This document shows, one piece after another, positions 1 through 64,000 of a DNA stretch of 64,000 nt (the stretch's first letter is position 1; the number at the start of each line of letters is the position of its first letter). The position numbers and the translations under genes were made by a program. Under the pieces are notes generated by a model. The model was not told the origin of the DNA. It did not search any database and was given only the letters and a program-made list of their open reading frames with translations. This DNA is from Rhina ancylostomus. Lineage: Eukaryota. The stretch spans positions 18,306,620-18,370,619 of the forward strand of contig JARFYF010000012.1 of NCBI GenBank assembly GCA_030265395.1, in the 5' to 3' direction.

Positions 1-143
1 GTGACACCTTACTCTGTATTCTGTTATTGTTTTTACCCTGTACTACCTCAATGCACTGTGTAATGAATTGATCTGTACGAGCGGTATGCAGGACAAGTTT
101 TCCACTGTACCTCAGTACAAGTGACAATAATAAACCAATACCA
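1..143 (+). mobile_element. 3' end of a Rex1/Babar-like LINE
   Basis: Tail ...cactgtacctcagtacaagtgacaataataaaccaatacca is nearly identical to the minus-strand tail at 52260-52320, which lies across a gap from Rex1-type RT sequence. Confidence 0.65.
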
Positions 144-641
144 GTATGAGGATGCATATTTAATGTCATTGGCAAAAGAAGCTGAGGTGACGTGAAGAAT
201 TTTTATGCAGCTGATTTGAATTCACTGCATCATACATAATAATTCAATACAAGCCTTGAAGAAGAAATGTATTGTGAATGTGAAGAAAAATAAAATTATT
301 TAGATAGGAGAAAAAAGTGGCTGGGGGATTGGGGTAAATGCCAGTTCTTTTGAAGAGCAATCCACCTATATGATGGGCTGAATGGTCTTCTGCTTTTCGT
401 AAATTTTCTGTGATTCTAAAGTGAAATCCTTCTCTGTAGAGTAGAAAAAATAAATTTGGGAGTTGATGTGGGCATTTTTCTTTTGCAGGCCTCTTGGTAG
501 ATACCTTGTCATTATTTTACTAAAGCATTTTGGGTTCAGGGGAGAAAATAATTGTAAGAGATCTTTTTACTTTTTTGGTCATGAAAAGTTTTCCAATTTT
601 TGTTAAAGCAGGAATATATTTTCTTTTATTTCTTATTTCAG

Positions 642-825
642 TACTGACCAGTGAGGGTATAGTGTTTATCTCAGATTTTTCACCATCCAAACCTCCCAGT
701 AGCTCAGGAAAGAAGGTTTATATATCAAGTCCTCATTCAAGTCCTGCCCATACAAAACCAGCAGCTACTGGTGCCAAGAAAGCTTTAAACAAAGTGAAAA
801 TCCTCATCACCAATGAAAAACCAAA
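642..825 (+). CDS. WDR11: WDR11 exon 5 (LTSEGIVFISDFSPSKPPSSSGKKVYISSPHSSP...ILITNEKP)
   Basis: tttcag| acceptor, AA|gtaagt donor, 184 nt, phase 1 to 2. Confidence 0.95.
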
Positions 826-1426
826 GTAAGTTGAATTTTAAGGTAAAAATTTTACAATTTACAAGCTCTGTTTCCATTTTGCTCTTTTAGATTAATTTTT
901 CTTTACTGAAAATTCTCTTCTTGATTAATAAGTGTTGTCAACATTTTATTTACCTGGCATTACAATTAATAATCCTAACATAAAGAATTAAAATAACTTT
1001 TCTTGAATAATCCAACAGCTTTCCTATTCAGGAAAATTTAGCAATATGAAAATTTTTTTACAGTAACTGGTGTTATTTTAAAATGTACACTTTGATTGTA
1101 TTCTACCAATCAGTAGGGAGTAATTGAATTATTTTAACAATGTATCATAGCTATGTATTTGAATGAATATGTTTTCCCCAAGTGAATTTCTATTTATTTT
1201 GTAAAAGGTTCTTAACTGTGGCTAAATTGTTTGGATCAAGGCATATACTTTTTCAGTGACAGTGATCCCAAAAATTCAAATTGCAGTGTATTTAAGAAAT
1301 TTATAACTTTTTCCACAGATAGCCATGCTGCTTAGCTTGCCAATATATATGGGTCCTATATAACAAAAACATATTTTCCTATGGTCTATTGCTCTACTGA
1401 GCACTAAACATGTCATCTTAAGCACA

Positions 1427-1636
1427 GACAATCTGCTGGAAGGACTCGGGTCGAGTAGCATCTGTGGAAGGAAAGAAATTGTAAACTTTTCAGGTCAAAA
1501 CACTGCATTAGGATACGGTTTCAACCCAAAACATTGACAGTTTCTTTTCTCCCACAGATGCTGCCTGACCCACTGAGTTCTTTCAGTAGATTGTTTGACG
1601 CTCCAGATTCCAGCATCTGCAATCTCTTGTGCCTCC
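1427..1636. repeat. Palindromic interspersed repeat ('cagatgctgcctgacc' family, Penelope-terminus-like)
   Basis: Imperfect inverted arms (gcatctgtggaaggaaagaaa vs tttcttttctcccacagatgc); related copies at about 5975-6045, 6225-6300, 27125-27240 and 39263-39460. Confidence 0.7.
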
Positions 1637-2274
1637 ATTTCATCTTAATAAGTATTCCATAAATTATTTTGAATATTATAATAAAACATTGGGATAAGGA
1701 CACAATTAGCATTCTTTACCTGTCAGTTCAGAGAGTGAGTTTGCCTGATGTTTGAATTAATAATTTCAATTGCCAGTTACTGGAGAAGGGGGTTAGCATT
1801 GATGGCATACATACATGGTGAGCCAAAGGACATGCTTCCATATTATCCAACTCTAAGTTGCTGCAAATGCAAGATGATTTAAGTGATGATATGGAACAAA
1901 TCGATCATTCTATATGAACAATCTGACAGTTTGCGTTTACGTTGATCCTTTGATAAGCTCAGGTTGTCCCAAAATACTTCAAACGCAGGTGAGTATTTTT
2001 TAATATGTCAGTTTTGGGTGTTGTATGAGCAAAGGTAGTGGCCCTTTGTATCAAAGAGTGCAATGTTGTTAATTCAGCAATAAATAATTTCCATTCAATT
2101 CATTTCACCACTTACCTGCTAATGACTCAGAAGAAAAGGTTTGAAATAAACCCCCCCCCCAACTTCATGACTGTNNNNNNNNNNNNNNNNNNNNNNNNNN
2201 NNNNNNNNNNNNNNNNNNNNNNNNNNNNNNNNNNNNNNNNNNNNNNNNNNNNNNNNNNNNNNNNNNNNNNNNNN

Positions 2275-3255
2275 TTAACAACATTTGAATGGTACTTGCA
2301 CAGGCACATGGATAGGAAAGGTTTAAGAGGGATATGGGCCAAAGGCAGGCAAGTGGGACTAGCTTAGATGGGAATCTTGGTTGGTGTGGACCAGTTGGGC
2401 CTAAGGGCTCATTCCCTGGCTGTATGACTCTATGATGTTGTGACCTGTAAGGAGATAATGGATGAGTGATCGGATGAAAACCCGGCAAAAGGAGTTTAAT
2501 GTGGGGAAGTGTGAAGTTCTGCAGTTCAATACGAGGAATCAAAAGATGGTTTATTAAATAAATGGAGAGACTGCAAATGAGTTCAGAGGACCTAGGTGAT
2601 TAATATATGAATCACAAAAACTTAGCAGGCAGGTCTGATAAGTAGTTAAGACAGCAAAAGGCACGTTGGCCTTTATTACAAAAGGGATTGGAGTTTAAGA
2701 ATAGGGGAGTTTTGTTACAAATGTACAGGATGTTGATGAGGGTAAAGCTGGAATACTGTGCACAGTTTTGGGCCCACCTTAAAAAGGATATAATAGCATT
2801 GGAGGCAGTCTGAAGGAGATTCACCAGGCTAATTCCTGGGGCAAGAAGGCTGTCCCATCAAGAGGCTGGATGGTTTGGGCCTGTAATCATTGGAGTTTAG
2901 AAGAATGAGGGGTTGCATTCAAACATATGAGATCCTAAGGGGGCTTGACAGGGTAGATGTTCTCACTAGCGGGAGGGTCATGAACAAGGGGACATAGCTA
3001 CAAAATAAGAAGCCAGTCATTTAAAACTGAGGTCCATATAAATTTCTTCTCTTGAGGGTAGTGAAGACCAGATCATTAGATATATTTAAGGTGGTGACAG
3101 ATAAATATTTGAAAGATTGAGCAATTGAGGGTTATGGGGAACTGACACAAAAAACAGTTGAGACTAACGTAGATCAGCCACGATCATATTAAATCACAGG
3201 ACAGGTTTGAGGAGTCTGATAGCCTACTCTTGCTCTTATTTTCTTGTTTTCTGTT
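2275..3255 (+). mobile_element. CR1-type LINE fragments (3' tail, then RT C-terminus and 3' UTR of a second copy)
   Basis: Decayed LEYCAQFW and RRFTRLIPG coding motifs; typical gggcc...tgtatgactctatga and gcctactc tails. Confidence 0.8.
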
Positions 3256-4516
3256 CAGCCCAATTAAATGTCACTATAAAGCTTGAAGTTAAATAGTACT
3301 TTTGGAGAGTAAATTATACCTCAGAGTACGTACACTATAACATGTTTTTTCTCATAAATTGCAGCTACGTGGGAACAATCTGAAGACCTACGTGAAATCT
3401 AACACCCTGGAAAATTACTGTCCACTCACTGTAATTAGTCCAATTAATTAAATGTGCAGATAGGAAAAAAACATTTTTATTGTTAGATTTTTTCCAAAGA
3501 ACATTAACGTAATTACAAGATGTCAACCAAAACACATACAATGTCCACTGGAAATATTACAGCTCAAGTTTTAAGTATGCAGCCTGCACATCCAAAGGCT
3601 GCCCTGTTACTCAACTGACTGAGCAGAAAATCTAAATACAAGTGCCTGCATTACCCAGAGTCACAAAGTACAGACTGAGGATTAAACCGATGAAATTTGC
3701 TTAGCAACCAACTCATTAGAAGCAGAGTTCAGAAACAGGCCAGCGATCCACTCACTCACTCCCTTATCTCCCCTGTAAAAGATAACAGTCTCCAGCTACC
3801 ATCAGTCTCAGTAAGCTGTGTCTTCAGGAACTTCAGGCCCTATTTTCCCCACAGCACTTTAAAAAATTAAATATTTCATTGCTGTGAAGTGTTTTGGAAG
3901 ATCACCTCAAAATACTACAGAAATGTAAGTCTAAAAAACATCGAATCAAGCCACACCGCATCATCTAATTTCCATGTATTTTGTCTTCCTTCACACAAAA
4001 TTGAAAGGGATAGGGGTGAACACGCACTGGAAGCAAAACAACATCACACAACTAAAATTAATTGTTATTCTCCAAGGAGACGATGGCTGCTGAAGAGGAG
4101 AAGTGGATGGGGACATTTGGTAACTGATGACAGGCGCCACGCAAATGATTAGTCACACTGGATTCCCTGCTAATCAATTCAAGATAAACTGGTTTCAAAA
4201 ACACAGGACTTGGTTTGGTCTGGGGAGTAGAATCACCTCCTTAACAATGGCGTACTGTAAAGATTGCCTCGACTGACTGACTCAAGCCACAAGGTTATGT
4301 CACACCACGAAAACCTCTAGGTCTTCAAATGAAAAAGGACTGACAACTCTGACTCTATCCCGTTCCCACATTAATCTTCATGTGGCAGACACAGCCTTGG
4401 TTTCATAAAGATCTATACTGATTTTAAAGATCGACCACAGACCACCTTACCCTGGAAATTCTCCATTTAAAATATATTGAATTTCAATCTCCTTCATTTC
4501 CATTAACCGTGCATTA

Positions 4517-4536
4517 ACACACACACACACACACAC
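4517..4536. repeat. (AC)10 microsatellite
   Basis: Direct read. Confidence 0.9.
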
Positions 4537-4929
4537 TACTATAATTACCCACTCACTCTTTTTAAATAATGATCTTGGAGTTTATTTTGTTTCCCCCAAA
4601 GTTAACTTTTAATACTTTTTCCACAAGGCAACGGAACATAAAAGTGACACCACTTTGGCCTCAGCAGCGTTTGCAATTTGCACTGAGCTCCGCCGAGTGA
4701 AGGAGAAACCAGAAACAATCGACATTTATCACTTTCTGGTGGAGATTTTTAGACATTTAAAAAGTTAAATGGATACAACTGGTGGATCTTACTCTTAAAT
4801 GTTTTCGACAAAGGCTGCAACCTCCACACACCAGGATCAGCAACATTTGTTTTTCATTTTTTAAGAAGACATTTATATTTATTTTTAATCCCTCCCAGAA
4901 TAGATTTGATTTATTCACATTTAGAAAGA

Positions 4930-5525
4930 GCGAGCAAAAACACCTCAGCTTCTCCGGCTCAAGCCGCTGCCAGACGTCAGGTGTGATCGACACCAGCCGC
5001 CAGCCAATGGAAGACCAGGCTGTCGGTCCCTGCCCCGCCCGGTGAGGGCAAAAGGAACCAATCCGCGAAGAGGCGTCGCGGAACATCCGCCTGTAAGCCC
5101 GGTTGCCGGGCGCCCGCCCTTCTTTTGTTAACTCTCCGACGCCACCACAATATTTTCTTAAAATAAAGGGATGGTCTCTGTCAGACTGAGGAGGGCGGAG
5201 TAATTAGGTAGCCCAGGGAGGCCGGCGGACACTTACTTTCTGTGGAGCTGACAGGACTGCATAGTTAGACTGTGGGTAAGGTCATGGATTCGCCCGCTCC
5301 TTCCACTCGCGCTGCTGCTGCGGCAAAAAAAAGCCAGACGCAGCAACCGACGGCGCATGCGCGCTGCCAGCGCCGGTGGGGGGGGGGGCGCACGTCAGTT
5401 GCCGGCGCCCGGCAGTGCATGCGCATTCCCCCCACTGACGGCGCCGGGTGCGTGTCCTTTGCCGGCAGCGCATGCGCGTTGTGCAAACACCTGCCTCCCG
5501 CGGTGGTCACTCCAGAGATTCCGTT
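4930..5525. promoter_or_regulatory. CpG island / housekeeping-type promoter inside WDR11 intron 5
   Basis: Only CpG-dense, GC-rich block in the window. NRF1-type GCGCATGCGC at 5353 and 5468 plus a variant at 5415; CCAAT at 5004 and 5058; GC boxes at 5032 and 5111; CRE-like GACGTCA at 4973 and CACGTCA at 5391. Confidence 0.8.
5237..5340 (-). other. Candidate first exon of an antisense/nested transcript
   Basis: Minus strand reads ...ggCTTTTTTTTgccgcagcagcagc... just downstream of the NRF1 sites and ends AAA|GTAAGT (GT at 5236-5235). Confidence 0.5.
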
Positions 5526-6329
5526 CAGTTTGCATCCTATGTTTTGGGCATCAACTTTTCTATCCCGCTCATCTTTTTTATTGTTAATGGTATTGAGCAG
5601 GATAAAGACGTTGAGTTGGAGGAAATGGGTGGCGCCACCACCCACTGGAGGGCTGGGAGAATCTGGGCAGTTGCACACCTGACCTTGCACGTTGTAGGTT
5701 ACACTTCAAATGGCAATGAAATTATTACTTAACCTGAGGAGTTCCATGGATCCATAAATCAGACACAGCGAGGATGGGAAATTCTGGATAAAGGGATTTC
5801 CTACCATATCAACTTGGATTTAGTAAAGTTTTTAATGTAGAAAAAAAATGTCCCAAGGCACTTCACAAGGGTGAATCTAGTGAGGTTTTGATACTGGGCT
5901 GCTCTAAATGGCCTTTAAGGCCAGATAAAAATTTAAGCTGTGCCTCAAAAGCAGAAGATGAAGTGTGCTGGTGGTACGCTGAGTTCCTCCAGCAGATTGT
6001 TTGCTGCTCCATATTCCAGCATCTGTGGTCTCTTGTGTCTCTCTGCTGGTGGAAATGTCCTGGACATAATTTCTAGAATACCATTTTGCTTACATTGGGA
6101 AAGAAATTACGTTAGGTGATGGTTTTGCAAAGACTTCCGTTCAGTCCACTGGGATGATCAAATTTTTCAGGTCACGGGTCACTTAAATTCACTATTCCAC
6201 TCCCAATCTGACCTCTAAGCAAAATACTGCAGATGCTGGAAATCTAAAATTAAATCAAAAAATGCTAGAAATATTCAGTTTGTCAAGAAACATCTGTACC
6301 AGCACAGCACGATGGCTGAAACGGCCGTG

Positions 6330-7070
6330 AGTATAAATGCAAGGATGGCGTTCCACAATCTTACAAGGCCTTGCTGAGACCACAGCTGGAGAATTGTGCA
6401 CAGTTTTGCTTTCCTTATCTAAGAAAATATGTACTTGTCATTAGAGGGAGTGCAACAGAGGTTCACCAGACCGATTCCTACAATGGTGGAACTGTTTTAT
6501 GAGAGACTGGGTCAACTAGGCCTGTACTCGCCAGAACTTAGAAGAATGGGAGGGAATCTCATTGAATTGCACACATTTCCGACAGGGTGGGTATAAGGGA
6601 GGATGTTTCCCCTGGCTAGCTGGTGGATGAAGGGCTGGTCTAGATCAAGATCAAGGGGTCACAGGCTCAAGATATGTTGTTAAACATTTAGGATGAGGTG
6701 AGGATGGTGACCCTATGGAATTTTCTAATGCAGGAAGCTGTGAGGTCAAACTACTGAATATTTTTGAAATCAATAGGGTTAGAAATATACAAACATAGAA
6801 AAACCCCCAATGCAATTCAGGCCCTTCGGCCCACAAAGCTTTGCTGAACATGTCCCTACCCTAGAAATTACTAGGCTTACCCATAGCCCTCAATTTTTCT
6901 CATCTCCATGTACCTATCTAACAGTCTCTTAAAAGACCCTATTGAAACACAAAAGGCAGCAGAGGTTTGTTATTGAGGTAAGGATCAGCCATGATCATAT
7001 TGAATGATGGAGAGGGCTCGAAGGGCCGAGTGGCCTACTCCTGATCTTATTTTTCTATGTCTCTATGTAT
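6330..7070 (+). mobile_element. CR1-type LINE 3' fragment carrying an inverted CR1 tail at about 6785-6945
   Basis: Decayed RPQLENCAQF and VQQRFTR motifs, 3' tail gggccgagtggcctactcctg; internal minus-strand tail ggcccttcggcccac. Confidence 0.75.
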
Positions 7071-7288
7071 TGTATGGTGTGGCAGGCAGGTGAAGCTCAA
7101 TGACCTTCTTATGGTTCAGGCTATAATCTTGGGTGGCGAAGAAGCAGTTCAGAAACAAGGGGACAGAGAGATGTGGTGGTGAGGTGTAGCTGAGTGTTAT
7201 CAGCCTACAGGCAAACTGATTTCAGCATGTGGAAGGGCAAACATAAGTACAGGACCTTGGAAGACACAAGGGACGTGGGAAAGTCTTA

Positions 7289-7516
<228 letters not shown>

Positions 7517-7589
7517 CTAAGTGGAGAGGGAGGACCATCTCTTCCAGGGAGCATGGTGCATCTCCAGGAGTGCTGGTAGATTATTTGGC

Positions 7590-7755
7590 TACGTAAATTA
7601 CCCTTTAACATAGGTAAATGAATCAAAGGGGAGTTGATAGGCATGCAAGAGAGAATAAAGTTGCAAGCTGAACTAGGAGAGGGGGAATGGGATTGCACTG
7701 ATGCAGCCAGCATGAACCCAATGGGCCAAGTGCCCTCCTTTTGAATTGTAACAAG
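7590..7755 (+). mobile_element. 3' part of a V-SINE/HE1-like SINE
   Basis: taaattaccct...gagagaataa...gggaatgggattgc...atgggccaagtgccctcct resembles the reverse complement of the SINE at 36845-37180. Confidence 0.5.
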
Positions 7756-8053
7756 TAAGTACATTCAGAGGGTGTAAAGCACAAGAGGGGGGGGGAATAG
7801 GATAGAGGTTGGAGCAAAATATTGGAGGGAGTACAAGGAATGAATTATTCTCCAGTATCTGTTTAGCCCTAAAGGCCAGTCGTGAATTTTTACCCTCAGG
7901 ATTACTCAAATCAGAATTTTCTGGCCTGATATGGAATACTTTCTAGCATTATGAGGTACCTAATTTCATGGAGGACAATATTCAGGGAAAATTCTTATCC
8001 TACAATAAAAAGGTTTCTGAAATTGTATATTTTATTGTTTACCTGGTTTTCAG

Positions 8054-8219
8054 TGCCGAGTCTGTAACTTTGAATGACTGCCTGCAGTTATCTTATCTGC
8101 CATCAAAGAGGAACCATATGCTGCTGTTGTACCCCAGAGAAATCCTGATTCTTGACTTGGAGGTAAACCAAACCGTAGGCATAGTGGCAATTGAAAGAAC
8201 AGGAGCTCCTTTCCTACAG
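8054..8219 (+). CDS. WDR11: WDR11 exon 6 (AESVTLNDCLQLSYLPSKRNHMLLLYPREILILDLEVNQTVG...PFLQ)
   Basis: ttttcag| acceptor, CAG|gtaaat donor, 166 nt. Confidence 0.96.
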
Positions 8220-8839
8220 GTAAATGTTCTACAGAAACACTGTCTTTTTCTGATATTGACACATTCAGTATAAAAAGGAAATATTTAACTGGTGGAATTG
8301 AGACATTTTTTTTGTGTGACATTATCATTGAAGTTGGAAATGGCAGTGTTTGGAAATCCAATGAATGTTACCCATATCCAGTTCCTGCATTTTCACTTTT
8401 GTTACTAAAAATCAGGACTGCATTGAGAATGATTTGAAATCAAGAAATGAGTAATGATTTAATTTCATTACTTCCATATGAGGTTGGATGAAATTTGTAC
8501 GTTTTGGAAACATCTGAATTAATTCACTGCACATTACCAAATTATGGATAACTTCACATTCGGGGTAACTTGGAGCATCCAACAGTAACCTAGGCAGAAG
8601 TAGGACGGAGGTTCTTCTGAGGAGATAAAGTAATGATTTCTGGTTTACTATCTGAGCTTTGTATAATTTGGCATGTGAGTGAAACAGATCAGAGAGTTAA
8701 ATGCATGGTTCAGAGACTATAGTAAAATGAGTGATTTGTGGGGCCCTGACACAGTTACTAAGGAAAGTATTGCTTTGCTGTTCCAATCGAATGGGTTCCA
8801 GTTCTAATGTAAGGTGTTTCCTGAAAGATATTGCAAGAT

Positions 8840-9265
8840 TTTACAAGATGAATTACAGGGATGTGTGGTCTATAAAGAAAATATGTTGAATGAGCCTGTA
8901 CTCTCTTGAGTTTAGAAAAACACAAGGCCATTTCGATGAAATATGTAAGATTGTGAGAGGGTTTGACAGGTTGGTTTTTGATGCACTGTTTCCCTAGGTT
9001 GGAGAATCTAGAAATAGCCTGAGACTATACTTTCAAAGTGGTAGGTCATAGCTGAAATGAAGAGAAGTTTTTTTCACCAACAACCCTTAGGAATTATTTA
9101 ACTCTAGAAGGTGCATGCTCAGTCATTGCATGTATTCAAGGCTTAGATCCATGAATCAAGAGAGATGGAGAGCCAGTGGTGAGGTTGTTATAATTTGGAA
9201 ATAGTAGAGCAGACCCAGTGGGCTTAGAACTTCTGCTCCAATTTCTAATGTGCTTATTTTCATAA
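8840..9265 (+). mobile_element. Decayed CR1 3' fragment
   Basis: gagtttagaa...gatgaaatatgtaagattgtgagagggtttgacagg (YKI.RG.DR motif) and cttctgctccaatttct tail. Confidence 0.55.
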
Positions 9266-9562
9266 TAACATCTCCCTAGGTATAATCTGAGTACCTGTAA
9301 TAATTCTACCATCTGGCTGTTTCCTGTTAACGGATACTGCAAAATAGAGATAATGACAAATACACGACTCAAGTGAAGTCACTATTTTTGGTTTGGTTAT
9401 TTACCATCCAGCAAGTTGAAAGCCGTTGTTTTATGTATCTATAATATTTTCAGTTTATGCCAGTAATGTCTGTGAAAATGTAGTTCCAATATTTTCTCAT
9501 GTTTGAATGTACCACTCTTCAGTGAAGTTGAATTTTTTAAGCTGTTCACTTTCTTGCCCTAG

Positions 9563-9677
9563 GTCATTCCTTGTCGCCAACGAGATGCATTGTTCTGTCT
9601 TCATGAAAATGGTTGTATTACATTGAGAATACGTCGATCGAATTCCACTTCACTGGTGCTCCCCATTGAAGAGCAGG
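9563..9677 (+). CDS. WDR11: WDR11 exon 7 (VIPCRQRDALFCLHENGCITLRIRRS...EEQ)
   Basis: ccctag| acceptor, G|gtgagc donor, 115 nt; absent from ORF track. Confidence 0.95.
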
Positions 9678-11846
9678 GTGAGCATGTCTGCTAATCATTG
9701 TTGCTAGGTGACAAAATGCAAATTATTTATCATTGAATAAAGTTAACAGATACAACTTGACTGAGAGTTTTGAATGATTTCCAGCCAGTATTCTAATCCT
9801 GGTATTCAACTGAAAATTATGAAAAATAAATCTATTCTTATATTTGTAAGTTGTGACTCATTTGGTAGCACTTTTCCCCTTTGAGGTTCCATGTTCAAGT
9901 TCCACTCCAAAGATTTACTGAGAAAATGTTGCGCTATTAGAGTTGAATCACTTTGTTAAAATTCTCTCAATTGATACTGTTTTGGTCTGTGGTAATATTT
10001 TTTCCTTAATCGATGTTTATCTGCTCATCATCCAAGTGCTGTTCTGTAAGATCAATATGAGAAAATTGGCAGCCTATTTCCTGTATTACAACAGTAACTA
10101 CATTTAAAAATATCCCACTGGCTCTAAAGCAATTTGGGACATTCTGAAAGGAATGAGAAAGACATTCTGTTTTTGTTTTGCAAACACTTGTGCTATTGTT
10201 GGCTTAATTTTTCAACTAATACTTCTACAATAAGTATTTTAAACATGCTTTCATCACAGAAGTTCATCAAAAATCACAAAATAAATATACAGTCCAGTAT
10301 TTTTATTTTCTGTTCCTGTCAATTGATGACCACAAATGGCATCTATCACTTTCTCTTTCCTCTTCTAAATCTTATCTTTTAACTAATTTGAACAAAACCT
10401 CTTTATCCTATATTTACAACCTAAATTCAGTCATTATGTTTGCCAAAGTGAAGTCCTTATTTAATTGCTGCACTCTAATAATGCTTTTGGTTATTGTGGT
10501 TGTATTGTATAACTATAGTGGTTATGTTTTATAGTCTTAATGAATCATTTTGCAATGTGCTGTAAAAAGTTATACTCCAGCATCTATTAGTAGGATCTAC
10601 TAATAATAATTAGAAGAGAGGCAATTCTCTTTTTTAAAATGCATTTCATTTGAAGAGTTGTTATAAAAAGCATTTATGCTGCAATTTTCAAATTTATCTT
10701 ATTATTCAACAACATATTGCACCATATTTAATACGTATTTCATTGTAAGTACACTGAAGTCAATTAATGCATTTCAACTTGAGGGAAAATAAAAGATTGG
10801 TAAATATAAGATGAGGACATTTCTTCATGGGGGAAGAGGGAGTAGTTAAAGATGGGATTAACTGATTTATTGAGGAAGAGTGTGGTCTTGCAGTTGGTGG
10901 TGAACAAATGAGTGTTTTCTGCTGTTTAAGTATAGGATATGATTATTGGTTTAGATGAATTCTTGAGATTGCAGAGGGGTGTAAATGCATTAAAGAAGTG
11001 AATAGCTGGGGGAGTGGATACTGTTCAGTTTATATAGTATATCTTGAGAGTAGGGAAAGATTGCAGGGAAAAACATGCTAAGTATTAAGAGTGAAGAGAA
11101 AAACCTAAGGGTGAATTCGTACATCTTTGAAAGTGGTAGTGTCTTGTTATGTTTCCTGTGTTAAACAAATTATATAAATTGTGGTTGCAGTAATCTGAAA
11201 AGGTCATGAATAAGACAAATAGGATTCTGAGTTGTATGCAGGAGCAGTGCAAAAGAAAATAACCCTGAATATCCATAAAACATTGGCTAAGCATTATTAT
11301 TGTAGTAGTATTTAGTTTTTAGTTTCCTTTGTGAAAAGTATTAACACTGTGAAAAAGCAACATGAAAATTTATTTTCAAGGAGAGTTTATTGTTATAAAG
11401 GTTTGAAAATTTAACATAGAAGTTAGGCAGGTCTTTGAAAACATTTTTAAAAAGCCTTGGAAGTTTCGATAGATGGGAATGCTCTATCCCTTGCTTAGCC
11501 TTCTGTCAAGGGCAGGCAGATCTAACTGTAAGATCAGGCCTAATAACTATAAACTCTTATGAATGATTACTGTTGAAAATCTGATGGGGAATATTTGAAT
11601 TGGAAAAATATTAGGAAAATTGAATTAACAACTTATAGATGGAAAGGGGCTGTGACGACATTCCAGTTACTTTCACCTTTTATTTCCTATGGTTCTAAAA
11701 CTTGCATTTGTTTATAACTTTATCCATGGTACAAAACATTTCATTTTGTTGGAGTATAAATGCAACACCTATGCAAATTGGACATCATTTAATTAGTCTT
11801 TCAGAGGATTCTTTCAGACAAAATAACATTTTTATCATGTTTTTAG

Positions 11847-12045
11847 ATCCAGATCAACCTGCTCAAGAACTTGCTTATGATTTGCGTTGTCAATGTGATG
11901 CTATCAGGGTAACTAAGACAGTTCGTCCTTTCAATATGGTGTGCTGTGCTGTCAATGAAAATTCTGCTGCATTGATTGTTAGTGATGGCAGAGTGATGTT
12001 GTGGGAGTTGAAATCCAACCTATTGGGACCAAAACCTTATTACAG
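11847..12045 (+). CDS. WDR11: WDR11 exon 8 (PDQPAQELAYDLRCQCDAIRVTKTVRPF...WELKS...)
   Basis: ttttag| acceptor, AG|gtatct donor, 199 nt. Confidence 0.95.
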
Positions 12046-13222
12046 GTATCTTTGTCTTCTCTGTCCTTTAAAAATTGGTTACGATATATTCAGTATCAAA
12101 TAATTCATTGAAATATAAAATTGTTTTGTACAAAGTAGTTTGTCCTCTTTTGAATCTGTTAATGTGTGAATCATATCCTGTTTCCCTGTAATTTCCCCAA
12201 AGCCTTGCCTAATTTTCTTCTTTGTCTAATTTGTCTTCAATCTGATTGACTGTAGTTCAATAGCCACTCATGGTAATGTGTTCCATGTTCTAACTTGTAT
12301 CATATCAGTTTTAGCACGTAGCTTATAACTCATGAGTATAGTAACAGCAATACTACGTCTAAAGATTAACGGATTGACCATCAAAACATTGTCCTTGTGA
12401 TAAGAAATGAAGGGAATAATGAAAGTGTTTTGAAAACGGAATATTGGGGAGGTTTAGAACAGTCAAGGATGTGTAGATTTTTAATTTTTTTCTCATTATT
12501 TATTCATGCTTATGTAATAGTGCAGAATAAATTAAATTTTCACTGAAGTTTCCTCTTGCCTATTTATCATCAACAATGCAATTAATTCCAACCTGAGAAA
12601 ATCACTAATTATTCTTTTTTTTGAGGTTGTTGATGTGTTAGGTTATTTAATTACCATATCTTTAGAGTATTATGATTTTTGCCTTGAATCCTAATGCAGA
12701 CCAGCTAACATTCTCATTCTGCTGATTTGTTACTGATATAAAACCTGTTAAATTGTAGAGTTGTCCATTGAAGTACAAGACCAATTCTAATTTTACTGGC
12801 ACAAGGATATTTGCCAAAAGGGGTTGCACACGGGGAAAGTGTCCATTACCACTGAACACCGTGCAGGTGTGTGCTATGAATTTGTGCCTTCTAAGAATTA
12901 GTCCATGCATCCCCAAATTATTTCATACAGAACTATTGCTGCCAATGGAAGTGCAAACCTATCTCATGAATCTGGACCTAATTTGATCCTGTGTCACTGA
13001 GGTAAAAAATGCAGGTTATTCCATAGCTTCTCCCATGTTCACCTTTTTGGCAGTGGTATTAACCTACCCATTGTAACCTTTTGTAATTACCCCTTCATTT
13101 AGTCATTTTATTGATGAGCATATTTCCATTACTTATCTCAATTTTCATGTCAGCGATGGTAGTTGATATGTTTGANNNNNNNNNNNNNNNCATTATTTAT
13201 TGCTATTTTCCATTTGTATCAG

Positions 13223-13332
13223 TTACTCAAGTTCCACAGCCTCTCCTTTGTACTGTCCAGCTTCATTTTGTGGAATCCCTTTGAGCACCCAACAAAAAAA
13301 GCTTCCAGACCTCTCCTTGGATAACATGATAG
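13223..13332 (+). CDS. WDR11: WDR11 exon 9 (YSSSTASPLYCPASFCGIPLSTQQKKLPDLSLDNMI)
   Basis: tatcag| acceptor, G|gtaatt donor, 110 nt, phase 2 to 1. Confidence 0.9.
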
Positions 13333-14721
13333 GTAATTTAACATTCTGGTCTGTTTCGCCTTAGCAATGTACAACACAGTAAAGTGCTATGAATCCGCCA
13401 TCTGACTCACCAGTTGATGTTTCATGTACTCTACTTGGATCACCGGTTTTATTGGAAGCTTTATTATAAAGCAGTGTAAAAGTTTGAATTTAAGATGTGT
13501 TGGGTATGAATAGGAATAACACACAATAGTCCAGAAAGTCTGCCAGTCTGCACCATTAAAGTCCCGTTTGTGCTGGATTGTCGGAGTTATACAGTAGATG
13601 CTGATTCTATAGTCAAAATTACTTGTGGGGGTGGGGGAGTCTTCATTTGTTCATTCAGTTATAGAAAGGTGATTTATTTTTGTGGTGAGGGAAGGTGAGA
13701 AGAGATCTTAAATATACCGCACTCCTCTTCCTTGTATAAAACACTCTTTTTCCTCAAGTTGGCTTGGCTAAAGTTATGTTTTCTTTTTCTCTGCTCCTTT
13801 TACCCATTCCTCCACTAGAGTCTCTGTACTCAGAAGGGAGAAAATTGGCATCAACTCTAATACTTTCACCAAAGACTCAATAATTGTATATTTTCCTGGT
13901 AAGGATGTTTCCAGGTTGGATGGTGTTTGGTTGGCATGTTAAGTGCAAAATGAAGCCAAACTTTAAGTTTCCTTGTAGCCACTTGTAGACAAACAGTGAT
14001 ATGGTTAAAGTCACTCGAGCAGTTGCTAACTTCTTCAAGAAATATGAAGGAATGCATACTTTTGGCTCAAGGATTGAAACAAATACTCCATGTGGTAAAG
14101 CAGCTCCCTGTTCCATTTTTAAGTGCATTTTAATGAACTGATCAATAATCTTAAATTATATGTCTGTATTGTCCCTGTTTCAGTAGAATGGAAAGGAAAA
14201 ACATCAATTTATCAAATACTATCATGTTTCACAATTTGCTTGACAAGTTTTCGAGAAAAGGTTTCGAAAAACAGTGTCACACTTAAAATCTGGGGATTTT
14301 AAAGCTAATGGTAATAATTTTTTAAAAAAGCACTGATATTAGGTTATTGGGATATGAATAATTTGCCTTTCGTTTTTCTCATGGACCTTTAATATTAAAG
14401 AGCAAATTAACACTTAGAATCTATTTGGAAGCACCTGTTTCTCTGGGGTGGGGGGTGGGGTTTGAAAAGTTAGCAACAGCAATACATGTATTCAGTTTTC
14501 GAAGAGAATCTGTGGGAATAGCTAGACCATCAAAGAGTAAGGTTAGACTGGAGTGGAGGAGAGAAATTATTTTTTTAAGTCAAGCAAATCAAACTAGTGA
14601 TGTGGGAAAACAAAGTGTTCAGAATGCTGTCTTATTATGCAAAGAATATTCAATATGATTGTACATGGTGGACTTGATCATGGCTGTTGCACTGCAAGTT
14701 TACATTCTACGAAATAAGATA

Positions 14722-15340
14722 TAGTGGCATGCCGAAGCTTGGGCACCCCGGGTCAAAATGTCTTGTTACGGTGAACAGTTAAGTGAGTAGAAGATGAACT
14801 GATCTCCAAGAGTCATAAAGTTAAAGATGGTAAACATTCTTTTCAACATTTTAAGCAAGATTAGTGTATTATTTTGTTTTGTACAATTTTAGAGTGAAAA
14901 AAGGAAAGGAGCACCATGCAAAAGTTTGGGCACTCCCAGGAGATTTGAGCTCTCAGATTCCTTTTACTAAGGTCTCAAACTTTCATTAGCTTNNNNNNNN
15001 NNNNNNNNNNNNNNNNNNNNNNNNNNNNNNNNNNNNNNNNNNNNNNNNNNNNNNNNNNNNNNNNNNNNNNNNNNNNNNNNNNNNNNNNNNNNTTGTCAAA
15101 GGGGGTGTTACTAAGTACTGACCATGCATGGTACTCAAACTTTTGATTTGGGCGCTTTTCCTTTTTTGTTATTTTGAAACTGTAAAAGATGGTAATAAAA
15201 ATTAATCTTACTTAAAATATTAAGGAAATGTGTCATCTTTAACTTTATACCTTTCGGAAATCAGGTCATCTTTTACTTGCTTAGCTATTCACAGTAACAG
15301 AAATTTTGATCGGGGGTGCCCAAACTTTTGCATGCCACTG
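14722..15340. mobile_element. Tc1/mariner DNA transposon with long IR/DR termini; interior in N gap
   Basis: Left TA|(t)AGTGGCATGCCGAAGCTTGGGCACCCC, right GGGGTGCCCAAACTTTTGCATGCCACTG; arms of about 210 bp with inner direct repeat ATGCAAAAGTTTGGGCAC at 14916. Confidence 0.85.
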
Positions 15341-16393
15341 TTGCTTAACTCTTCATATTTGGTCTCACCAACATTTTAAACTGAAAATATGGTATTGAGA
15401 AAATATTACCATTTTCATTGCTTTCAAAAAATGGAAAGCCACACTTCAAAGTAAGTCTGTGTAGATGTTTATAGTTTTTTAGAAATGGCAAAGTCTCTTC
15501 ATATCTGTATGTTAAACCGTGTAATTTTTCTAGTAATTTCCCAGTGACAATCATTGACGGTGTAGTTGCACCGTTTTAGTAGAATGATCAGAGTCTGCCT
15601 GATAGCCATTTGAAAACATACTGCACAATACAAGAAATGGATAGGCAGAGCATCAATTCTTTCACCTCCAGAAACGATCAATATGTCTTAACTGTACCCT
15701 TTGTTGAACTTTCTCAAAGGAAGCTTTGCAAAGTTTGGAGATAAGAAAATGAAGCTGAAGACACTGTAGCTAATCTTGCAATGCTCCTGTAAACATGGCT
15801 GATTATTTTCCATGGGTTTGATATATTTTTGATCACTGTTGCATAGTGCTCATCGTGCTGTGTTTAGTTGTACCTGTTTTACATTTTTACCTGCCCTTTC
15901 TTTAGGTGGAATGCTCTGGAACTAATACCTATGAGGCCAAATCAGTGTCCATGTTTGGATAAATGAGTAGAAATAGTGACATATTTACTCTGTGTGAGAG
16001 AGTGAGAGGTCACACTCTATATAAGCAATCTAATGATAATTAGAACTGTGTGTGGTGTATTTATGTGTCTATGTTCACATTTCTCCCAGTCTAAAAATGT
16101 GCCCATAAATATGATAGGCAATGACAAAAAGTTTAAAAAAAAATTCAGGTGTGCAATCTTAAAATGGTCAAGATGAACCTCTAACATTTACTGAATATTG
16201 ACTATTCATTCAAGTTATTTGGCCAGTAGAACTAAAGGGTATAAATTTAAAGAATTAAAGGTAAATTTGAAATGGCCAGCTGATTTTTGTATAGCATGGC
16301 TCATGAATCTTGGTATCTTGAGCGTGTGCAAGGTTAGTGTAATCTGTTCTGATGTACCACATGACATATTCTCACAATTTATCTTTCTCACAG

Positions 16394-16570
16394 GACAAAG
16401 TATAGCAGTAGACGAAGAGCTGCCTAGGGCTCCAAACCAGCAGGAAGTTCAACTGAAGTTCCTGCTGACTGGCTTGTTGTCAGGTCTCCCTCTGCCACCA
16501 TTTGTTATACGAATGTGTCCACCACTCACTACCAAGAACATAAAGAGCTATCAGCCATTGTTGGCTGTGG
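16394..16570 (+). CDS. WDR11: WDR11 exon 10 (QSIAVDEE...KFLLTGLLSGLP...MCPPLTTKNIKSYQPLLAV)
   Basis: tcacag| acceptor, G|gtgagt donor, 177 nt. Confidence 0.96.
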
Positions 16571-17441
16571 GTGAGTACTTGATACAGGCTACATATTATT
16601 AGAATGAAGTGGAAATTCTTTAGCAAGACGTATGAGTAAACCCAAAGGTCTTCCCAAAATCAAAAAAAACCTGAGGTTAAAGCAATGTACACGTGCTTGC
16701 TCAAAAACATGAAGGAGATGCACACATGCCTCTTCAAAAGTTGCCAAATTTGCATACATCCTTGGTCTCTATTATGATGCAAGTGTAAATAACTTATTAC
16801 ATAATTATTTCTAATATTTTAAATATTTTCACCTTAATTTTAAGAGCAAAACTCTGAAATTATATTTCAGATATGGTCAATGAAAATTCTGTTCAGAAAC
16901 TACAAATTGTAAAATGTGAGGATTAAGAGCATTCTCAAAAGCTGAAGCTAATAAAAATCTGGTCAAATAATAAGTTTCATTCCAGATCTGGCAGTTTTTT
17001 ATACATTTCATTCTGGAGCCCGATAGGTTACCAATTTAGAATTGGAATTCACATTTTTCATCTGTAATTCTTCTTTACTCCACAAGCCTCATTTTCATTT
17101 TTTTTTGAAGAACATTATCTGCTTTTTGGATGTAGTCGGTGGTAGCTTGCTTAACTTAATATTTGCCTCAGAATGTCCCAGGTTTGATATGATGTCGCTC
17201 CTCTGACTGATATATAAATTGCTGAGCCAAGTATAGAAGGCCAAGTACTTCTGATATTGTCAGATTGATCTGAATCACAGTTTAGATGACTATATTGACT
17301 ATTGAATTTCAATGGATATATAAAATTATAAGATGAGTCAATATATTGTATCTTTTGCCCCTGATCAATTAATTGACAACAGAATTGATGGGTTAATGGA
17401 TAAAAACATGTTCATCAACTGTTTAACCAATGTGATTCCAG

Positions 17442-17526
17442 GTACCAGCAATGGATCTGTGTTGATTTATCATCTTACTAGTGGATTATTACACAAGGAA
17501 TTAAGTATACATTCCTGCGAAGTCAA
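17442..17526 (+). CDS. WDR11: WDR11 exon 11 (TSNGSVLIYHLTSGLLHKELSIHSCEV)
   Basis: ttccag| acceptor, AA|gtaaga donor, 85 nt. Confidence 0.95.
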
Positions 17527-18915
17527 GTAAGATTTTCAGTATAGAAATTCCATGTGTGCAAACCTTTGAACAAAGTGCAAAGAAGACATTACTTGTCAGT
17601 GTCATTGTTATAAATAAGCTATGTTTTTATATATATATAAAAAAATAAAAAGATTAGCATAAAGAATGCAAAATTAATTCCTTGTTTTGAAAGGTGGCCT
17701 GTTTCCCTGGAGCTTCTTCATTGTTCCATATTATGACCATTTCTCATAAACATCTGTCTAGTCACATGCCCTACTATAAATTTAAAAGCATATTGAAATG
17801 GCATTAGAGGGAATGTTGCAGCAGCTGTTTTCCAAATTCTCAAACCTACTTTTGCATATGCAATCATTATTAAAGGATGACTGAAATTGATGACTTTGAT
17901 ATTTCATAATGAAGAAGGTTCCTTTCGTTACTAATCACACCCATGTGAGTTTGCACTGATATAAATAATCCAAAATTCATTAAGTTTCAATGACTGGTTG
18001 CTAAGTTAGTAGATGTATTGCCTTATGTAATACAAAGCAAGCATGGCCATCAAAGTTGACCTCTTCTGAATTACCCAGACTCTAGTAATCAGTTGTACTA
18101 GCATGGTGAGGCAGCAACTGGAGAACAGGATTTCCTATAAAGGGAAAAAGGAAAAGTAAAATGGATAATTATTTTGAGGAGTGCACATACACACATCTTT
18201 CTGAGCATTCTAAAGGGAGGCATTTTAAAGTCAGCTGACATCCTCCTGACATCTCAAGATACTGAAAAGCAGTAAAGGGGAAACATTTCTTCAGTAGAAC
18301 AAAGCCTGAGCTCTTACTTTGAAAAGAAAATCATAATTACCTTGGCTGTGTTGATGGAAGAACCTAATAGCAAATGGTCAACTGTGATGATTGCATCTTA
18401 TGCCTGTATGTCAGCTTGGTTACATTTGAGAAATTACTGCAAAAAACACAACAAGCTTTATTCATACTCTTTAATGAGAATGACACTTTAACAATACATG
18501 TGCTTAATATCTTGCAACTAGATTTTTGTTGTAGCCTAAACTTTTTCTTATTACTCTTGACATCCATGTAGATGTGATAAGTAGTGACAATAAGTTAAGG
18601 AACTTTGAGATGTGCAATCTTAAAATGGGTAAGAGATGCAAAGATTTGGCGAATATGGACTATTCATTCAAGTTATTTGACCAGTGGAACTAAAGGTCAT
18701 AAATTTAAATAATTCTAAGTAAATTTGAAATGGCCAACCAATTTTCTATAGCATGGCTCGTGAACATTTTGGGGTCTCTAGCTGCCAACCTGATCTTTGC
18801 CCTAAGACCACTTACNNNNNNNNNNNNNNNNNNNNNNNNNNNNNNNNNNNNNNNNNNNNNNNNNNNNNNNNNNNNNNNNNNNNNNNNNNNNNNNNNNNNN
18901 NNNNNNNNNNNNNNN

Positions 18916-19680
18916 GGAGGAAAGGGTTAGATGGTGGGAGGTGTAGTTTGATGGCGGCACAACACGGTGGGCCGAAGGGCCTGTATTGCGCTGTATTGTT
19001 CTCTAGTTCTATGGTTTAAAATTAGAATTAACATTTATTTCATTTCCTTTCATTAATGTTTCCTTTCAGTCATTTCACGAATGTTTCATTAACATTACAT
19101 TTCCTCCTCCAGGTCATTAATATAAATAGTAAATAACTGAGATCCAAGAACCAACCCCTGGGATAGTCCACTAATTACAACTCTCCAGCTTAAAGAGGAC
19201 GCATTTATTCCAGTTCTTTGTTTTCTATGTGACAGTCAGTTTCCAATCCCTGCTCACACACCTCCTCCAATACTTTGGGCTCTTAATTTATGCACCAGCC
19301 TCTTATGTGGTACCTTGACAAAGGCCTTTTGGAAATGTAAATACACTACATCTGTAGTTGTCCCTCAATCAGCCCTCCCTGTCACATCCTCAAAAAATTT
19401 GAGCAAGTTTGTCAAACAGAACAATGTTGACTTGATTTGATTATATTCAGTTTTCCCAAATGATTAGTTATTTCCTCTTTGATTATGGACTCTAACTTCT
19501 TGCCAACAGTAGCCATTAGACTAACTGGACTAGAACTCCCCACCTTCTGTCTTCTTCCCTTTATGAACTAGGAAGTCACACTGCCTATTTTTCCAGTTTT
19601 CTGGTGCCATCCTGGAATACAGAAAGCTTGAAAATTTTCAACTAATGGATCCACTGTCACTGTAGCCACTTCCTTTGAGG
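18916..19680. mobile_element. CR1 tail (+, 18916-19015) followed by decayed CR1 RT fragment (-, about 19030-19680)
   Basis: gggccgaagggcctgtattgcgctgtattgttct tail; minus-strand DF.KAF.KVPH and PQGLVLG-like motifs. Confidence 0.7.
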
Positions 19681-21070
19681 AAGCAGTATAAATAAATTTT
19701 ATGATCAGTCAGAGGTTAATTATTTTTGGACACTTTTCTGGATTAGAAGGCATTTGGCATCTCTTGTTATCTCAACAATTTTTAATTACATGTCTTATCC
19801 TTTTTCTTCAGTCTTCCTATCCAGTCAATTTCTTTCCTACTCTCTGTAACATGACGAAGTAAGGTATTTTAAATATGTAGGATGCTAGAAATATACATTG
19901 TTTAAAAATAATTGCAGCTTTTTATCTGAATATGTGTGTTGGAAGTGGAAGAGTAAGGGCTGGTAGCAGGAAATCACAGCTTAGTATGTTATTCTGTGAA
20001 AATATTTGGTGTTGGTCAATGGAATGGTTAATAAAGACCAGCAGTGTTCCACTTCAGACCCTGTTTTGAACGACTTACTGTGTGGAATAAAAATTGACGT
20101 ACTTGCAAGATTAAGATATTTGAAATATGAAAACTAAAAGAAATTAAAACACATAATTTTGAACTATTTATGTGCAGTAATTGTAATTCACATATGTAAA
20201 AGGTGCTATGGGGGGGGTTTGCAAATAAAGAGTTTGCAAAGCGGTAATTATGGCTTGGTATTGAAAACTCATTTATGCTTAGTGTTATGTTACAACAATT
20301 TTAAGGTATTCTATTGCTAAACTACTTTAGGAATATCTTTATTCTCCTGATTTCCCATGATAAAATTGGTGAAGATTGTCATATGGAGGAGTGGTGATGA
20401 ACAGGGTGTGTAGGATTTTGATGTTGATTTTTACAGAGGAAATGCCAAAGTTACTGGCAGTTTTGTGGGGTAATGACTGAAAGCTGACAGTTTTGCTCTG
20501 GTTGCAACTTTTCATTGTATTACAGACAGGCATGTTTTAATTTACTGCACAAAATAATTATGTTTGCAGCAGTGTTGGACTAGTTCAGTTTAAACTTCAA
20601 TTTTACACTGTTTGTAAATCAGAAGAAATAAACACCTGATTCTTGGCAAAAGCCCAGAAATGCAATATTAGGTAGTAATTATTTGTAATTGAGTTTATAG
20701 ACTAGTGAAGTCATGTCCAAGAGACCAAACACAGTGATAAAAATATTACTACTGAGGATATATAAGCAGCCTTTTTTGTCATGCATGCTAAGTGAAATTT
20801 TCCAATTGCTGTTACTGAATTATATAGCAGTACTTCGTTTGATAAACATTCCTGCCAATCGCCTTGGGACATAACATTAAATATGCCATGTAAATTCAAG
20901 ACATTGTTACCTCAAAAGTTAGAACAGCCATTTAGAAGGTGGAAAATGCTGTAAATGGCCAACTTTTTTGCTAAGCTTATCAATGAGTTTCCAAACTAGC
21001 TTAATGATAAGAACTGAGACCAAGGCTGTTGGCTGTTTCTCACAACTGAATCCTTTTCTGCATTCTATAG

Positions 21071-21177
21071 GGGCATTGAGTGGGCAAGCCTGGCCAGTTT
21101 TCTTTCTTTTGCCACCTCGACACCGAACAATCTGGGATTAGTGAGGAATGAACTGCAGCTGGTTGATCTACCAACAG
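21071..21177 (+). CDS. WDR11: WDR11 exon 12 (GIEWASLASFLSFATSTPNNLGLVRNELQLVDLPT)
   Basis: ctatag| acceptor, G|gtcagg donor, 107 nt. Confidence 0.95.
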
Positions 21178-22484
21178 GTCAGGAAGACAGAATATGTACT
21201 ACTTGATTTTAGGCACATCTGAAATTTGATGATGAATGAACAGATACATTTAATTTTGGTGATAGGCATGACAAGCTTATGCTTATGAGCAAAATAAGAA
21301 TTGTAAGAAAATTATAAAATTGAAGGACTTTGATATTGAAATGTTCATCCTTTTAGCGGGGTGATGTAAACTCTTTTTAATTGCAGTTTTACATTTTCAG
21401 TTATTTAATTACCGTAGTTTTTAATTGTCCCTCTAGAGGACATAGTAAATTTGATGTTTGTTCCTTTGAAGCAAGTTGAATGTACTCTTTTTGGGTTTAG
21501 AGTTTTGTCTTTTGATTAATGCAAGCTTACATGGCCAATACACTTAGATCTCATTATCTGCTAATTTACTATCCATGTACTTGCAAGGTCAGTGTGTATA
21601 TCACTGGGAGTGTTGGTAAATATAGCTTGTTCCTATAGTGCCCTCTCCTGTGGTAGCTGGTGAATCCTATTTACCAAGAAATGGGTTGTATTTCATGCCT
21701 TGTCAAATGATGAAATGTAAATAATTAATATCTGGCTAGATCCAGGGTCAGGATCTGGATTATGGGTTGGATGTGCAGCCAGGGTTAGGGTCAGGAATGC
21801 TGGGGATCAAGAACATAGCTGGGTTGTGGCCAGAGCTGGGTCTGAAATGCTTGTTGGAGGGGTTGACTGCTGCATGTTGGTGATTACCATGTCATATTTT
21901 TATCCACAGGAAGTCTGCACCCCATCCCCATGAATAATGTAGACAGTGTAAAATTGGTGATCATCTTGTTCCTTGTCAGAGTTGATGGTTGCTAAAAATA
22001 GCAAATGGATTATCACTGGACCAAATTTAAATCCAGTTACCTCAAGATGTCAATGTTTCTACTCTGGAATTAAATGACCTTGACTCCCTGAAAGAGCCAT
22101 TGGAACTTAAAGTTGCTCAGTGTCCTTCTTCTATCTTATAGCCTCATTAATTGTGTTCCTAGTCAACCAGTTTCTTGTAGCACTTACCCCTTCCTTCTTC
22201 AGTCTCACCTGTGCCACCATTGGCATCATCTCTTTGCCACGTCTCCTCCACTTTCCATTGATCCTTCACTACTTTCTTAATTGCCCCACCTACTCCTTTT
22301 CCTTTCCAACTCTTCTCTCTTTTCCCATCCTGCTGCCCTACATTTTGTCTCTATCTGCCTAGTTCTATTTGTCAAACAGACATCAACAATGCTTGACCAG
22401 TATAGTTTTGGTTCTGTTCTTGCTTCGTGAAATTTATCAGGTCATTGATATTTGTAAATTCACAGAATAAAGCCTTATATTTGA

Positions 22485-22815
22485 TCCAGAGGATTATGAA
22501 AGACATAGATATGGTAGACAGGCTTGTTCCCAGAGTGGAAATGTCCCAGGTTTAAAGTGAGAGGGGGAAAATTTAAAGAAGTCGTGCAGTTGTTATTACA
22601 CACAGAGTGTAGGTGCCTGGAACACACTGCAAGGGAGATGGTGGAAGCTGATACGATAGTATAGTTCAAGAGGTGTTTAGACAGACATATGAACAGGTAG
22701 GGAATAGAGGGATACAGACCATGTGCAGGCAAGTGGGATTAGTTAGATTTTCATCATGGTTGGCACAGACATGGTGGGCTATAGGGCCTGTTCCCATGTG
22801 ATATTCTTTGTTCTC
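22485..22815 (+). mobile_element. CR1 3' fragment
   Basis: ggtttaaagtgagagggggaaaattt, ggtggaagctgatacgatag and agggcctgttcccatgtg tail. Confidence 0.75.
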
Positions 22816-23557
22816 TGTTTGAAGATTTTTTTCTCAAGTTCTATTCAAGTTTAACAAATTTTTAATCTTGCATATTATTAGCAGAATTTCACTAGAGAAC
22901 TTGTATTGCAGGAAGAAGCAGAGGAGTATAGTTTCTTTGTCAAGGTCATGGAATCATTTCTAAATGTATATTTTTTATATTTGCTATTGGATTCAGAAGT
23001 ACTTAAAACATTACGACTAGTTAAATAATTTTTTAAAGATTTATAAATCAAAACAAATATAACAATTTTTTTAAAAATCAAGTAAAATTAAATAACTTAA
23101 CCTACCAACAGTTTTCCTTCTAAACTACAGGAACAGAAATCACTATTCAGGTGGATGGGATCACCGTTCCTATACCTGGAATCAGTCAATTAGCATATTC
23201 TCATTTACAGTGGGTCTGCACAAGTTCAGGACTCACTTGCTTGTGAGTAGCTGAATGCCAGTGGTTCCCTACAGAAAAACTAGTCACATCCAATCCAATG
23301 GCATTTTAAATTAACGTGTGGAATTGCATGTATTTGAGCTATAAAATTAAAATCCTCATTGCAAAAGTGTTTATGTTTGGATGCCACTCTAACTGTGCTG
23401 TAGTTTTAAGAATAATGTTAATCTTTTACAAAAATCTTTGTGATGCTGTTTCATTTTATTACTGTTGATCAGAATACATGGTAGGGATGTAGAAATTTCA
23501 GGTAGTTCCAGCTATTCGCTCCTTTTCTCATTCTCTGCAAATGTTTTTGCTACCCAG

Positions 23558-23633
23558 GGAGAAGTATTGCATTTAGAGGTGAACGAAGTAATGATGAACC
23601 ACCAATAGAAATGATTAAAGTATCCCATTTGAA
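23558..23633 (+). CDS. WDR11: WDR11 exon 13 (RSIAFRGERSNDEPPIEMIKVSHL)
   Basis: acccag| acceptor, AA|gtaagt donor, 76 nt. Confidence 0.95.
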
Positions 23634-24217
23634 GTAAGTATTGCTGTGTTTCCAAATACTTTGTTATTCACTTAACCATAACCTTAAATTCTATCTGCTT
23701 TCATAGCGTTAAAAATTACACACTTGCACCATTGCCATTCTGCCTGTGATACTATATTGGTAAAAAGTACATTGATACTTAATTTGGGAAATCTTGTTGG
23801 GTGATCCTATTGATAGCTGAATCATTTAAAAGAGACAATCCAAGTTATAGTACTTGTATTGAGAACGTAGTCCATGTTCACTTCTGTGCATGTAGTCTGG
23901 CTATAAGCACAGTTGAACATGCTTTTAGTAGTTTAATTATATAAGTAGTTTAGTAGTTTAATTTAGTAGTTTTATTGTACTCAATCTTTGGGTGATGAGT
24001 CCTGTAAAAGACAAAGCTCCAGAGAATCATAGATGTGCCCTTATCTTGTTTAGATAAATGTTGAGCAAATGCATGGGTACTTAAATTGAAGAATAAATCT
24101 TTTTGCAAAGGTTTATGTGTTGGTTTTAGTGAATTAATTTATATCACGAGTGTTGCTGAAATTAATCATTAGAACACATCATTCTAACCTAAAGGATGAT
24201 GTATTTGTTTTATTTAG

Positions 24218-24326
24218 GCAGTTCTTGGTTGTGGTGTTCAGAGACAAACCTTTGGAATTGTGGGATATTAGAACATGCACTCTGCTTCGTGAAATGGCAA
24301 AGAACTTTCCTGCGGTTACAGCACTG
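24218..24326 (+). CDS. WDR11: WDR11 exon 14 (QFLVVVFRDKPLELWDIRTCTLLREMAKNFPAVTAL)
   Basis: atttag| acceptor, CTG|gtatgg donor, 109 nt. Confidence 0.95.
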
Positions 24327-27300
24327 GTATGGCCACCTATTTAACACCTGCAATTTAAAAATTTATGCATGATTGGTGCTATTTTTATGGCTGTATTTGT
24401 GATATATAAATGTAACGTATTCCACGCCATGTAGAATTGCTAAACATCATACAGTTTCAGTAAGATAGTTATCATTTGAGGAGATGATGTGCTGTATTTA
24501 ATTAGGAAGATTTTAAAACTGCCCTGAGGATTGGTATCTAGATTTTTATTTTGGCGCATTTCAAAAATCATGCTTGGGTTGCTAGGAAACAGTTAAGACA
24601 TGAAACATCTTGCATCAAGTTTGTGATCAAATCCAAGTTAATTGATCTCATTATGGGAAGCCATATGATGCAATAATTAAATTCTTAAAACAGAAAAGGT
24701 AAAATCACTGTGGCCTGATTACCATCTAGCTCCTGATGAACATATTTAAATTCAGCACAGGACTTGCCTGTGATCTCTTCTGCAGCCTGCCTGGTGATCT
24801 GCCAATATCCACATACAATGTTGTCATTTTGTTGGGATACCGGAGTGCAATTGACACCCCACAGAACTGAACCCAGAAAGAAAGGATTCACTTTTGAGGG
24901 AGTTGGAGAGAAATAATTTTGTTCGACAAAATCAGCAAGGAATAAGACTTCAAATTGTTCTGTTTTGCATGTTCCAGTGCTTGTCAAATTTGATTTGTGA
25001 TTTAATTGGTTGATATTTAAAGTCTTTTGGAAATGCCATCATTGTTCTTGAAATTCAGCCTCAGGATTCCAATGAAAATTGTCTTTACAAATGTTTATTT
25101 TAAATGTGGTGAAAACTGTCTTCATCTTTTATAGGTTTTCTTCTTTGTGTTACTTACTATAATGATTGTGTAAATAATCAGTCATAGACGTGCTGGTGAT
25201 GAAGTGTAGGTTGGAGAAACAAAGTAAATTCCATCAAAAGAGTAGGCCATACAAGAAAGATATCACAAGATGGTGGATAGGAAGTTATTAGTGGACATTA
25301 TAATTACTACAAGCACTTCAAATCCATTTTGCTGAAAATGGTAACCTGAAAACCTGCTTAAGAATGTGTTTCAAGAATGATAAATTGAATTAATTTAGCA
25401 AAATGAATTGCATAAGGGAAATGGTATCCTGAGGAGACTTAGTGTGATAACCAATGAGGAAAAACCAAGCAAATAGTTTAACCCATATTGGAATGGAAAA
25501 TTGATGCAGTTTGGAAAGTGATACACACTCAGAGTTTTCAAAATGAAAACCAGCAGTCCATCTTATTGGAAAAAATGCCAAAAGCAATGTAAACCAACTA
25601 AAAATTAAAAAAAATTGCTTCAGTTTAAAAAGAAGATAAGAAAATGAGTATCAAGTGATTCAAGTTCAAAATGTACACTGAAACTGTAAGGACTAATAAG
25701 ATAGCAATAACAAAAGATTTCCTGGATGAAAGTGTCTCCTGGGATATATACTTGTGGCCATTAATTATATTAAGAAAAATCTTTTTATAACAATTCACAA
25801 ACTTTATTCAAAACAATATCCCCAGATGCACCTTGGAGAACTTAAAAAAAACATTTTATGAATTCCGCAATTGCCACCTTAATTCTCAGGAACACCGGTA
25901 TATAGAGAAAAACTATTTAAATAAAAATTAATCCCAGATGTTCACAGTAAACTTTAAAAGGCTTGCTTAACTTGTATAAGAAATGAAAACAGCAAATTTT
26001 GGGGAAACAGATTTATTAGCATTTTAATAAGAGAGATGAACTGACATTTATGTGGAGACTCATCATTCTGACAAGGGTGCCTTCTACTTGAGATGGTAAT
26101 TAATCATTTTTGGCATATCTCTGTTGTTCACTATTTCCTATTTTTATGTTGTACATTTTGACTTGCTGTGGTATTGCAGAAGGATGGGATGCATTGTATT
26201 CAATTTTGAGCTATGCAGGGACAACCCTTGCATCAAGGCACTTCCATCTAAATCTCAAATGGATAATAGTTATGCTACATCATGAAGGTGAGAAGCTGGG
26301 AAAGCAGACTTCTATATTTCTCTTTTTCCTTAAAAGTAGACTCTGATTAAAGGGGAAATGGGTTGCAAATGTAAAATGCAGAAACATGAACCTGGAGTTT
26401 GCAGTGAGAGCAGATTAAGGATTTCCATGTGTGCAGTTTAATGTTGAAATCTTATAGCTGCTTTTACTGATTTAGTCCTCCTTTATAGTCTCAACACTTC
26501 TGTAGCCTTCTTCAGAAGCAGGAGAAATCAGTAGAATTGTTGAACATTTCTAGTATTTATGAAGCAACTTCACCACAAAATCCCTTTATAATCTCAAGTT
26601 TTGTTGCATGCAGTTTGTGCTTTTACTGGTGCATTAATAATTACTAATTGCCCACAAAAAAATTGTACATATTTAGATTGTAATTCCCTCAAAAATATTT
26701 AAAAATGTAAGTGATTTATCATTGTTTTATGTTCTGTGATACTCCAATTTCTACCTTAATCTTGTAAGTATGTGCAAATCCAGGCCAGACCTTGCCCTGA
26801 CAGTTATCAACATTGGTTACCATTTCAGGAATTCTCTATAGTGTGAATAGGAGTTGAATCTTGTACAATTATAACAATTGTATATGCTAAGCATGTATTC
26901 ATTGCTGGAAAGGAAGATTTAGTCGAATACACAGTCACATTTGAAGCCTGGTTAGCAGTACAAGTATAAATATGGATTCTTCAACTTACATATGTTTGAT
27001 TTACAAACTTATGCCAGTGACTCTGCAGAGTACATGCCCTCAGTCTATGAATCTATTCTTTACTATAAAGCCTAGTTCTCCAGTCTCTGTCCAAAGGAAT
27101 ATACTGTACCAAAATCATTATGCAAATCAAGAAAAACAGCAGATGCTGGAAATCTGAAAAGAAAATGCTGGAAATACTCAGTCAGGCAGCATTCTGCAGA
27201 GGAAAACAGTTAACATTTCTGATCAATTACCCATCATCACAATTGTTGTTTTCTTGGAACACAATCCTTTGGCAAGTCTAAGAATACCTGTAGTTTACTC

Positions 27301-27399
27301 TTTTGAAGGTATGGTTTCAAACCCAGTTGTTATAAATCAAATCTGAGAGCACATTTGGTTTTACATTTTGATGATCTTCTGAAAATTAAACATATTTTT

Positions 27400-27860
27400 A
27401 GAAACATAGAAAATTAGAGCAGAAATAGACTTTTCAGATCTGCTCCACCATTCATTGCAGTCATGGCTGATTATCCACTTCAGTACCCTACTCCTGCTTC
27501 TTCCCAGCTTCCTTGGTCCCTTTAGTTTTAAGAAATATTTCTACCTCCTTCATGAATAATTTGGCCTCCACTACTTTCTGTGGTAGGAATTCCTCTGGGT
27601 AAAGACTTTTTTCCTGATCGCAATTCCAAATGACATATCCCATATCCTGAGGCTACAGCCCTGCTTCCTGACTTTCTAGCCATCTGGAACATCCTCCCCA
27701 GCCTCATCCTGTTAGGATTTTATTGATTTGTACAAGACTGCTTCTCATTCTACTAAATTCCAATGAATATGGGCCTAATTGCCCCAGTCTTGTACATCGG
27801 CCCTGCCATCCCTGTAATCAGTTTAATACTCCTTTCATTACAAGAACATCCCCAGATAAG
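27400..27860 (-). mobile_element. Decayed CR1 3' fragment
   Basis: agaaacatagaaaatt tail, ctgctccaccattca...tcatggctgat, ttctcattctactaaattccaatga. Confidence 0.65.
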
Positions 27861-29137
27861 AATTAAAATATCATGTGGGGTAGCATATGGAGAGCATAAA
27901 GAGCCACCGTGCTAAATGGCTACAAGAGAAATTACTTTGATGACAACAAAGATTACTTGTACTTGTTTTGCTGTGTTAAAGTCATTATACATCTCAAGGC
28001 ATTTCATGAGATGCTTCTCGACCATGTTGGACACTGAGCCAAATATTAGGGCAGTTCATCAAAAGATTGGCCAGAGAGAGAATTTGAGGAATATCTGAAA
28101 GGTGAAGAGAGGGAAAAGTGGAGAAGTTTAGGAAGGGAATTCTTGACCTTCAGGCCAAAACAAATTTATGCAGGAAAGGGGTTGAGGAGAAGAATAAGAA
28201 TTCGTTAAAAATTGTAGCACTGTACAATTGTTACCTGTTTGAAGTGAAAAATAAGTGAAATACAGTAATCTACATTGCATTTTTTTAAGTGTTGATTATA
28301 ATAATAGTCTTGGCCTAGAATTTTGCCTGTACTGTTTTTGGGTGTAAAAATGTTGTTGCATGTGTACCTAATTTTGATTGAAAACAATTTGATAGTGACA
28401 TTTGAAAAAAAGCAGCTTTATCGGGCTCTCTTGANNNNNNNNNNNNNNNNNNNNNNNNNNNNNNNNNNNNNNNNNNNNNNNNNNNNNNNNNNNNNNNNNN
28501 NNNNNNNNNNNNNNNNNNNNNNNNNNNNNNNNNNNNNNNNNNNNNNNNNNNNNNNNNNNNNNNNNNNNNNNNNNNNNNNNNNNNNNNNNNNNNNNNNNNN
28601 NNNNNNNNNNNNNNNNNNNNNNNNNNNNNNNNNNNNNNNNNNNNNNNNNNNNNNNNNNNNNNNNNNNNNNNNNNNNNNNNNNNNNNNNNNNNNNNNNNNN
28701 NNNNNNNNNNNNNNNNNNNNNNNNNNNNNNNNNNNNNNNNNNNNNNNNNNNNNNNNNNNNNNNNNNNNNNNNNNNNNNNNNNNNNNNNNNNNNNNNNNNN
28801 NNNNNNNNNNNNNNNNNNNNNNNNNNNNNNNNNNNNNNNNNNNNNNNNNNNNNNNNNNNNNNNNNNNNNNNNNNNNNNNNNNNNNNNNNNNNNNNNNNNN
28901 NNNNNNNNNNNNNNNNNNNNNNNNNNNNNNNNNNNNNNNNNNNNNNNNNNNNNNNNNNNNNNNNNNNNNNNNNNNNNNNNNNNNNNNNNNNNNNNNNNNN
29001 NNNNNNNNNNNNNNNNNNNNNNNNNNNNNNNNNNNNNNNNNNNNNNNNNNNNNNNNNNNNNNNNNNNNNNNNNNNNNNNNNNNNNNNNNNNNNNNNNNNN
29101 NNNNNNNNNNNNNNNNNNNNNNNNNNNNNNNNNNNNN

Positions 29138-29765
29138 GGACAAGGATAGGGAGGTCAGTGAGGAGCATGCTAATATGCTGGGGTATTTCGAGATAAAGGA
29201 GGAGGTAGTGTTGGGCCTCTTAAAGAGCATTAAGATGGGTAGATCCTGTGCCTGATGGGATATACCCCAGGTTATTGAGAGAGGCAAGAGATAAGATTGC
29301 TGGGGCCTTGACCAATATCTACATGTCCTCTCTAGGCACAAGTGAGGTCCCAGAGGCTGGCGAGTAGCTAATGTTATTCCATTATTCAAGAAGGGAAACA
29401 GGCATAATCCTTGTAACTCTAGACTGCTGAGTCTTACATTAGTGGTAGGGAAGTTGCTGGACAGGATTCTTAGAGTTAGGATTTATGAGCATTTGGAAAA
29501 CCACAGCCTAATTCGGGGCAGTCAGCATGGCTTTGTTATAAATGACCTGGATGAAAATGTACATGGGTGGGTTACTAAGTTTGCATGATACGAAGATTGA
29601 TGGTGTTGTGGATAACGTAGAAGACTAGCAAAGGATACAGCGGGATATAGATCAGTTGCAGATATGGGTGGACAAATGGCAGATGGAGGTCAACCTGGCC
29701 AAATGTGAAGTGTTGCACCTTGGGAGATCAAATGTAAAGAGACAGTACGCTGTTAATGCCAAGAC
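29138..29765 (+). mobile_element. CR1 RT fragment with internal deletion; 5' part in the N gap
   Basis: PDGIYPRLL, ANVIPLFKKG, SLTLVVGKLL and SQHGF motifs jump directly to INDLD...VTKFA and WVDKWQMEVNLAKCEVLHLGRSN. Confidence 0.85.
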
Positions 29766-29989
29766 TTACCCTTCTTCACTGGAAGTTACCGCATTCAGTA
29801 CTAGATGTACAAATCTCACTAATACATTTTATTGGTTTCAACTTGTAGCTATGCAGAGATTGATTTCTTAATTTGAGTAACTTTTTATTTTTGATGGGCC
29901 TAGTTTAATGCAGAGAAAAATAAACTGAAGAATATCATTTTAGATATCTTGCAAACACAGTAGAATTCACTTTGTTTCTTCACCTACAG

Positions 29990-30114
29990 GAGTGGTCTCC
30001 TTCCCACAATTTGAAGAGTTTGCGCAGAAAGCAGCTTGCAGTTCGAGAAGCCATGGCCAGACAAACTGTTGTTTCTGATACTGAAGCCAATAACGTTGAG
30101 TCGCCTATGATCAG
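29990..30114 (+). CDS. WDR11: WDR11 exon 15 (EWSPSHNLKSLRRKQLAVREAMARQTVVSDTE...MI)
   Basis: ctacag| acceptor, AG|gtaact donor, 125 nt. Confidence 0.95.
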
Positions 30115-30249
30115 GTAACTAAGAAAGACTAGCTGGGTACTGTTGATATTAGTAGGTTTAATTTTCCAAGATGGTGATGGCAGGGGGTATAGAAGGTAAC
30201 AGATGAGGGTTAGAAAAAATGGTTGCCAAGCCTAAGATGCATGAAGAAA

Positions 30250-31110
30250 GAATAACTTATGAATAAAGAAGTTTGAAGATGATACAAAAATTAGCTTTGT
30301 GGTTGACAGTGAAAGCTCTAAGTCGCAGGACAAGGCAGATGGTTTGGTCAGTTGGACAGAAAGTGGCAAATAGAACTTCACCTAGGGCAGTACAAGATGA
30401 GGCATTTGGAGAGATGGAACAAGGGATACACATTAAACTTCGGGGTTTTGAGTGGTGTTGAGGGACAGAGGGACTTAGGAGTGTATATCCACAGATCATT
30501 AAAGGTAGCATGACAGGTCAATAAGGTGGCTTAAAAGACATACAGGACGCTTTCCATTATTGACAAGGGTACAGAATACAAGAGTATGGGGTTATCATAC
30601 AGTGATACTTAGTCCAGAACCAGAGTACTATGTACAATTCAGGTCACCATATTATAAAAAGATGATTTGACTGCAGAGGACAAGGGGGAGATTTATGAGG
30701 GTCTTGCAAGGGCTGGAAAATTTTAGCCTAGAGAAAAGATACAGAGTTGTTTTCTTTGGAATAAAGGCTTAATTAAGCTGAATAAAATTGAGGGATCTTG
30801 GTAGAGTAAATAGGAAAGATTTATTTTGCTTATCAGAGGGATCAAAAATCAATGGTCATGAGTTCAAAGTAATTAGTAGAAGGATTAAAGAAAGATGATT
30901 TTTTTTCCACTTGGGTAGTAGGAGTCTGGAACTTGCTGCTTGACAGTGTGGTAGAAGCAGAAACCATCACCATGTTTAAAAAGTACTTGGTTGCATGTTT
31001 GAAGCATCTGACTACACACCACGTACTGGAAAATGGGATTAGTCTGGGAGGGTCTTTATCACTTGGGGTGGGGACAACAGATTGTGTCGCAAACCTTCTG
31101 TGATTTATGT
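30250..31110 (+). mobile_element. Decayed CR1 RT C-terminus and 3' UTR
   Basis: RDLGV and EYYVQFRSPY-like motifs, ggtcatgagttcaaagtaatt, CR1-like tail. Confidence 0.7.
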
Positions 31111-31558
31111 TGAATGCTTGATGAACATTGACTATAAAACTAGGGATAACTCAGTCTCCAAAATAACCATCTCTGAAAGAGAGTGCTCCCAGCAGTGAAG
31201 TACTACACTGGAATGTCAGCATAGATATTTGTGCTCCAGTCTATAGAGTGGAACAGTACTGATGATCCTTTTACAGTATTTTTCTCTGTTCAATGAGTTT
31301 CTTTGCCATTAGTTCTCATCCCACAGTGATCTTTTCCTTAGTGAAAAAATAAATCAAAAGTCCATTAGTTTTAATTCTGTTTCCAGTTCATCACTTTTAC
31401 TGCATTTTGCACCATGAGTGGTGGGTTCATGTTATCGATTTTCCTTGAAAAGTGATTTGACTCTTAAGTCCATTAAAATAGCCATGTATGAATTATTACA
31501 AGAAAGTTTAAGATGTATTGCCTATAAATTCACTAAATCTGTTATTTTAATTCTCCAG

Positions 31559-31706
31559 TTTACTGCAGGAGGCAGAAAGTAAAGCTGAATTTGGTCATAA
31601 CATCTCTGCACGGGAGCATTTTATATTTACTGACAATGATGGACAGACCTTCCATCTCACTGTGGAAGGAAACGTAGTGAAGGATGGGGTCAGAATTCCT
31701 CCTGAT
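31559..31706 (+). CDS. WDR11: WDR11 exon 16 (LLQEAESKAEFGHNISAREHFIFTDNDGQ...RIPPD)
   Basis: ctccag| acceptor, GAT|gtaagt donor, 148 nt. Confidence 0.95.
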
Positions 31707-33399
31707 GTAAGTACAATTAGGCCAATCTTGCCATGAACTAATGGGGTTATTTTGCGGACTGACTGAAATGCCATTAAATTGTATGATCCAGCAAATGGCC
31801 AACAGATCAAATTTATAATTAACCATCTGGTGTAATAAGAGCAGATGCATAATTTAGTTTTTCTCATAATTGAAACTAGGTGACGGTTGAAGACTAATAT
31901 TCTTGAAAAACAGTAACATGCAGGATAAGGGGTAGTTTATGCAGAACATTCATCTAGAGATGATCAAGTAAGCTGTGCCCAGCTGGTGAAAAGCTTAAGT
32001 TTGATTGCCAAATTTCCTTCCCTCCTGCTGTTCCCTTCATTCTTTTGAAATAAATGTGCTTTTGACGTACACTGATTTGTTCAGTAAGTTAGAAAAAGGC
32101 CTTTCACCTGAGCAGCCAGAGCTCAAATCCAGCACAGACTTTATGGATGAGAGTTGCCTCTGCTGTCTGTTTCTATAAAAGATTATAATATTAATCCTGT
32201 AGTTGTGCATGGGTTCATGGCAAAAGGTTGAACCAGATTGATGCTAAATAAGAAATCTCAGTCAAAGAATAGAGCTTCTGTTTGCAAACTTTCTTCAGCA
32301 CTGGCTCCAGACCTTTGCTGTGGGTTTGCAAGGACAAAGTTTAGCAAATCTGAAGAGTGTGAATATGTGCTGCTGAATGCATGAGTACCGTCTGTATAGC
32401 CAACACCGAGCCAAGTAAGCTTTCCAAATCACTTAATTCATTGGGGTCCTGGTTTTAGAAGCATATAAAGCTGGGTGGGATGAATCTAATTTCGAGTGAT
32501 GTTCCCTTTCTAACCAGTTCAACGGCACCTGCAGTGCTGCTGACTGCTTATTGAGAATGCCACAGTGGAGCAGCGAGATAATTGGCGTATGATTTGACAA
32601 AATAGTGAGAGGATATAATTAGTATTTTTCTGAAGTTGTGATTAAAATACATGCTGGGGTAGAGCCATTCTTCTATTTTATTGCTCAATTAGCAATTTGT
32701 CCAACAAAACAGAGGTTTGTTGTTGGGTCAGAGAGTCCTCTGTCCTATTAAGAGGGCCATTAACTGAGTAATGATAACTGAAGTGCTTGGGGTAGGAGTG
32801 AGGTATCTGCTTGGTTGGAATTGGTGCTTTCAATTTCATTCTGAGTTTAGATTTTTTTTCACATGCAACTGGGTTCAAGCAAATGCTGTTCGGAAGCTCT
32901 ATTTACAACATTGCTTTGGTTTGTTTAATTTGTTCTTCTTCAGATGAATAATGGTAAGATCTACCATCTCTAACAGGGAAGTTCAATAGGCAAACCCAGT
33001 GGCATTAAAATATAATTGGAAATAGAAGTGGAAGGAACTGCAGCTGGCTGAGTCACTAGGGCTTTAAAGGGCCAGTGCTCATGGCACAGACTATTTTCTG
33101 AAAAATCCTTCAGATTTCTGATTCTCTTGATAATTCTGCATGCATGCATAGCAACTCATTTTTCCTTTGTAGAGGAAGGTAATTTTATTGTATGAGTCTG
33201 CCACACTCAAGTAAAATTCAGTAATGATCTTGCTGTAAAAAAATATGAAATGCCGGTCTACTAGGATATATTCTAAAGGTTTGTTATGATGCTGCTGTGG
33301 TTACCAATTGTTTTTAAGGTCAAATTGCTTCATTTGATATTAAGCTCTTTGATACCCTGAAGCTAGGATAGGTGCTATATANNNNNNNNNNNNNNNNNN

Positions 33400-34500
33400 N
33401 NNATGCTTAGTGCAATCACCTGTTTCCCTAATCCCCAAAAACACCCCCAGGACACTTCACAACATTATCAAACAAATTTTGGCATCAAAAAGAAGGAACA
33501 ATAGGAATATTGGATTAAGGGATGAATCTTTGAAACCTTAGGAATTAAATTGATGATTTTTAATAATGAAGCAATTTAAAAATCAGAGCTGCTCGAACAG
33601 CCAAGATTAGAGCAGCAGATATATCTCAGTAGACACAAGGAAATTATGATGGTGGGTGGGGGCCATGGAAGTAATTGAAAATAAGGATGAGAATTTTGAA
33701 CTTGGAGTTGTTGTATATGAGAAGTTGCAAAGGTAATTGCCAAATACATTGAGTCAGGATGTGGGCAGCAAAGTTTTGGATGATCTCAAATTTATAGAAT
33801 GTATGAGGAATGAGACTAGACGGGGTGCATTGTCATAGTTAAGTTCAGAGATACCAAAGAACTGGATGAAGATTTCAGAAACAGTTAAGCAGTGGCAGGG
33901 AGGAATCATTCCCAGTGCTGTTGTGGAGATGAGATAAATATTCCTAGCCATGACATGGTATCACGACATGAAGATCAACTCAGGGTCTCATATGACACCA
34001 AGGGAGGGAGAGGGAATTTGTGATGGAGCCAGAAGGTAATGGCTTTGGTCTTCCCATAATTATTTAGAGAATTCTGATCACCAATACTAGAGAGTTAATC
34101 TGACAAGTTAGCAACAGTAGACAGAAGCAATGGTGATAAGCCAGAGGATGGTATTATCAATCTATGTTTGGAAACCAACATTGGGTTTTGAAGGATGTTA
34201 ACAAGGGCCAGTGTATAGATCACAATCAGAAAGGTTAAAATAAAGCTCTGCTTATTATCATACAGGAAGGTGATTTACTTACTGTGAATGGTTAAGCAGA
34301 AGGTTAGTTGCAGAGTGGTGAATTTGGAGCCAAATGCGAGAGAGTTGGGATTTGAGAATGTAATTAAAAGTGAAACGGGAGAGATTTTCCCTAGTGACAA
34401 ACAATGAAGGAAATTGGATTTGAAGAGGGTGTGATTGGTGAATTATACAAGGAGTGAACAAAGATATTGTCACAAAGTGAGATGATGGGAGGAATCAGAT
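33400..34500 (-). mobile_element. Old, highly decayed LINE (L2/CR1-like)
   Basis: Purine-rich + strand with L2-like phrases (gcagcaaagttttggatgatctcaaatt, cattgtcatagttaagttcagagataccaaag, ggatggtattatcaatctatg). Confidence 0.4.
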
Positions 34501-35675
34501 CATGTGAGATGGGGGTGATAAGTGGCAGAAAGTATAGGCAGGTGTCGAGGCTTCATTAATAAGTTTCCAGAATGTTTCTAATAATATGTGTATATGTAGG
34601 CCTCTCCATATAGAAACAGAAATATTTGTGTGCGTTAGTTTTGATGTATAATCCATATGTATGGAATGTTTCTTAAATGTAGTCTCTTAACTGTGTTGTG
34701 TTGACTGCATTCATTTTAATAAGGTTTTACACTGTCAGAGCGTTTTTGATGTTACAGGGACCCATGTGAATTTATGATAATAGTGCTTTCTTCAGTTCCA
34801 ATTGCAGTTTGATTTGTAAATTTATCAATTAGTATCTAAGTTTATTTAAGAAAGTGAGAAAAATACATGCCTTTCCAATGAAACAGCACTTGATCTTCAT
34901 TATGATATTCTCCAAGTGGAGCTGCATAATACTGTCAGCATAACTATACCTTAAATGCAAGTTACTGTAGAAGGTTTATTGTTGTTACTGCTTATGATTA
35001 TTGTAGTGGTGACTTCTGCTTTTATGGTTCTGTTCTGTTCTGATGGATATCAAGGGAAAAAAACATGTTATTCAAAATAATAGTATTCCTTTTCCAGTAA
35101 TGGGAAGCTGCTTAGTTAAATGAAAATAAGCCACCGGATGAATCATAAACTATTGTATAATTAACTTAATCCCAGAGAAGCTTGGGTATCCATGAATATA
35201 GCATTGTTGAAAGTCCAAGTGAACTTGTTGAAAAGTACAAAGTGCAGCCTCTGTCAAAGGAAATAAATTAACTTTCAAATTGCTTAAGAGTAAAGATGTA
35301 GAGCGTGGGCAAGAAGGCCCTCAGTGGAAACATAGTTTTAAAGAGAATAACAGTTCATCTTAAAGTATTGAGACGCATGTTGCGCCTGTGGGGGGAAAAA
35401 GTAGCCTTTCAGTCTCAAAATATTCTTAAAGTATACAGATAACATATATTGTAATATGGCTGCGTTTGAGCTAAAATCATTAAGTATGTAAGTGCTGTTG
35501 TAGGATTAAGCTCATAGTCTATTGCCATAGTCCCAAGTGCATGAAGACTGATGTCTACTAAAAGTGTTCAGTGTTTTGTAAACAAATATGCTAAGCTTAC
35601 ATCTGCAGTGTATGAGGTGAGTGATGTTTTCTTCTTGGACATTCGACTGTTGAAGTAACTCTCAACTAATTGCAG

Positions 35676-35782
35676 GGAGACATGGGCAGCATCACATGCA
35701 TTGCATGGAAGGGAGAGATGCTAGTGCTGGGAGACGTTGATGGAAATGTGAACTTTTGGGACGTAAAAGCTAGACTTGCAAG
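35676..35782 (+). CDS. WDR11: WDR11 exon 17 (GDMGSITCIAWKGEMLVLGDVDGNVNFWDVKARLA)
   Basis: ttgcag| acceptor, AG|gtaaat donor, 107 nt; WD40 repeat ending NFWD. Confidence 0.95.
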
Positions 35783-36613
35783 GTAAATGAATTTAGAACT
35801 TCTGAAGCATGGTGTCTAGTAATTAAATGTGTGACTGCCCTGAGCTGCCATCATATTTGAGCACTTCTGCTTCAGATGTGTTTGCCATCCTGTAACTCAA
35901 TAATGCAGGATCACCTGACTTGTTTGTGGTGACAAGGGAGGGAAATGAAGTCCATACCACTATTTTTCACGTCCATCCACCAAAATCTGTTGACGTTCGC
36001 AAGTTGCCCCGAGAAGATTCCAAGCTATGCACAATATCTGTCTTTGAGTAGTGGGCAGACAGAAAGGCATTTGGATGATCCACCCCTTGCCCCAGTCATA
36101 GATCTAGGTATTGCAGCTTTGCCCCACTTCATCATATCACTTCTTGACCAGAGAAATTAGAGGTGGAGACTTCCGCAGGGAGCAGCTCAGTTGCTGTATG
36201 GCCCATGCTGACACAGGTGTCGATGTCAACAAGTCATGCAGCCACAGCTTATACGTGATTGCAGAAGTGATGTCGTCTGCTTGTGGTTCTCTTGAGGAAT
36301 TAAGATATTTTTCTGGTGCAGTGCATCAAACATACAAATTAGGTGCAGGATATGGCCAATGGCTCATCAGTACCTCAACTCATTTCTGTTTAGCTGTAGT
36401 AACCTTGCACTTGCTTATCGAATATCTATTTACCACTGCCTTAAAAATGGCCACAACTCTGCTTCCACTGCCTTTTGAGGAAAAGAGTTCTAAAGAAGCT
36501 GTACTAGGTAGCAGACCCCTTATTTTTAAACAGTGACCCCCTAGTGCTAGATTATCCCATAAGAGGAAGCATCCTATCCAACTCCACTCTGTCAAGACTA
36601 ACTTTGTTACTTC

Positions 36614-36833
36614 CAGGTCCTCCCCAGTTTATGAACACCTGACTTAAGTACAGCCCATACATGCAAACAAGCATTTACAAGAGCAGTGAGATGGATTTGC
36701 CGGCTGCTGCGGGGCTGCAGGCATCTTCTGCCTTGTGGGAACTTGGTTCACAGCCGCATTTCTGACTTGCGAACTGTCTGGGTTACGAACGGCTCACAGG
36801 AATGGAACCCTGCCTTAACCTGGGGAGGACCTG
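36614..36833. mobile_element. MITE (Tigger/pogo-like non-autonomous DNA transposon)
   Basis: TIRs CAGGTCCTCCCCAG(t)TTA and TAA(c)CTGGGGAGGACCTG; TA target duplication not preserved. Confidence 0.7.
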
Positions 36834-36844
36834 AATTATGGCAC

Positions 36845-37180
36845 TGGAGAAGACCATTCAGCCAATCCAATTTATGCTGTTTCCTAGCAGAGAAATCCCA
36901 TTAGTCCCATTTCCTTTCTCTTTTCCCTTGAAGCCCTGCAAATTATTCTCTCTCCCACGCTCATCAACTTCCCTCTTGCTTTTTGCTTTGCCACTTGTCT
37001 ATACTAGGAAGTAATTTACAGTGGCCAGTTAATTTTCCAGCACACCTTTAGGATGTAAAATGAAATGGAAGGAACTAATGAAAACCAACTTGGTCACAAA
37101 AGAATGGGCAGACTTGACGTAGACAGTACTCAAGGTCAAGATCAAATCCAGATACCCAGAGCTGTAAGGCAGCACAACAG
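36845..37180 (-). mobile_element. V-SINE/HE1-like SINE
   Basis: Minus strand: tRNA-like head (gctgccttacagctctgggtatctggatttgatcttgacc), V-domain-like core (ttcttttgtgaccaagttggttttc...catcctaaagg), CR1-like tail. Confidence 0.65.
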
Positions 37181-38135
37181 CAATAAAATCCCTGAGGATC
37201 TCTAATGTTTCAACAAACATTTCAATTAAATCCCCTTTCACTCTTCTGCCTGTGCAATCTCTCCTCAAAAAAACTATCAACTCATTCCAGATATGTTTAG
37301 TAAACCTTCTCTGAACTGCTTCCAATGCATTAACGTCATTCCTTAGAAAGATAGACCAATACTACAAATGTGGTATCACCAATGCCCTATATAACTGAAG
37401 CATAACCTCCCTACTTTTCTACAATACCTAGCATTAAACTAAAATTCTATTTCATTTCCTCATTTACTAGTTGTACCTGCACATTAAACTTCAGTAAATT
37501 TTGCACCAATACATTTAGAAAATATGTTTTTAAATTTTACCTGCAAAAGAAAACGGTTTCAAATTTGCCCACATCACACATCATTTGCCAGCTCCTTGCC
37601 CACTTACTTACCCTTTCTATATCCCTTTTGAGCTTCTTTTATGTCGCCTTTGTAGCTTACTTTCCCAGCCGTCATTGGGTTATCAGCAAATTTAGCAAAA
37701 ATACCTTCGGTGCCTTAATCCAAATCTTTTATATAAAGTGTAAAAAAAATGCCTGTGNNNNNNNNNNNNNNNNNNNNNNNNNNNNNNNNNNNNNNNNNNN
37801 NNNNNNNNNNNNNNNNNNNNNNNNNNNNNNNNNNNNNNNNNNNNNNNNNNNNNNNNNATACCTTCGGTGCCTTAATCCAAATATTTTATATAAAGTGTAA
37901 AAAAAATGCCTGTGGCCCACAACTCATCACATCTTGGCAACTAGTAAAAAGCACATTAAGTCCTATTTTATTTCTGGTTAGCCAACCAATCTTTTATCCA
38001 GGTTAAACCGTGAATTATTCCTTCCAAACCATGAACTTTTATTTTCCCCAATAGGCTTTTATGTGGCCCTTTATCAAATACCTTCTGGAAACCTAAGTAT
38101 CCTATCCATTGGTTTCCCTGTATCCACAACACGAA

Positions 38136-38395
38136 CAGGCAAACACATGCTCTGCCTGCTCTTGTTATGGAAAATCGTTCTTACAGAATTCTCAAATCAC
38201 CACTCAAGCATTTGAGATATGGAATAAAATTCACTCTCATGGAATTTATGTGGAAAAATAAAGTTTTTCAACTTGTGTTTCTTGACGCATGCATAGGTAA
38301 TGCGCCTTTAAGTTATGGAAAATCGTGAGATAGCCATTTTTCCAGGAATGGACACTGGCCCCTCCCCCCAACCCCCATTACGTGAGGGTTGCCTG
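38136..38395. mobile_element. Second Tigger-like MITE
   Basis: Termini CAGGCAAAC... and ...GGGTTGCCTG; internal repeat ttatggaaaatcgt occurs twice; splits the host CR1. Confidence 0.5.
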
Positions 38396-38924
38396 TGCTT
38401 CCAAAACCTTCAATGAATGGGTCAAACGTGACTCCCCTTTCAAAAAAAACTACATTGACTTTTCTAAGTACATTCCTGTAACGTCTTTAATTGTACCTTG
38501 AAACATTTTCTCAATGACAGATGTTGAGCTAAATGAATTGTCGTTTTCTCCTTCTGGTCCCCCTTTTTGACCAAAGGAATTATATTTGCTATTTTCCAAT
38601 TTAATGGAACTTTCCCCAAATCTAGGCAGTTTTTGGAAAATTATAAACAATGCATCAACTATCAAACTAGCCGCTTTTAAGATGAATCAAATAGTGACTG
38701 GATACTTGTGTGACCATGTAGAGGGCATCTAGTATCATCTGTTTGCCATTTCCTTTCTCTATGGCTGACTACAGCTCTCCAAATGCCTGTTTGTGCTATT
38801 CCAGTGAGGATGTATAAGCTGTTGACTTCTGTTTAACCAGATAAATGTCATTCTCTATTCATTTTAATTGAGATGATGTAGAGGCTCACTTATTAAAATT
38901 CTTGTTTTGATTTCTATTTAATAG

Positions 38925-39039
38925 AGGAATTCCTACTCACCGTGGTTGGGTAAAGAAGATACGTTTTGGTCCTGGAAAGGGAAACATGAAACTTCTAATG
39001 ATGTTTAATGATGGAGTTGAAATTTGGGATACTAAGGAG
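38925..39039 (+). CDS. WDR11: WDR11 exon 18 (GIPTHRGWVKKIRFGPGKGNMKLLMMFNDGVEIWDTKE)
   Basis: taatag| acceptor, GAG|gtagtg donor, 115 nt. Confidence 0.95.
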
Positions 39040-39262
39040 GTAGTGTTAATGTTGTTCAGACTTTTCTCTGTAAGTATTTCTAAAGTACCATACAAGTTGC
39101 ATTCTAGTTCATTATGCTTGATGTACTGTTAATAAATGTTACGTTTGTTATTTGAATCTTTCTCAAATTTCATTTCTCATACATTAAATGAATTTGATCA
39201 AAAATGCAAACATTGAAACAAATTTAATAGAATGGTTTTAACTGCTTTTTAAAAATATTAAC

Positions 39263-39460
39263 AACAAGATGCTGGTGGATCTCAGCAGGTCAGGCAGTAT
39301 CCGTGGAGAAAGTCAGATAGTCAACGTTTTGGGTCCCGAAGAAGGGTCCTGACCTGAAATGTTGACTGTCTGCTTCTCTCTATGAATGCTGCCTGACCTG
39401 CTGAGTTCCTCCAGCATCTTGTTTATTCATCTAGATTCCAGCATCCGCAGTCCTTTATTT
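39263..39460. repeat. Palindromic interspersed repeat, best-preserved copy (hairpin 39263-39423)
   Basis: aacaagatgctgg...ctcagcaggtcaggcag pairs with ctgcctgacctgctgag...ccagcatcttgtt. Confidence 0.85.
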
Positions 39461-39501
39461 CTTTTAAAAAAAACTAATTCCTTGTAATTTTGTGTTTTAA
39501 G

Positions 39502-39673
39502 GTTCAGATGGTAAGCAGCATGAGAACTGGTCGGAATGTCAGCTACAAGGTCCTTGACATAGATTGGTGCAGTTCTGATAAAGTTGTTCTGGCTTCAGAT
39601 GATGGCTGTATTCGTGTTTTGGAGATAGCAATGAAATCAGCAAGTTACAGAATAGATGAACAGGACTTAACAG
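39502..39673 (+). CDS. WDR11: WDR11 exon 19 (VQMVSSMRTGRNVSYKVLDIDWCSSDKVVLASDDGCIRVLE...EQDLT)
   Basis: tttaag| acceptor, G|gtgtga donor, 172 nt. Confidence 0.94.
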
Positions 39674-41881
39674 GTGTGATTACAAGTTTAAGTGTAAAAA
39701 CATGATGTGATTTTATGCATGTGCTATATATCTTCTATAAGCTGTTTTTGCATGTATCTAGGATTACTTTTATTTCAAATAATTTAATTGTATTTGATAT
39801 GTATTAGTGGTCTGTTCCAAAGATAGTGTTGTTATTATGGAAATCTATCGCAATTCCTGGACTTTGTAGTTTTCCTCTTACAAGGGACGTTCTTGATGAT
39901 GTCTTTGCTCTTGTACCCAGCTGAGTTTAATTTTCAATTCTCTTGCTCTTCAAATCGCCAACCTCATGTTCTGCTCTTCATTTATTGCAGACAGTTACTG
40001 GTTGCTCTTACACTCAGCTGAGTTCAGATTCTGAGGTTTTGATCCTATTAGCTTCTCTCCTCCATAGATTTATGGCTAAATTGCCTCTTCTTAAGCATCT
40101 GTAGTGTTTTTAATCTAAAAGTTGGTGTCATTACTTTTTAGAAAAAAATTGGTGTATATATATAGTTTTCTGAAAACGTGCCACAGAAATGATCAAAGAT
40201 CTGCTTTCTCTAGCCATAGTATTTGGTAGGACTGGAAGTAGAAATTGGATTTGAGATATTGCAGATTTCTCCCAATAACTGAAGGAACACTTTGTTTGTG
40301 CAGGTCATTTCAGTACAGCATTGGTGTAAGAGGACATCATTTACAAAAGTACTCTTTCATGTAAGATAACTATTCAAAGTAGCTCTGAGTTTAAGTACAC
40401 TGAATCAGTCAGATAGACTCTCTATTGGTACACGCTTCTGTGCATTTGAAAATGTCATGTTTTGTTAAACTGTTACAATGGTGTACAGAACCATAAATAC
40501 ATTACTTGTTGGCATTCTCTCACTCTAAAGCAGTCATAATTTTCATTGAGTGCTCCTGTAGTTCAGGAATAGCTGTTTTTTTTGTAAGTTTTCTTGCAGT
40601 TTTTTTGCAAAATTGATCATGGTTATTGCAGACAAATAGCCATCCATTTATTTATACACATGATGGGGAGATGAATGGGTGTTAAGTCTCATGCAATTTT
40701 GCCTATGTACAGCCTGTACTCCACCTGCTGATGGAATCTCACCACTACAGCAAGCATCTTTCATCATTCTGTTGACTTCTCTCAGATAAAATTGGATACA
40801 GTCACTAATGCTCAAAGGAAGGTTTAATTTGAGTTAAAATCTTTTATTTACCTTTCAACCAATCATTCTAATTTTCATCCTTTGCTAAAACCATATAAAT
40901 GTCTCTCATATTATTTTTGAATTAATTGACATTTTTGTTTTAAAATTCATTATGAATGTGATTCTAGTGTTTCCTACATTTGGAATACTTTGGAATAAAT
41001 AACCACATTCAATGTTTTCCCTATTATTCACAATATCTTTATTTTTATTCTATCGTCACTACATTTATTTTTTTGTGCATGGTGATTGGTCCTTTAATGA
41101 AGTGCGGTTGTGAAGTGGATTTCTAATTTCTTTTGTCATTGGCTCTTGTGAACCATGGAACTGAAATTTGAGCACCCACTAGCAATGATGTCATCATCAA
41201 AACTGATAGCTAGTCACATTGAAAAATTCTCAAGTCATCAAGCTGAGAAATAAAGATCTACACTTTTAACTAATAGTTTAAATATAGATTGGATTTTACA
41301 CACAATGTTAGCATAGAAGCTGAAGTATGATCAATTTCTTTACTTTGAAGCGGCATGGAGTTTTGAAATACTGAGGTAAAGGAGTGACTGACTTCCTTTG
41401 ATTATACTGAAGGTTGTAACTGTGTAGTCTGAGGAAGAGCAGAAAATCTGACTTCAAATTACTTGCCATTATTAAAGAGACTTACTTATTTCCTAAAGCT
41501 CAGCTTCATCTGATCTTCCAATCTGCTGTTTTTCCAACCTTGCCTAAGAATATCTACATTTTTCTATTTGTATTTATTGAACAGGACTTGGTTTTCTTTA
41601 TTCTGTTTTACTTTCCAAAAATGGCTCTCAATTAATGGAATGCTTAGCCTGCTTTCTCAGTTAAAGGGTCAGTTTCAGTAATTTTTATGCACCCTTCCTC
41701 ATTTTCAAACAACTGCATGTTACTCCTTTCAACCAAGACCAAATTTCTGTTGCTTGGCTTGATACCCAGCATACTTAAAGCCCATGCATTTAAGAGAATT
41801 GCAGTGAATTGCAATCATACTGCTGATCATCTGTGAAGAAGCTTGTTTCATGACTGGAGTATTTATATTTTTCTTGTATAG

Positions 41882-41990
41882 ATCCGATTTGGTGTCCTTA
41901 CCTCCTACTTCCCAGATCTTGTCTTGCATTGAAAGCTTTCCTGTTGCATCAACCATGGAATGGACAGTATTCACTTGATATCATGCAAAT
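41882..41990 (+). CDS. WDR11: WDR11 exon 20 (PIWCPYLLLPRSCLALKAFLLHQPWNGQYSLDIMQ)
   Basis: gtatag| acceptor, AT|gtaagt donor, 109 nt. Confidence 0.95.
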
Positions 41991-42308
41991 GTAAGTACAT
42001 ACCAGCCCTAACCTATTGTTTTGTAATTCATTATGGAGCTCACAGATGTATAAACAAAAATCAATGTTTCACAAGTGCATATTGCTATTATCCTTCTGGA
42101 TAATTGGGATAATCATTTGAATGTTTAGTGAGAATGCACTAGCATATTGTTAAAGCAATTAAGTGTTGAAATTCTACTGTACCTTAATTATATATTGATA
42201 TATTTATGCATAGTTACTTGATGCATTTTTTATTCCTGAAGTGGAACCTGTTTGAACTGAATGGAGCTTGATTTTACCCTGGTAACTTTTTCCTGTTGTC
42301 TTCTGCAG

Positions 42309-42371
42309 CTGTTATTCAGAAAATAAAGAAATAAAATTTCTTATGCAGGAACAATTGAACTCTATATCAAA
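42309..42371 (+). CDS. WDR11: WDR11 exon 21 (CYSENKEIKFLMQEQLNSIS)
   Basis: ctgcag| acceptor, AA|gtgagt donor, 63 nt. Confidence 0.92.
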
Positions 42372-42544
42372 GTGAGTACATAATTTACAGGTGAATTTCA
42401 TGTCACAAAATTGAAATGGTGTCTTTAAATGCATTTTGGATTAAAGCTTTACAATTGGATATTAGCACATAAACCATCATCAAATCTGTATACACTTTTC
42501 TCGATGTAATATGCACATGTTTACGCTGTTTATTTTCTTTGCAG

Positions 42545-42610
42545 TGACATCCAGCACCTTCTCATAGACCCTGAATTCCAACTGCTGCAGCGATGTTTGT
42601 TGGTGGCAAG
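42545..42610 (+). CDS. WDR11: WDR11 exon 22 (DIQHLLIDPEFQLLQRCLLVA)
   Basis: ttgcag| acceptor, AG|gtacat donor, 66 nt. Confidence 0.93.
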
Positions 42611-44725
42611 GTACATTGGATCCAGCTTGGAATAGCTAGGCCATTGCATTCTTCAAACAGTTAATCACATGAACATCACACATAGAGTTGCTTATATTCT
42701 AAACCAAGAGTACTGGTTCTGTTGCATCTTTCCATAAGCTGCACCTTCTCTCCCAAGCCTAAAAATATTCATTACTCTTCAGGTTGCATTACATTTCTAT
42801 CCTTTCTATTTCCTTTCCCACTGTCATTAAGCTTATTTGTGTCATTGAAACAATCTGCTCCATTGCCCATCTCCTGTCACAACTCCCAATTATCTAATTC
42901 TCATCTTTTAATATAACTGTTTTCTGTCTTATAATTGCAGAGCCACAGAATAACCAATCATTCAAAAATCATACCCAGCTGGATACTGAGCCCACATCAG
43001 TTCTTCCGGCTTTTAGCACCTGCTTATTTTGTGTTCTAACTTGCATTGTCAAACTTGAAACGTTTCTCATGGAAGGCACCTGCCTTCCCTGACTCCATTT
43101 AGGAGGATGTTCATACCCTCCAGATGTTTCCCACAGTCTACACTTCATGCTCCCTGAATATACTGCATGAATTGTTATGTTCTTTATTGGCCCAACTTCC
43201 TGGTTCTTATTAATTCCCATCCATTTGGTTTCTGGTAGATTTATTTACTCTTCTACCATGCATGCATGATTATTTTATGTCAGATCTTGTATTTTGTTAA
43301 TAACTTAAAGCGAGAAACTTCAGGTTCAAGCAAACTTCCAGTTTTTACCTGTCATTCCTTTGAATTGTGACACTGTTTTGTGACCTAAATTCATACTCCC
43401 ACATTTGTCTTTCTACACTATTTCCCAAGCAGCATAGTGCTGACTTTACACATTCAACCATTTATATTGTAATGTGCTTACTGGTATTGATCAATCTATC
43501 TCTTCAACTTAAAATTAATTTCTAAATACCCAAATCTGCTAACATCAACAAAACAATTCAAAAAGGGCATCTTCTAGCATGTTTGACATCACTTTTCTGC
43601 ATTTGATTGTCATCCTTAAAATGAAAGCCAATGCTCAGTGGTTCTGTTTAGTTTATGGCTTTAATAATTTTGTACCCACCAGGCAGCATTGAGATGAACG
43701 GCCAGTTCTATGTTTGTATGGTCTTGGTTGACTGGAAATTACCCTGTCGTCTTGGAGCCATGCTGTGAGATCTGCTCAAACTACCACTGCTGGCAAACAG
43801 AATCTTAGCTTAATGCTTTGTACTAATGTAGCACTCCTGCAGTTTTGGCTCAAATTGAGTGCTCAAGTTCTGGAATGGGGATTGAACCTGCTGACACTGT
43901 AGGCAGCTCCCAAATGGAGTCAGGGAAGGCAGGAGAGATATCTCCTGGATCTGGAAGTTTAATTAGGACATACTCCCATCACTGAGGTGAAGATAATTCT
44001 GCTTCAGACAGCCAAAATTTTGATTTTTCTCTTTTGTACAAAGCTCTGTGTATCTGAGATAGACAAATTTATCCTTCCCCAGTGGGAAGCATCAGCATTC
44101 TGTAACATGCAAATCAAGAGTCCTCAGGATGTGCGGACATCTTGTCCCCTTTCTCATATCACGATTCACATTCACCCAACCCATTAAAACTCCCCCCCCC
44201 CCCCCCCCCATGCACACACAAGAGCATGCATGTCACCATCCAGTCATCCTTCACATCACCACTCCCCACTCTTCTGCAACTGCTGGCAAAATACTGATGA
44301 TCTGGTAGGTCCAATCACTCTTCAATAGAATGTTGCTGTGGGGTTCCGTGTCTGGATTTAACACTCAGTATCTTTTCTTTGTTTTCCTTTTCCTTACCAC
44401 CAAATGCTTCTCAAGAAACCTGGAACCCTGTGTTCCTCTCATGCCACCACACCACTAATCTTTTCTTTCCTATATCCTGCCCAGAAGTGCCTTGCTATCT
44501 GCTACACTCTGTGGTACTCTGTGAGCTTTAAATAATATTGAACCACAGTGAGGTGTGAAAAAGTAGTCATTACAATTACCTTACTGAACGGGTGACTTTC
44601 ATCATAGGAAAATGTTTTTATTATTCATGTCTAATGTGTATTGAGTAAAAATATTCATTGTTTATAAGCCTTCTGTACTCTTGAGGTCTTTAAGTCACTC
44701 CAACGTTTTGTTTTCCTTCTGTTAG

Positions 44726-44891
44726 GCTTTTTGGTGATGAGTCAGAACTGCTATTCTGGACTGTTGCTGCTCATTATTTGTATCAGTTCTCAAAAAGAAA
44801 AGACCTAGTTACACTGAATGGCATTCAAGAGAACCAGGCCAGCCCACTGGATATTTGCTATGATGTATTGTGTGAGAGTTCCTACTTCCAG
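44726..44891 (+). CDS. WDR11: WDR11 exon 23 (LFGDESELLFWTVAAHYL...PLDICYDVLCESSYFQ)
   Basis: tgttag| acceptor, CAG|gtaaca donor, 166 nt. Confidence 0.95.
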
Positions 44892-45084
44892 GTAACACAA
44901 ATTGCAGCTGACAAAGCTGTATGACTTTCTTTCTCCTATGATCCAGCACCCAGCAAATTACCTGTCATGTACTTGATTATTGTCTTCATAGATGTTTCCT
45001 AAGCTGCTTCTTTTTCCTTCTGGACTCTGACTCAAGATGATGACTGCTGTTTTGCCCAGTGTGCTGTCTCGTTCAAAAAGCTCA

Positions 45085-45420
45085 TGAATAGGAAAGGCTT
45101 AGAGGGATATGGGCCAAACATGGGCTAATGTGACTAGGTTAGATGGGCATCTTGGTCAGCATGGACGAGATGGGCTTAAGGGCTTGTTTCCATGTTGTAA
45201 TACTCTATAGCTACGACTCATGTTCATGATGGAAGTCCAAAGAGATCTAAAGGGATTGATGTAGAGAGAAAGTAGAAGTTGAGTGCAAAAAAGTCCTCAA
45301 AAGGCTAATGGAACATTGACTGTTAAAGCCATGGAGCTAGAATCTAAAGGTAAGGAAATTTTTGCTGCAACTTTATAAACATCTTGTTAGACCACATCTG
45401 GAATACCTTGAACAGCTCTG
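45085..45420 (+). mobile_element. CR1 tail and adjacent decayed CR1 fragment
   Basis: ggaaaggcttagagggatatgggcc tail; LVRPHLEY motif (ttgttagaccacatctggaatac). Confidence 0.65.
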
Positions 45421-46153
45421 CAACATATGAGCCATTTATGCACTGGTTGTGTGCCCTAAAGTGCACATTCCAGCATTATTGATAATTCTTGTAGTTTCAA
45501 ATGCATCTAAATTAATCGCATGCTTTCATTAAATCTGGCACAATATTGAAATTTTCAAAATTAAGTTTAGAACTGATTTTCAAAATACTATNNNNNNNNN
45601 NNNNNNNNNNNNNNNNNNNNNNNNNNNNNNNNNNNNNNNNNNNNNNNNNNNNNNNNNNNNNNNNNNNNNNNNNNNNNNNNNNNNNNNNNNNCATTTAATA
45701 TTAGAAATAATGCGGTACACCAATTACCATGTGAATCCTCATGATCCCTTTATCTGTCTTATTTTTAGATATTTTTGCAGTGCAACTGAAGTAAGACGTT
45801 ATTGGCAATAATGTCATTGCAAATGAAATCTTGTTCTCTCAGATGTTTGCTGCATTTTCAGACATGTATTACAAATACATAAGACAAGCAATTTTGAAGG
45901 ATTTAATGGTTAAATTTTAACAGGAACTTTTATAGAAAGGCTTACTGGATGCTTATATTGAAATGGGGTAAAATAAAATGTCAAAAACAACCTCATTTTA
46001 CTTAATGTAACATTTTTTCATTTATCTAAAGAATAAATTTTGCTTTGAGGATTTTTTGTTTTCCCCTAGCAAATCAAGATGATATTGAAAAGTAGTTTCA
46101 TTGCAATTAGGCTTCATTGTTTTGCAAGTTTTTAAAAGCCGTTTTATTTCTAG

Positions 46154-46249
46154 AAATCTCAGATTGAGCGAGTTAACCTGCAAGAAGCAAAAAGAACAAC
46201 ATATGATCACACAAGGAAATGTGCAGACCAGTTGCTTTTATTAGGCCAG
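46154..46249 (+). CDS. WDR11: WDR11 exon 24 (KSQIERVNLQEAKRTTYDHTRKCADQLLLLGQ)
   Basis: ttctag| acceptor, CAG|gtaaga donor, 96 nt. Confidence 0.95.
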
Positions 46250-47264
46250 GTAAGAAATTCACATCCACTCCAATTATTAATGGTGAAAATATTCTTGGTA
46301 GTAATCTGCTAAGTTCTTAGCTTGTATAAAAGTAAAAATATTAAAGTGTAAAGTATAAGAATTAAATTTGTAAAGAGTTGCAGACTAAAATGTTTTGTAA
46401 GTTCTTGAACAGTATTTTGTACGATACAGAGAGAACCATTTGTTGTTGCTGGCAGTCATTTGGATGCAGGCAATGTTATCAGAGTGGTGGAGTTGACTGT
46501 AATGTGTGACAGGGAGATGACATTTACAGGAGACATTGAATATTGATAAATTTTCTTAAATGTCAATGGAATCCAATAACACTGGTACTTTGCTTAGTGC
46601 TGATTTGTATAGTGCTCTTGGTCCCCCAGTCAGGATCCATTGCTGCCTGTACTTTTAAAAATGGAAGATGCACCCTGCTATGCCAGTAATTTGGTTGCAG
46701 TGAATCTGCTGTGACCCCCTGCCTGCTGTGTGCTGTGNNNNNNNNNNNNNNNNNNNNNNNNNNNNNNNNNNNNNNNNNNNNNNNNNNNNNNNNNATCACC
46801 CAGATCCTACGCTATACCTCATCATGACCAGTTGGATGTGATGGAAGCTGTTGTTTCCCCCTTCCTTTGTTTCCCTGCCCAGTTCCTCCCAGCCCAGAGA
46901 TTTCTGCATGGTATTAAGCATAATAGTGGTCATTCTGTATATAATGTTATAATCACCCCTTTTAGGACTGATTCTACTAGCTCATTCCTGCCAATACATC
47001 CTGTACACTAAGCAAGGTAACAGTGTAATGTTTAAAATGTTCAAGTCTTTTATCTGGGTCTTCATTAACAGTGGCTCGATTAGAAGTTTGTTTTCATGGA
47101 AACAGAAGATAGATGTAAACAACAGCATTTCTGTTGGAAAGTGAGTTCTGGGCTCAAACTGTATCAAATAAATATAAGTTCTGAAGATGCACTAAGCTTC
47201 ATTCATCCTTTTTGGTTTGTTCTGCTAAGGTCCATATATCTGGTGTTAAGTCAGCTCCTGGACA

Positions 47265-48330
47265 TTCAAAGTTGAGTTTATTGTCATATGTATTTGTATG
47301 CAAAGGTGCAATGTAAAACTTGCAGTAGGCACATAGCATCAGATAAGCAGCATTCACAAGAAAAATGTAAATTAAACATAAATTAAACACAGTTTTTACA
47401 AGAAAAAAAACACAATTAGAACAAACAAAAGTTCATAAAAGTGCAAAGTGATCAGAGTGGTCACAGTGTTGCTAAACTGTAGTGGTGATTAGGGTTTCAC
47501 TGGTTGCTTCAAGAACCGAATGGTTGACGGGAAGTAGCTGTTCTTGAACCTGGTGGTGTGGGACTTAAGGCTTCTGTACCACCTGGCTGATGGTAGCTGC
47601 GAAAAGATGGCATGGTCGGGATGGTGGGGATCTTTGATGGATGTTGACTTCTTGAGGCTGTGCCTCCTGTAGCTACTACCGATGGTGGGGAGGAACGTGC
47701 CCATGATGTATTGGGCAGAGTACACTACTCTGCTGTTTCTTGCATTCCTGCACATTCCAGTTGCTGTACCAGACCATGATGCAACCAGTCAGGATGCTTT
47801 GAACAGTACATCTCTAGAAGTTTGATGGAGTGTTCAGTGATAAGCTGAACCTCCCTAACCTCCTAAGAAAGTAAAGACACTGGTGCTCTTTCCTTGTTAT
47901 TGCATCTATGTGCTGGGTCCAGGACGGGTCATCAGATATGTTAATGCCCAGGAATTTAAAGCTGCTGACTCTCCACCACCATTCCCCCAGCATAGACTGG
48001 CATATGTTTGCCCTCCTTCCCCTTCCTGAAGTCACCAATCAGCTCTGTAGTTTTGCTGACGTTGAGCGAGAGGTTGTTGTTGTGGCACCACTCAACCAGG
48101 TGTCTTATCTCGCTCCAGTAAACTGACTCATCTCCACCTGTGATTCATCCAGCAACAGTAGTGTTGTTGGCGAATTTAAAAGTGGCTTTGGAGCTGTGCT
48201 TACCCACACAGTCATGCACGTGTAGAGAGTAGAGCAGGGGGCTAAGCGCACAGCCTTGAGGTGCACCTGTGTTGGTGATCAGCGAGGATTAGATGTTGTT
48301 ACCAATCCTCACTGATTGAGGTCTGATTGA
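47265..48330 (-). mobile_element. Rex1/Babar-type LINE, 5'-truncated, frameshifted
   Basis: Minus strand encodes RPQSVRIGNN...NTGAPQGCALSPLLYSL, VSSFKFLGINISDDPSWTQH, LYFLRRL and IKDPHHP...TTRFKNSYFP. Confidence 0.88.
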
Positions 48331-48399
48331 GATACAGGAAATAGCAATGCTGGTAAACATATCTATACAAAATGAAACGTGTTTGTTTATATTTGACAG

Positions 48400-48565
48400 A
48401 CGGACAGGGCAGTGCAGTTGCTACTGGAAACGAGTGCAGAAAATCCAAGCTATTACTGTGATTCCCTGAAAGCTTGCCTAGTTACCACCATAACCTCTTC
48501 AGGTCCTTCTCAGAGCACCATAAAACTGGTGGCTACTAACATGATAGCAAATGGAAAGCTAGCAG
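48400..48565 (+). CDS. WDR11: WDR11 exon 25 (TDRAVQLLLETSAENPSYYCDSLKACLVTTITSSGPSQSTIKLVATNMIANGKLA)
   Basis: tgacag| acceptor, G|gtaaca donor, 166 nt. Confidence 0.96.
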
Positions 48566-48739
48566 GTAACAATCTGTCTTGTGAGATAAATTTGCGTGTG
48601 TACATTATGGTTTACTTAAAATTCTGTAAATGCACTCTCATATATAGTAGTCTCTAGAGCAGCTTTAATGCTACTGTCGGCTTTCTAAACAAAGTTGTAT
48701 TTGAATGCCAGTCCTGATTAACATTTTCACTGCCCTAGA

Positions 48740-48921
48740 GATTTGGTTTTCAAAACTGCTGGCTACAACCCTCGGGTGGGCCGTGGGATGATATTTAAAC
48801 CATAAAAATGTGCTCCTTTAAACAAATGTAGACCAGAGAGCATATCGTTATTAATTGGGTCACACGGGTGAACCATTTATTTAAAGTGGGCCACTTGAAC
48901 AATAAAGTCTGAAAACCACTG
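48740..48921. mobile_element. hAT/Charlie-like MITE
   Basis: Termini ...TGGTTTTCAAA and TGAAAACCACTG; NNCTAGAN-like sequence at the left flank. Confidence 0.45.
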
Positions 48922-50079
48922 CCTCAGACATTGTGTTTGCTCGTAGATAAGTTGTTTAGAAAAGCAAGGAAAACTTCCCAGGTGTACAGTCTCTTCCCAG
49001 ACAGTGTAATGCATTGCAGCAGATGAAAACACAAGGAACCTTGAGCAAATTGATCTTCATGAACGTGGAAATCCTAGAAGAGCCATCAGCATACCAAAAA
49101 TTACTTGTACTGGATATCCATTTGAATATTAACAATATTTTCAGAGGCAGCCATCAAACCTAACTGCCTGTCACATTTGGTGCTCGACAAAAAAAGTTAC
49201 GTTAAATTAAATGTTAAAGCTTCAGCTGGTAGACAAGGCCAGATAATCAGAACATTCTCCATTTATAGATCCTGACATTTTTAATAACTATGCAGTATAA
49301 GAGTACCATGGAAGTTCTTCAGCACTGAAACTACCACTATCATTTGTGTTGACTTAACAAGCTCAAATTTTATGTTTTTTCACATCTTCAGCCAGGAACC
49401 TGTCTTCTGAAAAAGTATTGTTGTTTTGCTCTATAATTGTATTCCCTCTGGTGCCATTCTCCATCAAGCATCAGACAGAGAAAGAGTTATCAAATCCAGC
49501 AGCAGTTCATAAAATCCATTTGCCATCTGCTACAATTTTGTAACTTTAGGGGTCTTTTTGGTCTCAGTCTTAAAAAGTGCTGTTGAATCATTAGATTCCT
49601 CCATTAGCTTCTGACTTAATTGGGATTCAATGTGAAAAAACATTTAAAAATGAGTCAAAGATAATACACTACACTGCATAAAGAAAAATAACAGTTAGTT
49701 AAAAAGATTCCTAGCATAAAATATGGCAGAGAATTATCAAACAAGTTGACAAACCAACAGTAGCATTACACTAAATGTTCTAAATAAAACACACAAATGT
49801 GTTTCCACAGGGGGATATGTGAGTAAGAAAGTCATGGATAAACAAATTAAGCCGAACTGAAAATCAAAAGAACATGTATAATAATATAGTACCAACCGTG
49901 TAATCTTGAATATGAAAATTCTAATGGGGATTTGAACAGTAAAGGTTAGAAGCACTAAAATGTCATCTTTTTTAATTGAAGAATAGAATCTATTTTTATT
50001 TGTAATGATTTCCTGATTCAGCTGTATGCTTAATTTTCATTTTCAGTACTTTCAATTTTTTTTTGGGTTATGCCTACAG

Positions 50080-50093
50080 AAGGTGTCCAGCTA
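50080..50093 (+). CDS. WDR11: WDR11 exon 26, visible 5' stub only (EGVQL...); remainder in N gap
   Basis: cctacag|aa ggt gtc cag cta continues ...GKLA-EGVQL in the correct phase, then Ns start at 50094. Confidence 0.88.
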
Positions 50094-50361
50094 NNNNNNN
50101 NNNNNNNNNNNNNNNNNNNNNNNNNNNNNNNNNNNNNNNNNNNNNNNNNNNNNNNNNNNNNNNNNNNNNNNNNNNNNNNNNNNNNNNNNNNNNNNNNNNN
50201 NNNNNNNNNNNNNNNNNNNNNNNNNNNNNNNNNNNNNNNNNNNNNNNNNNNNNNNNNNNNNNNNNNNNNNNNNNNNNNNNNNNNNNNNNNNNNNNNNNNN
50301 NNNNNNNNNNNNNNNNNNNNNNNNNNNNNNNNNNNNNNNNNNNNNNNNNNNNNNNNNNNNN

Positions 50362-51700
50362 NTCTCATAATTTTTAAAAAAACCTCTATCAGGTCTCCCC
50401 TCAGCCTCCAGCACGTGAGGGAAAACAACCCAAGTGTGTCCAACTTTATAGTTTGTACCTTCTATTCCAGGCAGCATCTTGGTAAACCTCTTCTGCACCG
50501 TTTCCATGGTCTCTACATCCTTCCTATAAATGGGCAACCAGAACTGCAGATAATACTCCAAGTGCGGTCTGGGTAAAGTTTTATATAGTTGCAGCATGAC
50601 TTCCTTATTCTTATACTCAACATCCCTACCACTGAAGGCAAACAGGCCATATGCCTTCTTTATCACCTTATCCACTTGTGTAGCAACTTGCAGTGAATTA
50701 TGGAATTGGACTCCAAGATCCCTCTGTACTTCAATGCTATTAAGGGGCCTACCATTGACTGTATACTTTCTCCTTTCATTTGACCTCCCAAAGCGCAACT
50801 CCTCTCACTTGCCCAGATTAAATGTCATCTGCTACTTCTCTGCCCATATCTGTAACTGATCTGTATTCCCACTGTATTCTTTGATACTCCTTTACACTGT
50901 ACAAAACTCCACCTATCTTGGTGTCATCCACAAACTTGCTAATCCACCCATCTGCATTTTCATTCAAATCATTAATCTATATCACAAACAGAGGTCCCAG
51001 CACCGATCCTTGAGGAACACCATTGGTCATGGACCTCCAGCGAGAATAACAGCCTTCCGCCCCTACCCTCTGTCGTCTATGGACAAGCCAGTTCTGAATC
51101 CAAAGTTGCAATTCACCCTGGATCCCGTGCATCTTTATCTTCTGAATCAACCTACCATGAGGCACCTATCAAATGCCTTCCTAAAGTCCATGTAGTTAAC
51201 GTACACTGCCTTACCTCATCAAGCGCCTTTGTCACCTCCTCAAAAAAAATTCAATCAAGGTTTGGAAGGCATGACCTGCCCTGCACAAAGCTATGCTGAC
51301 TGTCTCTAAACAGACTATGACTTTCCAAATGTGCATAAATTCTATCCCTAAATATACTCTCTAAAAGATTCCCTACCACTGACGTGAGGCTCATTGGCCT
51401 ATAATTACCTGGATTATCCCTATTTCCTTTGAACAACGGCACAACATTTGCTGCTCTCCAGTCCTCCAGGAGACTGTTGTGCCTATTGCTAGTGAGGACA
51501 GAAAGATCTTTGTCAAAAACCCAGAAATCTCCTCACTTGCTTCTTTCAATATTCTGGGATGTATGCTATCAGGTCCTAGGGACTTATTCACCTTAATGAT
51601 TTTCAGAAGACCCAGCACATTAGCGTGCCCCATTCTGCTTCCACTATCCTTCAAATCCTTCTCCTCGGTAAATACCGACACAAAGTACTTACTTAGCACC
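50362..51700 (-). mobile_element. CR1 LINE RT fragment (best preserved; stops and frameshifts present)
   Basis: GNYRPMSLTSVVG, SQHSFVQGRSCL, GVPQGSVLGPLF, RDLGVQ, RPHLEY and LRGDLIEV in the ORF track. Confidence 0.92.
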
Positions 51701-52249
51701 AGAAAAGGTTATTAAAAGTTCCAGAAATTGAAACTATGATCATCCATAATTTTGCTTTCTTAAGTATTTCTAAGCATTTTTTTACAAGGTAATAGCTTGT
51801 ATGCAAGTGAATGGCATAAAAAGAATTGTTCCGTGCTTGTGGGTGTCTGCAAAGGCAATCTACCTAGTTAAGATGGCGAGCCTGCTTTTTCATATTGGAT
51901 TAGATGTATAATATCTAATAAAGTGAATAACTCAGTTTAACCACATTTTTAATCGATTAGTCATCAGAAATACAATATTTCACAACGAAGGGCAACCTGA
52001 CAAACTTTAGAAATGTTGGAAAATATCAACCTGAACACGTCGCGGGGAAGCCAATCTCAAAACCTTGCCTATTTGTCATTAATTACGTCAGACGTTAGTA
52101 TATGAACTTGTGTTCAGTTTACTCTCTCTGCTATTTTAATCCATTTTAAAATATATGGGGTTGGTACTTCCATGTCATGCTGATGAAAGACATTCAAGTG
52201 AGAGCATTTGTGTGCTAATATTTGAGGGGTGAAATCTCAAAAACAGAGG

Positions 52250-53330
52250 TATTCAATATTGGTATTGGTTTATTATTGTCACTTGTACCAAGGTACAGTG
52301 AAAAAACTTGACTTGCACACCGATGGTACAGGTNNNNNNNNNNNNNNNNNNNNNNNNNNNNNNNNNNNNNNNNNNNNNNNNNNNNNNNNNNNNNNNNNNN
52401 NNNNNNNNNNNNNNNNNNNNNNNNNNNNNNNNNNNNNNNNNNNNNNNNNNNNNNNNNNNNNNNNNNNNNNNNNNNNNNNNNNNNNNNNNNNNNNNNNNNN
52501 NNNNNNNNNNNNNNNNNNNNNNNNNNNNNNNNNNNNNNNNNNNNNNNNNNNNNNNNNNNNNNNNNNNNNNNNNNNNNNNNNNNNNNNNNNNNNNNNNNNN
52601 NNNNNNNNNNNNNNNNNNNNNNNNNNNNNNNNNNNNNNNNNNNNNNNNNNNNNNNNNNNNNNNNNNNNNNNNNNNNNNNNNNNNNNNNNNNNNNNNNNNN
52701 NNNNNNNNNNNNNNNNNNNNNNNNNNNNNNNNNNNNNNNNNNNNNNNNNNNNNNNNNNNNNNNNNNNNNNNNNNNNNNNNNNNNNNNNNNNNNNNNNNNN
52801 NNNNNNNNNNNNNNNNNNNNNNNNNNNNNNNNNNNNNNNNNNNNNNNNNNNNNNNNNNNNNNNNNNNNNNNNNNNNNNNNNNNNNNNNNNNNNNNNNNNN
52901 NNNNNNNNNNNNNNNNNNNNNNNNNNNNNNNNNNNNNNNNNNNNNNNNNNNNNNNNNNNNNNNNNNNNNNNNNNNNNNNNNNNNNNNNNNNNNNNNNNNN
53001 NNNNNNNNNNNNNNNNNNNNNNNNNNNNNNNNNNNNNNNNNNNNNNNNNNNNNNNNNNNNNNNNNNNNNNNNNNNNNNNNNNNNNNNNNNNNNNNNNNNN
53101 NNNNNNNNNNNNNNNNNNNNNNNNNNNNNNNNNNNNNNNNNNNNNNNNNNNNNNNNNNNNNNNNNNNNNNNNNNNNNNNNNNNNNNNNNNNNNNNNNNNN
53201 NNNNNNNNNNNNNNNNNNNNNNNNNNNNNNNNNNNNNNNNTGTGGGGCACCAGTGTTGAGAATAATCGTGCCGGAGGTATTGCTGCCTATCCTCACTGAT
53301 TGCGGTCTGTTTGTTAGTAAGTCAAGGACA
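52250..53330 (-). mobile_element. Rex1/Babar-type LINE spanning an N gap
   Basis: LDLLTNRPQSVRIGSNTSGTIILNTGAP at the right edge; tail taataaaccaataccaata at the left edge. Confidence 0.75.
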
Positions 53331-53444
53331 ATAAACACTTTATGGAATTTATAGCAGCTTTTTGCAAATTCCCAATACTGATGTATATGCAACAAATAAA
53401 TAAGCCTTCCTTCTGAGTAAGAATAATTTTAATTTAATTCTTAT

Positions 53445-53660
53445 CTGCCAGTTGCACAGAAGGTGGTGGGTATATTGAGCAAGCTTCTGGGGAAGTGGTA
53501 GAGGCAGGTACGATTACAACATTTAAAAGAGATTTAGACAGGTACATGGATAGGAAAGGTTTAGAGGGCCCAATGCAGGCAAAAAGGGCTACCTCACACC
53601 TTGTTCGGCATGGACAAATTGGGCCAAAGGTCTTATTTCATGCTGTACAACTCTATGGCT
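53445..53660 (+). mobile_element. CR1 3' fragment
   Basis: VVEAGTITTFKRDLDRYM motif and gggccaaagg...gctgtacaactctatg tail. Confidence 0.75.
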
Positions 53661-53820
53661 CAGAGGTTATTTATCCAGATAAATGTTGGTGCTTTAAAGG
53701 ATAAAAACATTCACACAAATCCCTGTTTCTTCACTGAATGTGCTGTCACATCTTTTAATGTTGTTCTGATGTATTCTTCGATGGAAAATATTTATTGCCT
53801 TTTTAATTTATCTAACGAAG

Positions 53821-53966
53821 GTGCGTCTAAACACAGAGGAGTGTGCAGAAGTGCTGAAACGGTGGGTAGATCATCTTTGTTCTCCACAAGTGAACCAAAA
53901 GTCCAAAGCCATCCTAGTCCTCCTCTCACTGGGCTGTTTTAGCAAAGTTGCTGAAATGCTTCATAG
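53821..53966 (+). CDS. WDR11: WDR11 exon 27 (VRLNTEECAEVLKRWVDHLCSPQVNQKSKAILVLLSLGCFSKVAEMLH)
   Basis: acgaag| acceptor, AG|gtaagt donor, 146 nt. Confidence 0.94.
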
Positions 53967-55171
53967 GTAAGTAATGTGGCTTCCACTAAGGCAGTGTATC
54001 CAACTATATTTATCTGGATTGCTGGATGATATGATTTTTGCTCCTGGACAGGATGGGTTAATAATAACAGAACTGAAGACAAAAAGTAATAAGTTCACAC
54101 TGAAATTTAGTCACTGGAAGGTACTTTAGACATATTTGCTTTTTTTTTCAAATTGTAATGAGATATATTCTTGGATAGGAAGAGATTTGATGGAGGTGTT
54201 CAGAGTCTTGAAGTGTTTTGAAAGAGTAAATAAGGAAAAAAACTATTTCTAGTGATTTTTTTTAAAGCAGCAAATGGAGATTTGAAATAAAAGACTAAAG
54301 GCATCTAGCAGAAACATTTTTATTGCAATGAACTGTTTGAGTTGCAATGCACTGTCTGAAAGGGTGATGGAAGAAGACTGAGATGACTGTCAATAGGAGT
54401 TAGATAAATACTCAAAGGAAAGATTTTCTGGGACCTGGGAAAAAGGACAAGATGTAGTACTGGTTGGAAAACCTTTTTTTTAAAGAGACCTGCTACTGAT
54501 GGACTGAATGTGCTCTTTACATTCTGTTGTTAAATGCAATGTAACTTAATTATTAAATGTACCAAACAGTAGTAACTAATCAGTAAGTTAATTAAGTGTA
54601 AGTAACTTATTAAATGGTTCTATGGTCTGGGGAGCAACTTTCAGAATGCTAAATTTCTAGTTGAAATATTATTACTGAGCCTGGTGACTCTATTCCAAAA
54701 ATAATAAGTCAAAGCTGATGGTGCTTACAGTAACGATCAGTATTCTTTTGCAAGTGATTTTTGTGGAAGGTGCTCCTAAGGCACCAGGAACGTCCCAGCT
54801 GTTCTTGCACTTGACCAGCAAGGACTGAGCTTTAGATGGAAAGCAATGGCAGGTAGGCTTCTGGTGAAACAGCTGGAACCAAACTGATGTGTAAATGAGC
54901 AGATATTGTAAAAACTAGAGCTGGGGAAAGAGAACTTGTGCATGAGCGCAAAGTAATTGGGAACAGATTCTCCAAAATGATTATAAAAGCAGCCTGAAGC
55001 TGTTGAAAGGGAAGGAGTTCTTCAAACTAAGATGCAACAGCTAGATGTTTAGAATTGCTGGCTAATTACAATTTTCTAAGCTCCTCAGGATTTTGCACAC
55101 TATTATGACATTCATTTGTTATTTCTTATTCATTAATATGGTCTAAAGTATGTTTTATGTTTAAATTTCAG

Positions 55172-55251
55172 CATGAGGTATTTTGACAGAGCTGCATTAT
55201 TCTTGGAGGCTTGTCTCAAATATGGAGTTGTTGAAAGCAATGAAAATACGG
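55172..55251 (+). CDS. WDR11: WDR11 exon 28 (MRYFDRAALFLEACLKYGVVESNENT)
   Basis: tttcag| acceptor; ends at the U12 donor G|ATATCCTTT, 80 nt. Confidence 0.94.
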
Positions 55252-58200
55252 ATATCCTTTTTATTTAATAAAATTATGAATATCTAAGTAATAGTTTTAT
55301 GTTTGATTGCAGGAGTAAGTCCTCCCATTCTTCATTGTTTATTGCAAAATCAGAAGCTGAGGAAGGCTTTTTATTTTCATTCAGTTATCCACCAAGAGAG
55401 AATGTCCATCTGTGAAGCACAGTGTTCAGTTGTTCCTTAAAGTAGTTCAAGGATTTTGGCCACAATGTCCTCAAAATTTTTTCCACGTGTTCATTACTTT
55501 TCTGTACAAACTAACTTTGTGACATGAATTTATCATCAGTTTCAACTTTCATTTCCTTGCTTTAAAATTTAAAAACAAAGGCCCAGACCTCCCACATAAA
55601 TGTTGGCAGTTCCACTCGGAGCTGCCAGTTACTACCAATGTGACTGACCAGTAGGTCAGACTCCAGAGCAAAGGTGGAAGCCCTGTGCTTCAGCATAGTT
55701 AACCTTCATTCTTGGGACATCTGCGCTTGAAGTCTTAGAATTCAACAGGAGTGCATAACTTTACATGAATTTCCCAGCAACCAGGTGTAGTGGGCAGAAC
55801 TTCCAAACTGTTCTAGGTGATGATTGGTGAATGTCAGGATGGCCGATTAATTTTATTTGGATGAAATGGCTGCAGACAGAAGCATATAAGTTAATTTAAT
55901 TGTGCTTTTAGTTTATATACTTGTATGTTATCGTACATTTGTGAATATCAGAGCCATTCGAGGACATTCAATCTGCCTGACAACTTTGACAGCAGTAAGC
56001 TTGGTGGAAGGGTTTAAGTCTTCCAAAGCTGTTCAGAATACAGAGCTTCTCAATAAGACCGATTAGATGGCTATCTTGGAAAGGTAAGAGAGTGCTTTCA
56101 GGTTGAGCTACCAGTGTGTTGGAGTGAGATGACCAAGCTCAATATATTTAAGGCGGCAATAGATTTCTAGATACAGAAAGCATCAAGGATGTAGGACTGG
56201 AGACTGCCCCACCCCTCTAAGTTTGTATATGGGGTAGTAATGTGATCATCTAAGATGTCTGACAGATCTTTAGGTCAATGACAACAAACCAGGTTTCTTT
56301 ATTCTGTAGAGAAAGGACTATCTGAGGTTGAGAGATTATAACAACCTTAATGCAACAAATAATACCAGGATACTAAATATTACTAAATATACTAAATATT
56401 TACCCCTTCTTGCTATGAGATATTCCCTGTGTTATACTTGTGACCTTTCAAGTAGTCAATTTTCCAATGATCCCATGAGAAATTACTTTCCATAAATGAC
56501 CAGTTTATTTTTGACATAGCTGTTCACCTGCTGACTTCTTTTGGGGAGAGAAAAGTTCCCATTTCCTGACTGCAGCGTGTGTCCCATGGTCATTTGGGGA
56601 GTTACTAATTCTCTACTGAATACAGACCGTGTCTTGCTTTCAGACCCTGTTTTGGCTATTGGAGCTTGAGCTGAGTGGTCCCACTTTCAAGGTAAAATCC
56701 CACTGTGCAGCCAACAGAAACTGCAGAGCTTTCTTAGAATCCTGCTGGCAAACAACACTTCAGTTCTCTTCCCCTTTTCTGTCCTTTATCAGTGTCAGTT
56801 GATTGATTCAATTTTAAGTAATATAATGGGAGCTTGTTTTAAGTGAGGAAATAGAACTTCCCTGCATCTGCTTTCTCCTTTGAACTAAACCAAGCCCATA
56901 CCATATGCAGATTGACAACTTCTAATGTCTGTATTTCAAAAAAGCCTTTGGACGAAATTAAAACATGCAAAATCTCTGTTTCACCACAGTATGGTGAAGG
57001 TTAGCTCTTAGAATATACATGCACCCCTAGTGGCCAGACCTAACAACTCCCCATTGTTACATAACTGCTCTGCTTCTCACAGCCTGCATTTGGGATCTTC
57101 TAAAGTTTTCTTCCCGAAACATCATGGGAATAATAGCAGTTGTTCAGCCAATTCCTGGAATATACCACAGACTGCACTGTACCAGCTCAGTCTTCCAGCC
57201 CCAGTAGCCTAGATTCAGTTAGCCACTCCTTCTGCGGGTATTGCAACAAGGTGTATGTGGAGCAAGCAGGAATATGATATTGAGATAGAAGATCAGCCAT
57301 GATCATTTTGAATAGTAGGGCAGGCTCAAAGCGATGAATGGCTTCTTGCTCCTATTTTTATATGGTCTATACAAAATGTATTCATGAAAAGGTTGACTTT
57401 GCATATATCCAGTACACAAAAGAGTTAGAAATATAGAACATATTTTCTCATTGACATGTGAAATGAGCATAAATTCTGAGCTGTAATATATTTGATTCAG
57501 TTCCACTAGTATACCCAAAGTTTTTGCCAGTTGTTTCGTGCTTATGTGATAAGTAAACTTTAACAGTAAAACTATGTCTCGTGTATTTAGGTTTTAACAT
57601 TTTTAAAATTTATATTAAACTTGTACTGAATTTGATGTCATTTTTTTGTTTACCCCTGTCAAAATTAAAATTTGGTTAATGCCAAGTGTAATGTAACATT
57701 CACATTTAAATTGAGTTTGTACTGATGCAAATTCCTTTCCTACTGTGTACTGCCATTTACCAAGCCAGTCACTCTGATTGCTCTAGAGGTACCATTGTTG
57801 AATTAATACCAGGTCCTCTGCAAGTATGTTGGGCTCACAGCCACTGGAAGTAGAGATTCAATTATCTGGATAATATTGTTTAAGGTGACTTTCATGTCCT
57901 CTATCCGGACTAATCCAAACCCAAATTTCAAACTGATCTGAGTCTTTCCCAGTGTGTTTTTTTTATTTGTATTCCGACAAAAGGAATTTTTAAAAGCTGT
58001 GATTCAGAATGTTTTTATAGATAGTATAAGACATAGAAGTACTTTTATTAAAATATTTTTCCAAAAGGAATGGATATGCAGAGGCTGACAGTGCTGATCA
58101 GTTTGGCCTGATGTAATTTGAGTTCCTGCCCGTGGGCATTCTTTCATTTCAACCTTTTTTTCTCACTGCTGCTGGGATTGTAAGAATCTGTGGAACATAA

Positions 58201-58760
58201 CTGATTTTTGGGTTTACAGTTTTCCTTGACGCTAGAGAGCATATGTTTTAAATCTGCAGATATTTGATTTTAAAGAGTTGGGGATGTTGAATATTTATTC
58301 ATTAATAATAATTGGTTATTATGCTGAAAGGTAATGATGGGGTATGTTAGCAGCATTTTGAGTGTTTAATTTGGCTCATTATGATTGTTCATCTGGATTA
58401 ATACACATGCAGAATATGCCTTTGCTCTAAATCTGTAAACCCAATTAGTTCAAAAATTACCTTGCTGCAGAAGTGAATTTTGATCTGTGTTGACTTTTTC
58501 TTGTGGAAATAATTTTTTTTTCTCTCACAGGAGGACTATTATACCAAAGAGTCCTGTTCCAAATAACAAATAATTGTTATTAGCAGGCTTCAGATTAATC
58601 TGATTTAAGAGCCATATCAATTAAGAAATAAATTAAGGTTGTAATTACTAATAATAAAATTTTGAGGGTCTGTCTGATGATCCACAATAAATGTTTTTGA
58701 ATTTCTTCACAATAGCAATATGGCTCTGCATTGGAAGCATTTTCCTTAATAAAGGTTCAC
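55252..58760 (+). other. U12-type (minor spliceosome) AT-AC intron, last intron of WDR11
   Basis: 5' ss ATATCCTTT (55252-55260), branch site TTTCCTTAAT (58741-58750), terminal AC (58759-58760); the join G|AG gives Glu and restores the WDR11 frame. Confidence 0.93.
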
Positions 58761-58918
58761 AGAAATTTTACAATGCAGTTTATGCAGATTATGCAAGATA
58801 TTTAAAGATGTTAAATCTAAAGGAAGGGGCAATGCTCTTTGCCACGAAAGCAGGAGATGCAGGAGCTGAACTACTGAAGGAGCTGCATCAAAGCAAAGAG
58901 GAAAAATCTACTTCATGA
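58761..58918 (+). CDS. WDR11: WDR11 exon 29 coding part (EKFYNAVYADYARYLKMLNLKEGAMLFATKAGDAGAELLKELHQSKEEKSTS*)
   Basis: Follows the AC acceptor; matches the WDR11 C-terminus; TGA at 58916-58918. Confidence 0.94.
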
Positions 58919-59030
58919 CTTGAAGATGTTAACCTTTGGAAATACAGTGGCCATCTTTAGCTTCAAAGGTTACCTTAACCAGTTGATGACTAGAATATAG
59001 TGTCATGTTCCTGTTTCTAATTTTGACCTG

Positions 59031-59060
59031 AATAAAATACATTCCAGTTGTTGTTGCAGT
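59031..59060 (+). terminator. Candidate WDR11 polyadenylation signal
   Basis: AATAAA at 59031-59036, about 110 nt after the stop, followed by a GT-rich tract (gttgttgttg). Confidence 0.6.
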
Positions 59061-61109
59061 GAAAATCAGCAAAAATAACATATAGGAGATTCTTCATGCA
59101 ATGCTGTCTAGCATATCTAGATTTTTGATACAGTGAAAATGTTTATGGCTAAATTCTTTCTCTATAATATTTTTTATAAGTTCCTGTAGAGGATCTCACA
59201 GGTAATGTTCTCTGTGCAGTTATCACTCTTGACAACTGTAGACTTTCTGTAGTTAGGCAGAAGACTGTGGACGTCTTGTGCAGTGTGATCAGAAAAAGTT
59301 TTATGGGTGTCATTGCATTTCAAGCTTCCTTATTGTTTAGCTATACACAAATAACTGTATTGTTGCTTGAAGAACTGGATTTATTGAAATGTGAAATGTG
59401 GATAAATGATTTATAAAATGAAGTATCTGATACCGTAGCTGGACCTTGTTCTTAACTCAGTGTTTAATTTGCTATATATTGCTAATTCCAAGAGAGGTGA
59501 AACAAAGTTGTGGCGTGGAAGTTGCACATTTGGTCCAGATGGGTATATAACCAGGAACCAACGGGAACATAAAAATTAGGTAAGGAGGAGATATGGTGAA
59601 CACAGGCAAAGTGGTCAGAAAAGACCACCGTAACACATGGTGAAAGAGATGATTTGACTTCCTCTCAAACAAAGAGTTTCTCTAGTTTGAAGAGAAGCTA
59701 GGGAAAGAAGGAGGAGGAGGAAAAAGGTGCAAAATACAAAGGACTTAAAAGAATAATAGTCAGTTATTGGAACTGAACATTACAGTCATTACATTATTAT
59801 ACTTGCATATTTTTGTGCTAAAGTGCTGGTAAATTTCTTTTGTGAGTTTGATTCTTGTGTTGTCCAATTTGTACTTGTGCATGATTAGTATTATTACAAA
59901 CATTCGTGATCCAAAATGGATTTAATATTCTTTCTTCGCTGCTACAGTAGCTTATTTCTATAAATAGGGGAAAAAGAACAAAATAGATGATCCATTTATA
60001 TGGAACTATTTGTTTTTTTTTCCCTTTTTCTGGCACAAAAGTACAATCTCTCTGCAGTTCCATCAAAAGAAGAACTTTTCTGACAAAGTACTGCAACTTT
60101 ACACACCTTTCTATAACTTATTGTTTATATTGGAAAAGTAAGTCAGCGCTACAGACAAATGCACTCAGTCGTCACATGCAGTACCTTAGGTGCTTCCCTT
60201 ATCGTTCATGGTCTTGTTGGATACAGCTAGGATGAAATGGTTGTCTTTTATTTTGGCAGGGATAATTTGATAAAGCTACATTAATCAGTCAGATAGGTAC
60301 AAGTAGAACAAGGTAGCCAAATTTTACGTACATCATGCAGACAGGAGTTATAAACCGGTTGGGTGTGCAATTTTTAGATGCTGTACATCACTAAAGAAAT
60401 TGTATTTCCATATCTTATGTCTCTGGTAAATCCCAGCATACTCTGTTATATTGTATCTATAAAGTACTAATATAAAACACCAGTATCTTCACAGAGCAAC
60501 TAGAAATATGTCCTTGTGAATATTATGATAGTTTATAATACCTCTTAAAATTTACCTTTTGTTCCCTCAGAGTTCTGTTGTTGTCTGTGTGTGGCCTGAG
60601 GGCATGCTTCTCAAATGAACGATTGTGAAGGTATTTCACATTTGTTTAAAGAGATTATGTATCTAGTGTGACCTTCCTCATGGTGCACATCACTGCACAA
60701 TTGTGCCACCTAAAACTGTAATCCTCATGTCTGCCCCACTCCCACCAAAGGTCACCTAACATCTTCATCCAGGTTGTCTTTGTATAACAATTTGAAAAAG
60801 CAGAATTTCTTTCTTTCTTTGATGATCAAAAATTATCCAGTTAAGCCATCTCCAAACTTCTTTTAATATGATTTTTCTACTTTTTTGTCCTGGGGACTAT
60901 ACGAATGAATGTTAAGTAATATCTGCAACATTTCCATAGATGTGACATACTGGGAGAGTTGGTAACCCTGTACATGGCTTTAGAGGTTGAGCCAGCATCT
61001 AGATGCCTTTCCAAAGGTGGAGGTGAACTTTTGCAATCTCTGACGTATAGGTTTTCCACAATGCCATGTTTCATGTATAAGCCATAATTTTAACTGATGC
61101 ACAACAGAC

Positions 61110-62500
61110 CCTCTCAGTGTTGCCCCAACATTCTTCTCAGTGTTGCCCCAACATTCTTCTCAGTGTTGCCCCAACACTCTTCTCAATTGTTTTCAGTGCT
61201 GCGTTTCACCTCCAACAAGCTTCCCATTGGACTGGAGCTAGTCTACAAAACAAATGGGAAACTATATTGCCTTCACTCCACTCTAGAACCAATGTCACAC
61301 CAACCTCAGATGTCACAATAATCATTCATTGAAGCATGCAAGAGAAAGGGCCTTCCACTCAACACCTGCAAAACAAAGATTCTCCTCCAATCTGTCCCCA
61401 CTCTACAACACTGCCCTCCGCCAATTAAGGACCTCCAATGAGGCAATAGTAAAAGTGGGCCACCGTCCACACCTCGGGAGCCAATGAAGGCAAACATCGA
61501 TGATGAAGCACAATATTCTGAGGGTGTACACGGAGAGGATGTTTCCATGTGGGAGAATTTAAAACTAACAGCCACAGTTTAAAAATAAGGGGTCACCCAA
61601 AAGATAGGGGATTTTTTTTCTATCTCGGAGCACTGAGAGTCTTTGGAACTCTGAATATTCTTATGGCAGAGTAGATAAGCAAAGGGTGAAAGGTTACTGC
61701 AGGAAAGTGAAAATGCAGAGTGAGATTGCAATCAGATCAGGCTTGATCAGTGACCTATTCTTGTTGCAAATCATCTTCATATGAAACTCGCCATTGTCTT
61801 CCATGTGCCAGCACAGCCTTTGGCCATCTGAGAGAAAGAAGGAAGTCTTGACCTTCAAGCAAATCTGCCAAATAGCTCATGGTCTGACATGGTAGTAGTG
61901 ATCGCTGCCCTCCTGAACAAAGAGCTATCTACAGCATACCTCAACCCATTGGAGAGGAACCACCAATGCTGTTTCCACATAGTCCTCCAAATCCACCAGC
62001 AGAGTAAGCAAACCAATGTAGTCGTCCTGCACTGAGGCCCTAATTACATACAGCCTGTCCATTGAATCTGGCTGAGCTATTCACTTGCCCAATATCAGAG
62101 TACCAAAACAAACGCCCTGTTCAGAGCTCCACCATGATAAGGCATTACCTTGAGGACAGTGGAAAAGATTCAGGGATGTTCTCTATGCCAGAGGGGTAGG
62201 GGGTAAGGGTGGGTGGGGGGTTAATGCAACAGCCCCATTAACTTGGGAATCCTTGACCAGGATAGCATTGAAAACCTCAAGTTCATTTGTGAGGAGCACA
62301 CAAAAGTTCAGCATAAGTCCCAGAAGGAGTTCACGTCCTGCCAGATTACCTACCTACCTACCAAGCCCATCACCTACCTTATGCGCCACCTGTGGCAGAG
62401 TTGGCAGGTCCCACATTGGTCTGAAGAGCCACCTCAGAACCCATAGAATTGGATTTGAAGCAAGTCATTCCTCAAACCTGAGGAGCTGCCGATGTGCAGG
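61110..62500 (+). mobile_element. Decayed RTE-clade LINE interrupted by a CR1 fragment (about 61535-61770)
   Basis: VAPTLFSIVFSA (RT motif), LELVYKTNGKL, C-terminal zinc-finger-like CATCGRVGRSHIGLKSHLRTH. Confidence 0.7.
61112..61185 (+). repeat. 23-bp tandem repeat, about 3 copies (ctcagtgttgccccaacattctt)
   Basis: cagtgt recurs at 61115, 61138 and 61161. Confidence 0.9.
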
Positions 62501-62739
62501 GATCTAATTTCAAACATTAATGCAAAAGTAAACAACGGCCCCAATGTTACCAGGCTTGGTCTGAAATTTTTACTGTTTGGTTTTTCTCATTAGGCTACTT
62601 CATTTAAAAAAAAGGCCGAGTTAATGGTGCATTTCAGACCTCAGCAGAGGATACCCATCTGTGCTTTCATGTATAAAGGCACAAATTGATCAGGAACCAT
62701 CAGCCTGGTTTTATTTTTTCAGGGGAAGTTGTGTCTGAC

Positions 62740-63160
62740 TGACTTGAATTGTAGCTGTCGAGAAAGATTGGATAAGCTAGAGCTGTTTTCTTTGGAACAG
62801 AGGGGTTAACAACAAACTTAATTAAAGTGTATAAAATTGTAAAGGGCCTAGTTAGAATGAATAGGAAATACCTGTTTCCGTTGGTAAATGAATCAAAAAC
62901 CAAGGGGCATCGATTTAAAATAATTGGTAGAAGGAAAAGTGTGGAGTTGAAAGATTTATTTCACCAGGAGATGGTAGGAGTTGGGAACTCACCACAAGGG
63001 AGGGTGGTGGAGGCAGAACCCTTCCTCATGTTTAACTAATACTTAGATATGTACTTGAAGACCAACGACACGCAGGGCTGTGGACCTTGTACTAAAAGGT
63101 GTGATTAGGCCAAGGATGATGAGCTGAATGCCCTCCTGTGTCATACAGTCTCTATGATAT
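62740..63160 (+). mobile_element. CR1 3' fragment
   Basis: YKIVKGL...LFPLV.ESKTKGHRFKIIG...VVEAE motif and tail. Confidence 0.8.
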
Positions 63161-64000
63161 AATAATTCTATAATTCCAAGGATGTTAAATTNNNNNNNNN
63201 NNNTCTTTTGAATGATCATCTATTAACAAAATACTTCCAGATCACAGAATTTTCTTGAAATTACGAGGTTTTGTTCAAAAATGTAAGCCAGAAGTAACAT
63301 CATGAGCAGAATTTTCTGATCTCCATGGTAACAACTTCACAGTATAGCATGGACAATTTGTCAAAATGTACTCTAGTGAATCTTGCTTTTCAACACAAAT
63401 TGCTATTAATCTGTTCCAGGTTCATTTGGAAATCACAATGCAACCTGTGATCTGTCATCATCTTCACCTGTCTTATCACAATGTCAGCAAGACACCAATG
63501 AGCACACTGTGCCTGAACAAAAAATATTCAGTGATCACATAGTCATTTACAATTGATGGTAGTATATTTTGGTGTGTTCTGAGTAAATTTAAAAATCTAC
63601 TTGGTGAGTCCAAAATTCAACCACTGCTATTTAGCAATTCAGTTTACTATTTAAATCGGAAATTACTGTCGGGTCACATTGTGGTTTAGCTCTGTCATCA
63701 TCATTGAAAAATCAGAATTGATTTTTCTATCATTACTGGCCTCATTGAGCTCTGTATATTTAATGAAATGCTGATATGATTTATCTTAGTAAATTCCAGA
63801 AAATTATCCATTGTCTGCAACAGGTTGAAATGCTATAAAACTAAAGTATTTTTTAGAAAAATAAGATTTATAAAAATTAGGATTGTCACATTTTGCAAGG
63901 TATGATTGTTCTTTCGTCACTTTTTTTTAGTAGTCCTGTTATATGCTGTGTAATTGTTAGATAAAATAATAAATTAGTCATTGAGGCAATGATCACTTAT

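Follow-up and report, generated by a model that had tools for sequence, protein, structure and literature searches.

Whether a CpG island inside an intron is a promoter and, if so, what is transcribed from it and how far, is the question raised by positions 4930–5525 of the window, as the whole analysed stretch of 64,000 nucleotides of Rhina ancylostomus DNA is called here (positions to the left of it carry a minus sign). A sequence-only reading had proposed an unannotated minus-strand transcript that starts in the island and runs antisense across exon 5 and the upstream exons of WDR11. Our analysis leans, if only slightly, towards an orphan promoter whose main output would be a short, non-coding minus-strand RNA that ends within about 2 kb, in the same intron. 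Besides the assembly, sequencing runs were used, among them X1, a probable RNA run of one related species (its RNA nature being guessed), and X3, a run of another related species. The coordinates of the features are collected in Table 1.

Table 1. Features of the intronic island and its surroundings, with positions in the window
Feature	Position	Strand	Basis or remark
CpG island, single copy	4930–5525	.	WDR11 intron 5; base counts and genome search
Left motif cluster: CRE-like, two CCAAT, two GC boxes, RFX half-site	4973–5119	.	Core positions
Right motif cluster: three NRF1-type sites, CRE and RFX half-sites, G11 run	5353–5477	.	Core positions
Left shore, likely antisense RNA footprint	3241–4930	-	Repeat-free, CpG-raised, skew opposite to WDR11
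Unspliced X1 contig, 357 nt, depth 6.2	4596–4946	Unreadable	Immediately to the left of the island
Candidate first exon, 97 nt, ATGs at 5285 and 5262	5237–5333	-	Sequence
Consensus splice donor, GT 5236–5235	5231–5239	-	9-mer identical to WDR11 exon-5 donor; unchanged in X3
Weaker donor, score 7.3	5273–5281	+	Donor matrix; absent from the sequence-only reading
C+T8 run	5325–5333	-	Sequence; not kept as such in X3
Five poly(A)-signal hexamers, 5' bases 4915, 4889, 4883, 4613, 4586	4581–4915	-	Hexamer scan; next at 3481
WDR11 exon 5	about 642–825	+	Protein mapping
WDR11 exon 6	8054–8221	+	Protein mapping; exact borders matched by 9156-nt X1 contig
PLPP4 exon 1	about -88240 (L010:1660-1760)	-	Head to head with WDR11
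PLPP4 exon 2	-166069 (L018:3825-3933)	-	Head to head with WDR11

The island and its host gene

WDR11 on the plus strand was found to be the host gene, with 28 pieces of a stingray WDR11 protein mapping in order from -27742 to 58915 and residues 1–28 being identical to the Hypanus sabinus protein. The island lies between exons 5 and 6 and, therefore, within intron 5, at a distance of 33 kb downstream of WDR11's own promoter. Exon 1 of WDR11 has a CpG island of its own at -28000 to -27500, and so has PLPP4 (-88400 to -86800), the next minus-strand gene found, which is arranged head to head with WDR11; the intronic island is thus away from known gene starts. A search of the genome for PF23751 gave no useful match. 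Runs of N are present in the window at 2175–2274 and 13176–13190. As had been read from the sequence, there is no gap between the island and exons 6–8, all of which are on one gap-free piece; an N gap does part the island from exon 5.

The island comprises 596 bp with a GC content of 0.62 and 54 CpG (CpG o/e 0.93), and these values exceed all three thresholds applied, which, following the methods of PMC2927911, were a GC content of at least 50%, a CpG o/e of at least 0.6 and a length of at least 400 bp. That it is the sole CpG island in the window, and an intronic one, proved correct, the only 500-nt bin with more than 13 CpG being 5001–5500, with 46. A search of the 2.2 Gb genome matched 4930–5525 to itself only, and likewise 3300–4930; the same search does recover repeats of 70–80% identity. 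A multicopy transposable element or LTR, which the sequence-only reading had named as one of the findings that would speak against it, did not emerge from this search, and a promoter derived from such an element is not supported, given the one genomic copy together with single-copy depth in the runs X2 and X3. A DNA contig of the same species spans 4479–6006 with 0 differences, and a contig of X3 spans 4584–6006 with 37–38 differences. The island itself is confirmed as real. By sequence definition, it is an orphan intragenic CpG island, an undescribed instance of a common element type; no paper on this locus was found in literature searches.

Promoter-type motifs and divergence

Clusters of NRF1 sites, CCAAT and GC boxes are typical of promoters. 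Every motif reported in the sequence-only reading was recovered in its place, with a CRE-like core at 4973, CCAAT at 5004 and 5058, GC boxes at 5035, 5114 and 5193, RFX half-sites at 5102 and 5398, NRF1-type sites at 5353, 5415 and 5468 and the G11 run at 5378–5388. The assignment of the names NRF1, CRE, CCAAT, GC box and RFX to these cores is our assumption. Motif counts were set against 2000 dinucleotide shuffles of the island. For the NRF1 core, five overlapping matches were counted vs. 0.07 expected, a number reached in none of the 2000 shuffles, and outside the island there is no further NRF1 core within 264 kb. The shares of shuffles reaching the observed count were 0.04 for CRE-like, 0.075 for the donor, 0.08 each for the CRE half-site and C+T6, 0.09 for the GC box, 0.13 for the RFX half-site and 0.26 for CCAAT. 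A clear departure from chance was obtained for the NRF1-type sites and for none of the other motifs, taken singly. Each of the three NRF1 sites is part of a unit that resembles the other two, with spacings of 62 and 53 nt, so that the sites may not be independent; possibly, the units go back to an old local duplication. A 14-nt inverted repeat is common to both clusters (5104–5117 and 5401–5414), located beside the RFX half-sites.

Comparison with X3, for whose contig 34 of the 37 differences were listed, revealed the island to be about 3% diverged and not better kept than its flanks (3.0% vs. 2.6% and 1.6%). In the left cluster, all six cores are unchanged; of the three NRF1 sites two are unchanged and the third differs at its last base, and one CRE half-site of the right cluster is altered. 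Both donors (5236, minus; 5276, plus) and both ATGs are unchanged. Within the island, substitutions affect 5 of 116 CpG positions (4.3%) vs. 13 of 480 others (2.7%). According to PMC2927911, the rate of change at methylated CpG in human DNA exceeds that at other sites more than 10-fold, and island promoters no longer show the excess. Measured with this human yardstick, the CpG/other ratio of 1.6 would be consistent with germ-line hypomethylation of the island.

Direction and extent of transcription

A promoter-like island with mainly minus-strand output is supported indirectly, namely by a CpG tail on the left only, by a skew reversal on the left and by one unspliced X1 contig. The leftward CpG tail described earlier was reproduced, CpG o/e at 3241–4500 being 0.36 vs. 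a median of 0.17, with 3 of 263 windows as high. The left shore contains 24 CpG vs. 10.2 expected (p 1.6e-4), and the right shore 5 vs. 3.4. The promoters of WDR11 and PLPP4 likewise have their CpG tail downstream (0.30 vs. 0.17 and 0.51 vs. 0.12, respectively). The absence of repeats at 3300–4930, also part of the earlier description, was confirmed but is not distinctive when compared with control stretches in two other WDR11 introns, one of which gave only five short, weak matches within 2.4 kb, while the scored repeats of the second were confined to its final 0.5 kb.

Skew (GC + TA, plus strand) at 3241–4930 was -0.234, or -0.212 without the AC repeat, in a stretch that was picked after looking and with a partial repeat mask (23% masked); this is below 34 of 34 WDR11 intron blocks, for which a mean of +0.104 (sd 0.096) and a minimum of -0.153 were determined. 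The sign of the skew flips near 5200 and is mostly positive again to the left of about 3200–3240. This pattern appears to mark a minus-strand process confined to about 2 kb, which replication initiation could mimic, given that initiation at islands can also reverse skew (PMC2927911). Since the skew is back to the WDR11 sign beyond about 3240, a short, non-coding RNA is likely, and there is no need for it to extend as far as exon 5. The proposal of an unannotated minus-strand transcript is, thus, supported in part: the firing of the minus strand has the indirect support of CpG tail, skew and X1 contig, and a reach across exon 5 and the upstream exons is not supported, the reversed skew ending near 3240. 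Negative skew was also observed at 36112–38800 and 48934–52072 (-0.153 and -0.109, respectively), where it is probably due to unmasked repeats.

In addition to the contig left of the island, X1 holds a 9156-nt contig fitting WDR11 exon 6 at its exact borders, which implies that X1 contains spliced mRNA. X1 does not blanket the intron, as evident from the absence of contigs on 3300–4545 and 4991–5965. For 4700–5600, no RNA run was listed, which was weighed neither for nor against transcription. The contig on 4596–4946 may be WDR11 pre-mRNA, with its ends set by GC content or a polymorphic G run. Two matches of 21–23 nt to a 3710-nt X1 contig (at 4608–4628 and 4850–4872) were dismissed as chance, their spacing being 242 vs. 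879 nt and the loose ends unrelated.

The candidate first exon falls into 110 nt (5214–5323) for which X3 shows no listed difference (chance about 0.04, post hoc). With a matrix built from 17 WDR11 donors, its donor received a score of 10.0 (range 5.3–11.7, in-sample). X1 contigs are without a joint at 5237, which was not counted against the exon, since contigs show presence only. The 5'TOP start that had been read at 5333, a candidate cap site, is not supported: X3 has a base inserted at 5324 and a change at 5332, read together as one extra base parting C from the T run, by which C+T8 is broken. The X1 contig was rejected as exon 2 of the 5237 donor, no acceptor being scored near 4946. A paralogue of the candidate exon was likewise rejected, with one 2-mismatch match, equal to the control and not extending beyond 23 nt. 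The z values for RNA structure on the minus strand were -0.68 for 4590–4950 and +2.09 for 5200–5340.

An unspliced RNA from 5333 is predicted to run into the poly(A) signals at 4915–4883 and 4613–4586. This cluster is moderately unusual; 13 of 368 fixed 400-nt WDR11 windows reach four signals, which is the grid count at this place, and the single window with at least five lies elsewhere. A spliced RNA is predicted to continue from an acceptor at 4089, 4086, 4026, 3930 or 3618 to the poly(A) signal at 3481, and its longest ATG frame would not exceed 45 codons. Both forms, as modelled, would end inside intron 5, in agreement with the skew and the CpG footprint.

Protein and snoRNA searches were directed at the products that had been considered for the transcript. 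A snoRNA host gene was not borne out, with 0 Rfam matches at the gathering score in the window and 40 kb upstream (L002–L005); at 3200–6000, two chance-level Rfam matches were obtained (E 0.44 and 4.6). The same applies to a nested protein gene or upstream minus-strand coding exons, none of the 131 minus-strand frames from -30000 to 5400 matching Pfam. One of four island frames had a sub-threshold match when compared with protein families (E 0.038). No relatives of the 148-codon frame at 4760–5203 were found among 1.84 billion proteins, and 0 of 57 candidates were related to the 137-codon plus-strand frame at 5269–5679; indels of +1, -5 and +16 in X3 shift the frames right of 5324. In the 109-codon minus-strand frame from 5086, five of ten X3 differences are synonymous and no stop is present, but ten differences are too few to decide, and a small protein would be compatible with them. 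For this 109-aa frame, the best value in the ESM Atlas was 0.79, with recognition below threshold. A metagenome scan gave 0 matches.

In the mechanism that we propose, NRF1, NF-Y and Sp factors would keep the island unmethylated and open, and polymerase would start leftwards from below either of the motif clusters (at about 5333 and about 4950) or from below both. The RNA would end at the poly(A) signals 4915–4586 or, if donor 5236 is used, would be spliced to an acceptor near 4089–4026 and end at 3481. None of the ORFs in such RNAs would have known relatives.

Alternative readings and known systems

A stable spliced RNA that starts at about 5333, is spliced at 5237 and continues antisense past exon 5 and the upstream exons, either as a long lncRNA or with a distal first exon of PLPP4, is considered unlikely. 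The skew turning positive again left of 3240, the 131 minus-strand frames devoid of Pfam matches and the broken TOP start in X3 argue against it; in its favour are the strong donor 97 nt past the proposed start, with the first poly(A) signal only at +418, and the 110 nt around the exon lacking a listed X3 difference. A donor ahead of the poly(A) signal is the layout of stable promoters, according to PMC6172195. In the PLPP4 version, the island would be a distal promoter. The 97-nt exon would be joined in frame to PLPP4 exon 2, with an intervening intron of 171 kb that contains the promoter and exons 1–5 of WDR11, and rays would have a broadly expressed PLPP4 isoform with a new N-terminus; this version is highly improbable in our view. 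The exon phase after ATG 5262 is 2, as after PLPP4 exon 1, which makes an in-frame distal first exon possible, although such a match is obtained by chance in one of three cases. Three chondrichthyan PLPP4 models begin with other short N-termini, which hints at alternative first exons; the candidate peptide starts none of the 25 PLPP4 proteins examined, from chondrichthyans or others, with 15 of the 35 members of the main cluster listed.

It is also doubtful that the island's main role is that of an enhancer or replication origin from which only unstable RNA is made in both directions, considering that the CpG tail is one-sided, that the contig from the probable RNA run suggests some stable RNA and that NRF1/CCAAT/GC-box clusters are typical of promoters. 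On the other side, skew is negative on the left and positive on the right, poly(A) signals follow at 45–77 nt from a start near 4960, and orphan islands often act as enhancers (PMC8286816). Very unlikely is an internal plus-strand promoter of WDR11 itself, with an exon ending at donor 5276 being spliced to exon 6 to yield a protein minus about 260 N-terminal residues. The plus-strand donor score of 7.3 would permit this, and the left cluster could fire rightwards as part of a convergent pair as in PMC11735407, but there is a plus-strand poly(A) signal at 5162, the right shore is without a CpG tail, and the shortest named, non-fragment chondrichthyan WDR11 models among those listed (15 of 18 and 15 of 21 members in two large clusters) have 1104 aa, too long for a start at exon 6. 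Finally, the block that begins at the gap (2275) and extends to about 6000 could be the 5' end of another gene, moved in evolution or misassembled, which we regard as quite unlikely. Its edges are an N gap and repeats, the reversed skew suits a first intron in opposite orientation, none of the contigs listed bridges the repeats between the island and exon 6, and a foreign BLTP2 exon is found 1.8 kb away. Yet no gap interrupts the assembly from 2275 onwards, exons 6–8 included, the intervening repeats are short, and no second copy was found in the genome, although matches of 70–80% are found by the same search. In 200 kb of the BLTP2 locus, nothing resembles the island, so the exon copy nearby adds little to this reading, and a derivation of the island from that locus was rejected for lack of a match in those 200 kb.

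The preferred reading, an orphan promoter with a short antisense product, has parallels among known systems. The ray island resembles the orphan CpG islands of PMC2944787 in lying off an annotated start, in a gene body, and in having promoter-type motifs; those islands were defined by CXXC capture, H3K4me3, Pol II and CAGE in mammals, whereas the ray island is defined by sequence and one contig. With two clusters on one island, about 200 nt apart, and donors facing each other, it is also similar to convergent promoters (PMC11735407). Convergent promoters of that kind belong to an annotated host start and are CAGE-mapped, the criterion being four mapped start sites around two nucleosome-free regions, whereas neither of the two motif clusters of the ray island is a known gene start, and their starts are predicted from motifs. 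IRAIN, an antisense lncRNA from a CpG-rich promoter in IGF1R intron 1 (PMC4150754), is likewise directed against its host gene from an intronic CpG-rich promoter; it is 5.4 kb long, imprinted and overlaps the host promoter, whereas the WDR11 start is 33 kb away from the ray island, the footprint of which stays within the intron. About half of mammalian CpG islands are orphans, many of them unannotated promoters (PMC2944787), and 42–60% of human orphan islands have promoter evidence (Illingworth et al. 2010, PMC2944787). Orphan islands being so common in mammals, another one in a ray is expected. Its use is modest, as a well-defined, testable orphan island in a cartilaginous fish; it would gain greater weight if it were true that the island drives a PLPP4 isoform or tunes WDR11 by head-on transcription. 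Distal CpG islands are reportedly treated as alternative promoters in one study.

The BLTP2 (KIAA0100/Hobbit family) sequence at 7312–7526 of the window, minus strand, is a single exon copy, 86% identical to G000:C36:39345475-39345692 and present in X3. About 10 nt of the acceptor side are kept, the donor is lost and there is a 3-nt deletion; no other piece of the parent 200-kb locus was found within 264 kb around the island. The copy is probably a non-functional remnant that arose from genomic DNA or from unspliced RNA. At the parent locus, no clear CpG island was seen in the 120 kb towards the BLTP2 5' side, and one is located 33 kb downstream of the parent exon (G000:C36:39312501-39313500, L033). 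In a further WDR11 intron stretch of the window, at 51254–51532 on the minus strand, a reverse-transcriptase fragment was detected (RVT_1, E 1.3e-4, below the cut-off).
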